Shown here one piece after another: positions 1 to 40,624 of a stretch of 40,624 nt of DNA (its first letter is position 1; every line of letters starts with the position of its first letter). The notes beneath the pieces are model-generated. The model searched no databases. It was not told where the DNA came from and was given only the letters and a program-made list of their open reading frames with translations. The stretch covers positions 1 through 40,624 of the forward strand of contig JBDRNT010000158.1 in NCBI GenBank assembly GCA_043810925.1, given 5' to 3'. Source of the stretch: Candidatus Eiseniibacteriota bacterium (GTDB lineage: Bacteria; Arandabacterota; Arandabacteria; Arandabacterales; Arandabacteraceae). The position numbers were made by a program, and so were the translations under genes.

Positions 1-40
1 TGGTAAGATCTCTCATTGTCAGGGTCACCTTTGGCTGCAA
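1..40 (-). CDS. Probable transposase, N-terminus only (MQPKVTLTMRDLT...)
   Basis: SD GGAGGAGGTG (47-56) lies upstream of TTG at 40. The translation resembles the 'xITMTMRELDR' N-termini of ISNCY/IS1202 transposases. Only 13 codons are visible. Confidence 0.6.
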   Translation of the reverse strand, partial: MQPKVTLTMRDLT

Positions 41-140
41 GACATTCACCTCCTCCTATCAAGTTGAGGTGTCAGTCTAAGGCAGCCGACCCTGACATTT
101 CTATTATGCGGAAACCTGACATTATTATGTTGCCGTTACA
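1..140 (-). mobile_element. Left end of an IS1202/ISNCY-like insertion sequence (continues beyond window start)
   Basis: On the minus strand the end begins TGTAACGGCAAC at 140 and is followed by two subterminal repeats (plus strand cctgacatttctatt 91-105 and cctgacattattatg 115-129). A strong SD and a transposase-like start follow. A TGT terminus with repeated binding sites is typical of IS1202/IS481/IS21-type ends. Confidence 0.7.
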
Positions 141-268
141 CTCTAAAGAGTGGTGTGGCTTGAACCCCGCTTGAGTGGGCTTCGAGGCGGGCGGTTCCGC
201 ATCAGTGAAGAAGGTCATGCTGCTTAGGTGGCGATGATTGTCCTGTCTGGACAGTCGTACGGACCGCA

Positions 269-1489
269 TCAGTGACGGTCACCCTTATGCACCCGGAAGT
301 CCACCTCGTCGTAAGGTCTTGTCTCCCCGCGGATCAGGTCTGACTCCCTCCCCCTCAAATAGAGATCGAAGAAGGCAAGGGTGTACGCGTTTGTGATATC
401 AAGCATGCGCCGGCCATCTACGGTTCCAATCATGGGATGTTCCCGATGGAGCAGGGTGAAATCGGTAAAATCATAGTGATCCGCATCAGCTATGATGAGT
501 GTATACGCATCACCCGAAGCATGGCCGGCAAAGACCTCATCATAGCCTACGAACCGCTTGCTACCCATATAGAACATGGGCTGGGTAACAACTGTATCCG
601 CGAGATCGCCCAATAGCCCACCGTCGATGTTCATACCGGCCTTGATCCGGGGTTCGATAAGGCAGGCCTGACCTGTCGCAATCCCACCCATCGACATACC
701 CATGACACCGAGTCTTCCCAGATCGAGCTTCCCTTTGAACAGTTCATCCGACCTGTTGAGCAAGTCGAGTTGATCGATCACGAACCTGATATCATCCGCC
801 CAGAGACGCGGGCTTTCACCAAGAAATGTCGGCAAAAACTCCACCGTCTGCCTGAACAGCGATTCCTGGGCGGCAGCACCCCTGGTGGTGAATGTGGCCT
901 GGAAGAGATCCATCATCCCGGGCTTGCTTTGCTCTCCGAATATCTTCTGGAATCTTGGACTTCCGGGATCGAGAAGCCCGAGTTTGCCATCCGGATAAGC
1001 CCAGAACTTGGCCTCATAGTGATGGGCCAAACTGAAAACAATGTAGCCGTGGCTGGCAAGCTCCTCCATCAGCACCGTGTTCTGTGCCGCATGCTCACCC
1101 CAACCATGGTTGAAAAGTATAACCGGATACTTGTCCTCGTCGCGGCTGACCGGGATTTCAATGTTTGAGTGAGTGGTAAGACCCAGAAGCGTCGACGGGT
1201 AACCGAATCTCCCTACGATTACCTCGGCATTCTCATAGTATGGCGCCGTGCTGGCCTCCTTAGCCGCATCACCGGGATACCAGACTCTAACGGTGATTTC
1301 ACGATGGTCGGCGGGATCGTCCGTAAACAGCTCCGGCCTGGTCTCATCCACAAAAACCATGTGGTCCGTACCGACGGGATGGTCCCCGGTCGGCTGGGGC
1401 AGGCTGACCTCCTCAGACATGCAAACGCCTGTACACAGAATGAGTGTAGATACCAGAACAAGTATAGACACAAAGATAAGGGCCCTCAC
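269..1489 (-). CDS. Secreted alpha/beta hydrolase (PAF-acetylhydrolase/chlorophyllase-like)
   Basis: SD GAGGAGG then GTG at 1489; signal peptide; motifs PVILFNHG, EELASHGY, nucleophile GMSMGG, NIDG, HYDFTD. Confidence 0.88.
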   Translation of the reverse strand: MRALIFVSILVLVSTLILCTGVCMSEEVSLPQPTGDHPVGTDHMVFVDETRPELFTDDPADHREITVRVWYPGDAAKEASTAPYYENAEVIVGRFGYPSTLLGLTTHSNIEIPVSRDEDKYPVILFNHGWGEHAAQNTVLMEELASHGYIVFSLAHHYEAKFWAYPDGKLGLLDPGSPRFQKIFGEQSKPGMMDLFQATFTTRGAAAQESLFRQTVEFLPTFLGESPRLWADDIRFVIDQLDLLNRSDELFKGKLDLGRLGVMGMSMGGIATGQACLIEPRIKAGMNIDGGLLGDLADTVVTQPMFYMGSKRFVGYDEVFAGHASGDAYTLIIADADHYDFTDFTLLHREHPMIGTVDGRRMLDITNAYTLAFFDLYLRGRESDLIRGETRPYDEVDFRVHKGDRH

Positions 1490-1853
1490 ACTATCCTCCT
1501 CATTTGCTGGACTCAATATATCCTGCGTATTCTGCAAGCTGCAAGACTTATACCAGAGGTCAATCCGGTTGCGATATGGGTCTATCAGTTTAACTATCAA
1601 CATAGCAACAGAATACCGTTGTCGCGAAGACCCGTCGGCAGGCCGGGCTGAGTTTATCTGTGATATCGCCACGGTTCTCACGTTAGTTGACACACTCCTG
1701 TTCCAGAGGCGCGCCAGGTATTCCATAGCGGGTGCGCCTCCTTTCCTAGGAACCACATGGGTGGTCGAACGGTCTAAAGGAGGAGAACGGGTGCAGGTGG
1801 ATGCGGGTGGAGGAGTTGTGGGCTCACAGGACATTGTAGCAAGGGAGAAGAGA

Positions 1854-2510
1854 GTGAAATTTCATGTAATCTTGATTGTCGCGTTGTTGTTTTGTGCCTT
1901 GTCTTCAGTCGACACTGCCATGGGGCAGGAATGCGGTCCTGGTTGCCCCGTTTGCTCGGGGAAGGCCGCCGGCAATTTGCTGCCACCGACAACGTTACTT
2001 GGCTCGGGGCTCTACATCCCCAATGGTGAAGAGGAGACTGCTGTCTTCAAGCTGCGCTACGGGGTGATCTCCTGGATGGATGCGGGGGTAGGGTATGCGG
2101 TCGATACGGAGGAGTTCATCTGGAGTGTTCGTGTGGAGCCGATTGCAGAGGATTCAGACGGCTGGCGTCCGGCGCTCGTTCTGGGTACCGGAAGTGTGCA
2201 GACGGGTGGAAGCGACCAGTCAGGGTACATTCAGATTGCCAAGACACGCGAGATCGTTGAGGGTATCTTCGGTATCAGTGCATCAGGTGGTTATGCCACG
2301 GACCTTCCGGATATGCGGGAAGACTGGGGCCTGGGATCGTTCACCGCGACGCTTTTCGACAGGGTGAGCCCGTTCTACACCTATGACGGAGCCAGCTCAC
2401 ACGCAGGCCTATCCTTTTTCGCCACGGATTGGCTGACCCTGACCGGCTACGCCCTGGAGATGGAGGAAACAGCCGTGTCAGCCAGCCTCCAGTGGTGCAT
2501 CGGTGAATAG
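1854..2510 (+). CDS. Exported protein, likely small outer-membrane beta-barrel, with N-terminal CxxxCxxC
   Basis: GTG at 1854 after GGGAGAAG; signal peptide ending AMG-Q; CGPGCPVC; alternating aromatic/Gly beta-strand pattern. Confidence 0.7.
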   Translation: MKFHVILIVALLFCALSSVDTAMGQECGPGCPVCSGKAAGNLLPPTTLLGSGLYIPNGEEETAVFKLRYGVISWMDAGVGYAVDTEEFIWSVRVEPIAEDSDGWRPALVLGTGSVQTGGSDQSGYIQIAKTREIVEGIFGISASGGYATDLPDMREDWGLGSFTATLFDRVSPFYTYDGASSHAGLSFFATDWLTLTGYALEMEETAVSASLQWCIGE

Positions 2511-2518
2511 CAGATGTC

Positions 2519-3901
2519 CTATCTATACAATGCCTTGATCGCCCCCCAGCTTAAGGGCTCCACTGCATTTCCGCAGGCCGGGCAGCCCTGGCTTTCCGCT
2601 CCCACGAGGTCCGGCCATGTTTCCCCGGCCAGACAGGGCGAATCCCCGCATAGGGTATAGTTCCCGCTGGGCATGTCGCAGAACAGGGGGTCTAAGTTTT
2701 CGATGTCATGGAAGTTGCCGCCACATAGCGTGTCGGTGTCGGCGTTTCCATACACGAAGCAGTGATGAATATATGGTGTCTCCGTGCCGTCCCTGCAATT
2801 GACCGGACCCAGAAGTGCAGAGAAGGCAAGGATAGAATACTCAATCGTGGGCGATGAATCATGACACCAGATGTGGTCACCCTGATTGTCGGCAAACGTG
2901 CAGTTCGTAATCGTGGGATTCGAGCTGTACACGCAGTTGAGACCCGCAGCAGCGGCACCCCATGTCGTCACGTTCTTGGCAAAGGTACAACCACTTATAG
3001 TCCCGCCGGCACTGTATGTGAAATGCGCTCCACCTGAATTGCCCGCAGTGTTGCTAATGAACAGGCAGTCGGTGAGAGTTACATCAGAGGAGTTCACATG
3101 TAGGCCACCCCCGACAACAGCGACAGCAGCGCCGTTCTCCATGAATGTGCACTCGGTAAAAGTGGTACCGTCAGAGTGCGAGACTCGAGCACCCGCCCCT
3201 TCCTGACCGTAGCCTATCAGGTTGTTCCCTGTGTAGGTGCAGCCCTGGCAGATCGGGGAAGAGTAGTCCGCATACAGGCCTCCGCCGGAGTAGTAGGCCT
3301 GGTTGAGCGCAAAATCGGTGCCGGAAACCAGCGGGGATGAGCCGCCGAGGCATGCCATGCCACCGCCGTGGCCATCGTTGGGCCCACTCTGACTGGCTAG
3401 ATTGGCTTCAAACCTGCAGTCCCGCACGATCGGCGAGGAATTCAGGCAGCAAAGACCGCCACCCCGCTTCTGAGCTGTATTACTGAGGAAGACGCAGTCT
3501 TCGAACCGTGGACTCGATCCGTTTTCACAAAACGCCCCGGCGCCGCTGTCGGCCACCGCATCTGTGATAGTGAAACCTCTGACCACGGAAGTCGTGTCCT
3601 CCCCGTTATGGAAATGGAACCCGCGAACGGCGTCCTCGCAGTCGACAATGGTCGTCGCGGAACCCACATCCGACATCAACACCAGGTTGGTGCCAACAAA
3701 GTCTAGGTTGCGGTTGCCCGCACCGATGTAGGTCCCGACCAAGACCAGGACTGTGTCGCCTGTCGCCGCGGAATCGATGCCGGCCTGGATGGTTGTGTAA
3801 TCACCGGTACCCGACCAGTCCACTGTGATTGTTGTCGCGCTTACATCCGACACAGCCAGACAGACCAGCACACATAACATCGGGATAGTGAGTGTCTTCA
3901 T
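2519..3901 (-). CDS. Secreted right-handed parallel beta-helix repeat protein with C-terminal SWGAIKALYR tail
   Basis: SD GGAGG, ATG at 3901; signal peptide; GDYTTIQAGID start motif; repeated 'CxFxxNxA..GGG' units; DPLFC...SPC terminal segment. Confidence 0.88.
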   Translation of the reverse strand: MKTLTIPMLCVLVCLAVSDVSATTITVDWSGTGDYTTIQAGIDSAATGDTVLVLVGTYIGAGNRNLDFVGTNLVLMSDVGSATTIVDCEDAVRGFHFHNGEDTTSVVRGFTITDAVADSGAGAFCENGSSPRFEDCVFLSNTAQKRGGGLCCLNSSPIVRDCRFEANLASQSGPNDGHGGGMACLGGSSPLVSGTDFALNQAYYSGGGLYADYSSPICQGCTYTGNNLIGYGQEGAGARVSHSDGTTFTECTFMENGAAVAVVGGGLHVNSSDVTLTDCLFISNTAGNSGGAHFTYSAGGTISGCTFAKNVTTWGAAAAGLNCVYSSNPTITNCTFADNQGDHIWCHDSSPTIEYSILAFSALLGPVNCRDGTETPYIHHCFVYGNADTDTLCGGNFHDIENLDPLFCDMPSGNYTLCGDSPCLAGETWPDLVGAESQGCPACGNAVEPLSWGAIKALYR

Positions 3902-4072
3902 GGCCAGACCTCCCATCTTCAGCAACCATTATTCCTCTTACCATATTCCAGCGACTGTTGCAACATGGGTGCGCTCTCTATTCGATAATACACAATACAC
4001 TGACTTGTAATGAGCCCGCGGGTTCCGGTGACAACCTGAGAATCCCTTTGCCTGCGCCGGTCGATCAGGCCG

Positions 4073-4103
4073 TTGACGTAAGCCATACAGGGTGTGTTAT
4101 ACT
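4073..4103 (+). promoter_or_regulatory. Putative sigma70 promoter for corA
   Basis: TTGACG (4073) and an extended -10 TGT-TATACT (4095-4103); the 19-nt spacer is slightly long. Confidence 0.45.
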
Positions 4104-4129
4104 GCGCTGGAAGCGGGAGGTGAAGACCC

Positions 4130-5194
4130 ATGTCAAGGCTGATCAGAAAGAAGTCCGATAGGGCGGGGCTTCCGCCGGGAACAATACCGCCGATGACCGA
4201 AGAGACAACTGTGAAGCTTCGGATTACGGCAATCGACTATGATGAATCGAAGTTTGAGGAGATTGAAGCCGAGACCATCGAGGACGTCCTGCCATTTAAG
4301 ACCAGGCCGACCGTCACCTGGATCAATCTGGACGGCATCCAGCGCACCGACATCATAGAGGAAATAGGGAAGCAGTTCGGCATTCATCCACTTGTGCTCG
4401 AGGACATCGCGAACACGGGGCAGCGGCCGAAGATGGAGGACTTCGGTGACTACTTGTTTGTGGTAATCAGGATGCTGTGTAACGACGCGAATACAGACGA
4501 TGTCAGATCGGAACAGGTCAGCATGGTCGTCGGCCCCAACTTCGTGATCTCATTTCAGGAGGTCGAGGGAGACGTATTCGACACGATCAGAGATAGAATC
4601 CGCAAGGCAAAAGGGCGAATAAGAAAGATGGGAGCCGACTACCTTGCCTATGCCCTGATCGATGCGGTCGTCGACAACTACTTCCTCATCCTGGAGAAGT
4701 TCGGTGAACGTATAGAGGGGATGGAAGACGAACTGATAGCGAACCCGTCACCCGAAGCCCTCCAGACGATACACACTCTTAAAAGGGAACTGATATACCT
4801 TCGGAAATCGGTTTGGCCGCTGAGGGAAACCATCAGCGGAATGCAGAGATCCGAATCAAGACTGGTCGCGGATACCACACAGATCTATCTGAGAGACGTT
4901 TATGATCACACGATACAGGTTATTGACACGGTGGAGTCGTTTCGTGACATGGTCTCGGGGATGCTCGACACTTATCTCTCCAGCGTCAGCAACAGAATGA
5001 ACGAGGTTATGAAGGTCCTGACAATCATAGCAACCATATTCATACCCATTACTTTCATCGCCGGCATCTACGGGATGAACTTCGCATTCATGCCGGAGCT
5101 TGCGTGGAGAGGATCATATTATGTCGTTCTCGGCGTAATGACGGCCTCCGCACTGGCGATGGTCATCTACTTCAGGAGAAAGCGATGGTTGTAG
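4130..5194 (+). CDS. corA: Magnesium/cobalt transporter CorA
   Basis: GLPPGT N-terminus, HPLVLEDI, QRPK, MNEVMKVLT, GIYGMNF signature, MPEL, two C-terminal TM helices. Confidence 0.96.
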   Translation: MSRLIRKKSDRAGLPPGTIPPMTEETTVKLRITAIDYDESKFEEIEAETIEDVLPFKTRPTVTWINLDGIQRTDIIEEIGKQFGIHPLVLEDIANTGQRPKMEDFGDYLFVVIRMLCNDANTDDVRSEQVSMVVGPNFVISFQEVEGDVFDTIRDRIRKAKGRIRKMGADYLAYALIDAVVDNYFLILEKFGERIEGMEDELIANPSPEALQTIHTLKRELIYLRKSVWPLRETISGMQRSESRLVADTTQIYLRDVYDHTIQVIDTVESFRDMVSGMLDTYLSSVSNRMNEVMKVLTIIATIFIPITFIAGIYGMNFAFMPELAWRGSYYVVLGVMTASALAMVIYFRRKRWL

Positions 5195-5202
5195 GGGCTG
5201 GA

Positions 5203-5934
5203 ATGAAAAGGAGTGAGATTCGATCTATCGAAGCATTCGATCTGTGGCCAGGACGTGTGTTGGTCAAGAAGTATCGCGTCCTTTCCAGGCTGGGAGGTGG
5301 CTGGGAGGGCGAGGTTTACCGCGTCCTTGAGATCAGGACGGGCATAGAACGAGCTGCCAAGATCTTCTACCCTCAGAGGAATCCAGGTAATCGCACCGTC
5401 AAGCGTTACGCGCGTCGGCTGCACAATCTTCGTCAATGCCCGATCGTGCTTCAATATCACACCGAGGAGGTTTTTACATTCAGGAGGATCCCGGTATCGT
5501 TCCTTGTATCAGAGTATGTCGGCGGTGATGTCCTCCCCGCATTCCTGAAGAAGCGCCCCGGAGGAAGGCTTACTGCCTTTGAGGGCTTGCACCTCCTCCA
5601 TGCGCTCGCCGGCGGGATTGAGTCCATCCATGCCCAGAATGAGTATCATGGCGATCTCCACGCGGAGAACATCATAGTCCGACGGTTTGGCCTGGCATCC
5701 GACCTGAAGCTGATTGACCTGTACAATTGGGATCTTTCGAAACGGGAGAATCGTCAGGATGACATTTGCGACCTTGTAAGGTTGCTGTACGATTCAGTCG
5801 GTGGCAGGAAGCATTACGCGCGCCAGCCTGTTCCAATCAAGTACATCTGCTCGGGTCTTAAGAGATCCCTGATCTTAAGAAAATTCAGAACCGTCTCGAA
5901 ACTTCGAAAGCACTTAGAAACCATGGAGTGGTAA
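5203..5934 (+). CDS. Small Ser/Thr protein kinase-like protein
   Basis: Gly loop LGGGWEGEVY, AAKIF lysine, HGDLHAENI catalytic loop, KLIDL; starts 8 bp after the corA stop. Confidence 0.85.
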   Translation: MKRSEIRSIEAFDLWPGRVLVKKYRVLSRLGGGWEGEVYRVLEIRTGIERAAKIFYPQRNPGNRTVKRYARRLHNLRQCPIVLQYHTEEVFTFRRIPVSFLVSEYVGGDVLPAFLKKRPGGRLTAFEGLHLLHALAGGIESIHAQNEYHGDLHAENIIVRRFGLASDLKLIDLYNWDLSKRENRQDDICDLVRLLYDSVGGRKHYARQPVPIKYICSGLKRSLILRKFRTVSKLRKHLETMEW

Positions 5935-5949
5935 TCATTTGCGACAGCA

Positions 5950-5973
5950 GGCCGGCAACCGGCCTTGCCGGCC
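5950..5973. terminator. GC-rich hairpin between convergent genes
   Basis: GGCCGGCAA-ccggcc-TTGCCGGCC, a perfect 9-bp stem; no long U tract. Confidence 0.5.
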
Positions 5974-6028
5974 AAACGCAGTCCTCCCGGCAGTGCTCTC
6001 GGAATCGGCAAACTGTTACCGGATTATG

Positions 6029-7891
6029 TTAGTAAAGCTTCTCCAGTTTGAGTGTGAGGTTCTGCTCTTTGCCGCCACGCCCGACTACGAAATCGAATGT
6101 CGTGCCGGGCTCGGCCATCAAGAGTTCTCGCGTGGCGATCACGCCGTCCAGCGGTTCAACGACGTTGCCATCAATCGACTTGATTATATCGCCCTTCTGG
6201 AACCCGGCCTGCTCCGCGGGGGTATCCGGTGAGACATAAAGGACTTCAACACCATCCCGGCTGACCGTCCAGCCGATGTTAAGACCTGAGCCGTCCTCCG
6301 GCCAGGGCTGGTTGAATTTCTCCCCTTTCTCCAGGATCACCTGCTCGGTCTCGTAGTCGACGTATACGACGAAGTTGCGGAATAGGGAATTTCCGAGAAT
6401 ACCGAGCTTGTCCGCGGCAAAGACGGTGTCGGTACCACCATAGGAAAAGCTGATATCAGGATCATCCAGCGTGTATCCGGCAAACTCGATGCTATCTCCC
6501 TTCACGCCCTTTATCTGCATTTCGTTAGCTGCACCGTGGCCCATCCGGAGCACCCCGTCCAGCTCCGTATACCCTTCACGCAGAGCGTAGCTGCCGTCCA
6601 GGTGAGTCACCCCTGCACCCAGGTCAAAGAGCCATGTCCCTGAGTGAGTTCCATCCAGTACAGCCTTGGTTCTGAAAACGCTCTCCTCGAGATGCACGTC
6701 GATCGAACTGCCATCACCTGTATAGTCGAATGTCTCCGGATCGTAGAACGAAACCAGCTCATTGGCATAGTCGACCTTTGTTACAAAGCGCGACAGGAAA
6801 TCGAACCCGAGGATCCCGGCAATGTCGATACCGAGCCGCCGGATAAGCTCACTCATGTCGATCACCGCAACGGTCTGTTCCTTGAACCTGATCCCCTTAA
6901 GCTCATATGGCGGCAGGACAGTGAAACTGGCATCGACTGTCCCGGCCGCACCGCGGCCCTTGAGATCCCCCTTGGCCTCCAGGCCTATCTCATCAGCAAA
7001 TGCCTTGTCGACGACACTCATGCCTGCACCCGTATCGAGTACCCACAGACGCTCCTTGCCTGCCGTGATGACCGGAACATAGAGATGGTTGCCGACAAAC
7101 CTGAACGGGATGTTCTCCGAAGCAGAGCCGGCAATGAACTCATAGTCCTTGCCCTTCTCCGCCGGCGGATCAAAAAGGGATGGGTCGACATCAATGTTCG
7201 ACTCATAGCTCATCCAGGTGATCTCTTGAACCTGACCGGTCTGGTAGGGTATGACCTTGTTATAGAAGGCCACAAGCATCCCATCGGCCTCCCTGTGGTC
7301 ACCGTAGAAGGTGTCGCCGCTTTTCTCACCCTGAATCGCCACGCTCTTTTCAAGATTGAAGCCATCGACACTGATGTAGTAGGTGTGATGGTCGGTGTTT
7401 ATGCTATTGGCTATTTTGATAGCGTAGCAGTCGGTCTCTTCCACCATCTCGATGCCTTCGAAGGTTACGGTGAATGCGTCGCTGCCTGGATCGGCATACT
7501 CGTAGTCATCCATCCGGCGCTCGACATCTTTGCGTTTGAGCGTTGCCTCATCCGGCTTGGTCATCTTCTGGACCTTCCCATTGGTGTCAAGCATCCATGA
7601 GATGTCGCCGTTATCTCCCTCGGTGACATTGATCACGGCCAGATTGATCTCCACCCGGCTCCGGCCGGGTTTCGCGGTCCAGAGCCTGATCGGCCCCTTC
7701 ATGCCTCCAATCGAGAATTCACCTTCGAAATGCTGGGTACGTACGGCTTTCAGGCGTTCGAGTCCCCCCGAGGCTTCGAAATACTTGTTGAGTATCTTGT
7801 ATGGGTCGGTCATCTCCTGTCCGTGGCAGGCGCCGGCAAGAATGACAGCAACGCCAAGTACGGCAATGCACTGTGTTCCCAGAGACTTCAT
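6029..7891 (-). CDS. Secreted retropepsin-type aspartyl protease with N-terminal LolA-like region and C-terminal PDZ
   Basis: SD GAGAGGAGG, ATG at 7891; signal peptide; two Asp motifs VLDTGA and LFDLGA with GILG motifs; PDZ 'SPDTPAEQAGFQKGDIIKSIDG'. Confidence 0.88.
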   Translation of the reverse strand: MKSLGTQCIAVLGVAVILAGACHGQEMTDPYKILNKYFEASGGLERLKAVRTQHFEGEFSIGGMKGPIRLWTAKPGRSRVEINLAVINVTEGDNGDISWMLDTNGKVQKMTKPDEATLKRKDVERRMDDYEYADPGSDAFTVTFEGIEMVEETDCYAIKIANSINTDHHTYYISVDGFNLEKSVAIQGEKSGDTFYGDHREADGMLVAFYNKVIPYQTGQVQEITWMSYESNIDVDPSLFDPPAEKGKDYEFIAGSASENIPFRFVGNHLYVPVITAGKERLWVLDTGAGMSVVDKAFADEIGLEAKGDLKGRGAAGTVDASFTVLPPYELKGIRFKEQTVAVIDMSELIRRLGIDIAGILGFDFLSRFVTKVDYANELVSFYDPETFDYTGDGSSIDVHLEESVFRTKAVLDGTHSGTWLFDLGAGVTHLDGSYALREGYTELDGVLRMGHGAANEMQIKGVKGDSIEFAGYTLDDPDISFSYGGTDTVFAADKLGILGNSLFRNFVVYVDYETEQVILEKGEKFNQPWPEDGSGLNIGWTVSRDGVEVLYVSPDTPAEQAGFQKGDIIKSIDGNVVEPLDGVIATRELLMAEPGTTFDFVVGRGGKEQNLTLKLEKLY

Positions 7892-7982
7892 GGAGTTCCT
7901 CCTCTCAACCGATTGGCCCTTACCGGGCTGACAGATCCATCTAAGACAGGGTAACAGAAACACCTCTCCACAATCCATAACA

Positions 7983-7998
7983 AGCAAAGCTCATGCCA
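7983..7998 (-). promoter_or_regulatory. Putative sigma54 (-24/-12) promoter upstream of the aspartyl protease
   Basis: The minus strand reads TGGCATGAGCTTTGCT, matching TGGCAC-N5-TTGC with exact spacing, about 90 bp upstream of the start codon. Confidence 0.6.
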
Positions 7999-8164
7999 GG
8001 GAGGTGGACGGCGACAACACGGGCTATCGGCTTATCTGGCGGATTCCCAATCAGTTACGTATGACGATAACGCCGGTCGACCGGCAGGCGTGGGCCACTG
8101 TCAGCCCCTGCAACGGTCTCCACATGATCTGACACACACCCCAGACCCCACCACTCATGCCAGT

Positions 8165-9367
8165 CTAGAAGACCCATTTGCAGAGTAGTCCCGTAAAGAT
8201 GGCCACAGGGTTACCGATCGCATAACCGATCAGTGCCATCAGTACCGCCACGGGTACGAGCACGGGATTATGATGTGCGGCAACTATGGGTGCGGATGCG
8301 GCACCGCCTATGTTTGCAGCGGAGGCAATCGCGGTTGTATGCACATCCGTCTTAAAGATTTTCGCGGCCCCGACAAGAAACAAGCCGTGAATGAAGATCC
8401 AGATATACGCACCCAGGAGAAACCATAGAATGGAGGAATCCAGTTTCGAAAGATCGGCTACTGCGCCCATCCGTGCCACAAACAGATAGACGAGCGCCAT
8501 CGCCACCACATGCGAACCCGGTATCCTGCTTGCTTTCGTAAACGAGAGTGCGATTCCAAGACCGGTTACGATTAGAATCTTGTAGGTACCTGCCGTAATG
8601 AAGGCCTGCGTGTCGGCTCCGGATGGGATCTCCGGTAGCAACGCGGCAAGCCACGAGGCCAGGGCGGTTACACCGAAACCCAGGAAGGCCAGATACAAGA
8701 CGTGGCGCATCTCGATCTTCCCGCTCCCCACGCTTAGCTGCGCTGCCGCCTTTTCCACCGAGGCCACACGATCTTTGGGGATGCGCGTGAATCTGTGAAA
8801 CCACCCCGCAAAGTTCTTTGACATCAAGAGGATGGGTAACCAGATAAGGTAGACAGCATTGTCGGAGATCAGGCCGTAGCCGAAGGCAAGACTCGTGTCG
8901 TCCAGTTCAAGGGCCACTGCCGTGGCAGCCATGTTACCCGTCCCACCGATCCAGCTTCCAGCCAGAGCCCCATAGGCTTTCCATGCATCTGGTCCCAGCG
9001 ACTGGAGTCCATGCTTGACAATGAAGAGGGCGATCGGCGCTCCGACGACCACGCCGAGGGTTCCGAGCAGCATCACGATAACACCGCGCCCCATCACCCG
9101 CACCGTTGCGAGAAAATCTACCTGCAAGAGCATCAGCACAAGAAACAGAGGCAGGATGCTCTCGCGCATGAAACCGTAAACGGGTGACTGGGTCGGGATC
9201 ATATGGGCATTGGAGAGTGCGACCGGCACGAGGTATATGAAAATCAAAGGTGGGAAGTAGTTGAACACCTTCCAGCGTGTTCGCTTCTCAAGCAGAAAGA
9301 AGAGTGAGGTGACTCCCGCAAGAACAGCGAGAACTCCGGCTGAAGATCCAATCAGGGCGTTTCCCAC
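8165..9367 (-). CDS. DUF819 family multi-pass membrane protein
   Basis: SD AGGAGG, GTG; motifs LAGSWIGGTGNM and ASAANIGGAASAP; many hydrophobic segments. Confidence 0.88.
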   Translation of the reverse strand: MGNALIGSSAGVLAVLAGVTSLFFLLEKRTRWKVFNYFPPLIFIYLVPVALSNAHMIPTQSPVYGFMRESILPLFLVLMLLQVDFLATVRVMGRGVIVMLLGTLGVVVGAPIALFIVKHGLQSLGPDAWKAYGALAGSWIGGTGNMAATAVALELDDTSLAFGYGLISDNAVYLIWLPILLMSKNFAGWFHRFTRIPKDRVASVEKAAAQLSVGSGKIEMRHVLYLAFLGFGVTALASWLAALLPEIPSGADTQAFITAGTYKILIVTGLGIALSFTKASRIPGSHVVAMALVYLFVARMGAVADLSKLDSSILWFLLGAYIWIFIHGLFLVGAAKIFKTDVHTTAIASAANIGGAASAPIVAAHHNPVLVPVAVLMALIGYAIGNPVAIFTGLLCKWVF

Positions 9368-9481
9368 GCTACGGCCTCCTGTGGCACGATGCCTGACAAT
9401 GCTATCGCGTGCGGAACCGGTGAGACAAGCACAAAGGATACCGGCTCACGACCGCAAGTGCCCGGAATGCCACGCTGTGGT

Positions 9482-9506
9482 TATTAAGTATGGTGTCCCT
9501 GAAATT
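9482..9506 (-). repeat. Dispersed ~25-bp repeat, copy forming the 3' end of the glycosyltransferase gene
   Basis: AATTTCAGGGACACCATACTTAATA; closely similar to copies at 15376, 26850, 28102 and 28155. Confidence 0.7.
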
Positions 9507-10599
9507 CTTCGAAGAAACCGTCGTACTCCCGTGCCGTTGTCTGCCAGTCGTAGTGACGTACAAACGGCTGGGTCACGATCTTCCTTGTCTCTTCTATGTT
9601 CTCGATTCGCTGCCTGAGCCTGAAAACCAGGTCGGTGAAATCCCTGTAAATGTGTTCGTCACGATGCTCCACCGGTATGTGCTCTGGGTATGCGAGACGT
9701 CCGGGCAACAACGGGTAAGTGTTACAGTAGATCGCCTGTACGACGCTGGCGCCGAAGAAATCATGAATTGAAGTCACCGGGATGATGTCCGCCTTCCACA
9801 ACCATGATGCATAGGTGGCGAAGTCATCAACGAAACCGAATTGTACCAGCCGGTCATCTAATTTCGAGACAGCTTCCTCAAAAGCGACAGGCACATATTC
9901 AAACTTCTCCCCAAGCACCGCAACATCGAACACCATCCCCTCTTTCTTGAGTCTGAAGAGTGCCCGGAAGAAATCGTTTGGTTTCTTATCGTATTCCCAC
10001 CGGTGATTCCAGAGAATGAGCGGTCGCTGGTTGTCCGGCCGATCGACGCGACAGCCATCGAACCGGCTGAGATCGATGCCCAGGGGCAGCACATGGGCTT
10101 TTGCCTCGATGGCGCGAACCGTATCCGTCTCGTTGTGATCCGGGAATCTCCGGAGAAATGGGTCAAGCCCGCTCAGGAACGATGTTCGATGGTATTCTGA
10201 GTTGAAGGCGACTGCGTCTGCTGCCAGCGCCGATGCGTAGTTGATGAACCCGTAGTGTAGATCGCGCTGCACGGTTGGATCGGGGTCGCTTTCCGACCAT
10301 GGATAAGTGATCTGATTCTCGTGGAAATACAGCACGGTCCTGGCGTCGCCCAGCCGCTCGCGTGTGAACGCTAGGAACGTGGTGAGATCAAGCATATCCG
10401 TGGCGACAACAAGATCCGGCCTATGATCCGACTCAGCAAGGAGGCGAGCCAGGGTTATGGCCCCACCGTGCATCCGCCACTTCCAGTAGCGGCCCGGTAG
10501 TCCCAGAACACTCACCTCGTGCCGGCTGTGCTCGACATACTCTCTTGCCCAGGCGGCATGGGATCCTGCAAGATAAGGTTCGACGATCAATATCTTCAT
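9484..10599 (-). CDS. DUF3524 / GT4-like glycosyltransferase (GTDC1/QTMAN tRNA-queuosine mannosyltransferase homologue)
   Basis: EPYLAGSH, WKWRMHG, YFHENQ, FNSxYH, WNHRWEYDK, HDFFG and LAYPE motifs characteristic of the DUF3524/GTDC1 family. Confidence 0.88.
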   Translation of the reverse strand: MKILIVEPYLAGSHAAWAREYVEHSRHEVSVLGLPGRYWKWRMHGGAITLARLLAESDHRPDLVVATDMLDLTTFLAFTRERLGDARTVLYFHENQITYPWSESDPDPTVQRDLHYGFINYASALAADAVAFNSEYHRTSFLSGLDPFLRRFPDHNETDTVRAIEAKAHVLPLGIDLSRFDGCRVDRPDNQRPLILWNHRWEYDKKPNDFFRALFRLKKEGMVFDVAVLGEKFEYVPVAFEEAVSKLDDRLVQFGFVDDFATYASWLWKADIIPVTSIHDFFGASVVQAIYCNTYPLLPGRLAYPEHIPVEHRDEHIYRDFTDLVFRLRQRIENIEETRKIVTQPFVRHYDWQTTAREYDGFFEEFQGHHT

Positions 10600-10674
10600 G
10601 GTCACCCCCTGAGTTTAGACGAATAGCGGACCCGGAGCAATGGAATCGATCCGGCCGATTCGGGGGTTTGGCCC

Positions 10675-10703
10675 TTGAGGTTTCGGCGCGCCCGGTGTAT
10701 AAC
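10675..10703 (+). promoter_or_regulatory. Putative sigma70 promoter for the TIR gene
   Basis: TTGAGG-N17-TATAAC, 32 bp before the ATG. Confidence 0.45.
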
Positions 10704-10735
10704 AGGGTTGCACCTATTTCACTCGGGGAGTACTG

Positions 10736-11224
10736 ATGAGAAGAAAAGTCAGAATATTCGTCTCCTACGCCCGTTCAAATAGGGACCTGGCGGCCAGATT
10801 TCTTGACAGGTTCCGCGACCAACTGGCCCCCTCCAAAACTTACAACTACGTATTCTCACGCGACACGGACATACTTGTCGGTGAGGATTGGCACGATGAG
10901 ATCCAGAAAGCAGTCAAGCGGAGCGACGTAGGCCTGCTGCTTGTGAGTCCGGCATTTCTCGGTTCGCAGTACATCACCAAGCACGAACTCCCCAAGTTCA
11001 TAGGGGATAAGGCCCAGCCTGTGTTTCCCGTCATGCTGCAACCCGTCGACTTTGAACGCCACAACCTTAAAGGGCTTCACCGCAAGCAGATATTCCGGCT
11101 CGATAGCCGAAGATTCAGGAACCCGAAGGCCTACGGTGATTGTATCGGGAACCAGCGTGACAGGTTCGTGCAGAGCCTGTTCAGGAAGATCGAGCTGAAA
11201 ATGGACAGTCTCTTCGGAAGTTAG
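10736..11224 (+). CDS. Stand-alone TIR domain protein (TIR_2-like)
   Basis: IFVSYA, DTDILVGEDW, LLLVSPAFLGSQYITKHEL (conserved Glu), PVML; SD GGGGAG. Confidence 0.88.
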   Translation: MRRKVRIFVSYARSNRDLAARFLDRFRDQLAPSKTYNYVFSRDTDILVGEDWHDEIQKAVKRSDVGLLLVSPAFLGSQYITKHELPKFIGDKAQPVFPVMLQPVDFERHNLKGLHRKQIFRLDSRRFRNPKAYGDCIGNQRDRFVQSLFRKIELKMDSLFGS

Positions 11225-11311
11225 ATCGCCGGGGCAGCCCGGCAGTACGTCCCCGGGGGCACCGATTTGTACATCACCCGCGTCAACCATAGTGGGGACA
11301 CGGTTTGAGAC

Positions 11312-11394
11312 AATTCGGTGACAGTTTACAAATTAGCGCTGCTCCCTGCGAAAGATCCCGCGGGTTCCGGCTGGTTTGTAAACTGCCACCGGAT
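11312..11394. repeat. Inverted-repeat pair (REPIN/MITE-like) between convergent genes
   Basis: cggtgacagtttacaaa (11316-11332) and tttgtaaactgccaccg (11375-11391) are 16/17 complementary; related to the dispersed repeat family. Confidence 0.75.
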
Positions 11395-11419
11395 CATCAT
11401 GTCACCGGATTATCACGAA

Positions 11420-12304
11420 TTACTGGACCAGGACTGTTTTGAAACTCATCTTCTCAGACATCGGGAACGACATCTCCTGAGGCCCCTTAATATCGATCAT
11501 GTTCTTCGAGAACATTTCGGATGACCACTCGACAAAGAGCCCCTGCTCATGTGCGAAGTACCAGGTTTCGGTACCCGTCATCGTTCCCTCAACCTTGATG
11601 TCGGCCTCACCCTGCTTGCCTACCCCCGAAACCACACCCGTCACTTCAGTAGTCACCACTGCCGATTCCATTCCCATCATCGGTTCAATTCCGGTGAGCG
11701 TGTGCACGCGTGTCATTGTAACCAGGATGTCAATATCGCCCTCGCTTACTTCAAGAGTGTCCTGCGTTGTCCACATGGCGCCAATCTCCACCGGCGTCGT
11801 GGGCAGGTCAGGAAACACGATCTGGAAATCCGGCCGGATACTGCGCGGCCCCATGGGTCCCGCATCGTACGTGATCGGCTCGGCGTCGGAAACGTCGAGC
11901 TCCTTACCCAGGTTGGACACGAGCAGGGTGAAACTCTTTCCCAGGACTGAGTCGGTGTCGGCAGCATAGTCACCCTGGGGGGTTTCCATTCCCGCTTCCA
12001 TGGCATCAATTGTCACTCTGAGCTCATAGTTGTTGCCTTCCCCACCCTGCGGGGCACAAGTGAACTCATAGAACTTGTGCGCCGTTGTCTCCATCGACAT
12101 GCCCATCATTTCCATGGTCTGATCGGCATTTTGCGTTGACTTGTACTTGAAGACCTCACCTTCGGGCATACGGTATTCGAGGGTGATACCTTTTGGCTTC
12201 TCTGCCACCACGAACTTCTTGGCGCCACATCCCGAAAGAAGAATCGCGGCCAGGGTGATCGCGACCAGGACCAACTGCATGATAGCCGAATACCTATGAC
12301 TCAT
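11420..12304 (-). CDS. Lipoprotein of unknown function (DUF6263-like, beta-rich)
   Basis: SD AGGAGG; lipobox LSG-C; 'LPxxPVEIGxxW' motif. Confidence 0.75.
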   Translation of the reverse strand: MSHRYSAIMQLVLVAITLAAILLSGCGAKKFVVAEKPKGITLEYRMPEGEVFKYKSTQNADQTMEMMGMSMETTAHKFYEFTCAPQGGEGNNYELRVTIDAMEAGMETPQGDYAADTDSVLGKSFTLLVSNLGKELDVSDAEPITYDAGPMGPRSIRPDFQIVFPDLPTTPVEIGAMWTTQDTLEVSEGDIDILVTMTRVHTLTGIEPMMGMESAVVTTEVTGVVSGVGKQGEADIKVEGTMTGTETWYFAHEQGLFVEWSSEMFSKNMIDIKGPQEMSFPMSEKMSFKTVLVQ

Positions 12305-12487
12305 CTCTTTCCTCCTCCTTTAAGAAACACTGAGTACACTTGATCAGGGAGTCTACCACGCCGGCTTAGCGAGGTCAAGGCCACCGAACTCGGCAGGGAC
12401 ATCGGGGCTTGACTTACAGGACTTTCATGGTCAGACTGATAGATGGAGTCACAACCCCTGTTTCTGACTAAATATCCGGAGGTGACT

Positions 12488-14119
12488 ATGCCAAGGAATC
12501 GGAATACCCACTGCTTAGCACTTGCATGCATCATGACAGGCGCGTGTCTGGCAGCCGGGATGCTTGTCCCGGACGCCACGCTCTTCGCCGGTGAGGCCCC
12601 GCTCTGGGGTGATCTTGAGCCTGGCCCTCACGCTGTGGGGTTCACGGCATTCGAGAAGTATGACCATTCCCGTACCTTCCAGCCTAAACGAGACTACTTC
12701 GGAACAGTCCTGCCGGGCGAGAGAGCACGGCCGCTCCAGCTGCTGGTCTGGTATCCGGCAGCGGGAACCGGGGACGAGCTACCCATTGTGCTCAGTGACT
12801 ATGCCTTCACACCACCTGATGAGCAGGGAATGCTTCGATTCCTGTCCGGTATCCAGGATAGGGAGATCGGCTTCCTGTACCAGGTCTTCACCAACAACGA
12901 ACTGGCCGTTCTTGAAGCACTCAGTACGGAAATGTCAGCCATCAGGGATGCGGATCATGCTGACGGCGCTTTCCCGCTTCTTGTCTATCACAGCGCCTTC
13001 AATCGGGGTATTGCCGAGAACGCAGTCATGTGCGAATACCTGGCGAGTCATGGCTTTGTCGTTGCCACCACCCATTCGTTCGGACTGACTGCGGTCAGGG
13101 GGGAACCCGATCCCGCCGGCCTGGAAACCATTGTAGGCGACATGGAATTCGCTATTGCGGCGTTACATGATCTCGACTTCATCGATCATGATAAGCTCGG
13201 CGTTTTCGGGTATCGCAACGGAGCAGACGCTGCGCTCTTACTCCAGATGCGCAGTTACAATATTGATGCCGTTGTAGAGATCGAGCCCGCACTTAGAGAC
13301 TCAGGACTGGCAGAAATGGCTACCGGTAATCCTTACTACGACACCGACAGGATGACGGTACCGCTCCTGGAGTTATACTCGATCGCCGAAAATGGACAGG
13401 AAGAGGCTTCCGTTGAGCCGTTCAAGTACGGCCAACGAACATCACTCGGTTTTCGCAACACCAGAGGGTTCGACTTCACAACCTACGGCCTCCTCCCGGC
13501 GATGTTTCTTCCTCCGGACACGACCGGTGCGGCTCCTCCGTCAAGCGGAGATATCTACGAGGCGGCGTGCGGGTACGTCCTTGACTTCTTCGATGCGCAT
13601 CTTAATGGATCCCGGGCAAGTCTGGAATTCCCGGCGAGTTCATCGCCCGCAAAGGGCCTCGATCCCGACCGGGTGGTTCTGACCGACATGGAAGCGCTGG
13701 AGAGACCACCGAGCCAGGATGAGTTCACGGCGATTCTGGCAGGCGGCGACGTTGAAACCGCCGTTGAGATCTTTCGGAAGTTCCGGGCTGCAGAGCCCGA
13801 CCTGATCCTCTTCCGTGAAGCCGTGATGAATATGACCGGTTACCGCTACCTTCAACGTGGTATGCCCGGTGAGGCTGTCGAACTCTTCAAGATGAACGCG
13901 TATACATATCCCCGGTCGGCCAACTGCTGGGACAGCCTGGCGGAGGCTTATATCGCCGCCGGGGACAACGCACACGCACTTGAGTGCGTCGAAATGATGT
14001 TGGAGGTATTGCCGACCGACGAGAATCTCGGTGACGATCTCCGGCAGGCGCTTGAAACCAATGCGGAGAGCTACAGGGAAATGCTTACAGAAGGCCAGGA
14101 AGAAGCTACTCAGGAATGA
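12488..14119 (+). CDS. Secreted alpha/beta-hydrolase-fold protein with C-terminal TPR; catalytic residues degenerate
   Basis: SD GGAGG; signal peptide; GPHAVGF, VWYPA, EYLASHGFVV; elbow reads GYRNG; TPR 'YPRSANCWDSLAEAY'. Confidence 0.85.
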   Translation: MPRNRNTHCLALACIMTGACLAAGMLVPDATLFAGEAPLWGDLEPGPHAVGFTAFEKYDHSRTFQPKRDYFGTVLPGERARPLQLLVWYPAAGTGDELPIVLSDYAFTPPDEQGMLRFLSGIQDREIGFLYQVFTNNELAVLEALSTEMSAIRDADHADGAFPLLVYHSAFNRGIAENAVMCEYLASHGFVVATTHSFGLTAVRGEPDPAGLETIVGDMEFAIAALHDLDFIDHDKLGVFGYRNGADAALLLQMRSYNIDAVVEIEPALRDSGLAEMATGNPYYDTDRMTVPLLELYSIAENGQEEASVEPFKYGQRTSLGFRNTRGFDFTTYGLLPAMFLPPDTTGAAPPSSGDIYEAACGYVLDFFDAHLNGSRASLEFPASSSPAKGLDPDRVVLTDMEALERPPSQDEFTAILAGGDVETAVEIFRKFRAAEPDLILFREAVMNMTGYRYLQRGMPGEAVELFKMNAYTYPRSANCWDSLAEAYIAAGDNAHALECVEMMLEVLPTDENLGDDLRQALETNAESYREMLTEGQEEATQE

Positions 14120-14143
14120 AGCTACGACCAAACGGAGGATGCC

Positions 14144-15376
14144 ATGGGAACCGACAAGCCTGATGTTACAAGACGGCGCTTTATCTCAACATCACTGACA
14201 GGTCTTGCCGCCGCGGGATTGGCGGGGATCGGCCCCGGACTGGCTGCAGCCCAGGGGGAAAAGAAAGAGCGTGCGGCCGGCGAAGAGGCCAAGCCCGAGA
14301 TGATCTACAGGAATCTGGGTAAAACCGGCATAAATCTTCCCATAGTCAGCATGGGGGCGATGAACTCCGAGAATGCCGAGCTCGTAAAGGCTTCTTATGA
14401 GGCTGGCGTGCGTCACTTCGATACCGCCTCGCTCTATGCATTCGGCCGGAACGAGCAGATGCTCGGCAAGGTGATAAAGGAGATGGGAATCAGGGACAAA
14501 ATCGTATTCGGTACCAAGGAACGGCTTGCACAACGCGCCGATCTCAGTGACGCCGCGGCAAAGGCAAAGTTCATCAAGCTGACCGAGGGCAGTCTCCGGC
14601 GGCTTCAGACCGACTACCTCGACATCGTATACATTCACAGCGTGCAGAACGCCGCTGAATTGAACGACGATGCCGTTTTTTCAGCCATGGATCAGATGAA
14701 GAAGGACGGCAAGGTCCGTGCTACCGGGGTTTCGGCCCATCAGAATATGGCGGAGATAATCGCCAAGGTGACCGAAGACGAGATCTGTGACGTGGTACTT
14801 AGCTCCATGAATGTCTCTCTGGCTGATGATGCGGCGCTGGCGGAGGCAATCAAGAACGCCGGCGCAAAGGGTATAGGGCTCGTAGCGATGAAGACCCAGG
14901 CCGGGGGACGCCGCCTGCCCAATCAGGAATCGTTCGGCAACTACGAAAACGCGACGGTCCAGCAGGCCATGCTCAAGTGGGTGCTGCGTCATGAGGCTAT
15001 CACAACCGCCATTACGGGCTACACCAACTTCGAGCACATGAATGAGGATGTCTCAGTGGGCTTCGATCTCGAGTACACCGAGGATGAGAAGAGATTTCTT
15101 GCTGATAACGAACTTCAGGTAGGGCTGGGATTCTGCCGGCAGTGCCGGCAGTGTCTGGCCAGCTGCCCGCACGGGGTCGAGGTACCGGCGCTGATGCGCA
15201 CCCACATGTATGCAGCCCAGTACTCCAACTTCGGTCAGGCCCGGGCAACGCTGGATGAGATACAGCCGGAGCGGAGCATCGCGAAGTGTACGTCGTGCGA
15301 CACCTGCACCGCCAAGTGTATAAACTCAGTCGACATCGCCTACAGGATCGGAGAACTGAAGCTCATATACACTTGA
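14144..15376 (+). CDS. Tat-signal aldo/keto reductase with C-terminal 4Fe-4S dicluster
   Basis: TRRRFI Tat motif; YRNLGKTG, HFDTASLY, SLRRLQTDYLD; CRQCRQCLASCP and CTSCDTCTAKC. Confidence 0.92.
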   Translation: MGTDKPDVTRRRFISTSLTGLAAAGLAGIGPGLAAAQGEKKERAAGEEAKPEMIYRNLGKTGINLPIVSMGAMNSENAELVKASYEAGVRHFDTASLYAFGRNEQMLGKVIKEMGIRDKIVFGTKERLAQRADLSDAAAKAKFIKLTEGSLRRLQTDYLDIVYIHSVQNAAELNDDAVFSAMDQMKKDGKVRATGVSAHQNMAEIIAKVTEDEICDVVLSSMNVSLADDAALAEAIKNAGAKGIGLVAMKTQAGGRRLPNQESFGNYENATVQQAMLKWVLRHEAITTAITGYTNFEHMNEDVSVGFDLEYTEDEKRFLADNELQVGLGFCRQCRQCLASCPHGVEVPALMRTHMYAAQYSNFGQARATLDEIQPERSIAKCTSCDTCTAKCINSVDIAYRIGELKLIYT

Positions 15377-15399
15377 TTTCGGTGACACCATACTGAACT
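15376..15399 (+). repeat. Dispersed ~25-bp repeat, copy abutting the AKR stop codon
   Basis: ATTTCGGTGACACCATACTGAACT. Confidence 0.7.
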
Positions 15400-15429
15400 G
15401 TCGCCAACCGCGTGAGGTCTGTCCATCCA

Positions 15430-16614
15430 ATGGAAATGCGCAGGATTTATAGACTGATCATTGCTATCACGGCAGCCGGAACCACGGCTCTGGCCATCAC
15501 TGGCTGTGGTCCCAAACCGGATGTCACGCCGGAACCCGAGGCACCGCCTGCCGAGGAAGTTCTCACGCTTGAACAGAGGCATGAGCTCGCCCGGGCCTAC
15601 CTGGACGAGGGCCGGGTCGGAGATGCGGCCGGACACTACCGCGAAATCCTCAAAGAGAATCCCCGTGATTTCGAGGCGAATCTCAACCTCGGGATCGCCC
15701 TTATGACGATGGAAGACGCGAAGTTCATTAACGAGAGAGATTACGGCGAGACCAGACGCCACTTACTCGCCGCGAGAGACCTCGACCGGAATGACCCCGG
15801 ACCGCACGTTCACCTGGGAGCACTTGAGTTTAATGCAGGAAACTACGGCGCTGCAATTGGACATCTCTCCGCGGCCCGCAACCTGGACCGCTCAAACGAA
15901 TCCGTGCATGAGATGCTCGGAGTTTCCATGATCAAGACCGGAGACGAGGACGCGGGGCGGAATGAGTTGGAAACAACGCTTGAAATAAACCCGGACAACC
16001 AGGCCGCCAACTTCGAGCTCGGCAGGATCTACGAGAAGGAGGACAAGAACGGTCCTGCGATGACCCACCTTGAGAGGGCGCTGGGAGCCAATCCCAACCT
16101 GGACATGGCGACATACGTGCTCGAGCGGGTCTACTATGAGGAGGGGCTTTACGATAGGGCAGAGAGGGCCTGCCAAAAGTTCCTGGAGTTCCATCCTGAT
16201 GATATTCAAAGTCTTGAGATCTTGGGCTGGGTCTATCGCAACCAGGAACGCACCGCGGAGATGCTTGAGATCTACGGCAGCCTCACACGCATAGACCCGG
16301 ACAATACCGGCTACTGGAGCCCGCTCATCCAGAACCACATGGAAAACAGCGACTACGCCGAAGCGAAGGATCTGCTCGAAGAGTGTCTCGGGTACAATCC
16401 TTACTACGCATACGGCAATGTGCGTTACGGACAGGTCCTCATGCATTACGGCGACGAGAGCCGGCGAATCGGTAATGTCGAACAGGCACTTGATCTATAC
16501 ACGCGGGCAAGGGAACACTTTCAGAAAGCGAAGATAGACGACCGCTACAAGGCCTCAGCCTCACAGCTGATTGACCATGTCGACAACCTTATACGAAGTA
16601 CCTCTCACCGGTAG
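15430..16614 (+). CDS. TPR-repeat lipoprotein
   Basis: Lipobox ITG-C, Pro/Glu linker, multiple TPR units; the start could also be 15436. Confidence 0.85.
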   Translation: MEMRRIYRLIIAITAAGTTALAITGCGPKPDVTPEPEAPPAEEVLTLEQRHELARAYLDEGRVGDAAGHYREILKENPRDFEANLNLGIALMTMEDAKFINERDYGETRRHLLAARDLDRNDPGPHVHLGALEFNAGNYGAAIGHLSAARNLDRSNESVHEMLGVSMIKTGDEDAGRNELETTLEINPDNQAANFELGRIYEKEDKNGPAMTHLERALGANPNLDMATYVLERVYYEEGLYDRAERACQKFLEFHPDDIQSLEILGWVYRNQERTAEMLEIYGSLTRIDPDNTGYWSPLIQNHMENSDYAEAKDLLEECLGYNPYYAYGNVRYGQVLMHYGDESRRIGNVEQALDLYTRAREHFQKAKIDDRYKASASQLIDHVDNLIRSTSHR

Positions 16615-16709
16615 GGTTGGACTCCGGCGTGTTTCTTTCTTGAAATATCGCCCCGCGTGGTGCATAAGAGCAATATGGCAAGAGCAACCGACCCGGGTAA
16701 GTCCATAAC

Positions 16710-17750
16710 ATGCGAGTAGGCGACAGAAATTACAGGGTCAAACCCGGCCTTACAATATTCCTCGTACTCAGTGTTGTAAGCGCCGTTGTGATCATATATC
16801 TCGCCGGCGATCGCGGCACATGGACCCACCTGAGGGAGCTACGACCACAGTATGGAGTCCTCGCGGCTCTTCTGATGATTGTTCACTGGTGCTCCAACGC
16901 GATCAGATTCAGAATCCTCGTGAACAGTCTGGATAACGACGTGAGTGTCGTTGATTCTTTCAAGGCCTTTATGGCCAATGTGTTCATGGCAGCCGTAACA
17001 CCCTCCCAGACCGGCGGCGGTCCGATGCAGATCTACATGCTGAAACGGGCAGGCGTTCCGATCGCCAAAGGTTTCGCCGGATGCTTGATGGGTGGGGTGC
17101 TGTCCGTATTCTGTCTTATGACGTCGACACTGATCGTGCTACTCGTAAGGCCGGGCGTCAAAGCCGAGTTCGGTGGACATTTGGGTGGTATCTGGACTTC
17201 CGTGGTAGTCGTGTTCTTGATCGTCGTAGCACTGTTTCTAATTTCGATCTTCCGGGTTGGGTGGATCAAGCAAATCATCGGCCGCGGCCTGCTCATCCTC
17301 ACTCTCATAATCAAGACCGAGCGAAGAATCGCGCTCACCAAGCGCGTACTCTGCGGCGTCGATCAGTACCGCAAGAGCCTGACAACATTCGCACGCGCCA
17401 GGAAATCCAAGGTGGCGATCGCCTTGCTCTTCACCATGGTCGGGCTTGGGGCAAACAGCCTTATATCACTTGTGCTTCTATCCGGACTTAATGTCGAATA
17501 CCACGCCCTCAATGTCTTCCTCGTCCAGTTCATACTGTTTTTTATCACTTATTTCGTGCCGACACCCGGGGCAAGCGGCATAGCTGAATTCAGCAGCTAT
17601 TGGATGCTCTCTTCGCTCCATGTCCAGCCCAACATCCTGGGTGTTTACACGGTGATGTGGAGATTCTTCACAAGTTTCATCGGCGTGACGGTCGGCGGGC
17701 TGGTTATCCTCTCGCTGGTCTCACGCCGGAAGCGCGCACCCCGCGTCTGA
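16710..17750 (+). CDS. Lysylphosphatidylglycerol synthase TM-region / UPF0104 flippase-like membrane protein
   Basis: TPSQTGGGP, PTPGASGIAE and WRFFT motifs; multi-pass membrane protein. Confidence 0.9.
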   Translation: MRVGDRNYRVKPGLTIFLVLSVVSAVVIIYLAGDRGTWTHLRELRPQYGVLAALLMIVHWCSNAIRFRILVNSLDNDVSVVDSFKAFMANVFMAAVTPSQTGGGPMQIYMLKRAGVPIAKGFAGCLMGGVLSVFCLMTSTLIVLLVRPGVKAEFGGHLGGIWTSVVVVFLIVVALFLISIFRVGWIKQIIGRGLLILTLIIKTERRIALTKRVLCGVDQYRKSLTTFARARKSKVAIALLFTMVGLGANSLISLVLLSGLNVEYHALNVFLVQFILFFITYFVPTPGASGIAEFSSYWMLSSLHVQPNILGVYTVMWRFFTSFIGVTVGGLVILSLVSRRKRAPRV

Positions 17751-17863
17751 CAGCCGCCGGCCAAGCCTCTTTCTCAGTCTCAATGGCTTCATCGGGTCAC
17801 CGGTGCCGTGCAGTGATTCAGGAGCTGCGCACGTCTCATGGAGTGAGGGAGGGGGGAATTGAG

Positions 17864-18568
17864 ATGAAGACTCACCATGTCGCGGTGTTGGGAATCAGCG
17901 TGGTGGCGGCGGCATTCCTGCTGGGAGTGTTCTTTTACGCTGCAAGGGTGCCTGATGATGTTATTTCGGTTGTGGGAGCGGCAACCAAACGGCTTGAGTC
18001 CGACGTCGTCAAGTGGCGCATAACGCTACGCCGCAGTATCGGGCCGGATGAACTCAGCATGGGATACAGGATGATTCAGGACGATCTCGAGTTCCTCAAG
18101 GGAATGCTGCACGACAATGGGGTTGCCGATGAGGACATAACGGTGCAGCCGGCTACTGCTCAGCAGCGACATGACAGATACGGGGTCCTCAGCAGCTATG
18201 ACGTTAACCAGGGCATCTTCGTAATCTCGAAGGACATCGATACAGTGGAGAAGCTCGCTCTCAATCCTGTTGGAATCACGGATACGGGGGTGATCATCGA
18301 AGCTTCGAATCTTCAATATCTCTATTCCGGGTTGGATGAGATGAAGATCGAGCTTCTCGCGGCCGCGACAGAAAATGCCCGGCTCCGCGCAGGGGAGATC
18401 ACACGTAATTCCGGAGCATCCCTTGGCAAGGTGAAGCACCTCCGCTCCGGGGTCTTCCAGATCCGGGAACCCTTTTCGACGGAAGTAAGGGACTACGGGA
18501 TGTACAGCACACAGACCCGGCAGAAGGAAATCACTGTGACGGTGAGTGCGGCCTACCGTATCAATTAG
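17864..18568 (+). CDS. SIMPL (DUF541) domain protein
   Basis: SD GGAGGGG, ATG at 17864; N-terminal TM; ISVVGAA...SD, ATENARLRA, GVFQI. Confidence 0.88.
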   Translation: MKTHHVAVLGISVVAAAFLLGVFFYAARVPDDVISVVGAATKRLESDVVKWRITLRRSIGPDELSMGYRMIQDDLEFLKGMLHDNGVADEDITVQPATAQQRHDRYGVLSSYDVNQGIFVISKDIDTVEKLALNPVGITDTGVIIEASNLQYLYSGLDEMKIELLAAATENARLRAGEITRNSGASLGKVKHLRSGVFQIREPFSTEVRDYGMYSTQTRQKEITVTVSAAYRIN

Positions 18569-18684
18569 CAGAACAGCAATGCAGGATTATCTTGGTGACA
18601 CCCGCCACTTCACGGTGGTACGCTACAAGCAGTTGCGAATCACCATCACTCTGGAGCTCACGTAAGACCACGGAGGTGTTCACC

Positions 18685-20199
18685 ATGCGTAGTCTGCGAT
18701 TCATGATCTTTGTCGCATTGATTGCCATCATCCCGTGCCAGGTCGCATCGCTAACGGAGCGAGTCGTGATCGACGGTGAATTCAATGATTGGGATCATCT
18801 GACACTTCTACACACCGATCCGGCCGGTGATCAGATAAGCGGCGATATCGATTTCGGTGGATTCTGGGCTTCGTTTGACCGGCAGTATGTGTTCTTGAGC
18901 TTCCGGGTCGGCGGGAAGATCAACCTGCAGTCCTCCAATCAGATTACAATGTACGTCGACACCGACGCTAATTCACATACGGGTACCCCGATGGACGGCA
19001 TCGGGGTCGATCTTGAGTGGACCTTCGGCTCAAGGTCCGGTCGTGTCAGGGAGGGGCTGCTCTGGCGCGATATCCGTCATGGCGACATCGGGTTGATAAG
19101 TGCTCCTACGGTTACGGCCGGGCGATTCGAGATCGCGATCGATCACCGGGCCGGGCTGATGACCTACCGCGGCCGTTTTCCGAGCCCCGAGTGGCGTCTC
19201 GTGATGGTTGATGAATCCGGGGGAGACCGGATTCCCGACGCGGGGCAGGTCATTGCCATCGTGTTTGACGGGTCACCGATGAAGTCGGTAGAACCGATAG
19301 ACCTGGCCAAGCACGATGAGGACCATGTGCGTATCCTGTCATACAATGTGGAGCGGGATGGTATATTCGACTCTGACCCCGCAAGAAGAAGGGCGTTCCA
19401 CGCCATTCTGAGGGCAATCAATCCCGACATCATCGGCTTTCAGGAGATCGAGTATCACTCCACCCTGGAGATCCAGGCATTCGTCCACAATGCGCTGGCA
19501 CCTGCCTGGCCGAGAGGTTTCGGCAGTTGGTTCAGCGCAAGAGGCCTCGGTCTCAACAATGATATCGTGCTGGTCAGCCGCTATCCAATTCAGGAAGTCT
19601 ATCCCCTTGGCGGGAACTCTGCCTTCCTGGTTGATTTGAGCCCCTGGTACAAACATAACCTGCTTCTTATCGTTGCCCACCCGCCATGCTGCACCAACGA
19701 CATAGGCCGCCAGTGGGAGATCGATGCTATGATGGCATTCGTCCGCGACGCCAAGGAGCCCGGCGGGGTTCTCGATCTTGAACCGGACACACCGATAGTG
19801 CTGATGGGCGATATGAATCTCGTTGGAGACAGCCGGCAGCTAGAGACCCTGCTCACCGGCGATATCGTGAATACCGACGAGTATGGGCCGCCCTTCGAGC
19901 CTGACTGGGACGGAACTGACTTCGCGGATCTCATGCCTCGCCACACCCATCTCCCGATGAAATTCACCTGGTACAATCCCGACGACTACTTCTGGCCCGG
20001 GAGGCTTGACTACTTCATTTACAGTGACGCCGTGGTCAATGTCGGCAACAACTTCGTTCTTTTTACGCCTTCTATGCCGTCGAGATTGCTGATGCCATAC
20101 GGCCTGAGATCTGACTCTGCTACCAGAGCATCCGATCATCTGCCGGTAGTATGCGATCTGATCCTCCCCGTAAGAATGCGGCTGCACGACATACCGTGA
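18685..20199 (+). CDS. Secreted endonuclease/exonuclease/phosphatase (EEP) family protein
   Basis: SD GGAGG; signal peptide; IDGEFNDW N-domain; LSYNV, PDIIGFQE, GDMN, RLDY, ASDHLPV. Confidence 0.9.
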   Translation: MRSLRFMIFVALIAIIPCQVASLTERVVIDGEFNDWDHLTLLHTDPAGDQISGDIDFGGFWASFDRQYVFLSFRVGGKINLQSSNQITMYVDTDANSHTGTPMDGIGVDLEWTFGSRSGRVREGLLWRDIRHGDIGLISAPTVTAGRFEIAIDHRAGLMTYRGRFPSPEWRLVMVDESGGDRIPDAGQVIAIVFDGSPMKSVEPIDLAKHDEDHVRILSYNVERDGIFDSDPARRRAFHAILRAINPDIIGFQEIEYHSTLEIQAFVHNALAPAWPRGFGSWFSARGLGLNNDIVLVSRYPIQEVYPLGGNSAFLVDLSPWYKHNLLLIVAHPPCCTNDIGRQWEIDAMMAFVRDAKEPGGVLDLEPDTPIVLMGDMNLVGDSRQLETLLTGDIVNTDEYGPPFEPDWDGTDFADLMPRHTHLPMKFTWYNPDDYFWPGRLDYFIYSDAVVNVGNNFVLFTPSMPSRLLMPYGLRSDSATRASDHLPVVCDLILPVRMRLHDIP

Positions 20200-20332
20200 T
20201 CCCGGGACGACGCTTGTGTTGCTCCCCGTACGGTGCTTCGACCATCGCCGCCGCCGACGTGGGCCGTACGCCTGCCGAGAATGAGCTCGCCGGGAAACTC
20301 ATTAGCTGATGAGCAGTCCTCCGGCCGTTGTT

Positions 20333-20677
20333 TCACACGGCGTCCGCCCCACGGTCACGGGTACTTATCCGTACCGCGTCATCAACCGGGGACACGTAGA
20401 TCTTGCCGTCCGCCCTTAAGCCGGTATGCGCCCCTTCAAGAATCGCGTCGATCACCGCCTCAGCGAGGGATTCGAGGCAAAAGATCTCAAGTTTGACGTG
20501 GGGCACCCAGCTGATCGTGTTATCGACGATTCGCACCGGCTCATCCTCCCCACGTGTCCGGCCGAACCCCTTGATCTCATGCGTACTCAAGCCGGTCAGC
20601 CCCTCGATCATGTGCAACCGCTCAACGACTTCGGTCAGTCGATGACTCTTGATGAAAGCTTCTATTTTCTTCATCAT
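20333..20677 (-). CDS. P-II family protein linked to heavy-metal efflux operon
   Basis: MKKIEAFIK, GFGR, VKLEI, HTGLRADGKIYV, RISTRDRG. Confidence 0.92.
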   Translation of the reverse strand: MMKKIEAFIKSHRLTEVVERLHMIEGLTGLSTHEIKGFGRTRGEDEPVRIVDNTISWVPHVKLEIFCLESLAEAVIDAILEGAHTGLRADGKIYVSPVDDAVRISTRDRGADAV

Positions 20678-20706
20678 TCCTCCTCAGCCGGGATTACTTC
20701 CGGCTT

Positions 20707-23700
20707 TCAGGCCCGCCTGTCAACAGCCAGTTTCGGCGCGAACCAGGCATACAGCGCAGGTATAAGAAACAGTGTCAGAAACGTCGAAGAGAGTATACCG
20801 AATACCACAACTGCGGCCAGCGGGCGTTGCACTTCAGATCCCATTCCACGCGAGAGCAGAAGCGGCACAAGGCCCAGTACGGTGGTCAGTGCCGTCATGA
20901 GCACCGGCCGCAAGCGGAGCATTGCACCCTTCACCACCGCCTCCGCAGTCTCCAGACCCGTCTCGCGCAACTGATTAATACAAGTGACGAGGACAAGCCC
21001 GTTCTGGACCGCGATACCGAACAGGGCAATGAATCCCACCGACGCGGGTACCGAGAGGTACTCTCTCATGATGAGCAGCCCAACGACACCTCCTATAAGT
21101 GCCATCGGCACATTTATGAAGATCAAGGTTGCCGAACGCAGCGTCCCAAGCGATAGGTAGAGCATTAGAAAGATCAGCACAAAGGCAGTAGGGACAATGA
21201 CGGTGAGACGTTTCATAGCACGTTGCTGGTTTTCGAACTGACCGCCGTACTCAAGCCAGTAACCCGGCGGCAGCGAGATGTTCTCTCCGACCCGTTCTTG
21301 TATATCCTTCACCACGCCGCCTATGTCACGTCCACGCACATTTGCACTGATGGTCCACAACCGGCTGTTCTTCTCCCGGTTAATCTGGATCGGACCCACA
21401 ACCTCCTTCACCTCGGCAACCTGTGAGAGCGGCACATGATATCCTGCCGATGTCGTCACCAAGAGGTTCCGCAGCGCCTCAGGATCATTCCGATACTGTT
21501 CCTGGTACCTGATGTGAATTCCGAAACGGCGTGTGTTGAGGTAGATATGGTCGATTACCTCACCCCCGACGGCGATCTCCACTATCTCGAGGATGTCGGA
21601 TACGTTCACATCGTATCGCGTGCAGGCCTCTCTATCAGCCACGATCTCGACCTGCGGTTGGCCGTAGCTTTGCTCTGTGGCAAGGTCGACCAGACCGGGG
21701 ATTCCGTCGATCGTCTCCCTTATCTCTTCCGCAGTTGTCCTCAGAACAGTCAGGTCGTCGCCATAGAGTTTGATCGCAAGCTGGGTCCTCACCCCCGAGA
21801 GCAGCTCGTCAAAGAGGTTCTGAATCGGTTGTGAGAAATTGAGTTGTACACCGGGGTAGTGTGAGAGTTCCCGGTTGAGCCCCTCGATCAGGTCGGCCTT
21901 GGTCTTGTAGTCCCCCCACTCGCTGCGGGGTTTGAGTGCAATCTGGATGTGCGCCGAGTTGACCGGATGGGGATGGCTCCCGGCCTCCGGACGACCGATC
22001 TTGGAGAGTGTTTCCTCAACCGGGCCGAACCGCCTGATGATCTGCTCGAGTTTCATTATGGTCCCGGTCGCCTTCTCAAGTGATATCGATGGAGCCATAG
22101 TAACATTGATCTGGATGATGCCTTCCTCAAGAACCGGTATGAATTCCGTTCCGAGCAATTGAGCCAACAGTAGAGTGACACCAAGAGCCACCACGGCACC
22201 CACCACGACGAACTTACGTCTCAGGATCGCTCCCTCAAGCAGCGGATGGTAGACGCGTTTGAGCGCCGCCACAAGCGCAGACTCCCGACCACCCCCGACA
22301 CGGAGCACCATCGAAGCCAGCGGAGGTGCAAACACTATTGCGATCACCGCCGAACCCAGGAGCGCAAGCGTAATGGTGAATGCCATTGGCGAGAACATCT
22401 TGCCTTCAACGCCCTCCAGTGTGAAGAGCGGCAGGAATACTATGATGATGATCGCAACCGAGAAGAGTATGGGCCTGGCGACCTCGCGGGCAGAGGAGAT
22501 TATGACCTCCGCCTTGCTGGCAAGCCTGTTGTGTTCGTCGTTCAGGTTTCTGTAGACATTCTCCACCATGACGATTGAGGCATCTCCAAGCATACCTATC
22601 GCTATCGCGATACCGCCGAGCGACATCAGATTGGCAGAAACCCCGCTTTGCTTCATGAAGATCACGGCAATCAGGGCACACAGCGGCAGCGCCAGCGCCA
22701 CGATCAGAGCCGAACGCACATTGCCCAGGAATACAAAGAGCGTGATCACGACAAGCAAGGCGCCCACAAGAAGGGCGTTCTTGACCGTCCCCGTCGCGTT
22801 ATTTACGAGACGGCTCTGGTTGTAATACGGGACGACCGTCACACCCTGCGGAAGCGATTCCTCGACCTCCGCAAACTTGAGATTGAGACGATCGATCACG
22901 TTAGAGGTGTTCTCACCAAAGAGCTTCATCACAATCCCCGCCACGACCTCCTCTTCACCGTTAAGCGTCACCACACCTCGCCGAATCTCATTTCCGTATG
23001 TTACTTCCGCCACATCGTGGATATGGACAGGGGTCCCGTCGACCACCTTTACCTGGATTTCGCGAATGTCATCGAGCGCAGTGGCAAGACCGAGTCCACG
23101 TACCAGGTACTCCTCCGAGCCCATCACAAGAAACTGGCCCCCGGCATTTGCGTTATTCGCAGTCATTGCATCGACGATTTCTCCGAGCTCGATGTCATGC
23201 TTGCGTAGCCGGTAGGGATCGACCCTGATCTGGTACTGGAGCACATGCCCGCCCATTGAGAGAATCTCCGTCACGCCGCGCACGGTCTGGAGCTGGAACT
23301 TAACGACCCAGTCATTGATCTCACGCAGCCACGCGAGTCTGTCCTTCCCTTCGGTGTCGGCCGTATCATCCGCCGTCAGGTAGTACATGAAGACTTCACC
23401 CAGGCCGGTGGAGATGGGACCGAGGACCGGTGGTTCGTGCATCTCCGGCAACTCCGCCACTGCACCCGCAAGACGTTCAGCCACGATCTGGCGGGCGAAG
23501 TAGATATCGACGTCATCCTCGAAATAGACATAGACCACGGCCATCCCAAAGGCCGACGTAGACTTGACAAGTCTCACTCCCGGGAGTCCGTTCATCGCCG
23601 ACTCGATCGGGAAGGTGATCAGCCGCTCGACTTCCTCCGGCGCCATGCCGTGAGCCTCCGCAAAAACCGACACCATCACGGGTGATATGTCGGGAAAAGC

Positions 23701-23811
23701 ATCGGTAGGAAGTCTGCGATACTGGACAACACCAAGCGCAATCGTCGCGACAAGTAAGACCACTACCAGCAGACGGTTCTTAAGCGTCCAGGCTACAATT
23801 GCTTCAACCAT
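20707..23811 (-). CDS. czcA: CusA/CzcA family heavy-metal RND efflux transporter
   Basis: 1034 aa; DAFPDIS, EVERLITFPIE, NLMSLGG, EGKMFSPMA, GQFENQQRA, RLRPVLMTA, GSEVQRPLA. Confidence 0.93.
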   Translation of the reverse strand: MVEAIVAWTLKNRLLVVVLLVATIALGVVQYRRLPTDAFPDISPVMVSVFAEAHGMAPEEVERLITFPIESAMNGLPGVRLVKSTSAFGMAVVYVYFEDDVDIYFARQIVAERLAGAVAELPEMHEPPVLGPISTGLGEVFMYYLTADDTADTEGKDRLAWLREINDWVVKFQLQTVRGVTEILSMGGHVLQYQIRVDPYRLRKHDIELGEIVDAMTANNANAGGQFLVMGSEEYLVRGLGLATALDDIREIQVKVVDGTPVHIHDVAEVTYGNEIRRGVVTLNGEEEVVAGIVMKLFGENTSNVIDRLNLKFAEVEESLPQGVTVVPYYNQSRLVNNATGTVKNALLVGALLVVITLFVFLGNVRSALIVALALPLCALIAVIFMKQSGVSANLMSLGGIAIAIGMLGDASIVMVENVYRNLNDEHNRLASKAEVIISSAREVARPILFSVAIIIIVFLPLFTLEGVEGKMFSPMAFTITLALLGSAVIAIVFAPPLASMVLRVGGGRESALVAALKRVYHPLLEGAILRRKFVVVGAVVALGVTLLLAQLLGTEFIPVLEEGIIQINVTMAPSISLEKATGTIMKLEQIIRRFGPVEETLSKIGRPEAGSHPHPVNSAHIQIALKPRSEWGDYKTKADLIEGLNRELSHYPGVQLNFSQPIQNLFDELLSGVRTQLAIKLYGDDLTVLRTTAEEIRETIDGIPGLVDLATEQSYGQPQVEIVADREACTRYDVNVSDILEIVEIAVGGEVIDHIYLNTRRFGIHIRYQEQYRNDPEALRNLLVTTSAGYHVPLSQVAEVKEVVGPIQINREKNSRLWTISANVRGRDIGGVVKDIQERVGENISLPPGYWLEYGGQFENQQRAMKRLTVIVPTAFVLIFLMLYLSLGTLRSATLIFINVPMALIGGVVGLLIMREYLSVPASVGFIALFGIAVQNGLVLVTCINQLRETGLETAEAVVKGAMLRLRPVLMTALTTVLGLVPLLLSRGMGSEVQRPLAAVVVFGILSSTFLTLFLIPALYAWFAPKLAVDRRA

Positions 23812-23826
23812 CGATGACCTCCTCTC

Positions 23827-24897
23827 TTAATGTCCGTGACCTGCGTGGTCACCCAGGTTGGCGGTCACCATCTTGGCCTTGAGTTCAAAAGCGCCCTTTG
23901 CAACATAGGCGTCTCCCTCGTGGAGCCCCTCTACGATCTCCACCCTGTCTTCACCGCTGAACCCGGTCTCAACGGCAACGATTTCGAATTCGCCTTCCTC
24001 CTCCCCGGGCACGAATACCACTTGCATAGCGCCCAGGGTCTGGACTGCTCCCTTCTCGACAGTGAGACACGAACCGGAGATTTCCACAGGTACTGAGGTT
24101 CGTATGAACGTACCGGGTCGCCAGAAATCGCCATTGTTGGAAAGCACCGCCCTGGCAAGGGCGCTTCGCTTGTGCTCGCTGTAAACCGGCGCAACATAGG
24201 AAAGCCTCGCCTCGACCGACTGTCCTCCATCCACTGCGCTTACCGTCACACCGGCGCCTTGCCCGACATACGGCATATCCTTGGCATAGACTTCACAATT
24301 GGCCCAGACCGTCGACAGGTCGGCAATCAGAAACATATCGTGATCCTCTGCAACAAACTCACCCACTGTGAGGTGTTTGTGGATGATGCGCCCGGAAATC
24401 GGCGCCTTGATGGTGTAGCGGGAAAGACTCTCGTTGCTTTCGAGCACGGCCAGAACGTCGCCCTCTTTGACATGGGCGCCGATACGGCCGTGAACTTCCC
24501 GGGCAACACCGGCATAGCGCGGTGTCACATGCACCAACCGGTCCTCATTGAAACCGATCTCTCCCGGTAACTCGATCGTCCGTGCAAGTGTGGCCGGGCG
24601 TGCGCTTTCAATCCGTATACCGGCAAGCCTGATTGCCTCCGCCGAGAGATGCACTACGTCCTCGTCGTGGCCATCGGCTTCATGATCATGTCCGGCATGC
24701 TCATCGGTTTCATCACCGGGGCTCTCCCCGTGAGTCTCCTCAGAGCGGCCGTCGTGATCACTTTCGTCTTCATTCATATGCGCGTCGTGGTCGTGCGCTT
24801 CGGTATCTTCTTGTTCGCTCCCCCCGCTACATCCAGCGAGTACGGCCAACGCCAGAACGGCAAGGATTATCACAAGTTTCAAGACGTGCCTGTTCAT
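23827..24897 (-). CDS. czcB: RND periplasmic adaptor (CzcB/CusB-like) lipoprotein with His-rich segments
   Basis: Lipobox LAG-C; His/acidic linker (HDHDAH, HAGHDH); lipoyl-like IKAPISG; C-terminal HAGHGH. Confidence 0.9.
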   Translation of the reverse strand: MNRHVLKLVIILAVLALAVLAGCSGGSEQEDTEAHDHDAHMNEDESDHDGRSEETHGESPGDETDEHAGHDHEADGHDEDVVHLSAEAIRLAGIRIESARPATLARTIELPGEIGFNEDRLVHVTPRYAGVAREVHGRIGAHVKEGDVLAVLESNESLSRYTIKAPISGRIIHKHLTVGEFVAEDHDMFLIADLSTVWANCEVYAKDMPYVGQGAGVTVSAVDGGQSVEARLSYVAPVYSEHKRSALARAVLSNNGDFWRPGTFIRTSVPVEISGSCLTVEKGAVQTLGAMQVVFVPGEEEGEFEIVAVETGFSGEDRVEIVEGLHEGDAYVAKGAFELKAKMVTANLGDHAGHGH

Positions 24898-24907
24898 GCT
24901 TCCCCCC

Positions 24908-26134
24908 TTATCTGATGATCTCGATCCGGTAACTGGTCAGCTCTAATAGGTCAGCTGCTAGCAGCGCCCGTTCTTCCAGGAGATCTACGATTCTCATGCG
25001 AAGCTCGAGCAGATGGCTTCTTGCCTCAAGTACATCCAGAATGCCGGTCTTGCCCTGCACGTAGAATTCCTCGAGCGACTGATGAACATACGTGGCTTTT
25101 GACAGGAGTTCGCCCGAGAGAGCATCCAGATCCCTGCCGGTTCCCTCCATATCCGAATAGAGCGTTGTGAGCTGAGCGGCACGTTCAAGCCGCTCACGCT
25201 CGGCCGCATGTTCCGCCGCAGCCATCTCGTGATGCTTCTCGGTAACTGCGGCCTTATTCCGGTTAAGTATCGGTAGTGAAAATGAAACGCCTGTGATTGC
25301 TGCTTCTTCGTCCAGCTCGTTATTACGCAGGTAGCCTGCGCTCAGTGCGAGTTCGGGTCTTCCCTCCGCACGTGCCTCATCCATCTCCGCTTTGATCAAT
25401 CGCTTTTTCCCCTCAAGCAACAGCCAGTCAGGGTGTCTTTCCATGGCTGCAGAGATCTCGGCAACCGGTGGCAGGTAGACCGAACCCGGGAGCGAGCCAT
25501 CAACTCGGTCGAATCCAGGGGCTATCTCCCCCCAGAGCTCCCCGAGCTGTACCCTGCCCTCCGCAAGGCTTCGCGTGATCTCCGCACGCTCAAGGTTAAG
25601 CTCGTCTCCTTCGAGCTGAGACCGCACCACGTCAAGTGCCATGGCTCCGCCCGCATCGACCAGCCCTTGCACCGCCTCGGTGCTCCTCGCGGACACCTCA
25701 AGCAGGGAGTCAACAAGCTCAAGCCTGCGGTTTGCTGCGAGAAGCGGGATGAAACGCCGAATCAGCTCCGCCTCAACTGAGATCTTCCCACTCTCAAGTC
25801 TGAGTTCGGCGATCTCCACTTCGCGCTTGGCCACGCTGACAGCTGCGCCTCTCGTCCCACCGATTAGTAGCGGCTGGGTGAGAACGACCTCAATCTCGGC
25901 CTTACCGAATTTCTCGGCCGTAACCTCAATCTCAGGATTCGGATATGCTCCGGCCCGGCGAACAGCAGCCTCAGCTGCCGCCACCTCTTCCGCGAGGGCC
26001 CTGAGACCTTCATGTTGGGCCAGGACCATCTCCTGGGCCTGGGAAAATCCCAGTGTTTGTGCCCCTGCCGGCGCACCCGCTGAGAGCGTCACTAGCGCGA
26101 CCATTGCAACAAGCTTGCACGTGACATGTGGCAT
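24908..26134 (-). CDS. czcC: TolC/CzcC outer-membrane efflux protein
   Basis: Signal peptide; AYPNPE, SLPILNRN, GKTGILDVLEA; operon position. Start chosen from SD AGAGGT. Confidence 0.88.
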   Translation of the reverse strand: MPHVTCKLVAMVALVTLSAGAPAGAQTLGFSQAQEMVLAQHEGLRALAEEVAAAEAAVRRAGAYPNPEIEVTAEKFGKAEIEVVLTQPLLIGGTRGAAVSVAKREVEIAELRLESGKISVEAELIRRFIPLLAANRRLELVDSLLEVSARSTEAVQGLVDAGGAMALDVVRSQLEGDELNLERAEITRSLAEGRVQLGELWGEIAPGFDRVDGSLPGSVYLPPVAEISAAMERHPDWLLLEGKKRLIKAEMDEARAEGRPELALSAGYLRNNELDEEAAITGVSFSLPILNRNKAAVTEKHHEMAAAEHAAERERLERAAQLTTLYSDMEGTGRDLDALSGELLSKATYVHQSLEEFYVQGKTGILDVLEARSHLLELRMRIVDLLEERALLAADLLELTSYRIEIIR

Positions 26135-26245
26135 ACGCATTACCTCTTTCATTCTTGGTTTGACAGAAGCATCAGGCAGCAATTGTGCCCGGGATCGGCA
26201 GTCGGTGAGGTCGACACCGACGTGCTAAATGCATAGAGATGGGAA

Positions 26246-26686
26246 TCAGATGATGAGTACTACGGATTGAAGGTGTTCTAAAGATGAAGATGGGACAACC
26301 CAGAAGCCGGAACTCTCTCGGACGACTGACTCAGGGTCATCCGCCCAATACGCGTAAGATACTCGCGCGGGCAGAGACGACGCCCAAAGGAACGTAAGTT
26401 CGGGCAACCTGTCCGGGTCCGGGATACGCCCCATGTCCGTACCCAACGGTACCCCGGTACAGGGTATGTGATGATGTGCTATTTCGGTATTCGTCTCGCC
26501 GGACTGACAGCACCCTTGGTCCTCGGGAGTCATGCAGACCACGTGGGGCGCGTGGACCGAAATGGCGCCGGGGCCATCGCCCTCAGCGGTGCAAAGCACG
26601 AATCCGTCAAGCGCGGCGAAGGAACTCCACATGAAGAGGATAAGAAATGCGATACAGACATGTCTGGTCTTTCTGATGTTCAACAT
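26246..26686 (-). CDS. Cys/His-rich small exported protein (CzcI-like leader gene of the efflux operon)
   Basis: N-terminal hydrophobic segment, VLC, GCC, HHHIPC, C-terminal 'SVVLII'; first gene of the operon. Confidence 0.65.
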   Translation of the reverse strand: MLNIRKTRHVCIAFLILFMWSSFAALDGFVLCTAEGDGPGAISVHAPHVVCMTPEDQGCCQSGETNTEIAHHHIPCTGVPLGTDMGRIPDPDRLPELTFLWASSLPARVSYAYWADDPESVVRESSGFWVVPSSSLEHLQSVVLII

Positions 26687-26796
26687 AATGTCTTTAACCC
26701 CGCCGACCGGCGCTTTGTTCCGTTAAGAACTCGTAACGCGCCAATATACTGCCTCACGGCTGCCTGCGCAATGCCGGAAATCTTGACTCGCGCCCG

Positions 26797-26874
26797 ATTC
26801 GGTGACAGTATGCTGATTATTGGATGCTGAATGATTTGACGTCGATGGTAATTGAGTATTGTGTCACCGTAATT
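26797..26874. repeat. Imperfect inverted pair of the dispersed repeat upstream of mntP
   Basis: ATTCGGTGACAGTATGCTGATT (26797-26818) and, reverse complemented, AATTACGGTGACACAATACTCAATT (26850-26874). Confidence 0.6.
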
Positions 26875-26887
26875 TCAGGGGGATGTG

Positions 26888-27451
26888 ATGCTGTCAGTAT
26901 CATTACTGGTTATTGCCGTCGGCCTGGCAATGGATGCCTTTGCCGTGTCCATCTCAAGTGGCGTGACTCTGAGCAAGGTGCGATTCAGACATGCTCTTAA
27001 GATCGCCTCGTTTTTCGGTGGCTTTCAGGCGATAATGCCGCTCATAGGATGGAGGACGGGAAACTGGGTCAGAGCCTACATCGCCACATTTGACCACTGG
27101 ATAGCTTTCGCGCTCCTCCTTCTGGTCGGATTGAAAATGATCTATGAATCTGGAAAGCACGGCAAGGAACGCACCGCCATCGATCCGACCAGGATCACCA
27201 TCCTTTTCGTCCTCGCCATTGCTACCAGCATTGATGCCCTTGCTGTCGGCTTCTCGCTGTCGTTTCTTGATATGGCTATCCTCGTGCCCGTGCTCGTCAT
27301 AGGAATCGTTACCTTTATTATGTGTTTCGCCGGAACATATCTTGGAGCCGCGTCAGGACGGCTCCTTGGAAAACGAGTCGAGGCCATCGGCGGGATCATG
27401 CTGATAGGAATCGGTGTCAAGATTGTAATCGAGCACATGCTGGCGAAGTAG
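26888..27451 (+). CDS. mntP: Manganese efflux pump MntP
   Basis: GLAMDAFAVS, FQAIMPLIGW, DHWIAF, ATSIDALAVG, EAIGGIMLIGIG. Confidence 0.95.
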   Translation: MLSVSLLVIAVGLAMDAFAVSISSGVTLSKVRFRHALKIASFFGGFQAIMPLIGWRTGNWVRAYIATFDHWIAFALLLLVGLKMIYESGKHGKERTAIDPTRITILFVLAIATSIDALAVGFSLSFLDMAILVPVLVIGIVTFIMCFAGTYLGAASGRLLGKRVEAIGGIMLIGIGVKIVIEHMLAK

Positions 27452-27461
27452 GAGGTGTGAT

Positions 27462-27749
27462 ATGAGTGCATACATCATAGTCAAGATGGAAGTCACAGAT
27501 ATGGAACAGTACAAGAAGTACATCGCGGCAACCCCCGCCGTGGTTGCCGAGTTCGGGGGAAGGTTCATCGCGCGTGGCGGGGAGACCGTTACACTCGAGG
27601 GGCCGGAGGAGAAACGCAGAGTTGTCCTCATGGAGTTCCCATCGCTTGATAAGATAAAGGCTTTCTTCGGCTCCCCTGTGTACCGGGAAGCCAGGAAACT
27701 CCGAGAGAGTGCCGCCGTCGCATCGATCGTTGCCGTCGACGGTGCGTAG
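27462..27749 (+). CDS. DUF1330 domain protein
   Basis: MSAYII, FGGRFIARGG, LEG, EFPS, SPVY; SD AGGAGG. Confidence 0.92.
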   Translation: MSAYIIVKMEVTDMEQYKKYIAATPAVVAEFGGRFIARGGETVTLEGPEEKRRVVLMEFPSLDKIKAFFGSPVYREARKLRESAAVASIVAVDGA

Positions 27750-27752
27750 CAA

Positions 27753-28112
27753 ATGATGGTTGAGCGAAATTCCGGAAAGCCGCAACATGGAAGATGGGAT
27801 CGCATATACGATGTTGTCCGCCGCATCCCCCGCGGCAGGGTAGCAACCTACGGCCAGGTGGCGCGCCTCGCCGGTCTTAGGGGACATGCCCGCCAGGTCG
27901 GTTACGCCCTTCATGCGCTCAAGGACTGGAAGCGCGTTCCGTGGCACCGCGTCGTCAACGCACAGGGAGCGATCAGTCTCCCGCCCATGAGTGGTGCGGA
28001 TGTAACGCAGCGGCTGAGACTGGAGCGCGAAGGTGTGAAGTTCAGGGCTAACGGAAAGATAGACCTTAAGCGCTTCGGTTGGATACCCGAGCAAGACCAG
28101 TATTCACGGTGA
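27753..28112 (+). CDS. Alkyltransferase-like protein (Atl/YbaZ, MGMT DNA-binding family)
   Basis: IPRGRVATYGQVA, ARQVG, PWHRV (Trp in place of the catalytic Cys of PCHR). Confidence 0.92.
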   Translation: MMVERNSGKPQHGRWDRIYDVVRRIPRGRVATYGQVARLAGLRGHARQVGYALHALKDWKRVPWHRVVNAQGAISLPPMSGADVTQRLRLEREGVKFRANGKIDLKRFGWIPEQDQYSR

Positions 28113-28179
28113 TACCATACTTGATTCTCGTCCGATCTTGAATGCCACCAAGTAAATTCAGTATGGTGCCCCCGAAATT
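28102..28179. repeat. Inverted pair of the dispersed repeat (REPIN-like) between convergent genes
   Basis: ATTCACGGTGATACCATACTTGATT (28102-28126) and, reverse complemented, AATTTCGGGGGCACCATACTGAATT (28155-28179). Confidence 0.75.
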
Positions 28180-28187
28180 GAGCGGCT

Positions 28188-29984
28188 TCAGTTGAGGATG
28201 ACGAGCTTCCGGGTCTCGATGTGATGTCCCGCACGCAGCATATAGAAGTAGACCCCACCGGGGAGATCCGGACCATCTCCCGGCGCATCACAACCGGCGC
28301 GGGCATCCCAGCGGAGAGATGCTGATCCGGCCCTCCGGTATTCGTCAACAAGCGTCGTCACATGTTTTCCGAGCACATCGTAGACATCAAGCCTGACATG
28401 ACAATCCACCGGGAGCTCATATCTGATCTCGGTGGCAGAGGTGAAAGGATTCGGTGAGTTCTGGGCCAACCCGAAACCGGTCCGGCTCTTTCCACCACCG
28501 GCCACACTCGAGACGTCCTGACCCGTATTGAAGGTATACCAGGCAAGCGGGGCCACAGGGGGCCTGGCAGAGCGCCGCCCGCTCAAGTCCTTTGCGAAAA
28601 CATAGTACTCGACTTCCACTGAGTCGGCCTGGAGCGGGATATCCGCATAGTAGGAATCTGGATGAGCCGTCGTCTGCATAACAACAGGATTGAAACCCGG
28701 TGACCCTTCGAGTCTCCAGTAGACTAGGAGCGAATCGTTTACAAGCCCGGCCTCGCTCCTATCATCGATACAGGCGGTGACGCGGTAGTCACCGGAACCC
28801 TCGTCCCTGTCCTGAAGCGGGTTGGTGTCTACCCTGAGCATATGGCGGTCGGGTATCTCCATCGTCCGGCAATGGATGGCGTCATCGTAGAGCCAGCCGC
28901 CCTCATACCCGAAGACTTCGTACCCGGGCATGGCGGCTTCATAAGTTGCTATCGCTGCAGCATCCGTACTGATGCCGAAGAGCGGTACAAAGACCTTGTT
29001 ATTGAGAATCATCGAGTTGGTGTAGGCAGCTACCTGCCCCCCACCGATACCACCGCAGTAGACACGCACGATGTTGTACGGACGGCCATAGCAGTTGGTT
29101 AAGGTCCCCAGTGTCGCGACATTGGCTTCGATGGCGGCATAGTGGGCATGGCTCGAGGCAACCTCCTTGACAAGAAGCGTTTCCTCACTCAAGACCTTGA
29201 GCCAGCAATCGATATGGTGGATCCCGGCCGATGCGATGTCGGGAAGCACAACGTAATTCGTAATCCCCAGATAGTCTTCCATCACCTGGGCGATCTCTGT
29301 GTGGGTCATGCCCGAATTCTCATCCCAGACGAGATCGGTGGAAAACCCGGTACCATGCCCGTCAAAGAGGAAATTGCCACCGGTGTGGACCAGAGTCGTA
29401 CCGTAGACTGGAGCGCTCCACTCAGATCCCAGATCCCAGGGCACCTGATCATCCAGCGGGCGGGGTCTGTTATAGATGTGGTCCACAAAGCCCCACGCTC
29501 CGTCGGCAAAAACAGTCTGGGGCCCGTAGTCACGGGTCCACATGGAATTGGTCGAGATATCGATCATATCGACATTGGCCATGTTCACGCCGTTGGAGTT
29601 GAGGTAGTTATAGCAGGTTGTCTGCTGGCTCGAGATACAGAGAATGTGAACGGTGAGATCCTCGGCGTATCCGCGGATCATGGCAACCGGAAGGCCGAAG
29701 CCGTTGTAATACCTGATAAGCGCCCCGGTCAGGGGTTCCCACTGGGCGCACCGGCGCACGGGTGCTCCCGGCGCAGCGGTCGTGATATGGGTGATCCCGA
29801 TCTCGTCAAGCCGGGTCATCTCCTCTTCGGTGAGATGAATCGGGAGTTCCTCAAGAAATAAGTCACTGGGCTGAGTATCTGGAGATTTGGTGCTCCCGGC
29901 CTGGGTGTCGGGGGTTATGACAAACGCTGCCACTAAGAGTACGACGGCGATTACCACAAAACTTCGGTTGGCACTACCCATCAT
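28188..29984 (-). CDS. Secreted agmatine/peptidylarginine deiminase family protein with C-terminal T9SS/FlgD-like domain
   Basis: Signal peptide; WTRDYGP, GGN, HIDC, YTNS, AIHC catalytic motifs; C-terminal 'QNSPNPF...YDVLGKHV...GVYFY'. Confidence 0.9.
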   Translation of the reverse strand: MMGSANRSFVVIAVVLLVAAFVITPDTQAGSTKSPDTQPSDLFLEELPIHLTEEEMTRLDEIGITHITTAAPGAPVRRCAQWEPLTGALIRYYNGFGLPVAMIRGYAEDLTVHILCISSQQTTCYNYLNSNGVNMANVDMIDISTNSMWTRDYGPQTVFADGAWGFVDHIYNRPRPLDDQVPWDLGSEWSAPVYGTTLVHTGGNFLFDGHGTGFSTDLVWDENSGMTHTEIAQVMEDYLGITNYVVLPDIASAGIHHIDCWLKVLSEETLLVKEVASSHAHYAAIEANVATLGTLTNCYGRPYNIVRVYCGGIGGGQVAAYTNSMILNNKVFVPLFGISTDAAAIATYEAAMPGYEVFGYEGGWLYDDAIHCRTMEIPDRHMLRVDTNPLQDRDEGSGDYRVTACIDDRSEAGLVNDSLLVYWRLEGSPGFNPVVMQTTAHPDSYYADIPLQADSVEVEYYVFAKDLSGRRSARPPVAPLAWYTFNTGQDVSSVAGGGKSRTGFGLAQNSPNPFTSATEIRYELPVDCHVRLDVYDVLGKHVTTLVDEYRRAGSASLRWDARAGCDAPGDGPDLPGGVYFYMLRAGHHIETRKLVILN

Positions 29985-30081
29985 TCGTGTGTCCCCGATG
30001 TCGCTGATCCGGCAAAAGTGGAAGGGGGTCCTGGGCTCAGCAGGATCCCATTCCAACCGGACACTGTCTGTACGAGAGTCA

Positions 30082-30110
30082 ATTATACCTCATCCGGGCA
30101 GCATTTTCAA
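30082..30110 (-). promoter_or_regulatory. Putative sigma70 promoter for the deiminase gene
   Basis: The minus strand reads TTGAAA-N17-TATAAT. Confidence 0.65.
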
Positions 30111-30180
30111 GGCGTACCGTCCGTTCTGCCTGTTCTATGATCTTGATCTCAGCCATCGAAATTGGTAAACTCAGGACGCT

Positions 30181-31278
30181 ATGAAGAGATGCAAACTGGT
30201 TGCTGCGACACTTCTGATCTTGGCTTTATTCGCCCCCGTGGTGACGGCCGGCCCGGTGACCATCTCCCCACAGATGACGAGGATCACCATCGCACCCGGG
30301 GGGCATGGCCGCCAGAGCATCACCGTCACCAATAACATGGAGACAATCCTTGCCTGCCGGATCGAGACTGCGGACTGGACGGCTGCGCCGGGTGTCCCAC
30401 GGGGTCGTGAGTTCCACGCGGCCGGTACGCAGGAACGCTCGTGTACGCCCTGGATGCTGATTTCATCCGACGAGTTTGATCTGGGTACAGGAGAAAGCCG
30501 GGAGATTTCCATCTCGGTGGCTTTGCCCGATACCGCTGAGGGCAGTTACTTCGGCGCCCTGCTCTTCCGCGTGACTCCCGAGACACCTCCTCCGTCAAAA
30601 GGCGTCACCACGCGTATCTCCCTGAACCTCGACCACCTGGTCACTGTTGATACCGAGGGCAGAACCACCTGGGCCGCATCGGTGGACACGATCTATATCT
30701 CGAGGCCGGATGATAACAAGCCGCTCGTGATCACGACAGTCCTTAAGAACGAAGGCAATGCAGGACTCCGGCCGGAAGGCTCCTTCAGCATTGTCGATGA
30801 CATGGAAACAGTATGGGGCACGGTCGAAGTCAGGGACTATGTCATCCAGCCGGGAGGCTCGGGACTCGTTTCTGAAGAGTGGGAAGGGATTCTCCTGCCC
30901 CAACCCTATGATCTTAAGGGCACCATCAATATCGGTGGGGATAAGACTCTCACACCGAAGCTCAGATTCAGTGTGACAAACTGGATGAGGATTGCGGGAA
31001 TCACAGTCTCTGAGAAGGATGACAGCCTCATTGCAGTCGTGCAGATCACGAACAAGGGCAATATCACTTCAACCGTGGATGTGTTGCTCGAGATCCGCAA
31101 CGCCGGGGGTTATCGCAAGGGACAGCTTGATCGCAGCGATGTCACAGTGCTTCCCGATGAGACAAGCGAGCTCCTTTTCACGCTGCCGGAGCTCGAGACC
31201 GGTGGCTATGAACTGACTGTGTCTATAGATAGTCCCGAGCATCAAACAGATGCCACCATTCGCTTCAAAGCCCCTTGA
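30181..31278 (+). CDS. Secreted multi-Ig-fold protein (PapD-like chaperone / DUF916-like)
   Basis: Signal peptide; ISP...ITVTN, 'GSYFGALLF', repeated NxGN Ig-like motifs. Confidence 0.7.
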   Translation: MKRCKLVAATLLILALFAPVVTAGPVTISPQMTRITIAPGGHGRQSITVTNNMETILACRIETADWTAAPGVPRGREFHAAGTQERSCTPWMLISSDEFDLGTGESREISISVALPDTAEGSYFGALLFRVTPETPPPSKGVTTRISLNLDHLVTVDTEGRTTWAASVDTIYISRPDDNKPLVITTVLKNEGNAGLRPEGSFSIVDDMETVWGTVEVRDYVIQPGGSGLVSEEWEGILLPQPYDLKGTINIGGDKTLTPKLRFSVTNWMRIAGITVSEKDDSLIAVVQITNKGNITSTVDVLLEIRNAGGYRKGQLDRSDVTVLPDETSELLFTLPELETGGYELTVSIDSPEHQTDATIRFKAP

Positions 31279-31365
31279 GCAGGTCATAGTTCTCCACTTG
31301 TAACACCTGTTGCATCTGATAAACTGAAAGCGTCGACCACATTACAAAGCAGAGGAGGGTGAGAG

Positions 31366-32220
31366 ATGATCAAATCATATGTGAAAGTCTGGATTCTGTG
31401 CGTTGCAGTCGTCGGTCAGTGCTTCGTTATCGGGTGTGGGAAAGACTCCGATCGCACCCATGAACTCCTCAACGCCGTCTTATGGGTACAGACTGCGGCG
31501 GAGTATCAGGCTGTCTGCGAACAGAGCTTCACCCTGGCCCGGGTCAGGCTGGACGAAGGCCTCGCTGACCCCGAATGGACGGCCGCTGTGGAGCAAGAGC
31601 CGCTGAAGATCGAATTGGAAAAGCTGCCGCCGGCCGTTATCTGTGATGTCGATGAGACCGTTTTGGACAATTCCGAGTTCGATGCGCGCCTGGTCGCGGA
31701 CGGGGTCGAGTACAGCAGTGACTTGTGGAACGATTGGGTTGAGCAGGCGATCGCACCACCGCTAACGGGCGCACAGGCATTCATCGCGTATGCGCGCGCC
31801 AATGGTGTCCACGTCTTCTTCGTAACCAACCGCAAGGCGACCTCGAAGGACAAGACCCTGGCCAATCTCCGAGACGCGTTCGGCGCTGATATCTCCGAAG
31901 ACGATCTGCTCTGCAGGGGAGAAATCGATGAATGGACGGATGACAAGACGACGCGCCGGCTTCACCTCGCCGGGACTCACCGCATAGTGCTCATCCTGGG
32001 TGATGATCTCAATGATTTCATCTTCTTCGGAACCGCTTCACCCGAGAAGCGGACGAAGCTGGCGCACGAGCACCGTGGCAAATGGGGCACCAAGTGGATC
32101 ATCTTCCCCAATCCTCTCTATGGAAGCTGGGAAAAGTCACTATACGACTACGAAGTCACCCTGCCCCATAACAAGAAGCTCAGCAGGAAATACGGCGCCA
32201 TCAATTTCCAGAAGCAGTGA
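31366..32220 (+). CDS. Class C acid phosphatase / 5'-nucleotidase lipoprotein e(P4) family (HAD)
   Basis: Lipobox VIG-C; WVQTAAEY, DVDETVLDNS, VTNR, GDDLNDF, PNPLYGSW. Confidence 0.93.
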   Translation: MIKSYVKVWILCVAVVGQCFVIGCGKDSDRTHELLNAVLWVQTAAEYQAVCEQSFTLARVRLDEGLADPEWTAAVEQEPLKIELEKLPPAVICDVDETVLDNSEFDARLVADGVEYSSDLWNDWVEQAIAPPLTGAQAFIAYARANGVHVFFVTNRKATSKDKTLANLRDAFGADISEDDLLCRGEIDEWTDDKTTRRLHLAGTHRIVLILGDDLNDFIFFGTASPEKRTKLAHEHRGKWGTKWIIFPNPLYGSWEKSLYDYEVTLPHNKKLSRKYGAINFQKQ

Positions 32221-32280
32221 GCAGAGAGCCCGGTTTCTGCAACTTGCCACTATCATCTTGCCTGATCTTAGCCGTGGCCT

Positions 32281-32630
32281 CTATGAATTGCCTTGGTGAG
32301 CGAGGTAGGTGATGAAGCGTTCAAGGTAGGGAGGGTGGTGAGGTGTCACGCATGATGGCGGCGTACCAGATCCGTTTGAAGCCGGCTTTGGTCACCCGGA
32401 TTGCTTTGAGCTCCGAAGCCTTGAGATAGGGTCTGGCCGACCAGAGGTTGAGGACAGCCACCCCCATGCCGGCCCTTACCATCTCAACGATTGCATCGGT
32501 CAGCGGCAGATTGATGAGTGACTTCGGTGTTACTCCCGCCGGCATAAGTACCTTCTGATAAAAGGCCACTTCCTCAACCGGGATATCGTAGTTGATCAGG
32601 TGCTGGCCGGCAAGGTGCCCGGCAGGATCA
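32281..32630 (-). pseudogene. LysR-type regulator remnant (C-terminal substrate-binding part only, frameshifted)
   Basis: 'LTDAIVEMVRAGMGVAVL..W' and 'RIWYAA' are LysR C-domain motifs; no HTH or start. A frameshift near 32330 continues as PYLERFITYLAHQGNS* to TAG at 32281. The upstream boundary is approximate. Confidence 0.8.
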
Positions 32631-32738
32631 TGCGAAGCTGAGCTGTCTATCACAGCATTTCAGGCCACACAAAGCCAATTCGTGGGTATAGTAGAAATGA
32701 CGCCAACGACGCCACAACGAGTATCAGGAGGGACGCCC

Positions 32739-35279
32739 ATGGACCGCAGGGACAGCTATCGCTTTGTCACGGCAGTTTCCTTTGTTGCAGTCACTTTCGG
32801 CCTCATCCTCGTCTCCAGCGCAGCCTTTGGATTTCAGGAGGGCGTGATCGTAAGGGTGGAAAAGCCGGTCAGCACCGAGACGCTCTCTCAGGCCGGTATG
32901 TTCTACCTGGCCGATCTCGGAGAGGCTTACCTCGTACAGGGTAGCCCGGCTGCAGCCCGAAGGCTTGCGGAGTCCGCAGCCGACTTCAGAGTCATGGCAT
33001 CACTGCAGGCAGGGAAATCTGCTTATCTTCTAAGGCCCCGGAGGTCTCAGAAGGAGATGCCTTATTCAGTGGCTCTCGTCGAAGTCGCGAGAGGCGTGTA
33101 CCTGGCCCAGATGGATATGGCAGAGGCGGAAGACCCGAGTCTTCTCCAGTTCTCAAAGGCCAGACTAGTGCCCTACACCTTCATTCAGCGAGAGCCGCAG
33201 GTACTTCCCTACGCCCCAGCCGCGATCACACCCAAACCACAAATAGTCGGCCTCGTTGCAGAAGTCTCCGGCGATAGTCTGTGGCGCTACATATCCCAGC
33301 TAAGCGGTGAGGAAGGCGCGGTAATCAACGGTGTGCCGGATACGATTCTCACGCGTTACTCCTTTAGCACCGGGATCGATAACGCGGCCGACTACCTGTG
33401 TGAACGCTTCGAGGAATACGGCGTGGATGTGGAGTTTCAGGAGTACGTACAGGGTAGGTACGACTTCTATGATCTCGATTTTATAAACGAGAACTGCGGC
33501 TGGGTGGTGGGATACCAACAGCGGATCTATAAGACAACCGACGCGGGTCTTACCTGGACAAGACAGAAGACCTTTGCCTTTAATGACATATACATCGACG
33601 TCTGCTTTATTGACTCACTTGAAGGCTGGATCTGTGGTGTCTCCGCCGCCATCTACCATACCGCAGACGGCGGGGCCTCATGGACCAGGCAGACCGCCTC
33701 CACCGGGAGCCCCGCCTGGCTCAATGACATATGCTTCATCGATTCGCTCAATGGCTGGGTCGCAGGGCAGAACGGTTCGATCGCAAGCACCACGGATGGA
33801 GGCAACATTTGGGGAGATGATGTGACCGGGACAACCGAGGCCATCTACGGCCTGTGGTTCAGGTCGGCAGACAGGGGTTGGGCTTGCGGGGATATGGGAA
33901 CCATCCTCTTCTGGGACGGGATATCCTGGACTTCCCAGACGAGCGGTGCGAGTGACTTCCTCCGCGATGTCTGCTTCATCGATGACAATACCGGCTGGGT
34001 CGTGGGAGCAGACCGGACCCTGCTTAAGACCACGGACGGGGGACAAAACTGGATAGCGCAAACGGTACCCGGTAGTCCCAACCCTTACCTCATGGATGTA
34101 TGCTTCATCGACTCCCTTGAGGGATGGGTGGCTGAATATGATGGTACGATTCTCCACACCACCGACAGTGGCGCCAGCTGGGAGATTCAGCATGCCGAGG
34201 GATCTCCGGCTCTTTACGGCATCGACGTTGTGAGTGCCTCCCACGGCTGGGCTGCGGGCTTAAGCTGTGCGATCCAGCACACGGCCGATGGCGGAGATAT
34301 CTGGGAAAGCCAGACCACCAACCTTTCAACCGGCGCCTGGAAGCTCAACAAGAACGTGGTTGCAACCAAGCCGGGGACCGTCTCCGACGAGCAGGTGATT
34401 ATCTGCGGTCACTACGACAGCATATCAGAGGTCTCCGCGACACTGGCACCCGGTGCTGATGACAATGCCAGCGGCACATCGGCGGTGGTCGAGGCCGCAC
34501 GGGTCATGGCTGATTTTCCCTGTGAGCGGACGATCAAGTTTGTCTGCTTCGCGGGTGAGGAACAGGGCCTGCTCGGAAGCAGCGAGTATGCCGGACGGGC
34601 GCTCTATGCCGGTGATGCGATTGTGGGAGTCTTAAACTGCGATATGATTGCCTACGTCGACTCCGCTCCGGAAGACGTCAATATCGTGAGCGACTCGGTC
34701 TCGGAGTGGATGGCTGACCTGGCGATCGATTGTGCCGACGCTTATGTCCCGACGCTTCTCACCCGCAAGATCATTGATCCTGACATGCTCTACAGCGACC
34801 ATGCTTCTTTCTGGCGGCTCGGATTCAATGCTCTGGACAACGAGGAAGATACTCCGATTGTCTATCCTGCTTACCACACAACGGGAGACAGGATCCACAA
34901 TCTCACACAGTCGTTTGCCACGAATGTCGCCGAGATGGCGGTGGCCACACTTGCTGAACTTGCTATACCCGATACGTCCATCTCCGGCGTGATTGGATCT
35001 GAGATCACCTTTATTATGTCGGTGGAGCCGAATCCCTTCACCGCGACGACAAGGCTTCGCTTTGCACTCAATGCTGTCAGCGACGTCAGCGTAAGCCTGT
35101 TTGATGTGGAAGGCAGGTTGGTCAAAACGCTTGTTGAGACATCATTACCACCGGGTCGGCATGATGCTTTTTGGGATGGAAGGGACGAGCGAGGGCGGAG
35201 GGTTTCACCGGGAGTCTACTTTGCGAGCGTCGAGACCGAAAGAGCGAGCACACACAGCAAGGTTGTACTCCTGAAATAG
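32739..35279 (+). CDS. Secreted M28 metallopeptidase with inserted YCF48/BNR beta-propeller and C-terminal FlgD/T9SS-like domain
   Basis: SD AGGAGG; signal peptide; GHYDS, PGADDNASG, GEEQGL, SDHASF, YHT; repeated TxDGGxxW; PNPF...DVEGRLV...WDG...PGVYF. Confidence 0.92.
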   Translation: MDRRDSYRFVTAVSFVAVTFGLILVSSAAFGFQEGVIVRVEKPVSTETLSQAGMFYLADLGEAYLVQGSPAAARRLAESAADFRVMASLQAGKSAYLLRPRRSQKEMPYSVALVEVARGVYLAQMDMAEAEDPSLLQFSKARLVPYTFIQREPQVLPYAPAAITPKPQIVGLVAEVSGDSLWRYISQLSGEEGAVINGVPDTILTRYSFSTGIDNAADYLCERFEEYGVDVEFQEYVQGRYDFYDLDFINENCGWVVGYQQRIYKTTDAGLTWTRQKTFAFNDIYIDVCFIDSLEGWICGVSAAIYHTADGGASWTRQTASTGSPAWLNDICFIDSLNGWVAGQNGSIASTTDGGNIWGDDVTGTTEAIYGLWFRSADRGWACGDMGTILFWDGISWTSQTSGASDFLRDVCFIDDNTGWVVGADRTLLKTTDGGQNWIAQTVPGSPNPYLMDVCFIDSLEGWVAEYDGTILHTTDSGASWEIQHAEGSPALYGIDVVSASHGWAAGLSCAIQHTADGGDIWESQTTNLSTGAWKLNKNVVATKPGTVSDEQVIICGHYDSISEVSATLAPGADDNASGTSAVVEAARVMADFPCERTIKFVCFAGEEQGLLGSSEYAGRALYAGDAIVGVLNCDMIAYVDSAPEDVNIVSDSVSEWMADLAIDCADAYVPTLLTRKIIDPDMLYSDHASFWRLGFNALDNEEDTPIVYPAYHTTGDRIHNLTQSFATNVAEMAVATLAELAIPDTSISGVIGSEITFIMSVEPNPFTATTRLRFALNAVSDVSVSLFDVEGRLVKTLVETSLPPGRHDAFWDGRDERGRRVSPGVYFASVETERASTHSKVVLLK

Positions 35280-35291
35280 CATCAACCAGGT

Positions 35292-35325
35292 CGCCGCCGG
35301 TTCACGTCCTCAACGGCCGGCGGCG
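35292..35325 (+). terminator. Hairpin downstream of the peptidase gene
   Basis: CGCCGCCGG...CCGGCGGCG, a 9-bp stem; no U tract. Confidence 0.4.
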
Positions 35326-35469
35326 GCCGGTCTCGATATGGAACAGGCCCTGGATGTTGTATGAGCCTTGCTCATACATTCCATCAATTTATTTCACTGT
35401 ATACGCAGATATGCCAGAATTATGCTTGGCATACAAGCAGCAAGAAAGGGGCATGAGAGGAGGAACACG

Positions 35470-37017
35470 ATGAAGCATACGGCGACGTACCTGTTGGTTA
35501 TTTTTTTGATGGTGCCGGTTTTCGTCCTGGCGCTCGCGGGTCTCACAACTGCCGGCGAGATTCACGATGCGATAAGTGCCGGAGACATGAGTAAGGTGGA
35601 AGCTATCCTGGCCGCCGATCCCGGCCAGATCTCGGCCCGCAATGATGCCCTCGGCACCCCTCTTCACGTTGCAGTCTCAGACAGCCAGGTCGACATCGCG
35701 CGATTTCTCATTTCGAGGGGCGCTGATGTCAATGCCGGTGACAGCGACAACTCGCGGCCACTTCACTGGGCCGCGTTTGAGCGCAAGCGCGAGTTGGTCG
35801 AGATACTTCTGGAGGCCGGGGCCGATCTTGAGATCGTGGAGGACTACGGGAACTCTCCACTCACCTACGCAATCTACGGCGGGGATACGGGGATCGTTAA
35901 TCTCCTGCTTGACCGGGGCGCGGATCCGCACCACGCCAATACGCAGGGACAGATACCGCTCCAGTACGCAGTTGCGATAGGGCGACTGGAGATCGTTAAG
36001 ATCCTGGTGGCCCATGGCGCTGATGTCAATCACGTGGATGCCTACGGCCTGACGCCCCTGTTTTCGGCCAAGGCCAGGGGATGGGATGAGATCGCCGCTT
36101 ATCTAAAAGAGGTGGGAGCAACCCGTGACTTTGAGATTCCAAAAGCCAAGGTGGAGATGCTTGCGCCCGCCTTCCATGTGGTCACCGTGCCGCTGAGCAA
36201 CCGAACCAACTGCGGTGTACAGTCAGGAGAGGATGGCTTGCTCTTGGTCGATACGGGTTACCAGTCATCGGCATCGCGAATCTTAGAAGCACTTGCGGAA
36301 ATATCCGGAAGCAAGCACACCGACGATCCCGGTGTTGAGTACATCATCACCACTCACTTACACGGTGATCACTTCTCCGCACATAGCTACGTGGACAGCA
36401 CGGCAACCGTGATCGATTTTACGAACCTTGATCAGATGGTGACCGACGGCATTCTGACCAGGGCCGAGATGGGGCTAAAGGGTCGTACGGGCGAACCTTA
36501 CGGGTTCATCGCTGAGGGGAAGCCGAAATTCATGAGCGGCAAAGATCTGTCGTTTGCCCCCCATTACTCGATGAACTTCAACGGTGAGGAGATTCTGCTG
36601 ATTCCAGCCGCGGGCACCCACTCCGAGACCGATCTGCTCATCTGGTTCAAGCAGTCTGGCGTTGTCTGCACAGGAAGCCTCCTCCTTTCTGAGTCCTTTC
36701 CGGGCGTCTCGGCGGGAAAGATCGAGCCGTATCTCGACATTCTTTGTACGATGATCGATGTATTCCCCGATGACACCATGTTCACGGCGGGTCACGGGCG
36801 CACGGTCGACATGGCAGGTCTCAAGAACTACACAGTGATGGTGATGTCGTCGGCAGAAGCAATCCACGAGGAAGTGCTTAAGGGAAAATCCGTGGATGAG
36901 ATGTTGGCTGAGGACATCCTGGGGCCATGGTCTGAGTATGGCGAATGTCCCTTCATGCCATACCAGACTCCCCGGGTATGGATCTCGGCCGTAGCCCGAA
37001 CGTACATTATAGAATAG
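35470..37017 (+). CDS. Secreted ankyrin-repeat / metallo-beta-lactamase-fold fusion protein
   Basis: SD GAGGAGG; signal peptide; about 5 ankyrin repeats (TPLH, GADVN); LLVDTG, THLHGDH, THS, GHG. Confidence 0.9.
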   Translation: MKHTATYLLVIFLMVPVFVLALAGLTTAGEIHDAISAGDMSKVEAILAADPGQISARNDALGTPLHVAVSDSQVDIARFLISRGADVNAGDSDNSRPLHWAAFERKRELVEILLEAGADLEIVEDYGNSPLTYAIYGGDTGIVNLLLDRGADPHHANTQGQIPLQYAVAIGRLEIVKILVAHGADVNHVDAYGLTPLFSAKARGWDEIAAYLKEVGATRDFEIPKAKVEMLAPAFHVVTVPLSNRTNCGVQSGEDGLLLVDTGYQSSASRILEALAEISGSKHTDDPGVEYIITTHLHGDHFSAHSYVDSTATVIDFTNLDQMVTDGILTRAEMGLKGRTGEPYGFIAEGKPKFMSGKDLSFAPHYSMNFNGEEILLIPAAGTHSETDLLIWFKQSGVVCTGSLLLSESFPGVSAGKIEPYLDILCTMIDVFPDDTMFTAGHGRTVDMAGLKNYTVMVMSSAEAIHEEVLKGKSVDEMLAEDILGPWSEYGECPFMPYQTPRVWISAVARTYIIE

Positions 37018-37049
37018 AGCGAAGCTCCCCACCTCGGGGGACAGATGAA

Positions 37050-37331
37050 GGACTGGAGGAAACTGATATTCTACCTGAGAGAGGCTTATCGGTCCTGCCG
37101 GACATGGTTGTCGTCTCGTTTTACTTAAATGACAGCCGTCCTCCCTTCATGTCTACGCAGGTTTTCTCGAGACCTACCCGCAGGTTCGGCTTCGTTGATC
37201 TGCTGCCGGTGCTCAGGGGGCACAGGGACAAGAAACTGTTCTTCGATCAGTGCCATCCCGGCATAAGTGCGAATGCAATCATAGGAGAAGAGATCGGACG
37301 TTACTTGGAAAGAGAACTCTCGCGCCTGTGA
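37050..37331 (+). pseudogene. SGNH/GDSL hydrolase remnant
   Basis: PDMVVVSFYLND (block III-like), VDLLPVLR and LFFDQCHP (block V DxxH) are compressed into about 90 codons; no block I Ser and no start. The 5' boundary is approximate. Confidence 0.7.
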
Positions 37332-37422
37332 TTTCTCCAGCTCCAGTAGCGGCCGTGGAACATATCTTTGAAGAGCTCGTCTAATAAGTGGAGACGATAT
37401 ACAAACGCGGAGGTTTGAGGCG

Positions 37423-37731
37423 ATGAAGGTGGTAATCATATTGATCGTTATGCTCTTGACCGTGTCGGTCGCAGCTCTGGGAGATGCCGGCAATAGTGGT
37501 CACATGGGGTACGGAGACCGTATGATGAGCTATGGAGGGGGGCTTCTAATGTGGCTTATAATCCTCATCGTGGCGGCGATAGTGGTCTATGCGGCGTTCC
37601 AGCTCACAAGATCCAGAGGACAGGCTGGAACCACGGGAGAGACGCCGCTAGATATTCTTAAGAAGCGCTATGCGAGAGGCGAGATAACCCTCGAGGAATT
37701 TGAGGAAAAGAAGAGGCATCTGATGACCTGA
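37423..37731 (+). CDS. SHOCT-domain membrane protein
   Basis: Signal, Gly/Met-rich segment and TM helix, then ETPLDILKKRYARGEITLEEFEE. Confidence 0.9.
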   Translation: MKVVIILIVMLLTVSVAALGDAGNSGHMGYGDRMMSYGGGLLMWLIILIVAAIVVYAAFQLTRSRGQAGTTGETPLDILKKRYARGEITLEEFEEKKRHLMT

Positions 37732-37857
37732 GGCAGACGCCTCGCCAGAAGACGAATGGCCCACGCATGCGAGCATTACCCTCTGGGCACTCGTGGGCCA
37801 CTTGTACCTCAAAAGCCATGAGACTTTAGGGATTCTTAATCTGCCTCCTACGAGCCC

Positions 37858-38412
37858 TCAATGGTGGATCTCGTGCTCCGTGGTCTCCTCTGACTTCTCT
37901 GGCTCGGGAGCAGGGCTTTCAGATTTATCTCCCTTCATGCGCTTACCATCCATCATGCCCTTGTCACCCATCGTGCCTTTGCCGCCCATCATGCCACCAC
38001 CCTCCATCATACCGCCCTCTCCCATCATCTTCTCCATCACTGGGCACTTTTCACCCATGTGCATCATCATCCTATGCATATCCCCCATGCCAACCTTTAG
38101 CTCGGCTTCCTCCTTCAGATTCAGATGCCTGTCGTACTTGTAAAGCTTTCCGCCGAGCATCACTACGACCCCACCGTCTCTTGTCGCCACAAGAACCGGT
38201 TCAGCCATTGATTCCATCATCTTGTGCATGGGGCACATCTGCGTCATGCCCTGACACATCATGCCCCCGTGGCACTTCATGTCCCCACCACTCATCATTT
38301 CGCCTTTCATCCCCGTCCCCCCAGCTTTCATCGTACCCTCATAAGCCAGGACAGTGGAGGCGACGGCACACAACAAAACCAGACCAAACAGCACTGCCAT
38401 CTTCCCCTGCAT
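37858..38412 (-). CDS. Exported Met/Gly/His-rich protein, likely periplasmic copper-binding
   Basis: Signal peptide; many MM/GGMM repeats, CPM/CPV, C-terminal HEIHH; downstream of the Cu ATPase. Confidence 0.8.
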   Translation of the reverse strand: MQGKMAVLFGLVLLCAVASTVLAYEGTMKAGGTGMKGEMMSGGDMKCHGGMMCQGMTQMCPMHKMMESMAEPVLVATRDGGVVVMLGGKLYKYDRHLNLKEEAELKVGMGDMHRMMMHMGEKCPVMEKMMGEGGMMEGGGMMGGKGTMGDKGMMDGKRMKGDKSESPAPEPEKSEETTEHEIHH

Positions 38413-38415
38413 TTA

Positions 38416-39483
38416 CTACCTCCTCTTCTTCAAAAGATAGTCCTTTGCACTCAGTGCAGCCTTCGCCCCTTCGCCGGAGGCGATGATGATCCTCTTACCA
38501 AAGGAGTTAGCTGCGTCCCCGCAGGCGAACACACCTGCAACATTCGTTGAACAGTCAGGGCCTATGATTATCTCCCCCCTCTCGTTGAGTCCAACCAGAT
38601 CCTGACAGAACTCGGTGTTGGGTGTGAAGCCCACCTGAATGAAGACGCCATCGCATCGGGCCTCTCGTCTTTCCTTGCCATCATCCGTTTGGATGACGAT
38701 CCCCTCTACCTTGTCTTCTCCTTTGATCTCGACAACATCATATCTTTCCAGTATCTCAACACGTTCAGACCCTCTGAGGACATCGATATCAGATTGGTCA
38801 GCGATTAGATTGCCTTTCGACAGTAGAATCACTTCGCAGCCCATGCCTTTTAGATCATTGGCTGTCTGCACTGCCGAATTGCCACCGCCGACAACTGCAA
38901 CAACGGAGTCCGGCAGCCGGGGAATATCATGCACCATCCTGTAGAATATGCCTCGTCTCTGTAGTCGCTCCTCACCCGGGATGCCGAGTTTTCTCCGCTT
39001 CATGCCACTGGCAACAATGGTTGCACGTGTCCTAAGTCGCCGTTTGGCTCTTGTCAGAATTTCCAGGCTATCATCCGCCCGGTTGATGTTCACAACCTCG
39101 TCTATGCAATGGTCCAAGTAATGCTTATGCAGAAACTGGTCGCTGAACTTCCTGACAAGATCGGGACCGCTAATGAAATCAAAGCCCATATAGTTCTTGA
39201 TTTTCGTACTGTCGATGGCCTGGCCACCGATGTCTTTGGCCAGCAGAATCGTGTCGATCTGCTGCACAGAGACATAGACTGCCGCCGTCAGCCCGGCAGG
39301 TCCACCACCGATGATCACGAGATCATACATGTGCTTTTCCAGGTAGTCCTTGTGCTGGCTTTTGAATCGATCCAGACATCCCAGGGAACAAAACAGATTC
39401 TTCTTACCCTCGTACTCGAAACCAAAGTCCTCGCTGTCAACTTCCATTCCGCAGATCGGATCTCTCATTGCCGGCTCTGTCAC
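38416..39483 (-). CDS. YHS/TRASH domain fused to thioredoxin-reductase-like FAD/NAD(P) oxidoreductase lacking CxxC
   Basis: DPICGM...FCSLGC; GGGPAGLTAA, ASG, VVGGGNSA, GVFACGD; GTG at 39483 chosen from SD AGGAGG. Confidence 0.9.
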   Translation of the reverse strand: MTEPAMRDPICGMEVDSEDFGFEYEGKKNLFCSLGCLDRFKSQHKDYLEKHMYDLVIIGGGPAGLTAAVYVSVQQIDTILLAKDIGGQAIDSTKIKNYMGFDFISGPDLVRKFSDQFLHKHYLDHCIDEVVNINRADDSLEILTRAKRRLRTRATIVASGMKRRKLGIPGEERLQRRGIFYRMVHDIPRLPDSVVAVVGGGNSAVQTANDLKGMGCEVILLSKGNLIADQSDIDVLRGSERVEILERYDVVEIKGEDKVEGIVIQTDDGKERREARCDGVFIQVGFTPNTEFCQDLVGLNERGEIIIGPDCSTNVAGVFACGDAANSFGKRIIIASGEGAKAALSAKDYLLKKRR

Positions 39484-39495
39484 TCTGAGCACCTC

Positions 39496-40624
39496 CTACT
39501 TCGGAACACGCAGGAACCGCGCGTTGACTGCAACGATCACTGTACTTAAGGACATGAGTACAGCACCCATAGCAGGGCTCAAGATTATTCCCGACCGGTA
39601 GAGCACGCCTGCTGCCAGGGGAATCGCAAAGGCATTGTAGCCCGTTGCCCACACCAGATTCTGGACCATCTTTCTGTAGGTCGCACGAGCCAGCCTGATG
39701 ATGGAGACCGCATCGAGAGGATTGCTCTTGACAAGCACTATGTCGGCTGTTTCGACGGCCACGTCGGTCCCTGCACCGATTGCTATTCCCACATCTGCCT
39801 GTGCAAGAGCAGGCGCATCATTCACTCCATCCCCTGTCATCGCAACAACCAGTCCCCGCTGCTGTACCTCCCTTACCTTAGCTGCCTTCTCCTCAGGTAG
39901 AACCTCAGCAAAGTACTCATCCAACCCGATTTCGTCGGACACCGACCGCGCAACCTCTCCGTTGTCGCCAGTGAGCATCATACACCTGATTCCCATTTCC
40001 TTTAATTGGGAGATGGCCTCCCTGGATTCGGGCCTGATAATATCGGCGAGGGCAATCGCACCACTGAGTTTGTCCTCGATCATCACAAAGACGACTGTCT
40101 TTCCTTGCCCGGCGAGGCCCGCGATCCGTTCATCGTCAACTGCAACGCCTCTATCTCTCAGAAAGCCCGGGCTTACGACTTCCACGTGCTTGCCCTTGAC
40201 AGTGCCCTCTGCACCTCTGCCGGGAATCGCGCGGAAACCTTTGACAGGTAGCGCTACCGGATTTGAGGCCGCAATCGCTTTCGCAATTGGGTGCTCAGAG
40301 TGTGCTTCCACTGCCGCAGCATACTGCACAAGTCCATCTGAATCTACGTCATCCGTGAGAGGCACGATGTCCGTGACCCCAAATCGGCCCTCGGTAAGCG
40401 TCCCCGTTTTGTCGAATATGATTGCTTGTATGCTGCGGGCCTTCTCGAAGGCAGCTCGATCCCTTATCAGAAGACCCTCCTTCGCGGAGAGCGCTGTCGA
40501 GACCGCCACAACCAGGGGGACGGCAAGCCCAAGCGCGTGCGGACAGGTTATCACCATCACGGTTACAGTTCGTTCGAGGGCAAAGGCAAAGTCCTTGTCA
40601 AGTATTACAAACCATACGAAGAGC
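39496..40624 (-). CDS. copB: Copper-translocating P1B-type ATPase (CPH motif, CopB-like), 5' end beyond window
   Basis: CPHALGLA, DKTGTLT, SEHP, TGDN, GDGVNDAPAL, YN, MSLST. Confidence 0.92.
   Translation of the reverse strand, partial: LFVWFVILDKDFAFALERTVTVMVITCPHALGLAVPLVVAVSTALSAKEGLLIRDRAAFEKARSIQAIIFDKTGTLTEGRFGVTDIVPLTDDVDSDGLVQYAAAVEAHSEHPIAKAIAASNPVALPVKGFRAIPGRGAEGTVKGKHVEVVSPGFLRDRGVAVDDERIAGLAGQGKTVVFVMIEDKLSGAIALADIIRPESREAISQLKEMGIRCMMLTGDNGEVARSVSDEIGLDEYFAEVLPEEKAAKVREVQQRGLVVAMTGDGVNDAPALAQADVGIAIGAGTDVAVETADIVLVKSNPLDAVSIIRLARATYRKMVQNLVWATGYNAFAIPLAAGVLYRSGIILSPAMGAVLMSLSTVIVAVNARFLRVPK

Follow-up and report, generated by a model that had tools for sequence, protein, structure and literature searches.

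The window (the whole 40,624-nt stretch of DNA analysed) carries on its minus strand a gene for a flavoprotein of the thioredoxin reductase (TrxR) fold with an N-terminal YHS/TRASH domain, flanked by a copper ATPase gene and by the gene of a Met-rich exported protein (Table 1). The open frame around the flavoprotein gene (38416..39492, minus strand) encodes 358 aa. Since an AGGAGG precedes the GTG codon at 39483 by 8 nt, 38416-39483 was considered the best gene model. The AGGAGG (39492-39497) overlaps the stop codon TAG of the ATPase gene (39496-39498) and, at the other flank, the ATG of the Met-rich ORF lies 3 nt past the flavoprotein stop, its GGAGG being inside the 3′ end of the flavoprotein gene. 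This arrangement, with an overlap of Shine-Dalgarno and stop codon at both flanks, agrees with the original prediction, which had placed the gene tightly between a CPH-type Cu ATPase and a Met-rich exported protein. The flavoprotein gene is predicted to be translationally coupled to the CPH-type His-rich copper ATPase upstream and to the Met-rich exported protein downstream. A promoter and terminator scan gave no signal above shuffled expectation.

Table 1. Features of the copper locus in the window
Feature	Coordinates	Strand	Basis or remark
Small membrane protein with SHOCT domain, convergent to the operon	37423..37731	+	PF09851, E 5.4e-11
Met-rich exported protein, final operon gene	37858..38412	-	ORF and composition
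Flavoprotein gene, 355 aa, GTG start	38416..39483	-	ORF and Shine-Dalgarno; identical to gene-caller protein P0001
FAD/NAD(P)H core, low-Mr TrxR / AhpF C-terminal type	38485..39327	-	Pyr_redox_2, E 6.9e-34
FYRMVHD, former CxxC-D redox site	38926..38946	-	aligned to YCPHCD of E. coli AhpF
H121-x3-H125 signature (HYLDH)	39109..39123	-	within an insertion of 2-3 residues that CxxC-bearing relatives lack
YHS/TRASH metal-binding domain	39337..39465	-	PF04945; D8, P9, C11, M13, C32, C36 (355-aa numbering)
Shine-Dalgarno AGGAGG of the flavoprotein gene	39492..39497	-	read from sequence
CPH-motif P1B copper ATPase (CopB type), C-terminal 375 aa, truncated at contig end	39496..40623	-	TIGR01525

The ATPase fragment scored 401.9 bits against TIGR01525 (cut-off 346.25) and 390.3 bits against TIGR01511, and its transmembrane motif reads ITCPHAL. 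The N-terminal half of the ATPase, with a His-rich tail, was located on another contig of this assembly, C1, at its end; PF00122 is covered from position 3 to 133 of 181 by the C1 part and from 135 to 180 by the window part. The TIGR01525 score, the CPH motif and the His-rich N-terminus (on C1) are all those of a CopB-type P1B copper ATPase. The Met-rich ORF contains 33 Met in 184 aa (18%) and a signal-peptide-like N-terminus, and matched no Pfam or NCBIfam family.

The YHS head and the FAD/NAD(P)H core

The YHS/TRASH motif was reportedly defined by Ettema and co-workers in 2003 as C-x19-22-C-x3-C with a conserved D-P. The N-terminus of the flavoprotein reads C-x20-C-x3-C (C11, C32, C36), preceded by D8-P9 and including M13, and scored 39.1 bits against PF04945 over residues 10-52 of the 358-aa frame, above the Pfam gathering cut-off of 30.3 (43.1 bits in another scan); the Cys-bearing module that the original prediction had recognised is present. 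Among the 120 nearest homologues (54-84% identity), C32 and C36 are found in all, M13 in 118 and C11 in 114, the six other rows being N-terminally cut. The P, C, M, F-C-S and C positions are invariant in 58 of 58 N-terminal segments. The N-terminal head, held on a short tether, carries a YHS/TRASH metal site of Cys3(+Met/Asp) type, in a protein predicted to be co-translated with a CopB-type pump.

The Pyr_redox_2 match spans residues 56-336 (358-aa frame). GGGPAG, GGGNSA and FACGD, the FAD and NAD(P)H motifs that had been claimed to be intact, are all present in the translation. Across the 120 homologues D323 is kept in at least 90%, and no variation occurs at G59, P62, G64, G86-G87-Q88, G199, G201 or G322. 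Because these motifs are invariant or nearly so, the sequences indicate that the protein is a real flavoenzyme. They also bear on the alternative of a non-redox copper chaperone or buffer, built on a decayed TrxR scaffold with a vestigial flavin part. Such a protein could do without the redox dithiol, which is gone, and additional Cu(I) might be bound by C277, C293, C311 and C321 in the window's subfamily. However, near-invariance of the FAD and dinucleotide motifs over 120 sequences at 54-84% identity is unexpected for a vestigial site, and the Cys quartet is missing in the FYGNIQD (Nitrospirota-type) subfamily; we regard this alternative as very unlikely.

Loss of the CxxC dithiol in the YHS-bearing family

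The stretch aligned to YCPHCD of AhpF contains neither Cys nor in-frame stop (38926-38946), and LLSKGNLIAD stands where the canonical TrxR of the same genome reads IHRRDELRA, HRR being replaced by S-K-G. In both respects the original prediction, which had described FYRMVHD in place of CxxC and the absence of HRR, was accurate. Its suggestion of a Met/His site at the former active site did not hold across the family, given that M183 occurs in 8 of 120 homologues and H185 in 23, the other 97 having Gln. The family consensus is instead S/F-Y/H-x-x-V/I-Q/H-D, with Y or H at position 181 in 119 of 120 sequences and Q or H at 185 and D or E at 186 in all of them. H121 and H125 are likewise present in 120/120; H125 is retained across all distant YHS subfamilies and does not occur in CxxC-bearing relatives.

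CxxC is found in none of the 120 nearest homologues and the CxxxC of TRASH in every one. We then examined the best 150 matches of a profile search of 1.84 billion representatives. TRASH was present in 11 of them, eight of which cover the site, and CxxC in 0/8; among the site-covering matches without TRASH, 119 of 137 keep CxxC. Where the gene was called (73 genome loci), the single CxxC protein (L060) is also the sole full-length protein lacking both the TRASH motif and H125. In a FastTree phylogeny of the core alone (117 rows), all 13 rows with YHS group in a single clade (SH-like support 95), and no YHS-less row falls within it. CxxC loss is thus strictly coupled to YHS fusion, and the family may provide a clean natural example of active-site relocation, with a dithiol lost where a metal-binding domain was gained. 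As the loss is conserved across the family, the protein of the window is not simply a decayed copy, which was one of the outcomes that the original prediction had named as refuting it.

The best sequence matches among known enzymes are AhpF structures of E. coli and Salmonella (4o5q, 1hyu, 1fl2; 4o5q E 1.9e-50, ∼36% identity). The flavoprotein shares with the C-terminal module of AhpF the two-domain FAD/NAD(P)H fold and an LL-x...-AD dinucleotide stretch replacing HRR, and both proteins have an extra domain tethered at the N-terminus of the FAD domain. This domain is a 50-aa YHS/TRASH in the flavoprotein and a double thioredoxin fold with its own CxxC in AhpF; moreover, unlike AhpF, the flavoprotein has no CxxC and its operon no AhpC gene. 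With low-Mr TrxR it shares the fold, the GGQ, GGGNS and GD motifs and the Asp after the second Cys position, but S/F-Y-x-x-V-Q/H replaces CxxC and HRR is missing. Many members are labelled 'alkyl hydroperoxide reductase subunit F' by JGI, and an ESM Atlas search returned generically named TrxR-like clusters only. That the protein is an ordinary TrxR or AhpF, as automatic annotation has it, is nevertheless hardly credible. CxxC and the AhpF N-terminal domain are both absent, scores remain below the curated cut-offs (234.4 bits against 343.45 for TIGR01292, low-Mr TrxR; 247.5 against 502.9 for TIGR03140, AhpF, over profile positions 203-514 of 515), and a canonical TrxR (SYCATCDG, HRRD) is encoded on another contig of the same genome. 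Judged by these features, the 'AhpF' or 'thioredoxin reductase' annotation of the family is wrong: the protein is predicted to keep complete FAD and dinucleotide sites while having lost the disulfide-reducing dithiol of TrxR and AhpF.

TrxR-fold proteins without CxxC are also known in the ferredoxin/flavodoxin reductases B. subtilis YumC (3lzw, E 5.6e-28) and B. cereus FNR2 (6gas, E 2.3e-25; Z 26.6-26.8 for the two), which are farther from the flavoprotein than AhpF. Proteins of YumC/FNR type keep HRR-type motifs (rows P0198, P0241 and P0262) and have no YHS; their CxxC loss looks separate from that of the YHS family.

C277, C293, C311 and C321 were also considered as a family-wide Fe-S or Cu-cluster site and rejected, as the quartet is restricted to the window's subfamily; C311 is also found in AhpF.

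Copper genes around related loci

Relatives of the flavoprotein were found in 290 species genomes. We sampled the neighbourhood of 80 loci, 53 of which end early on at least one side. A P-type ATPase was present in the fetched DNA at 38/80 loci, on the same strand as the flavoprotein gene in 36 of these 38. Pfam assigned two of the 38 ATPase loci to the P2 type, which leaves P1B copper pumps at 36/80 loci, within ∼6 kb. The proportion was 15/27 at loci having at least 5 kb on both sides. Against a pump-serving role stand the 44 loci with no P1B pump in the fetched DNA (53 of the 80 are incomplete) and the 24 at which none of six metal-gene classes counted was seen. Linkage to pumps extends over at least nine named phyla, so that the association with Cu ATPases, on which the original prediction depended, recurs well beyond the window. 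In five sampled genomes the number of P1B pumps per genome ranged from 1 to 4.

The neighbouring pumps include both CPC and CPH types, and 17 of the 35 full-length ones carry an N-terminal YHS domain of their own. Residue 185 was tried as a marker of pump type and discarded, there being no correlation (18 Q and 3 H beside CPC pumps, 11 Q and 2 H beside CPH pumps). A multicopper oxidase was found at 10/80 loci, CusA at 7, HMA at 6 and CsoR at 5, and SHOCT proteins at 18. Composition counting detected Met-rich ORFs at 27/80 loci; tblastn with the Met-rich protein of the window found a relative at one of the 80 only.

These neighbours also bear on whether copper is the metal concerned. In MerA, an N-terminal metal-binding domain (NmerA) precedes the flavoprotein and the gene lies beside metal transport genes; the flavoprotein shares this design, with a soft-metal-binding head on a pyridine-nucleotide flavoprotein and metal transport genes adjacent. 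By this parallel, the family could reduce another metal or metalloid, such as Ag(I), Au(III), Hg(II), Fe(III) or tellurite/selenite. TRASH domains are likewise known from archaeal mer operons (PMC3466566), and Ag(I) is also exported by P1B-1 pumps (PMC7558416). However, MerA belongs to a different flavoprotein class, its head is an HMA domain, and it relies on a CxxxxC together with a Cys pair at the C-terminus; both are absent from the flavoprotein, which scores 59 bits against TIGR02053 (MerA; cut-off 454.45). Furthermore, the neighbours are of copper type (multicopper oxidase, CusAB, CsoR, CopA/CopB), and Mer families gave no match among 53 representative neighbour proteins scanned. We consider a metal other than copper unlikely.

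Proposed function and a regulatory alternative

Cu(I) is the copper species handled by P1B pumps and by their chaperones. A review (PMC7558416) describes Cu(II) reduction as a prerequisite for export and names no prokaryotic cupric reductases beyond CcoG, unspecific NDH-2/quinol activities and archaeal CopZ. CcoG, a membrane Fe-S protein, is given there as the single specific bacterial one, and its electron donor is unknown, as is that of CopZ. A soluble NAD(P)H flavoprotein with a copper-binding head, encoded beside pumps, would fill this cupric-reductase gap, and the YHS-TrxR family may supply P1B pumps with the cytoplasmic copper reductase or donor that has been missing. We tentatively infer that, driven by NAD(P)H, it reduces copper for a P1B export pump or donates copper to it, a reading that we hold to be possible and somewhat short of an even chance.

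As proposed, the protein would bind copper in the cytoplasm and act as an NAD(P)H flavoenzyme that assists P1B pumps in copper export. NAD(P)H would reduce the flavin. Copper held by the YHS domain would receive the electrons in one of two ways: Cu(II) would be reduced directly to Cu(I), or YHS thiols that Cu(II) has oxidised would be re-reduced. The YHS domain would then deliver Cu(I) to the metal-binding domain of the pump, itself a YHS in half of the neighbouring pumps. Y/H181, Q/H185, D186 and H125 are candidates for a new catalytic or docking site. In the most specific form of this reading, the family would give prokaryotic copper export its first dedicated NAD(P)H:Cu(II) oxidoreductase in soluble form. 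The CxxC relay of TrxR/AhpF would have moved to the TRASH cysteines, and the TRASH domain would reduce Cu(II), retain the Cu(I) formed and deliver it to the pump by a YHS-to-YHS hand-off; this version is more doubtful than the general one.

Judging from the fold, we expect a long distance between the isoalloxazine and the N-terminus of the Rossmann beta-1 strand; direct electron transfer from flavin to YHS is therefore not assured. The AF2 model of the flavoprotein (mean pLDDT 82.5) gave VIA fold matches to 4a5l_A (Z 31.0, rmsd 3.2 over 301 residues) and 4o5q (Z 30.9). Its domain arrangement is nearer to the flavin-reducing (FR) than to the flavin-oxidising (FO) state of TrxR, with rmsd values of 4.1 versus 7.2 for L. 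lactis and of 4.1 (1f6m) versus 6.9-7.0 (1tde/1trb) for E. coli, although a predicted arrangement of this kind probably informs little on the real conformational cycle. The isolated YHS model, compared with 48,161 chains, had no match at Z 5, the weak fold matches being eL24 and NosL (Z 4.3) and a MYM TRASH domain (Z 3.0). Docking of the YHS domain on the core with FAD scored 0.52, against 0.00 for the best control, with at least 94% contact agreement between runs and a partner pLDDT of at least 77. In calibration, 0.52 was reached by 116/157 solved complexes and by 2/215 mismatched pairs, and scores up to 0.60 came from 18 of the solved complexes and from both of these mismatched pairs. The model thus lends weak support to docking of the YHS domain onto the core.

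A different role for the same domain is suggested by its other partners. In the same clusters YHS is also fused to soluble histidine kinases, of which it is the sole sensory domain, and to a PEP-utilising enzyme, glycogen phosphorylase, trehalose synthase, a PfkB kinase and an ArsP permease. Fusions to kinases and metabolic enzymes fit a sensor or regulatory role better than the holding of a substrate.

Given these partners, sensor kinases and enzymes of sugar metabolism among them, a role in copper sensing that is purely regulatory is a serious rival. The YHS domain would be a copper sensor switching a flavoenzyme with a non-copper substrate (a quinone, O2, ferredoxin/flavodoxin or a small thiol-independent acceptor), which would act in copper stress without touching the metal catalytically. 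Copper specifically activates the adenylyl cyclase of Mycobacterium phlei via its YHS domain (PMC4626032), a Cu specificity that also fits the copper reductase or donor reading, and the CxxC-less ferredoxin/flavodoxin reductases 3lzw and 6gas are detectable relatives. Yet a bolt-on regulator would not need dithiol loss, and CxxC occurs in no YHS-bearing member; the family is a single clade without YHS-less rows in the core tree, and ferredoxin reductases are more distant from it than AhpF/TrxR (E 1e-50 to 1e-45). We take the sensor role to be the main rival, somewhat less probable than the reductase or donor reading.

If the copper reductase or donor reading is right, the family would offer a directly assayable enzyme and, in the most specific form of that reading, a copper counterpart of MerA, distributed across about a dozen mostly anaerobic phyla. 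The copper module had been presented as not previously described, and we also found no published account of a YHS-TrxR fusion family in the openly accessible literature searched.

The hosts of the family are mostly anaerobes, whose cytoplasm should reduce Cu(II) unaided; this observation speaks against a dedicated reductase or donor.

Proteins that do the job proposed here, Cu(I) supply, are CcoG of Rhodobacter, the unspecific NDH-2 of E. coli and CopZ of A. fulgidus, the last being, like the flavoprotein, a redox module fused to a copper-binding module. CcoG and CopZ use Fe-S clusters and CcoG is membrane-bound, whereas the flavoprotein is predicted to be soluble and flavin-based, with its own NAD(P)H site. 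The YHS of the M. phlei cyclase belongs to the same Pfam family and has both the conserved Asp and the three Cys; it is C-terminal and regulatory, while that of the flavoprotein is N-terminal and accompanied by a changed active site.

Gene model and operon layout

The longest open frame of the flavoprotein, which fuses a YHS/TRASH domain to a core related to thioredoxin reductase (TrxR) and AhpF, begins with the GTG at position 39492. A better start is the GTG at 39483, because an AGGAGG lies 8 nt upstream and because the identical gene-caller protein, P0001, begins at the same codon. The upstream gene encodes a CPH-motif P1B copper ATPase (the pump) and its stop codon is overlapped by this AGGAGG. 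On the other side, the stop codon of the flavoprotein is followed after 3 nt by the ATG of an exported Met-rich protein gene, with a GGAGG within the final codons of the flavoprotein gene. Given these overlaps and spacing, which bear out the tight placement between both neighbours noted in the original prediction, we read ATPase, flavoprotein and Met-rich protein as one translationally coupled unit.

The window is one complete contig, which ends within the ATPase gene. The N-terminal half of the pump was found at the end of C1, another contig of the same assembly: PF00122 is covered at positions 3-133 by the C1 half and at positions 135-180 by the window part. The C1 half has a His-rich tail, which makes the pump a CopB-type protein. 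Divergent from the pump and upstream of it are genes for a 149-aa membrane protein that matches no Pfam family and for a stand-alone YHS protein of 78 aa (54.2 bits).

Coordinates of features in the window, at the end of contig C1 of the same assembly (L098) and in related loci (other L-numbers)
Feature	Position	Strand	Remark
Flavoprotein gene	38416-39483	-	355-aa open frame, GTG start
Flavoprotein stop codon	38416-38418	-	
AGGAGG upstream of flavoprotein start	39492-39497	-	overlaps ATPase stop TAG
ATPase stop TAG	39496-39498	-	
ATPase, window part	39496-40623	-	
Met-rich protein gene	37858-38412	-	
Contig C1 end, pump N-terminal half and divergent neighbours	L098:9708-10769 and L098:8628-9451		
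YHS-fusion loci, examples	L051:8123-8995, L014:3626-5512, L042:1740-3662, L069:1467-2867, L008:7291-8394, L021:4146-5312		
NDH-2-type gene (family f19)	L010:4403-5740		
P-II-family gene (family f2), example	L034:5596-5937		
RND efflux operon	20707-26182	-	
Propeller/M28 peptidase gene	32592-35279	+	895 aa
Ankyrin/metallo-beta-lactamase gene	35368-37017	+	549 aa

Loss of the redox dithiol across the family

In Pfam a YHS domain scored 39.1 bits against a cut-off of 30.3, with Pyr_redox_2 after it (E 6.9e-34). In NCBIfam the core was nearest the AhpF C-terminal module (247.5 bits, under the cut-off of 502.9) and TrxR (234.4 bits, under its cut-off of 343.45). The best solved relative was E. coli AhpF (E 1.9e-50), whose YCPHCD aligned opposite FYRMVHD of the flavoprotein. 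The original prediction had read FYRMVHD in place of CxxC at 38926-38946, and both the observation and its coordinates were exact. Its account of the motifs also stood: those for FAD and NAD(P)H are intact (GGGPAG, GGGNSA and GD), HRR is missing, with S-K-G instead, and the N-terminal module is a Cys-bearing YHS/TRASH domain of the form C-x20-C-x3-C, with D-P ahead of the first Cys and a Met two residues past it. Judged by its sequence, the protein is shown to bear a soft-metal site. A canonical TrxR with SYCATCDG and HRRD is encoded elsewhere in the same genome.

None of the 120 nearest proteins from a 5.8-billion-protein collection (54-84% identical) carried CxxC at the aligned site, and PF04945 was listed for all 120. 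The site consensus was S-Y-S-S-V-Q-D, with Y or H at position 181 in 119, Q in 97 and H in 23 at position 185, and D or E at 186 in every protein; a single Cys occurred at position 180 in 12. The FAD and dinucleotide motifs were invariant or nearly so, and H121 was present throughout this close set. The loss is conserved, and by this comparison the window flavoprotein is not a decayed copy. These patterns show a constrained flavoenzyme that is no longer a disulfide reductase.

Searched with a profile, 1.84 billion representatives yielded 47,565 matches at E 0.001 or better, of which the best 150 were inspected. Eleven of these 150 had the TRASH motif, and all eight that covered the site were without CxxC. 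The TRASH-less rows comprised 119 with CxxC, 18 without and 2 not spanning the site; four of the 18 were N-terminally cut fragments bearing the family's own motifs, and the remainder include FNR-like proteins with HRR. A FastTree phylogeny from the core alone (117 rows, excluding fragments, proteins longer than 450 aa and rows without recognisable GxGxxG) placed all 13 YHS rows on the same side of a branch whose SH-like support is 95. At the 73 genome loci where a gene was called, the sole CxxC protein, at L060, was also the sole full-length protein with neither the TRASH motif nor H125.

H125 was found in every YHS-bearing subfamily, within a 2-3 residue insertion missing from CxxC relatives, and P, C, M, F-C-S and C were invariant across 58 N-terminal segments. 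Two subfamilies are apparent. The window type has four additional conserved cysteines (C277, C293, C311 and C321); the Nitrospirota/Thermodesulfobacteriota type has FYGNIQD at the site, is without three of these cysteines and carries extra ones in the YHS domain. A Bacteroidales subgroup (L015, L027, L029, L036 and L038) has a longer N-terminal extension, and its YHS domain opens with C-P-V-C rather than D-P-V-C, giving a four-Cys site.

Copper genes in related loci

A pattern scan covering one genome for each species turned up 290 relatives; neighbourhoods were examined at 80 loci. A P-type ATPase lay within the fetched DNA at 38, on the same strand in 36 of them. Those at L004 and L070 are P2-type by Pfam, leaving P1B pumps at 36 of the 80 loci and at 15 of the 27 with at least 5 kb on both sides. 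Five sampled genomes of 1.4-5.3 Mb held only 1-4 P1B pumps each, and we estimate chance adjacency at a few per cent at most. Pump linkage spans at least nine named phyla, so that the predicted link to Cu ATPases is recurrent, and the flavoprotein is shown by gene order to be genetically tied to copper export. Neighbouring pumps include CPC as well as CPH types. Among 35 full-length P1B pumps, 17 had an N-terminal YHS domain in Pfam, six HMBD only, two HMA only and ten no Pfam N-terminal domain. Other neighbours were Met-rich ORFs (27 of 80 loci), SHOCT (18), further YHS proteins (17), P-II (14), ICMT-like proteins (11), multicopper oxidase (10), CusA (7), DUF302 (7), HMA (6), CsoR (5) and NDH-2 (4). 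At least one of ATPase, multicopper oxidase, CusA, CsoR, HMA or another YHS protein occurred at 56 loci, and none at 24.

The small P-II-family proteins often lie beside CusA/CusB genes. At L010 and at three other Bacteroidota-type loci, only a few genes separate an NDH-2-type flavoprotein gene from that of the YHS flavoprotein; unspecific cupric reductase activity of E. coli NDH-2 is described in a review (PMC7558416).

Predicted structure and proposed role

The AlphaFold2 model (mean pLDDT 82.5, pTM 0.70) is weak at residues 89-102. Against TrxR and AhpF its core scores Z about 31, and its domain arrangement is closer to the flavin-reducing than to the flavin-oxidising state (rmsd 4.1 versus 7.2 for L. 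lactis; 4.1 to 1f6m versus 6.9-7.0 to 1tde/1trb for E. coli TrxR). The YHS domain modelled alone (pLDDT 82.4) gave only weak matches: eL24, a zf-HIT domain and the copper chaperone NosL at Z 4.3, and a MYM TRASH domain at Z 3.0. When the detached YHS domain was docked on the core together with FAD, the outcome was 'weak support' (0.52 versus 0.00 for the best control); the runs shared at least 94% of contacts, and partner pLDDT was at least 77. Of 157 solved complexes 116 reached this mark, as did 2 of 215 mismatches; both of these mismatches and only 18 of the 157 complexes scored 0.60 or lower.

We propose that electrons from NAD(P)H would pass to copper held on the YHS domain, or to the YHS thiols, and that the flavoprotein would then hand Cu(I) to the pump. 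The review names CcoG, unspecific NDH-2/quinol activities and A. fulgidus CopZ as the known prokaryotic cupric reductases, and records that CPH-type (P1B-3) pumps have been reassigned to P1B-1, the subgroup for Cu(I)/Ag(I) (PMC7558416). In the chief alternative reading, the YHS domain is merely a copper switch on the flavoprotein: kinases and sugar-metabolism enzymes carry fused YHS domains in the same clusters, and copper switches on an M. phlei cyclase through its YHS domain (PMC4626032). Such a switch does not account as readily for YHS gain being strictly coupled with dithiol loss, and the coupling is more in keeping with a domain that takes part in catalysis. Literature searches yielded no published account of a YHS-TrxR fusion, in agreement with the original view of the module as not recognisably described.

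In the flavoprotein clusters of related loci, YHS domains occur as fusions with a soluble histidine kinase, a PEP-utilising enzyme, glycogen phosphorylase, trehalose synthase (TreT), a PfkB sugar kinase and an ArsP permease, which suggests that copper gates carbohydrate and trehalose metabolism in these anaerobes. Elsewhere in the window, roughly 12 kb away from the copper genes, is an RND efflux operon made up of OEP, HlyD/CusB-type barrel-sandwich and AcrB-type pump genes. In the 895-aa protein, Ycf48/BNR-like propeller repeats occur together with an M28 peptidase domain, and a FlgD-Ig-like domain forms the C-terminal part. The 549-aa protein has a signal/anchor at its N-terminus and pairs several ankyrin repeats with a metallo-beta-lactamase domain, a combination uncommon in a bacterium.
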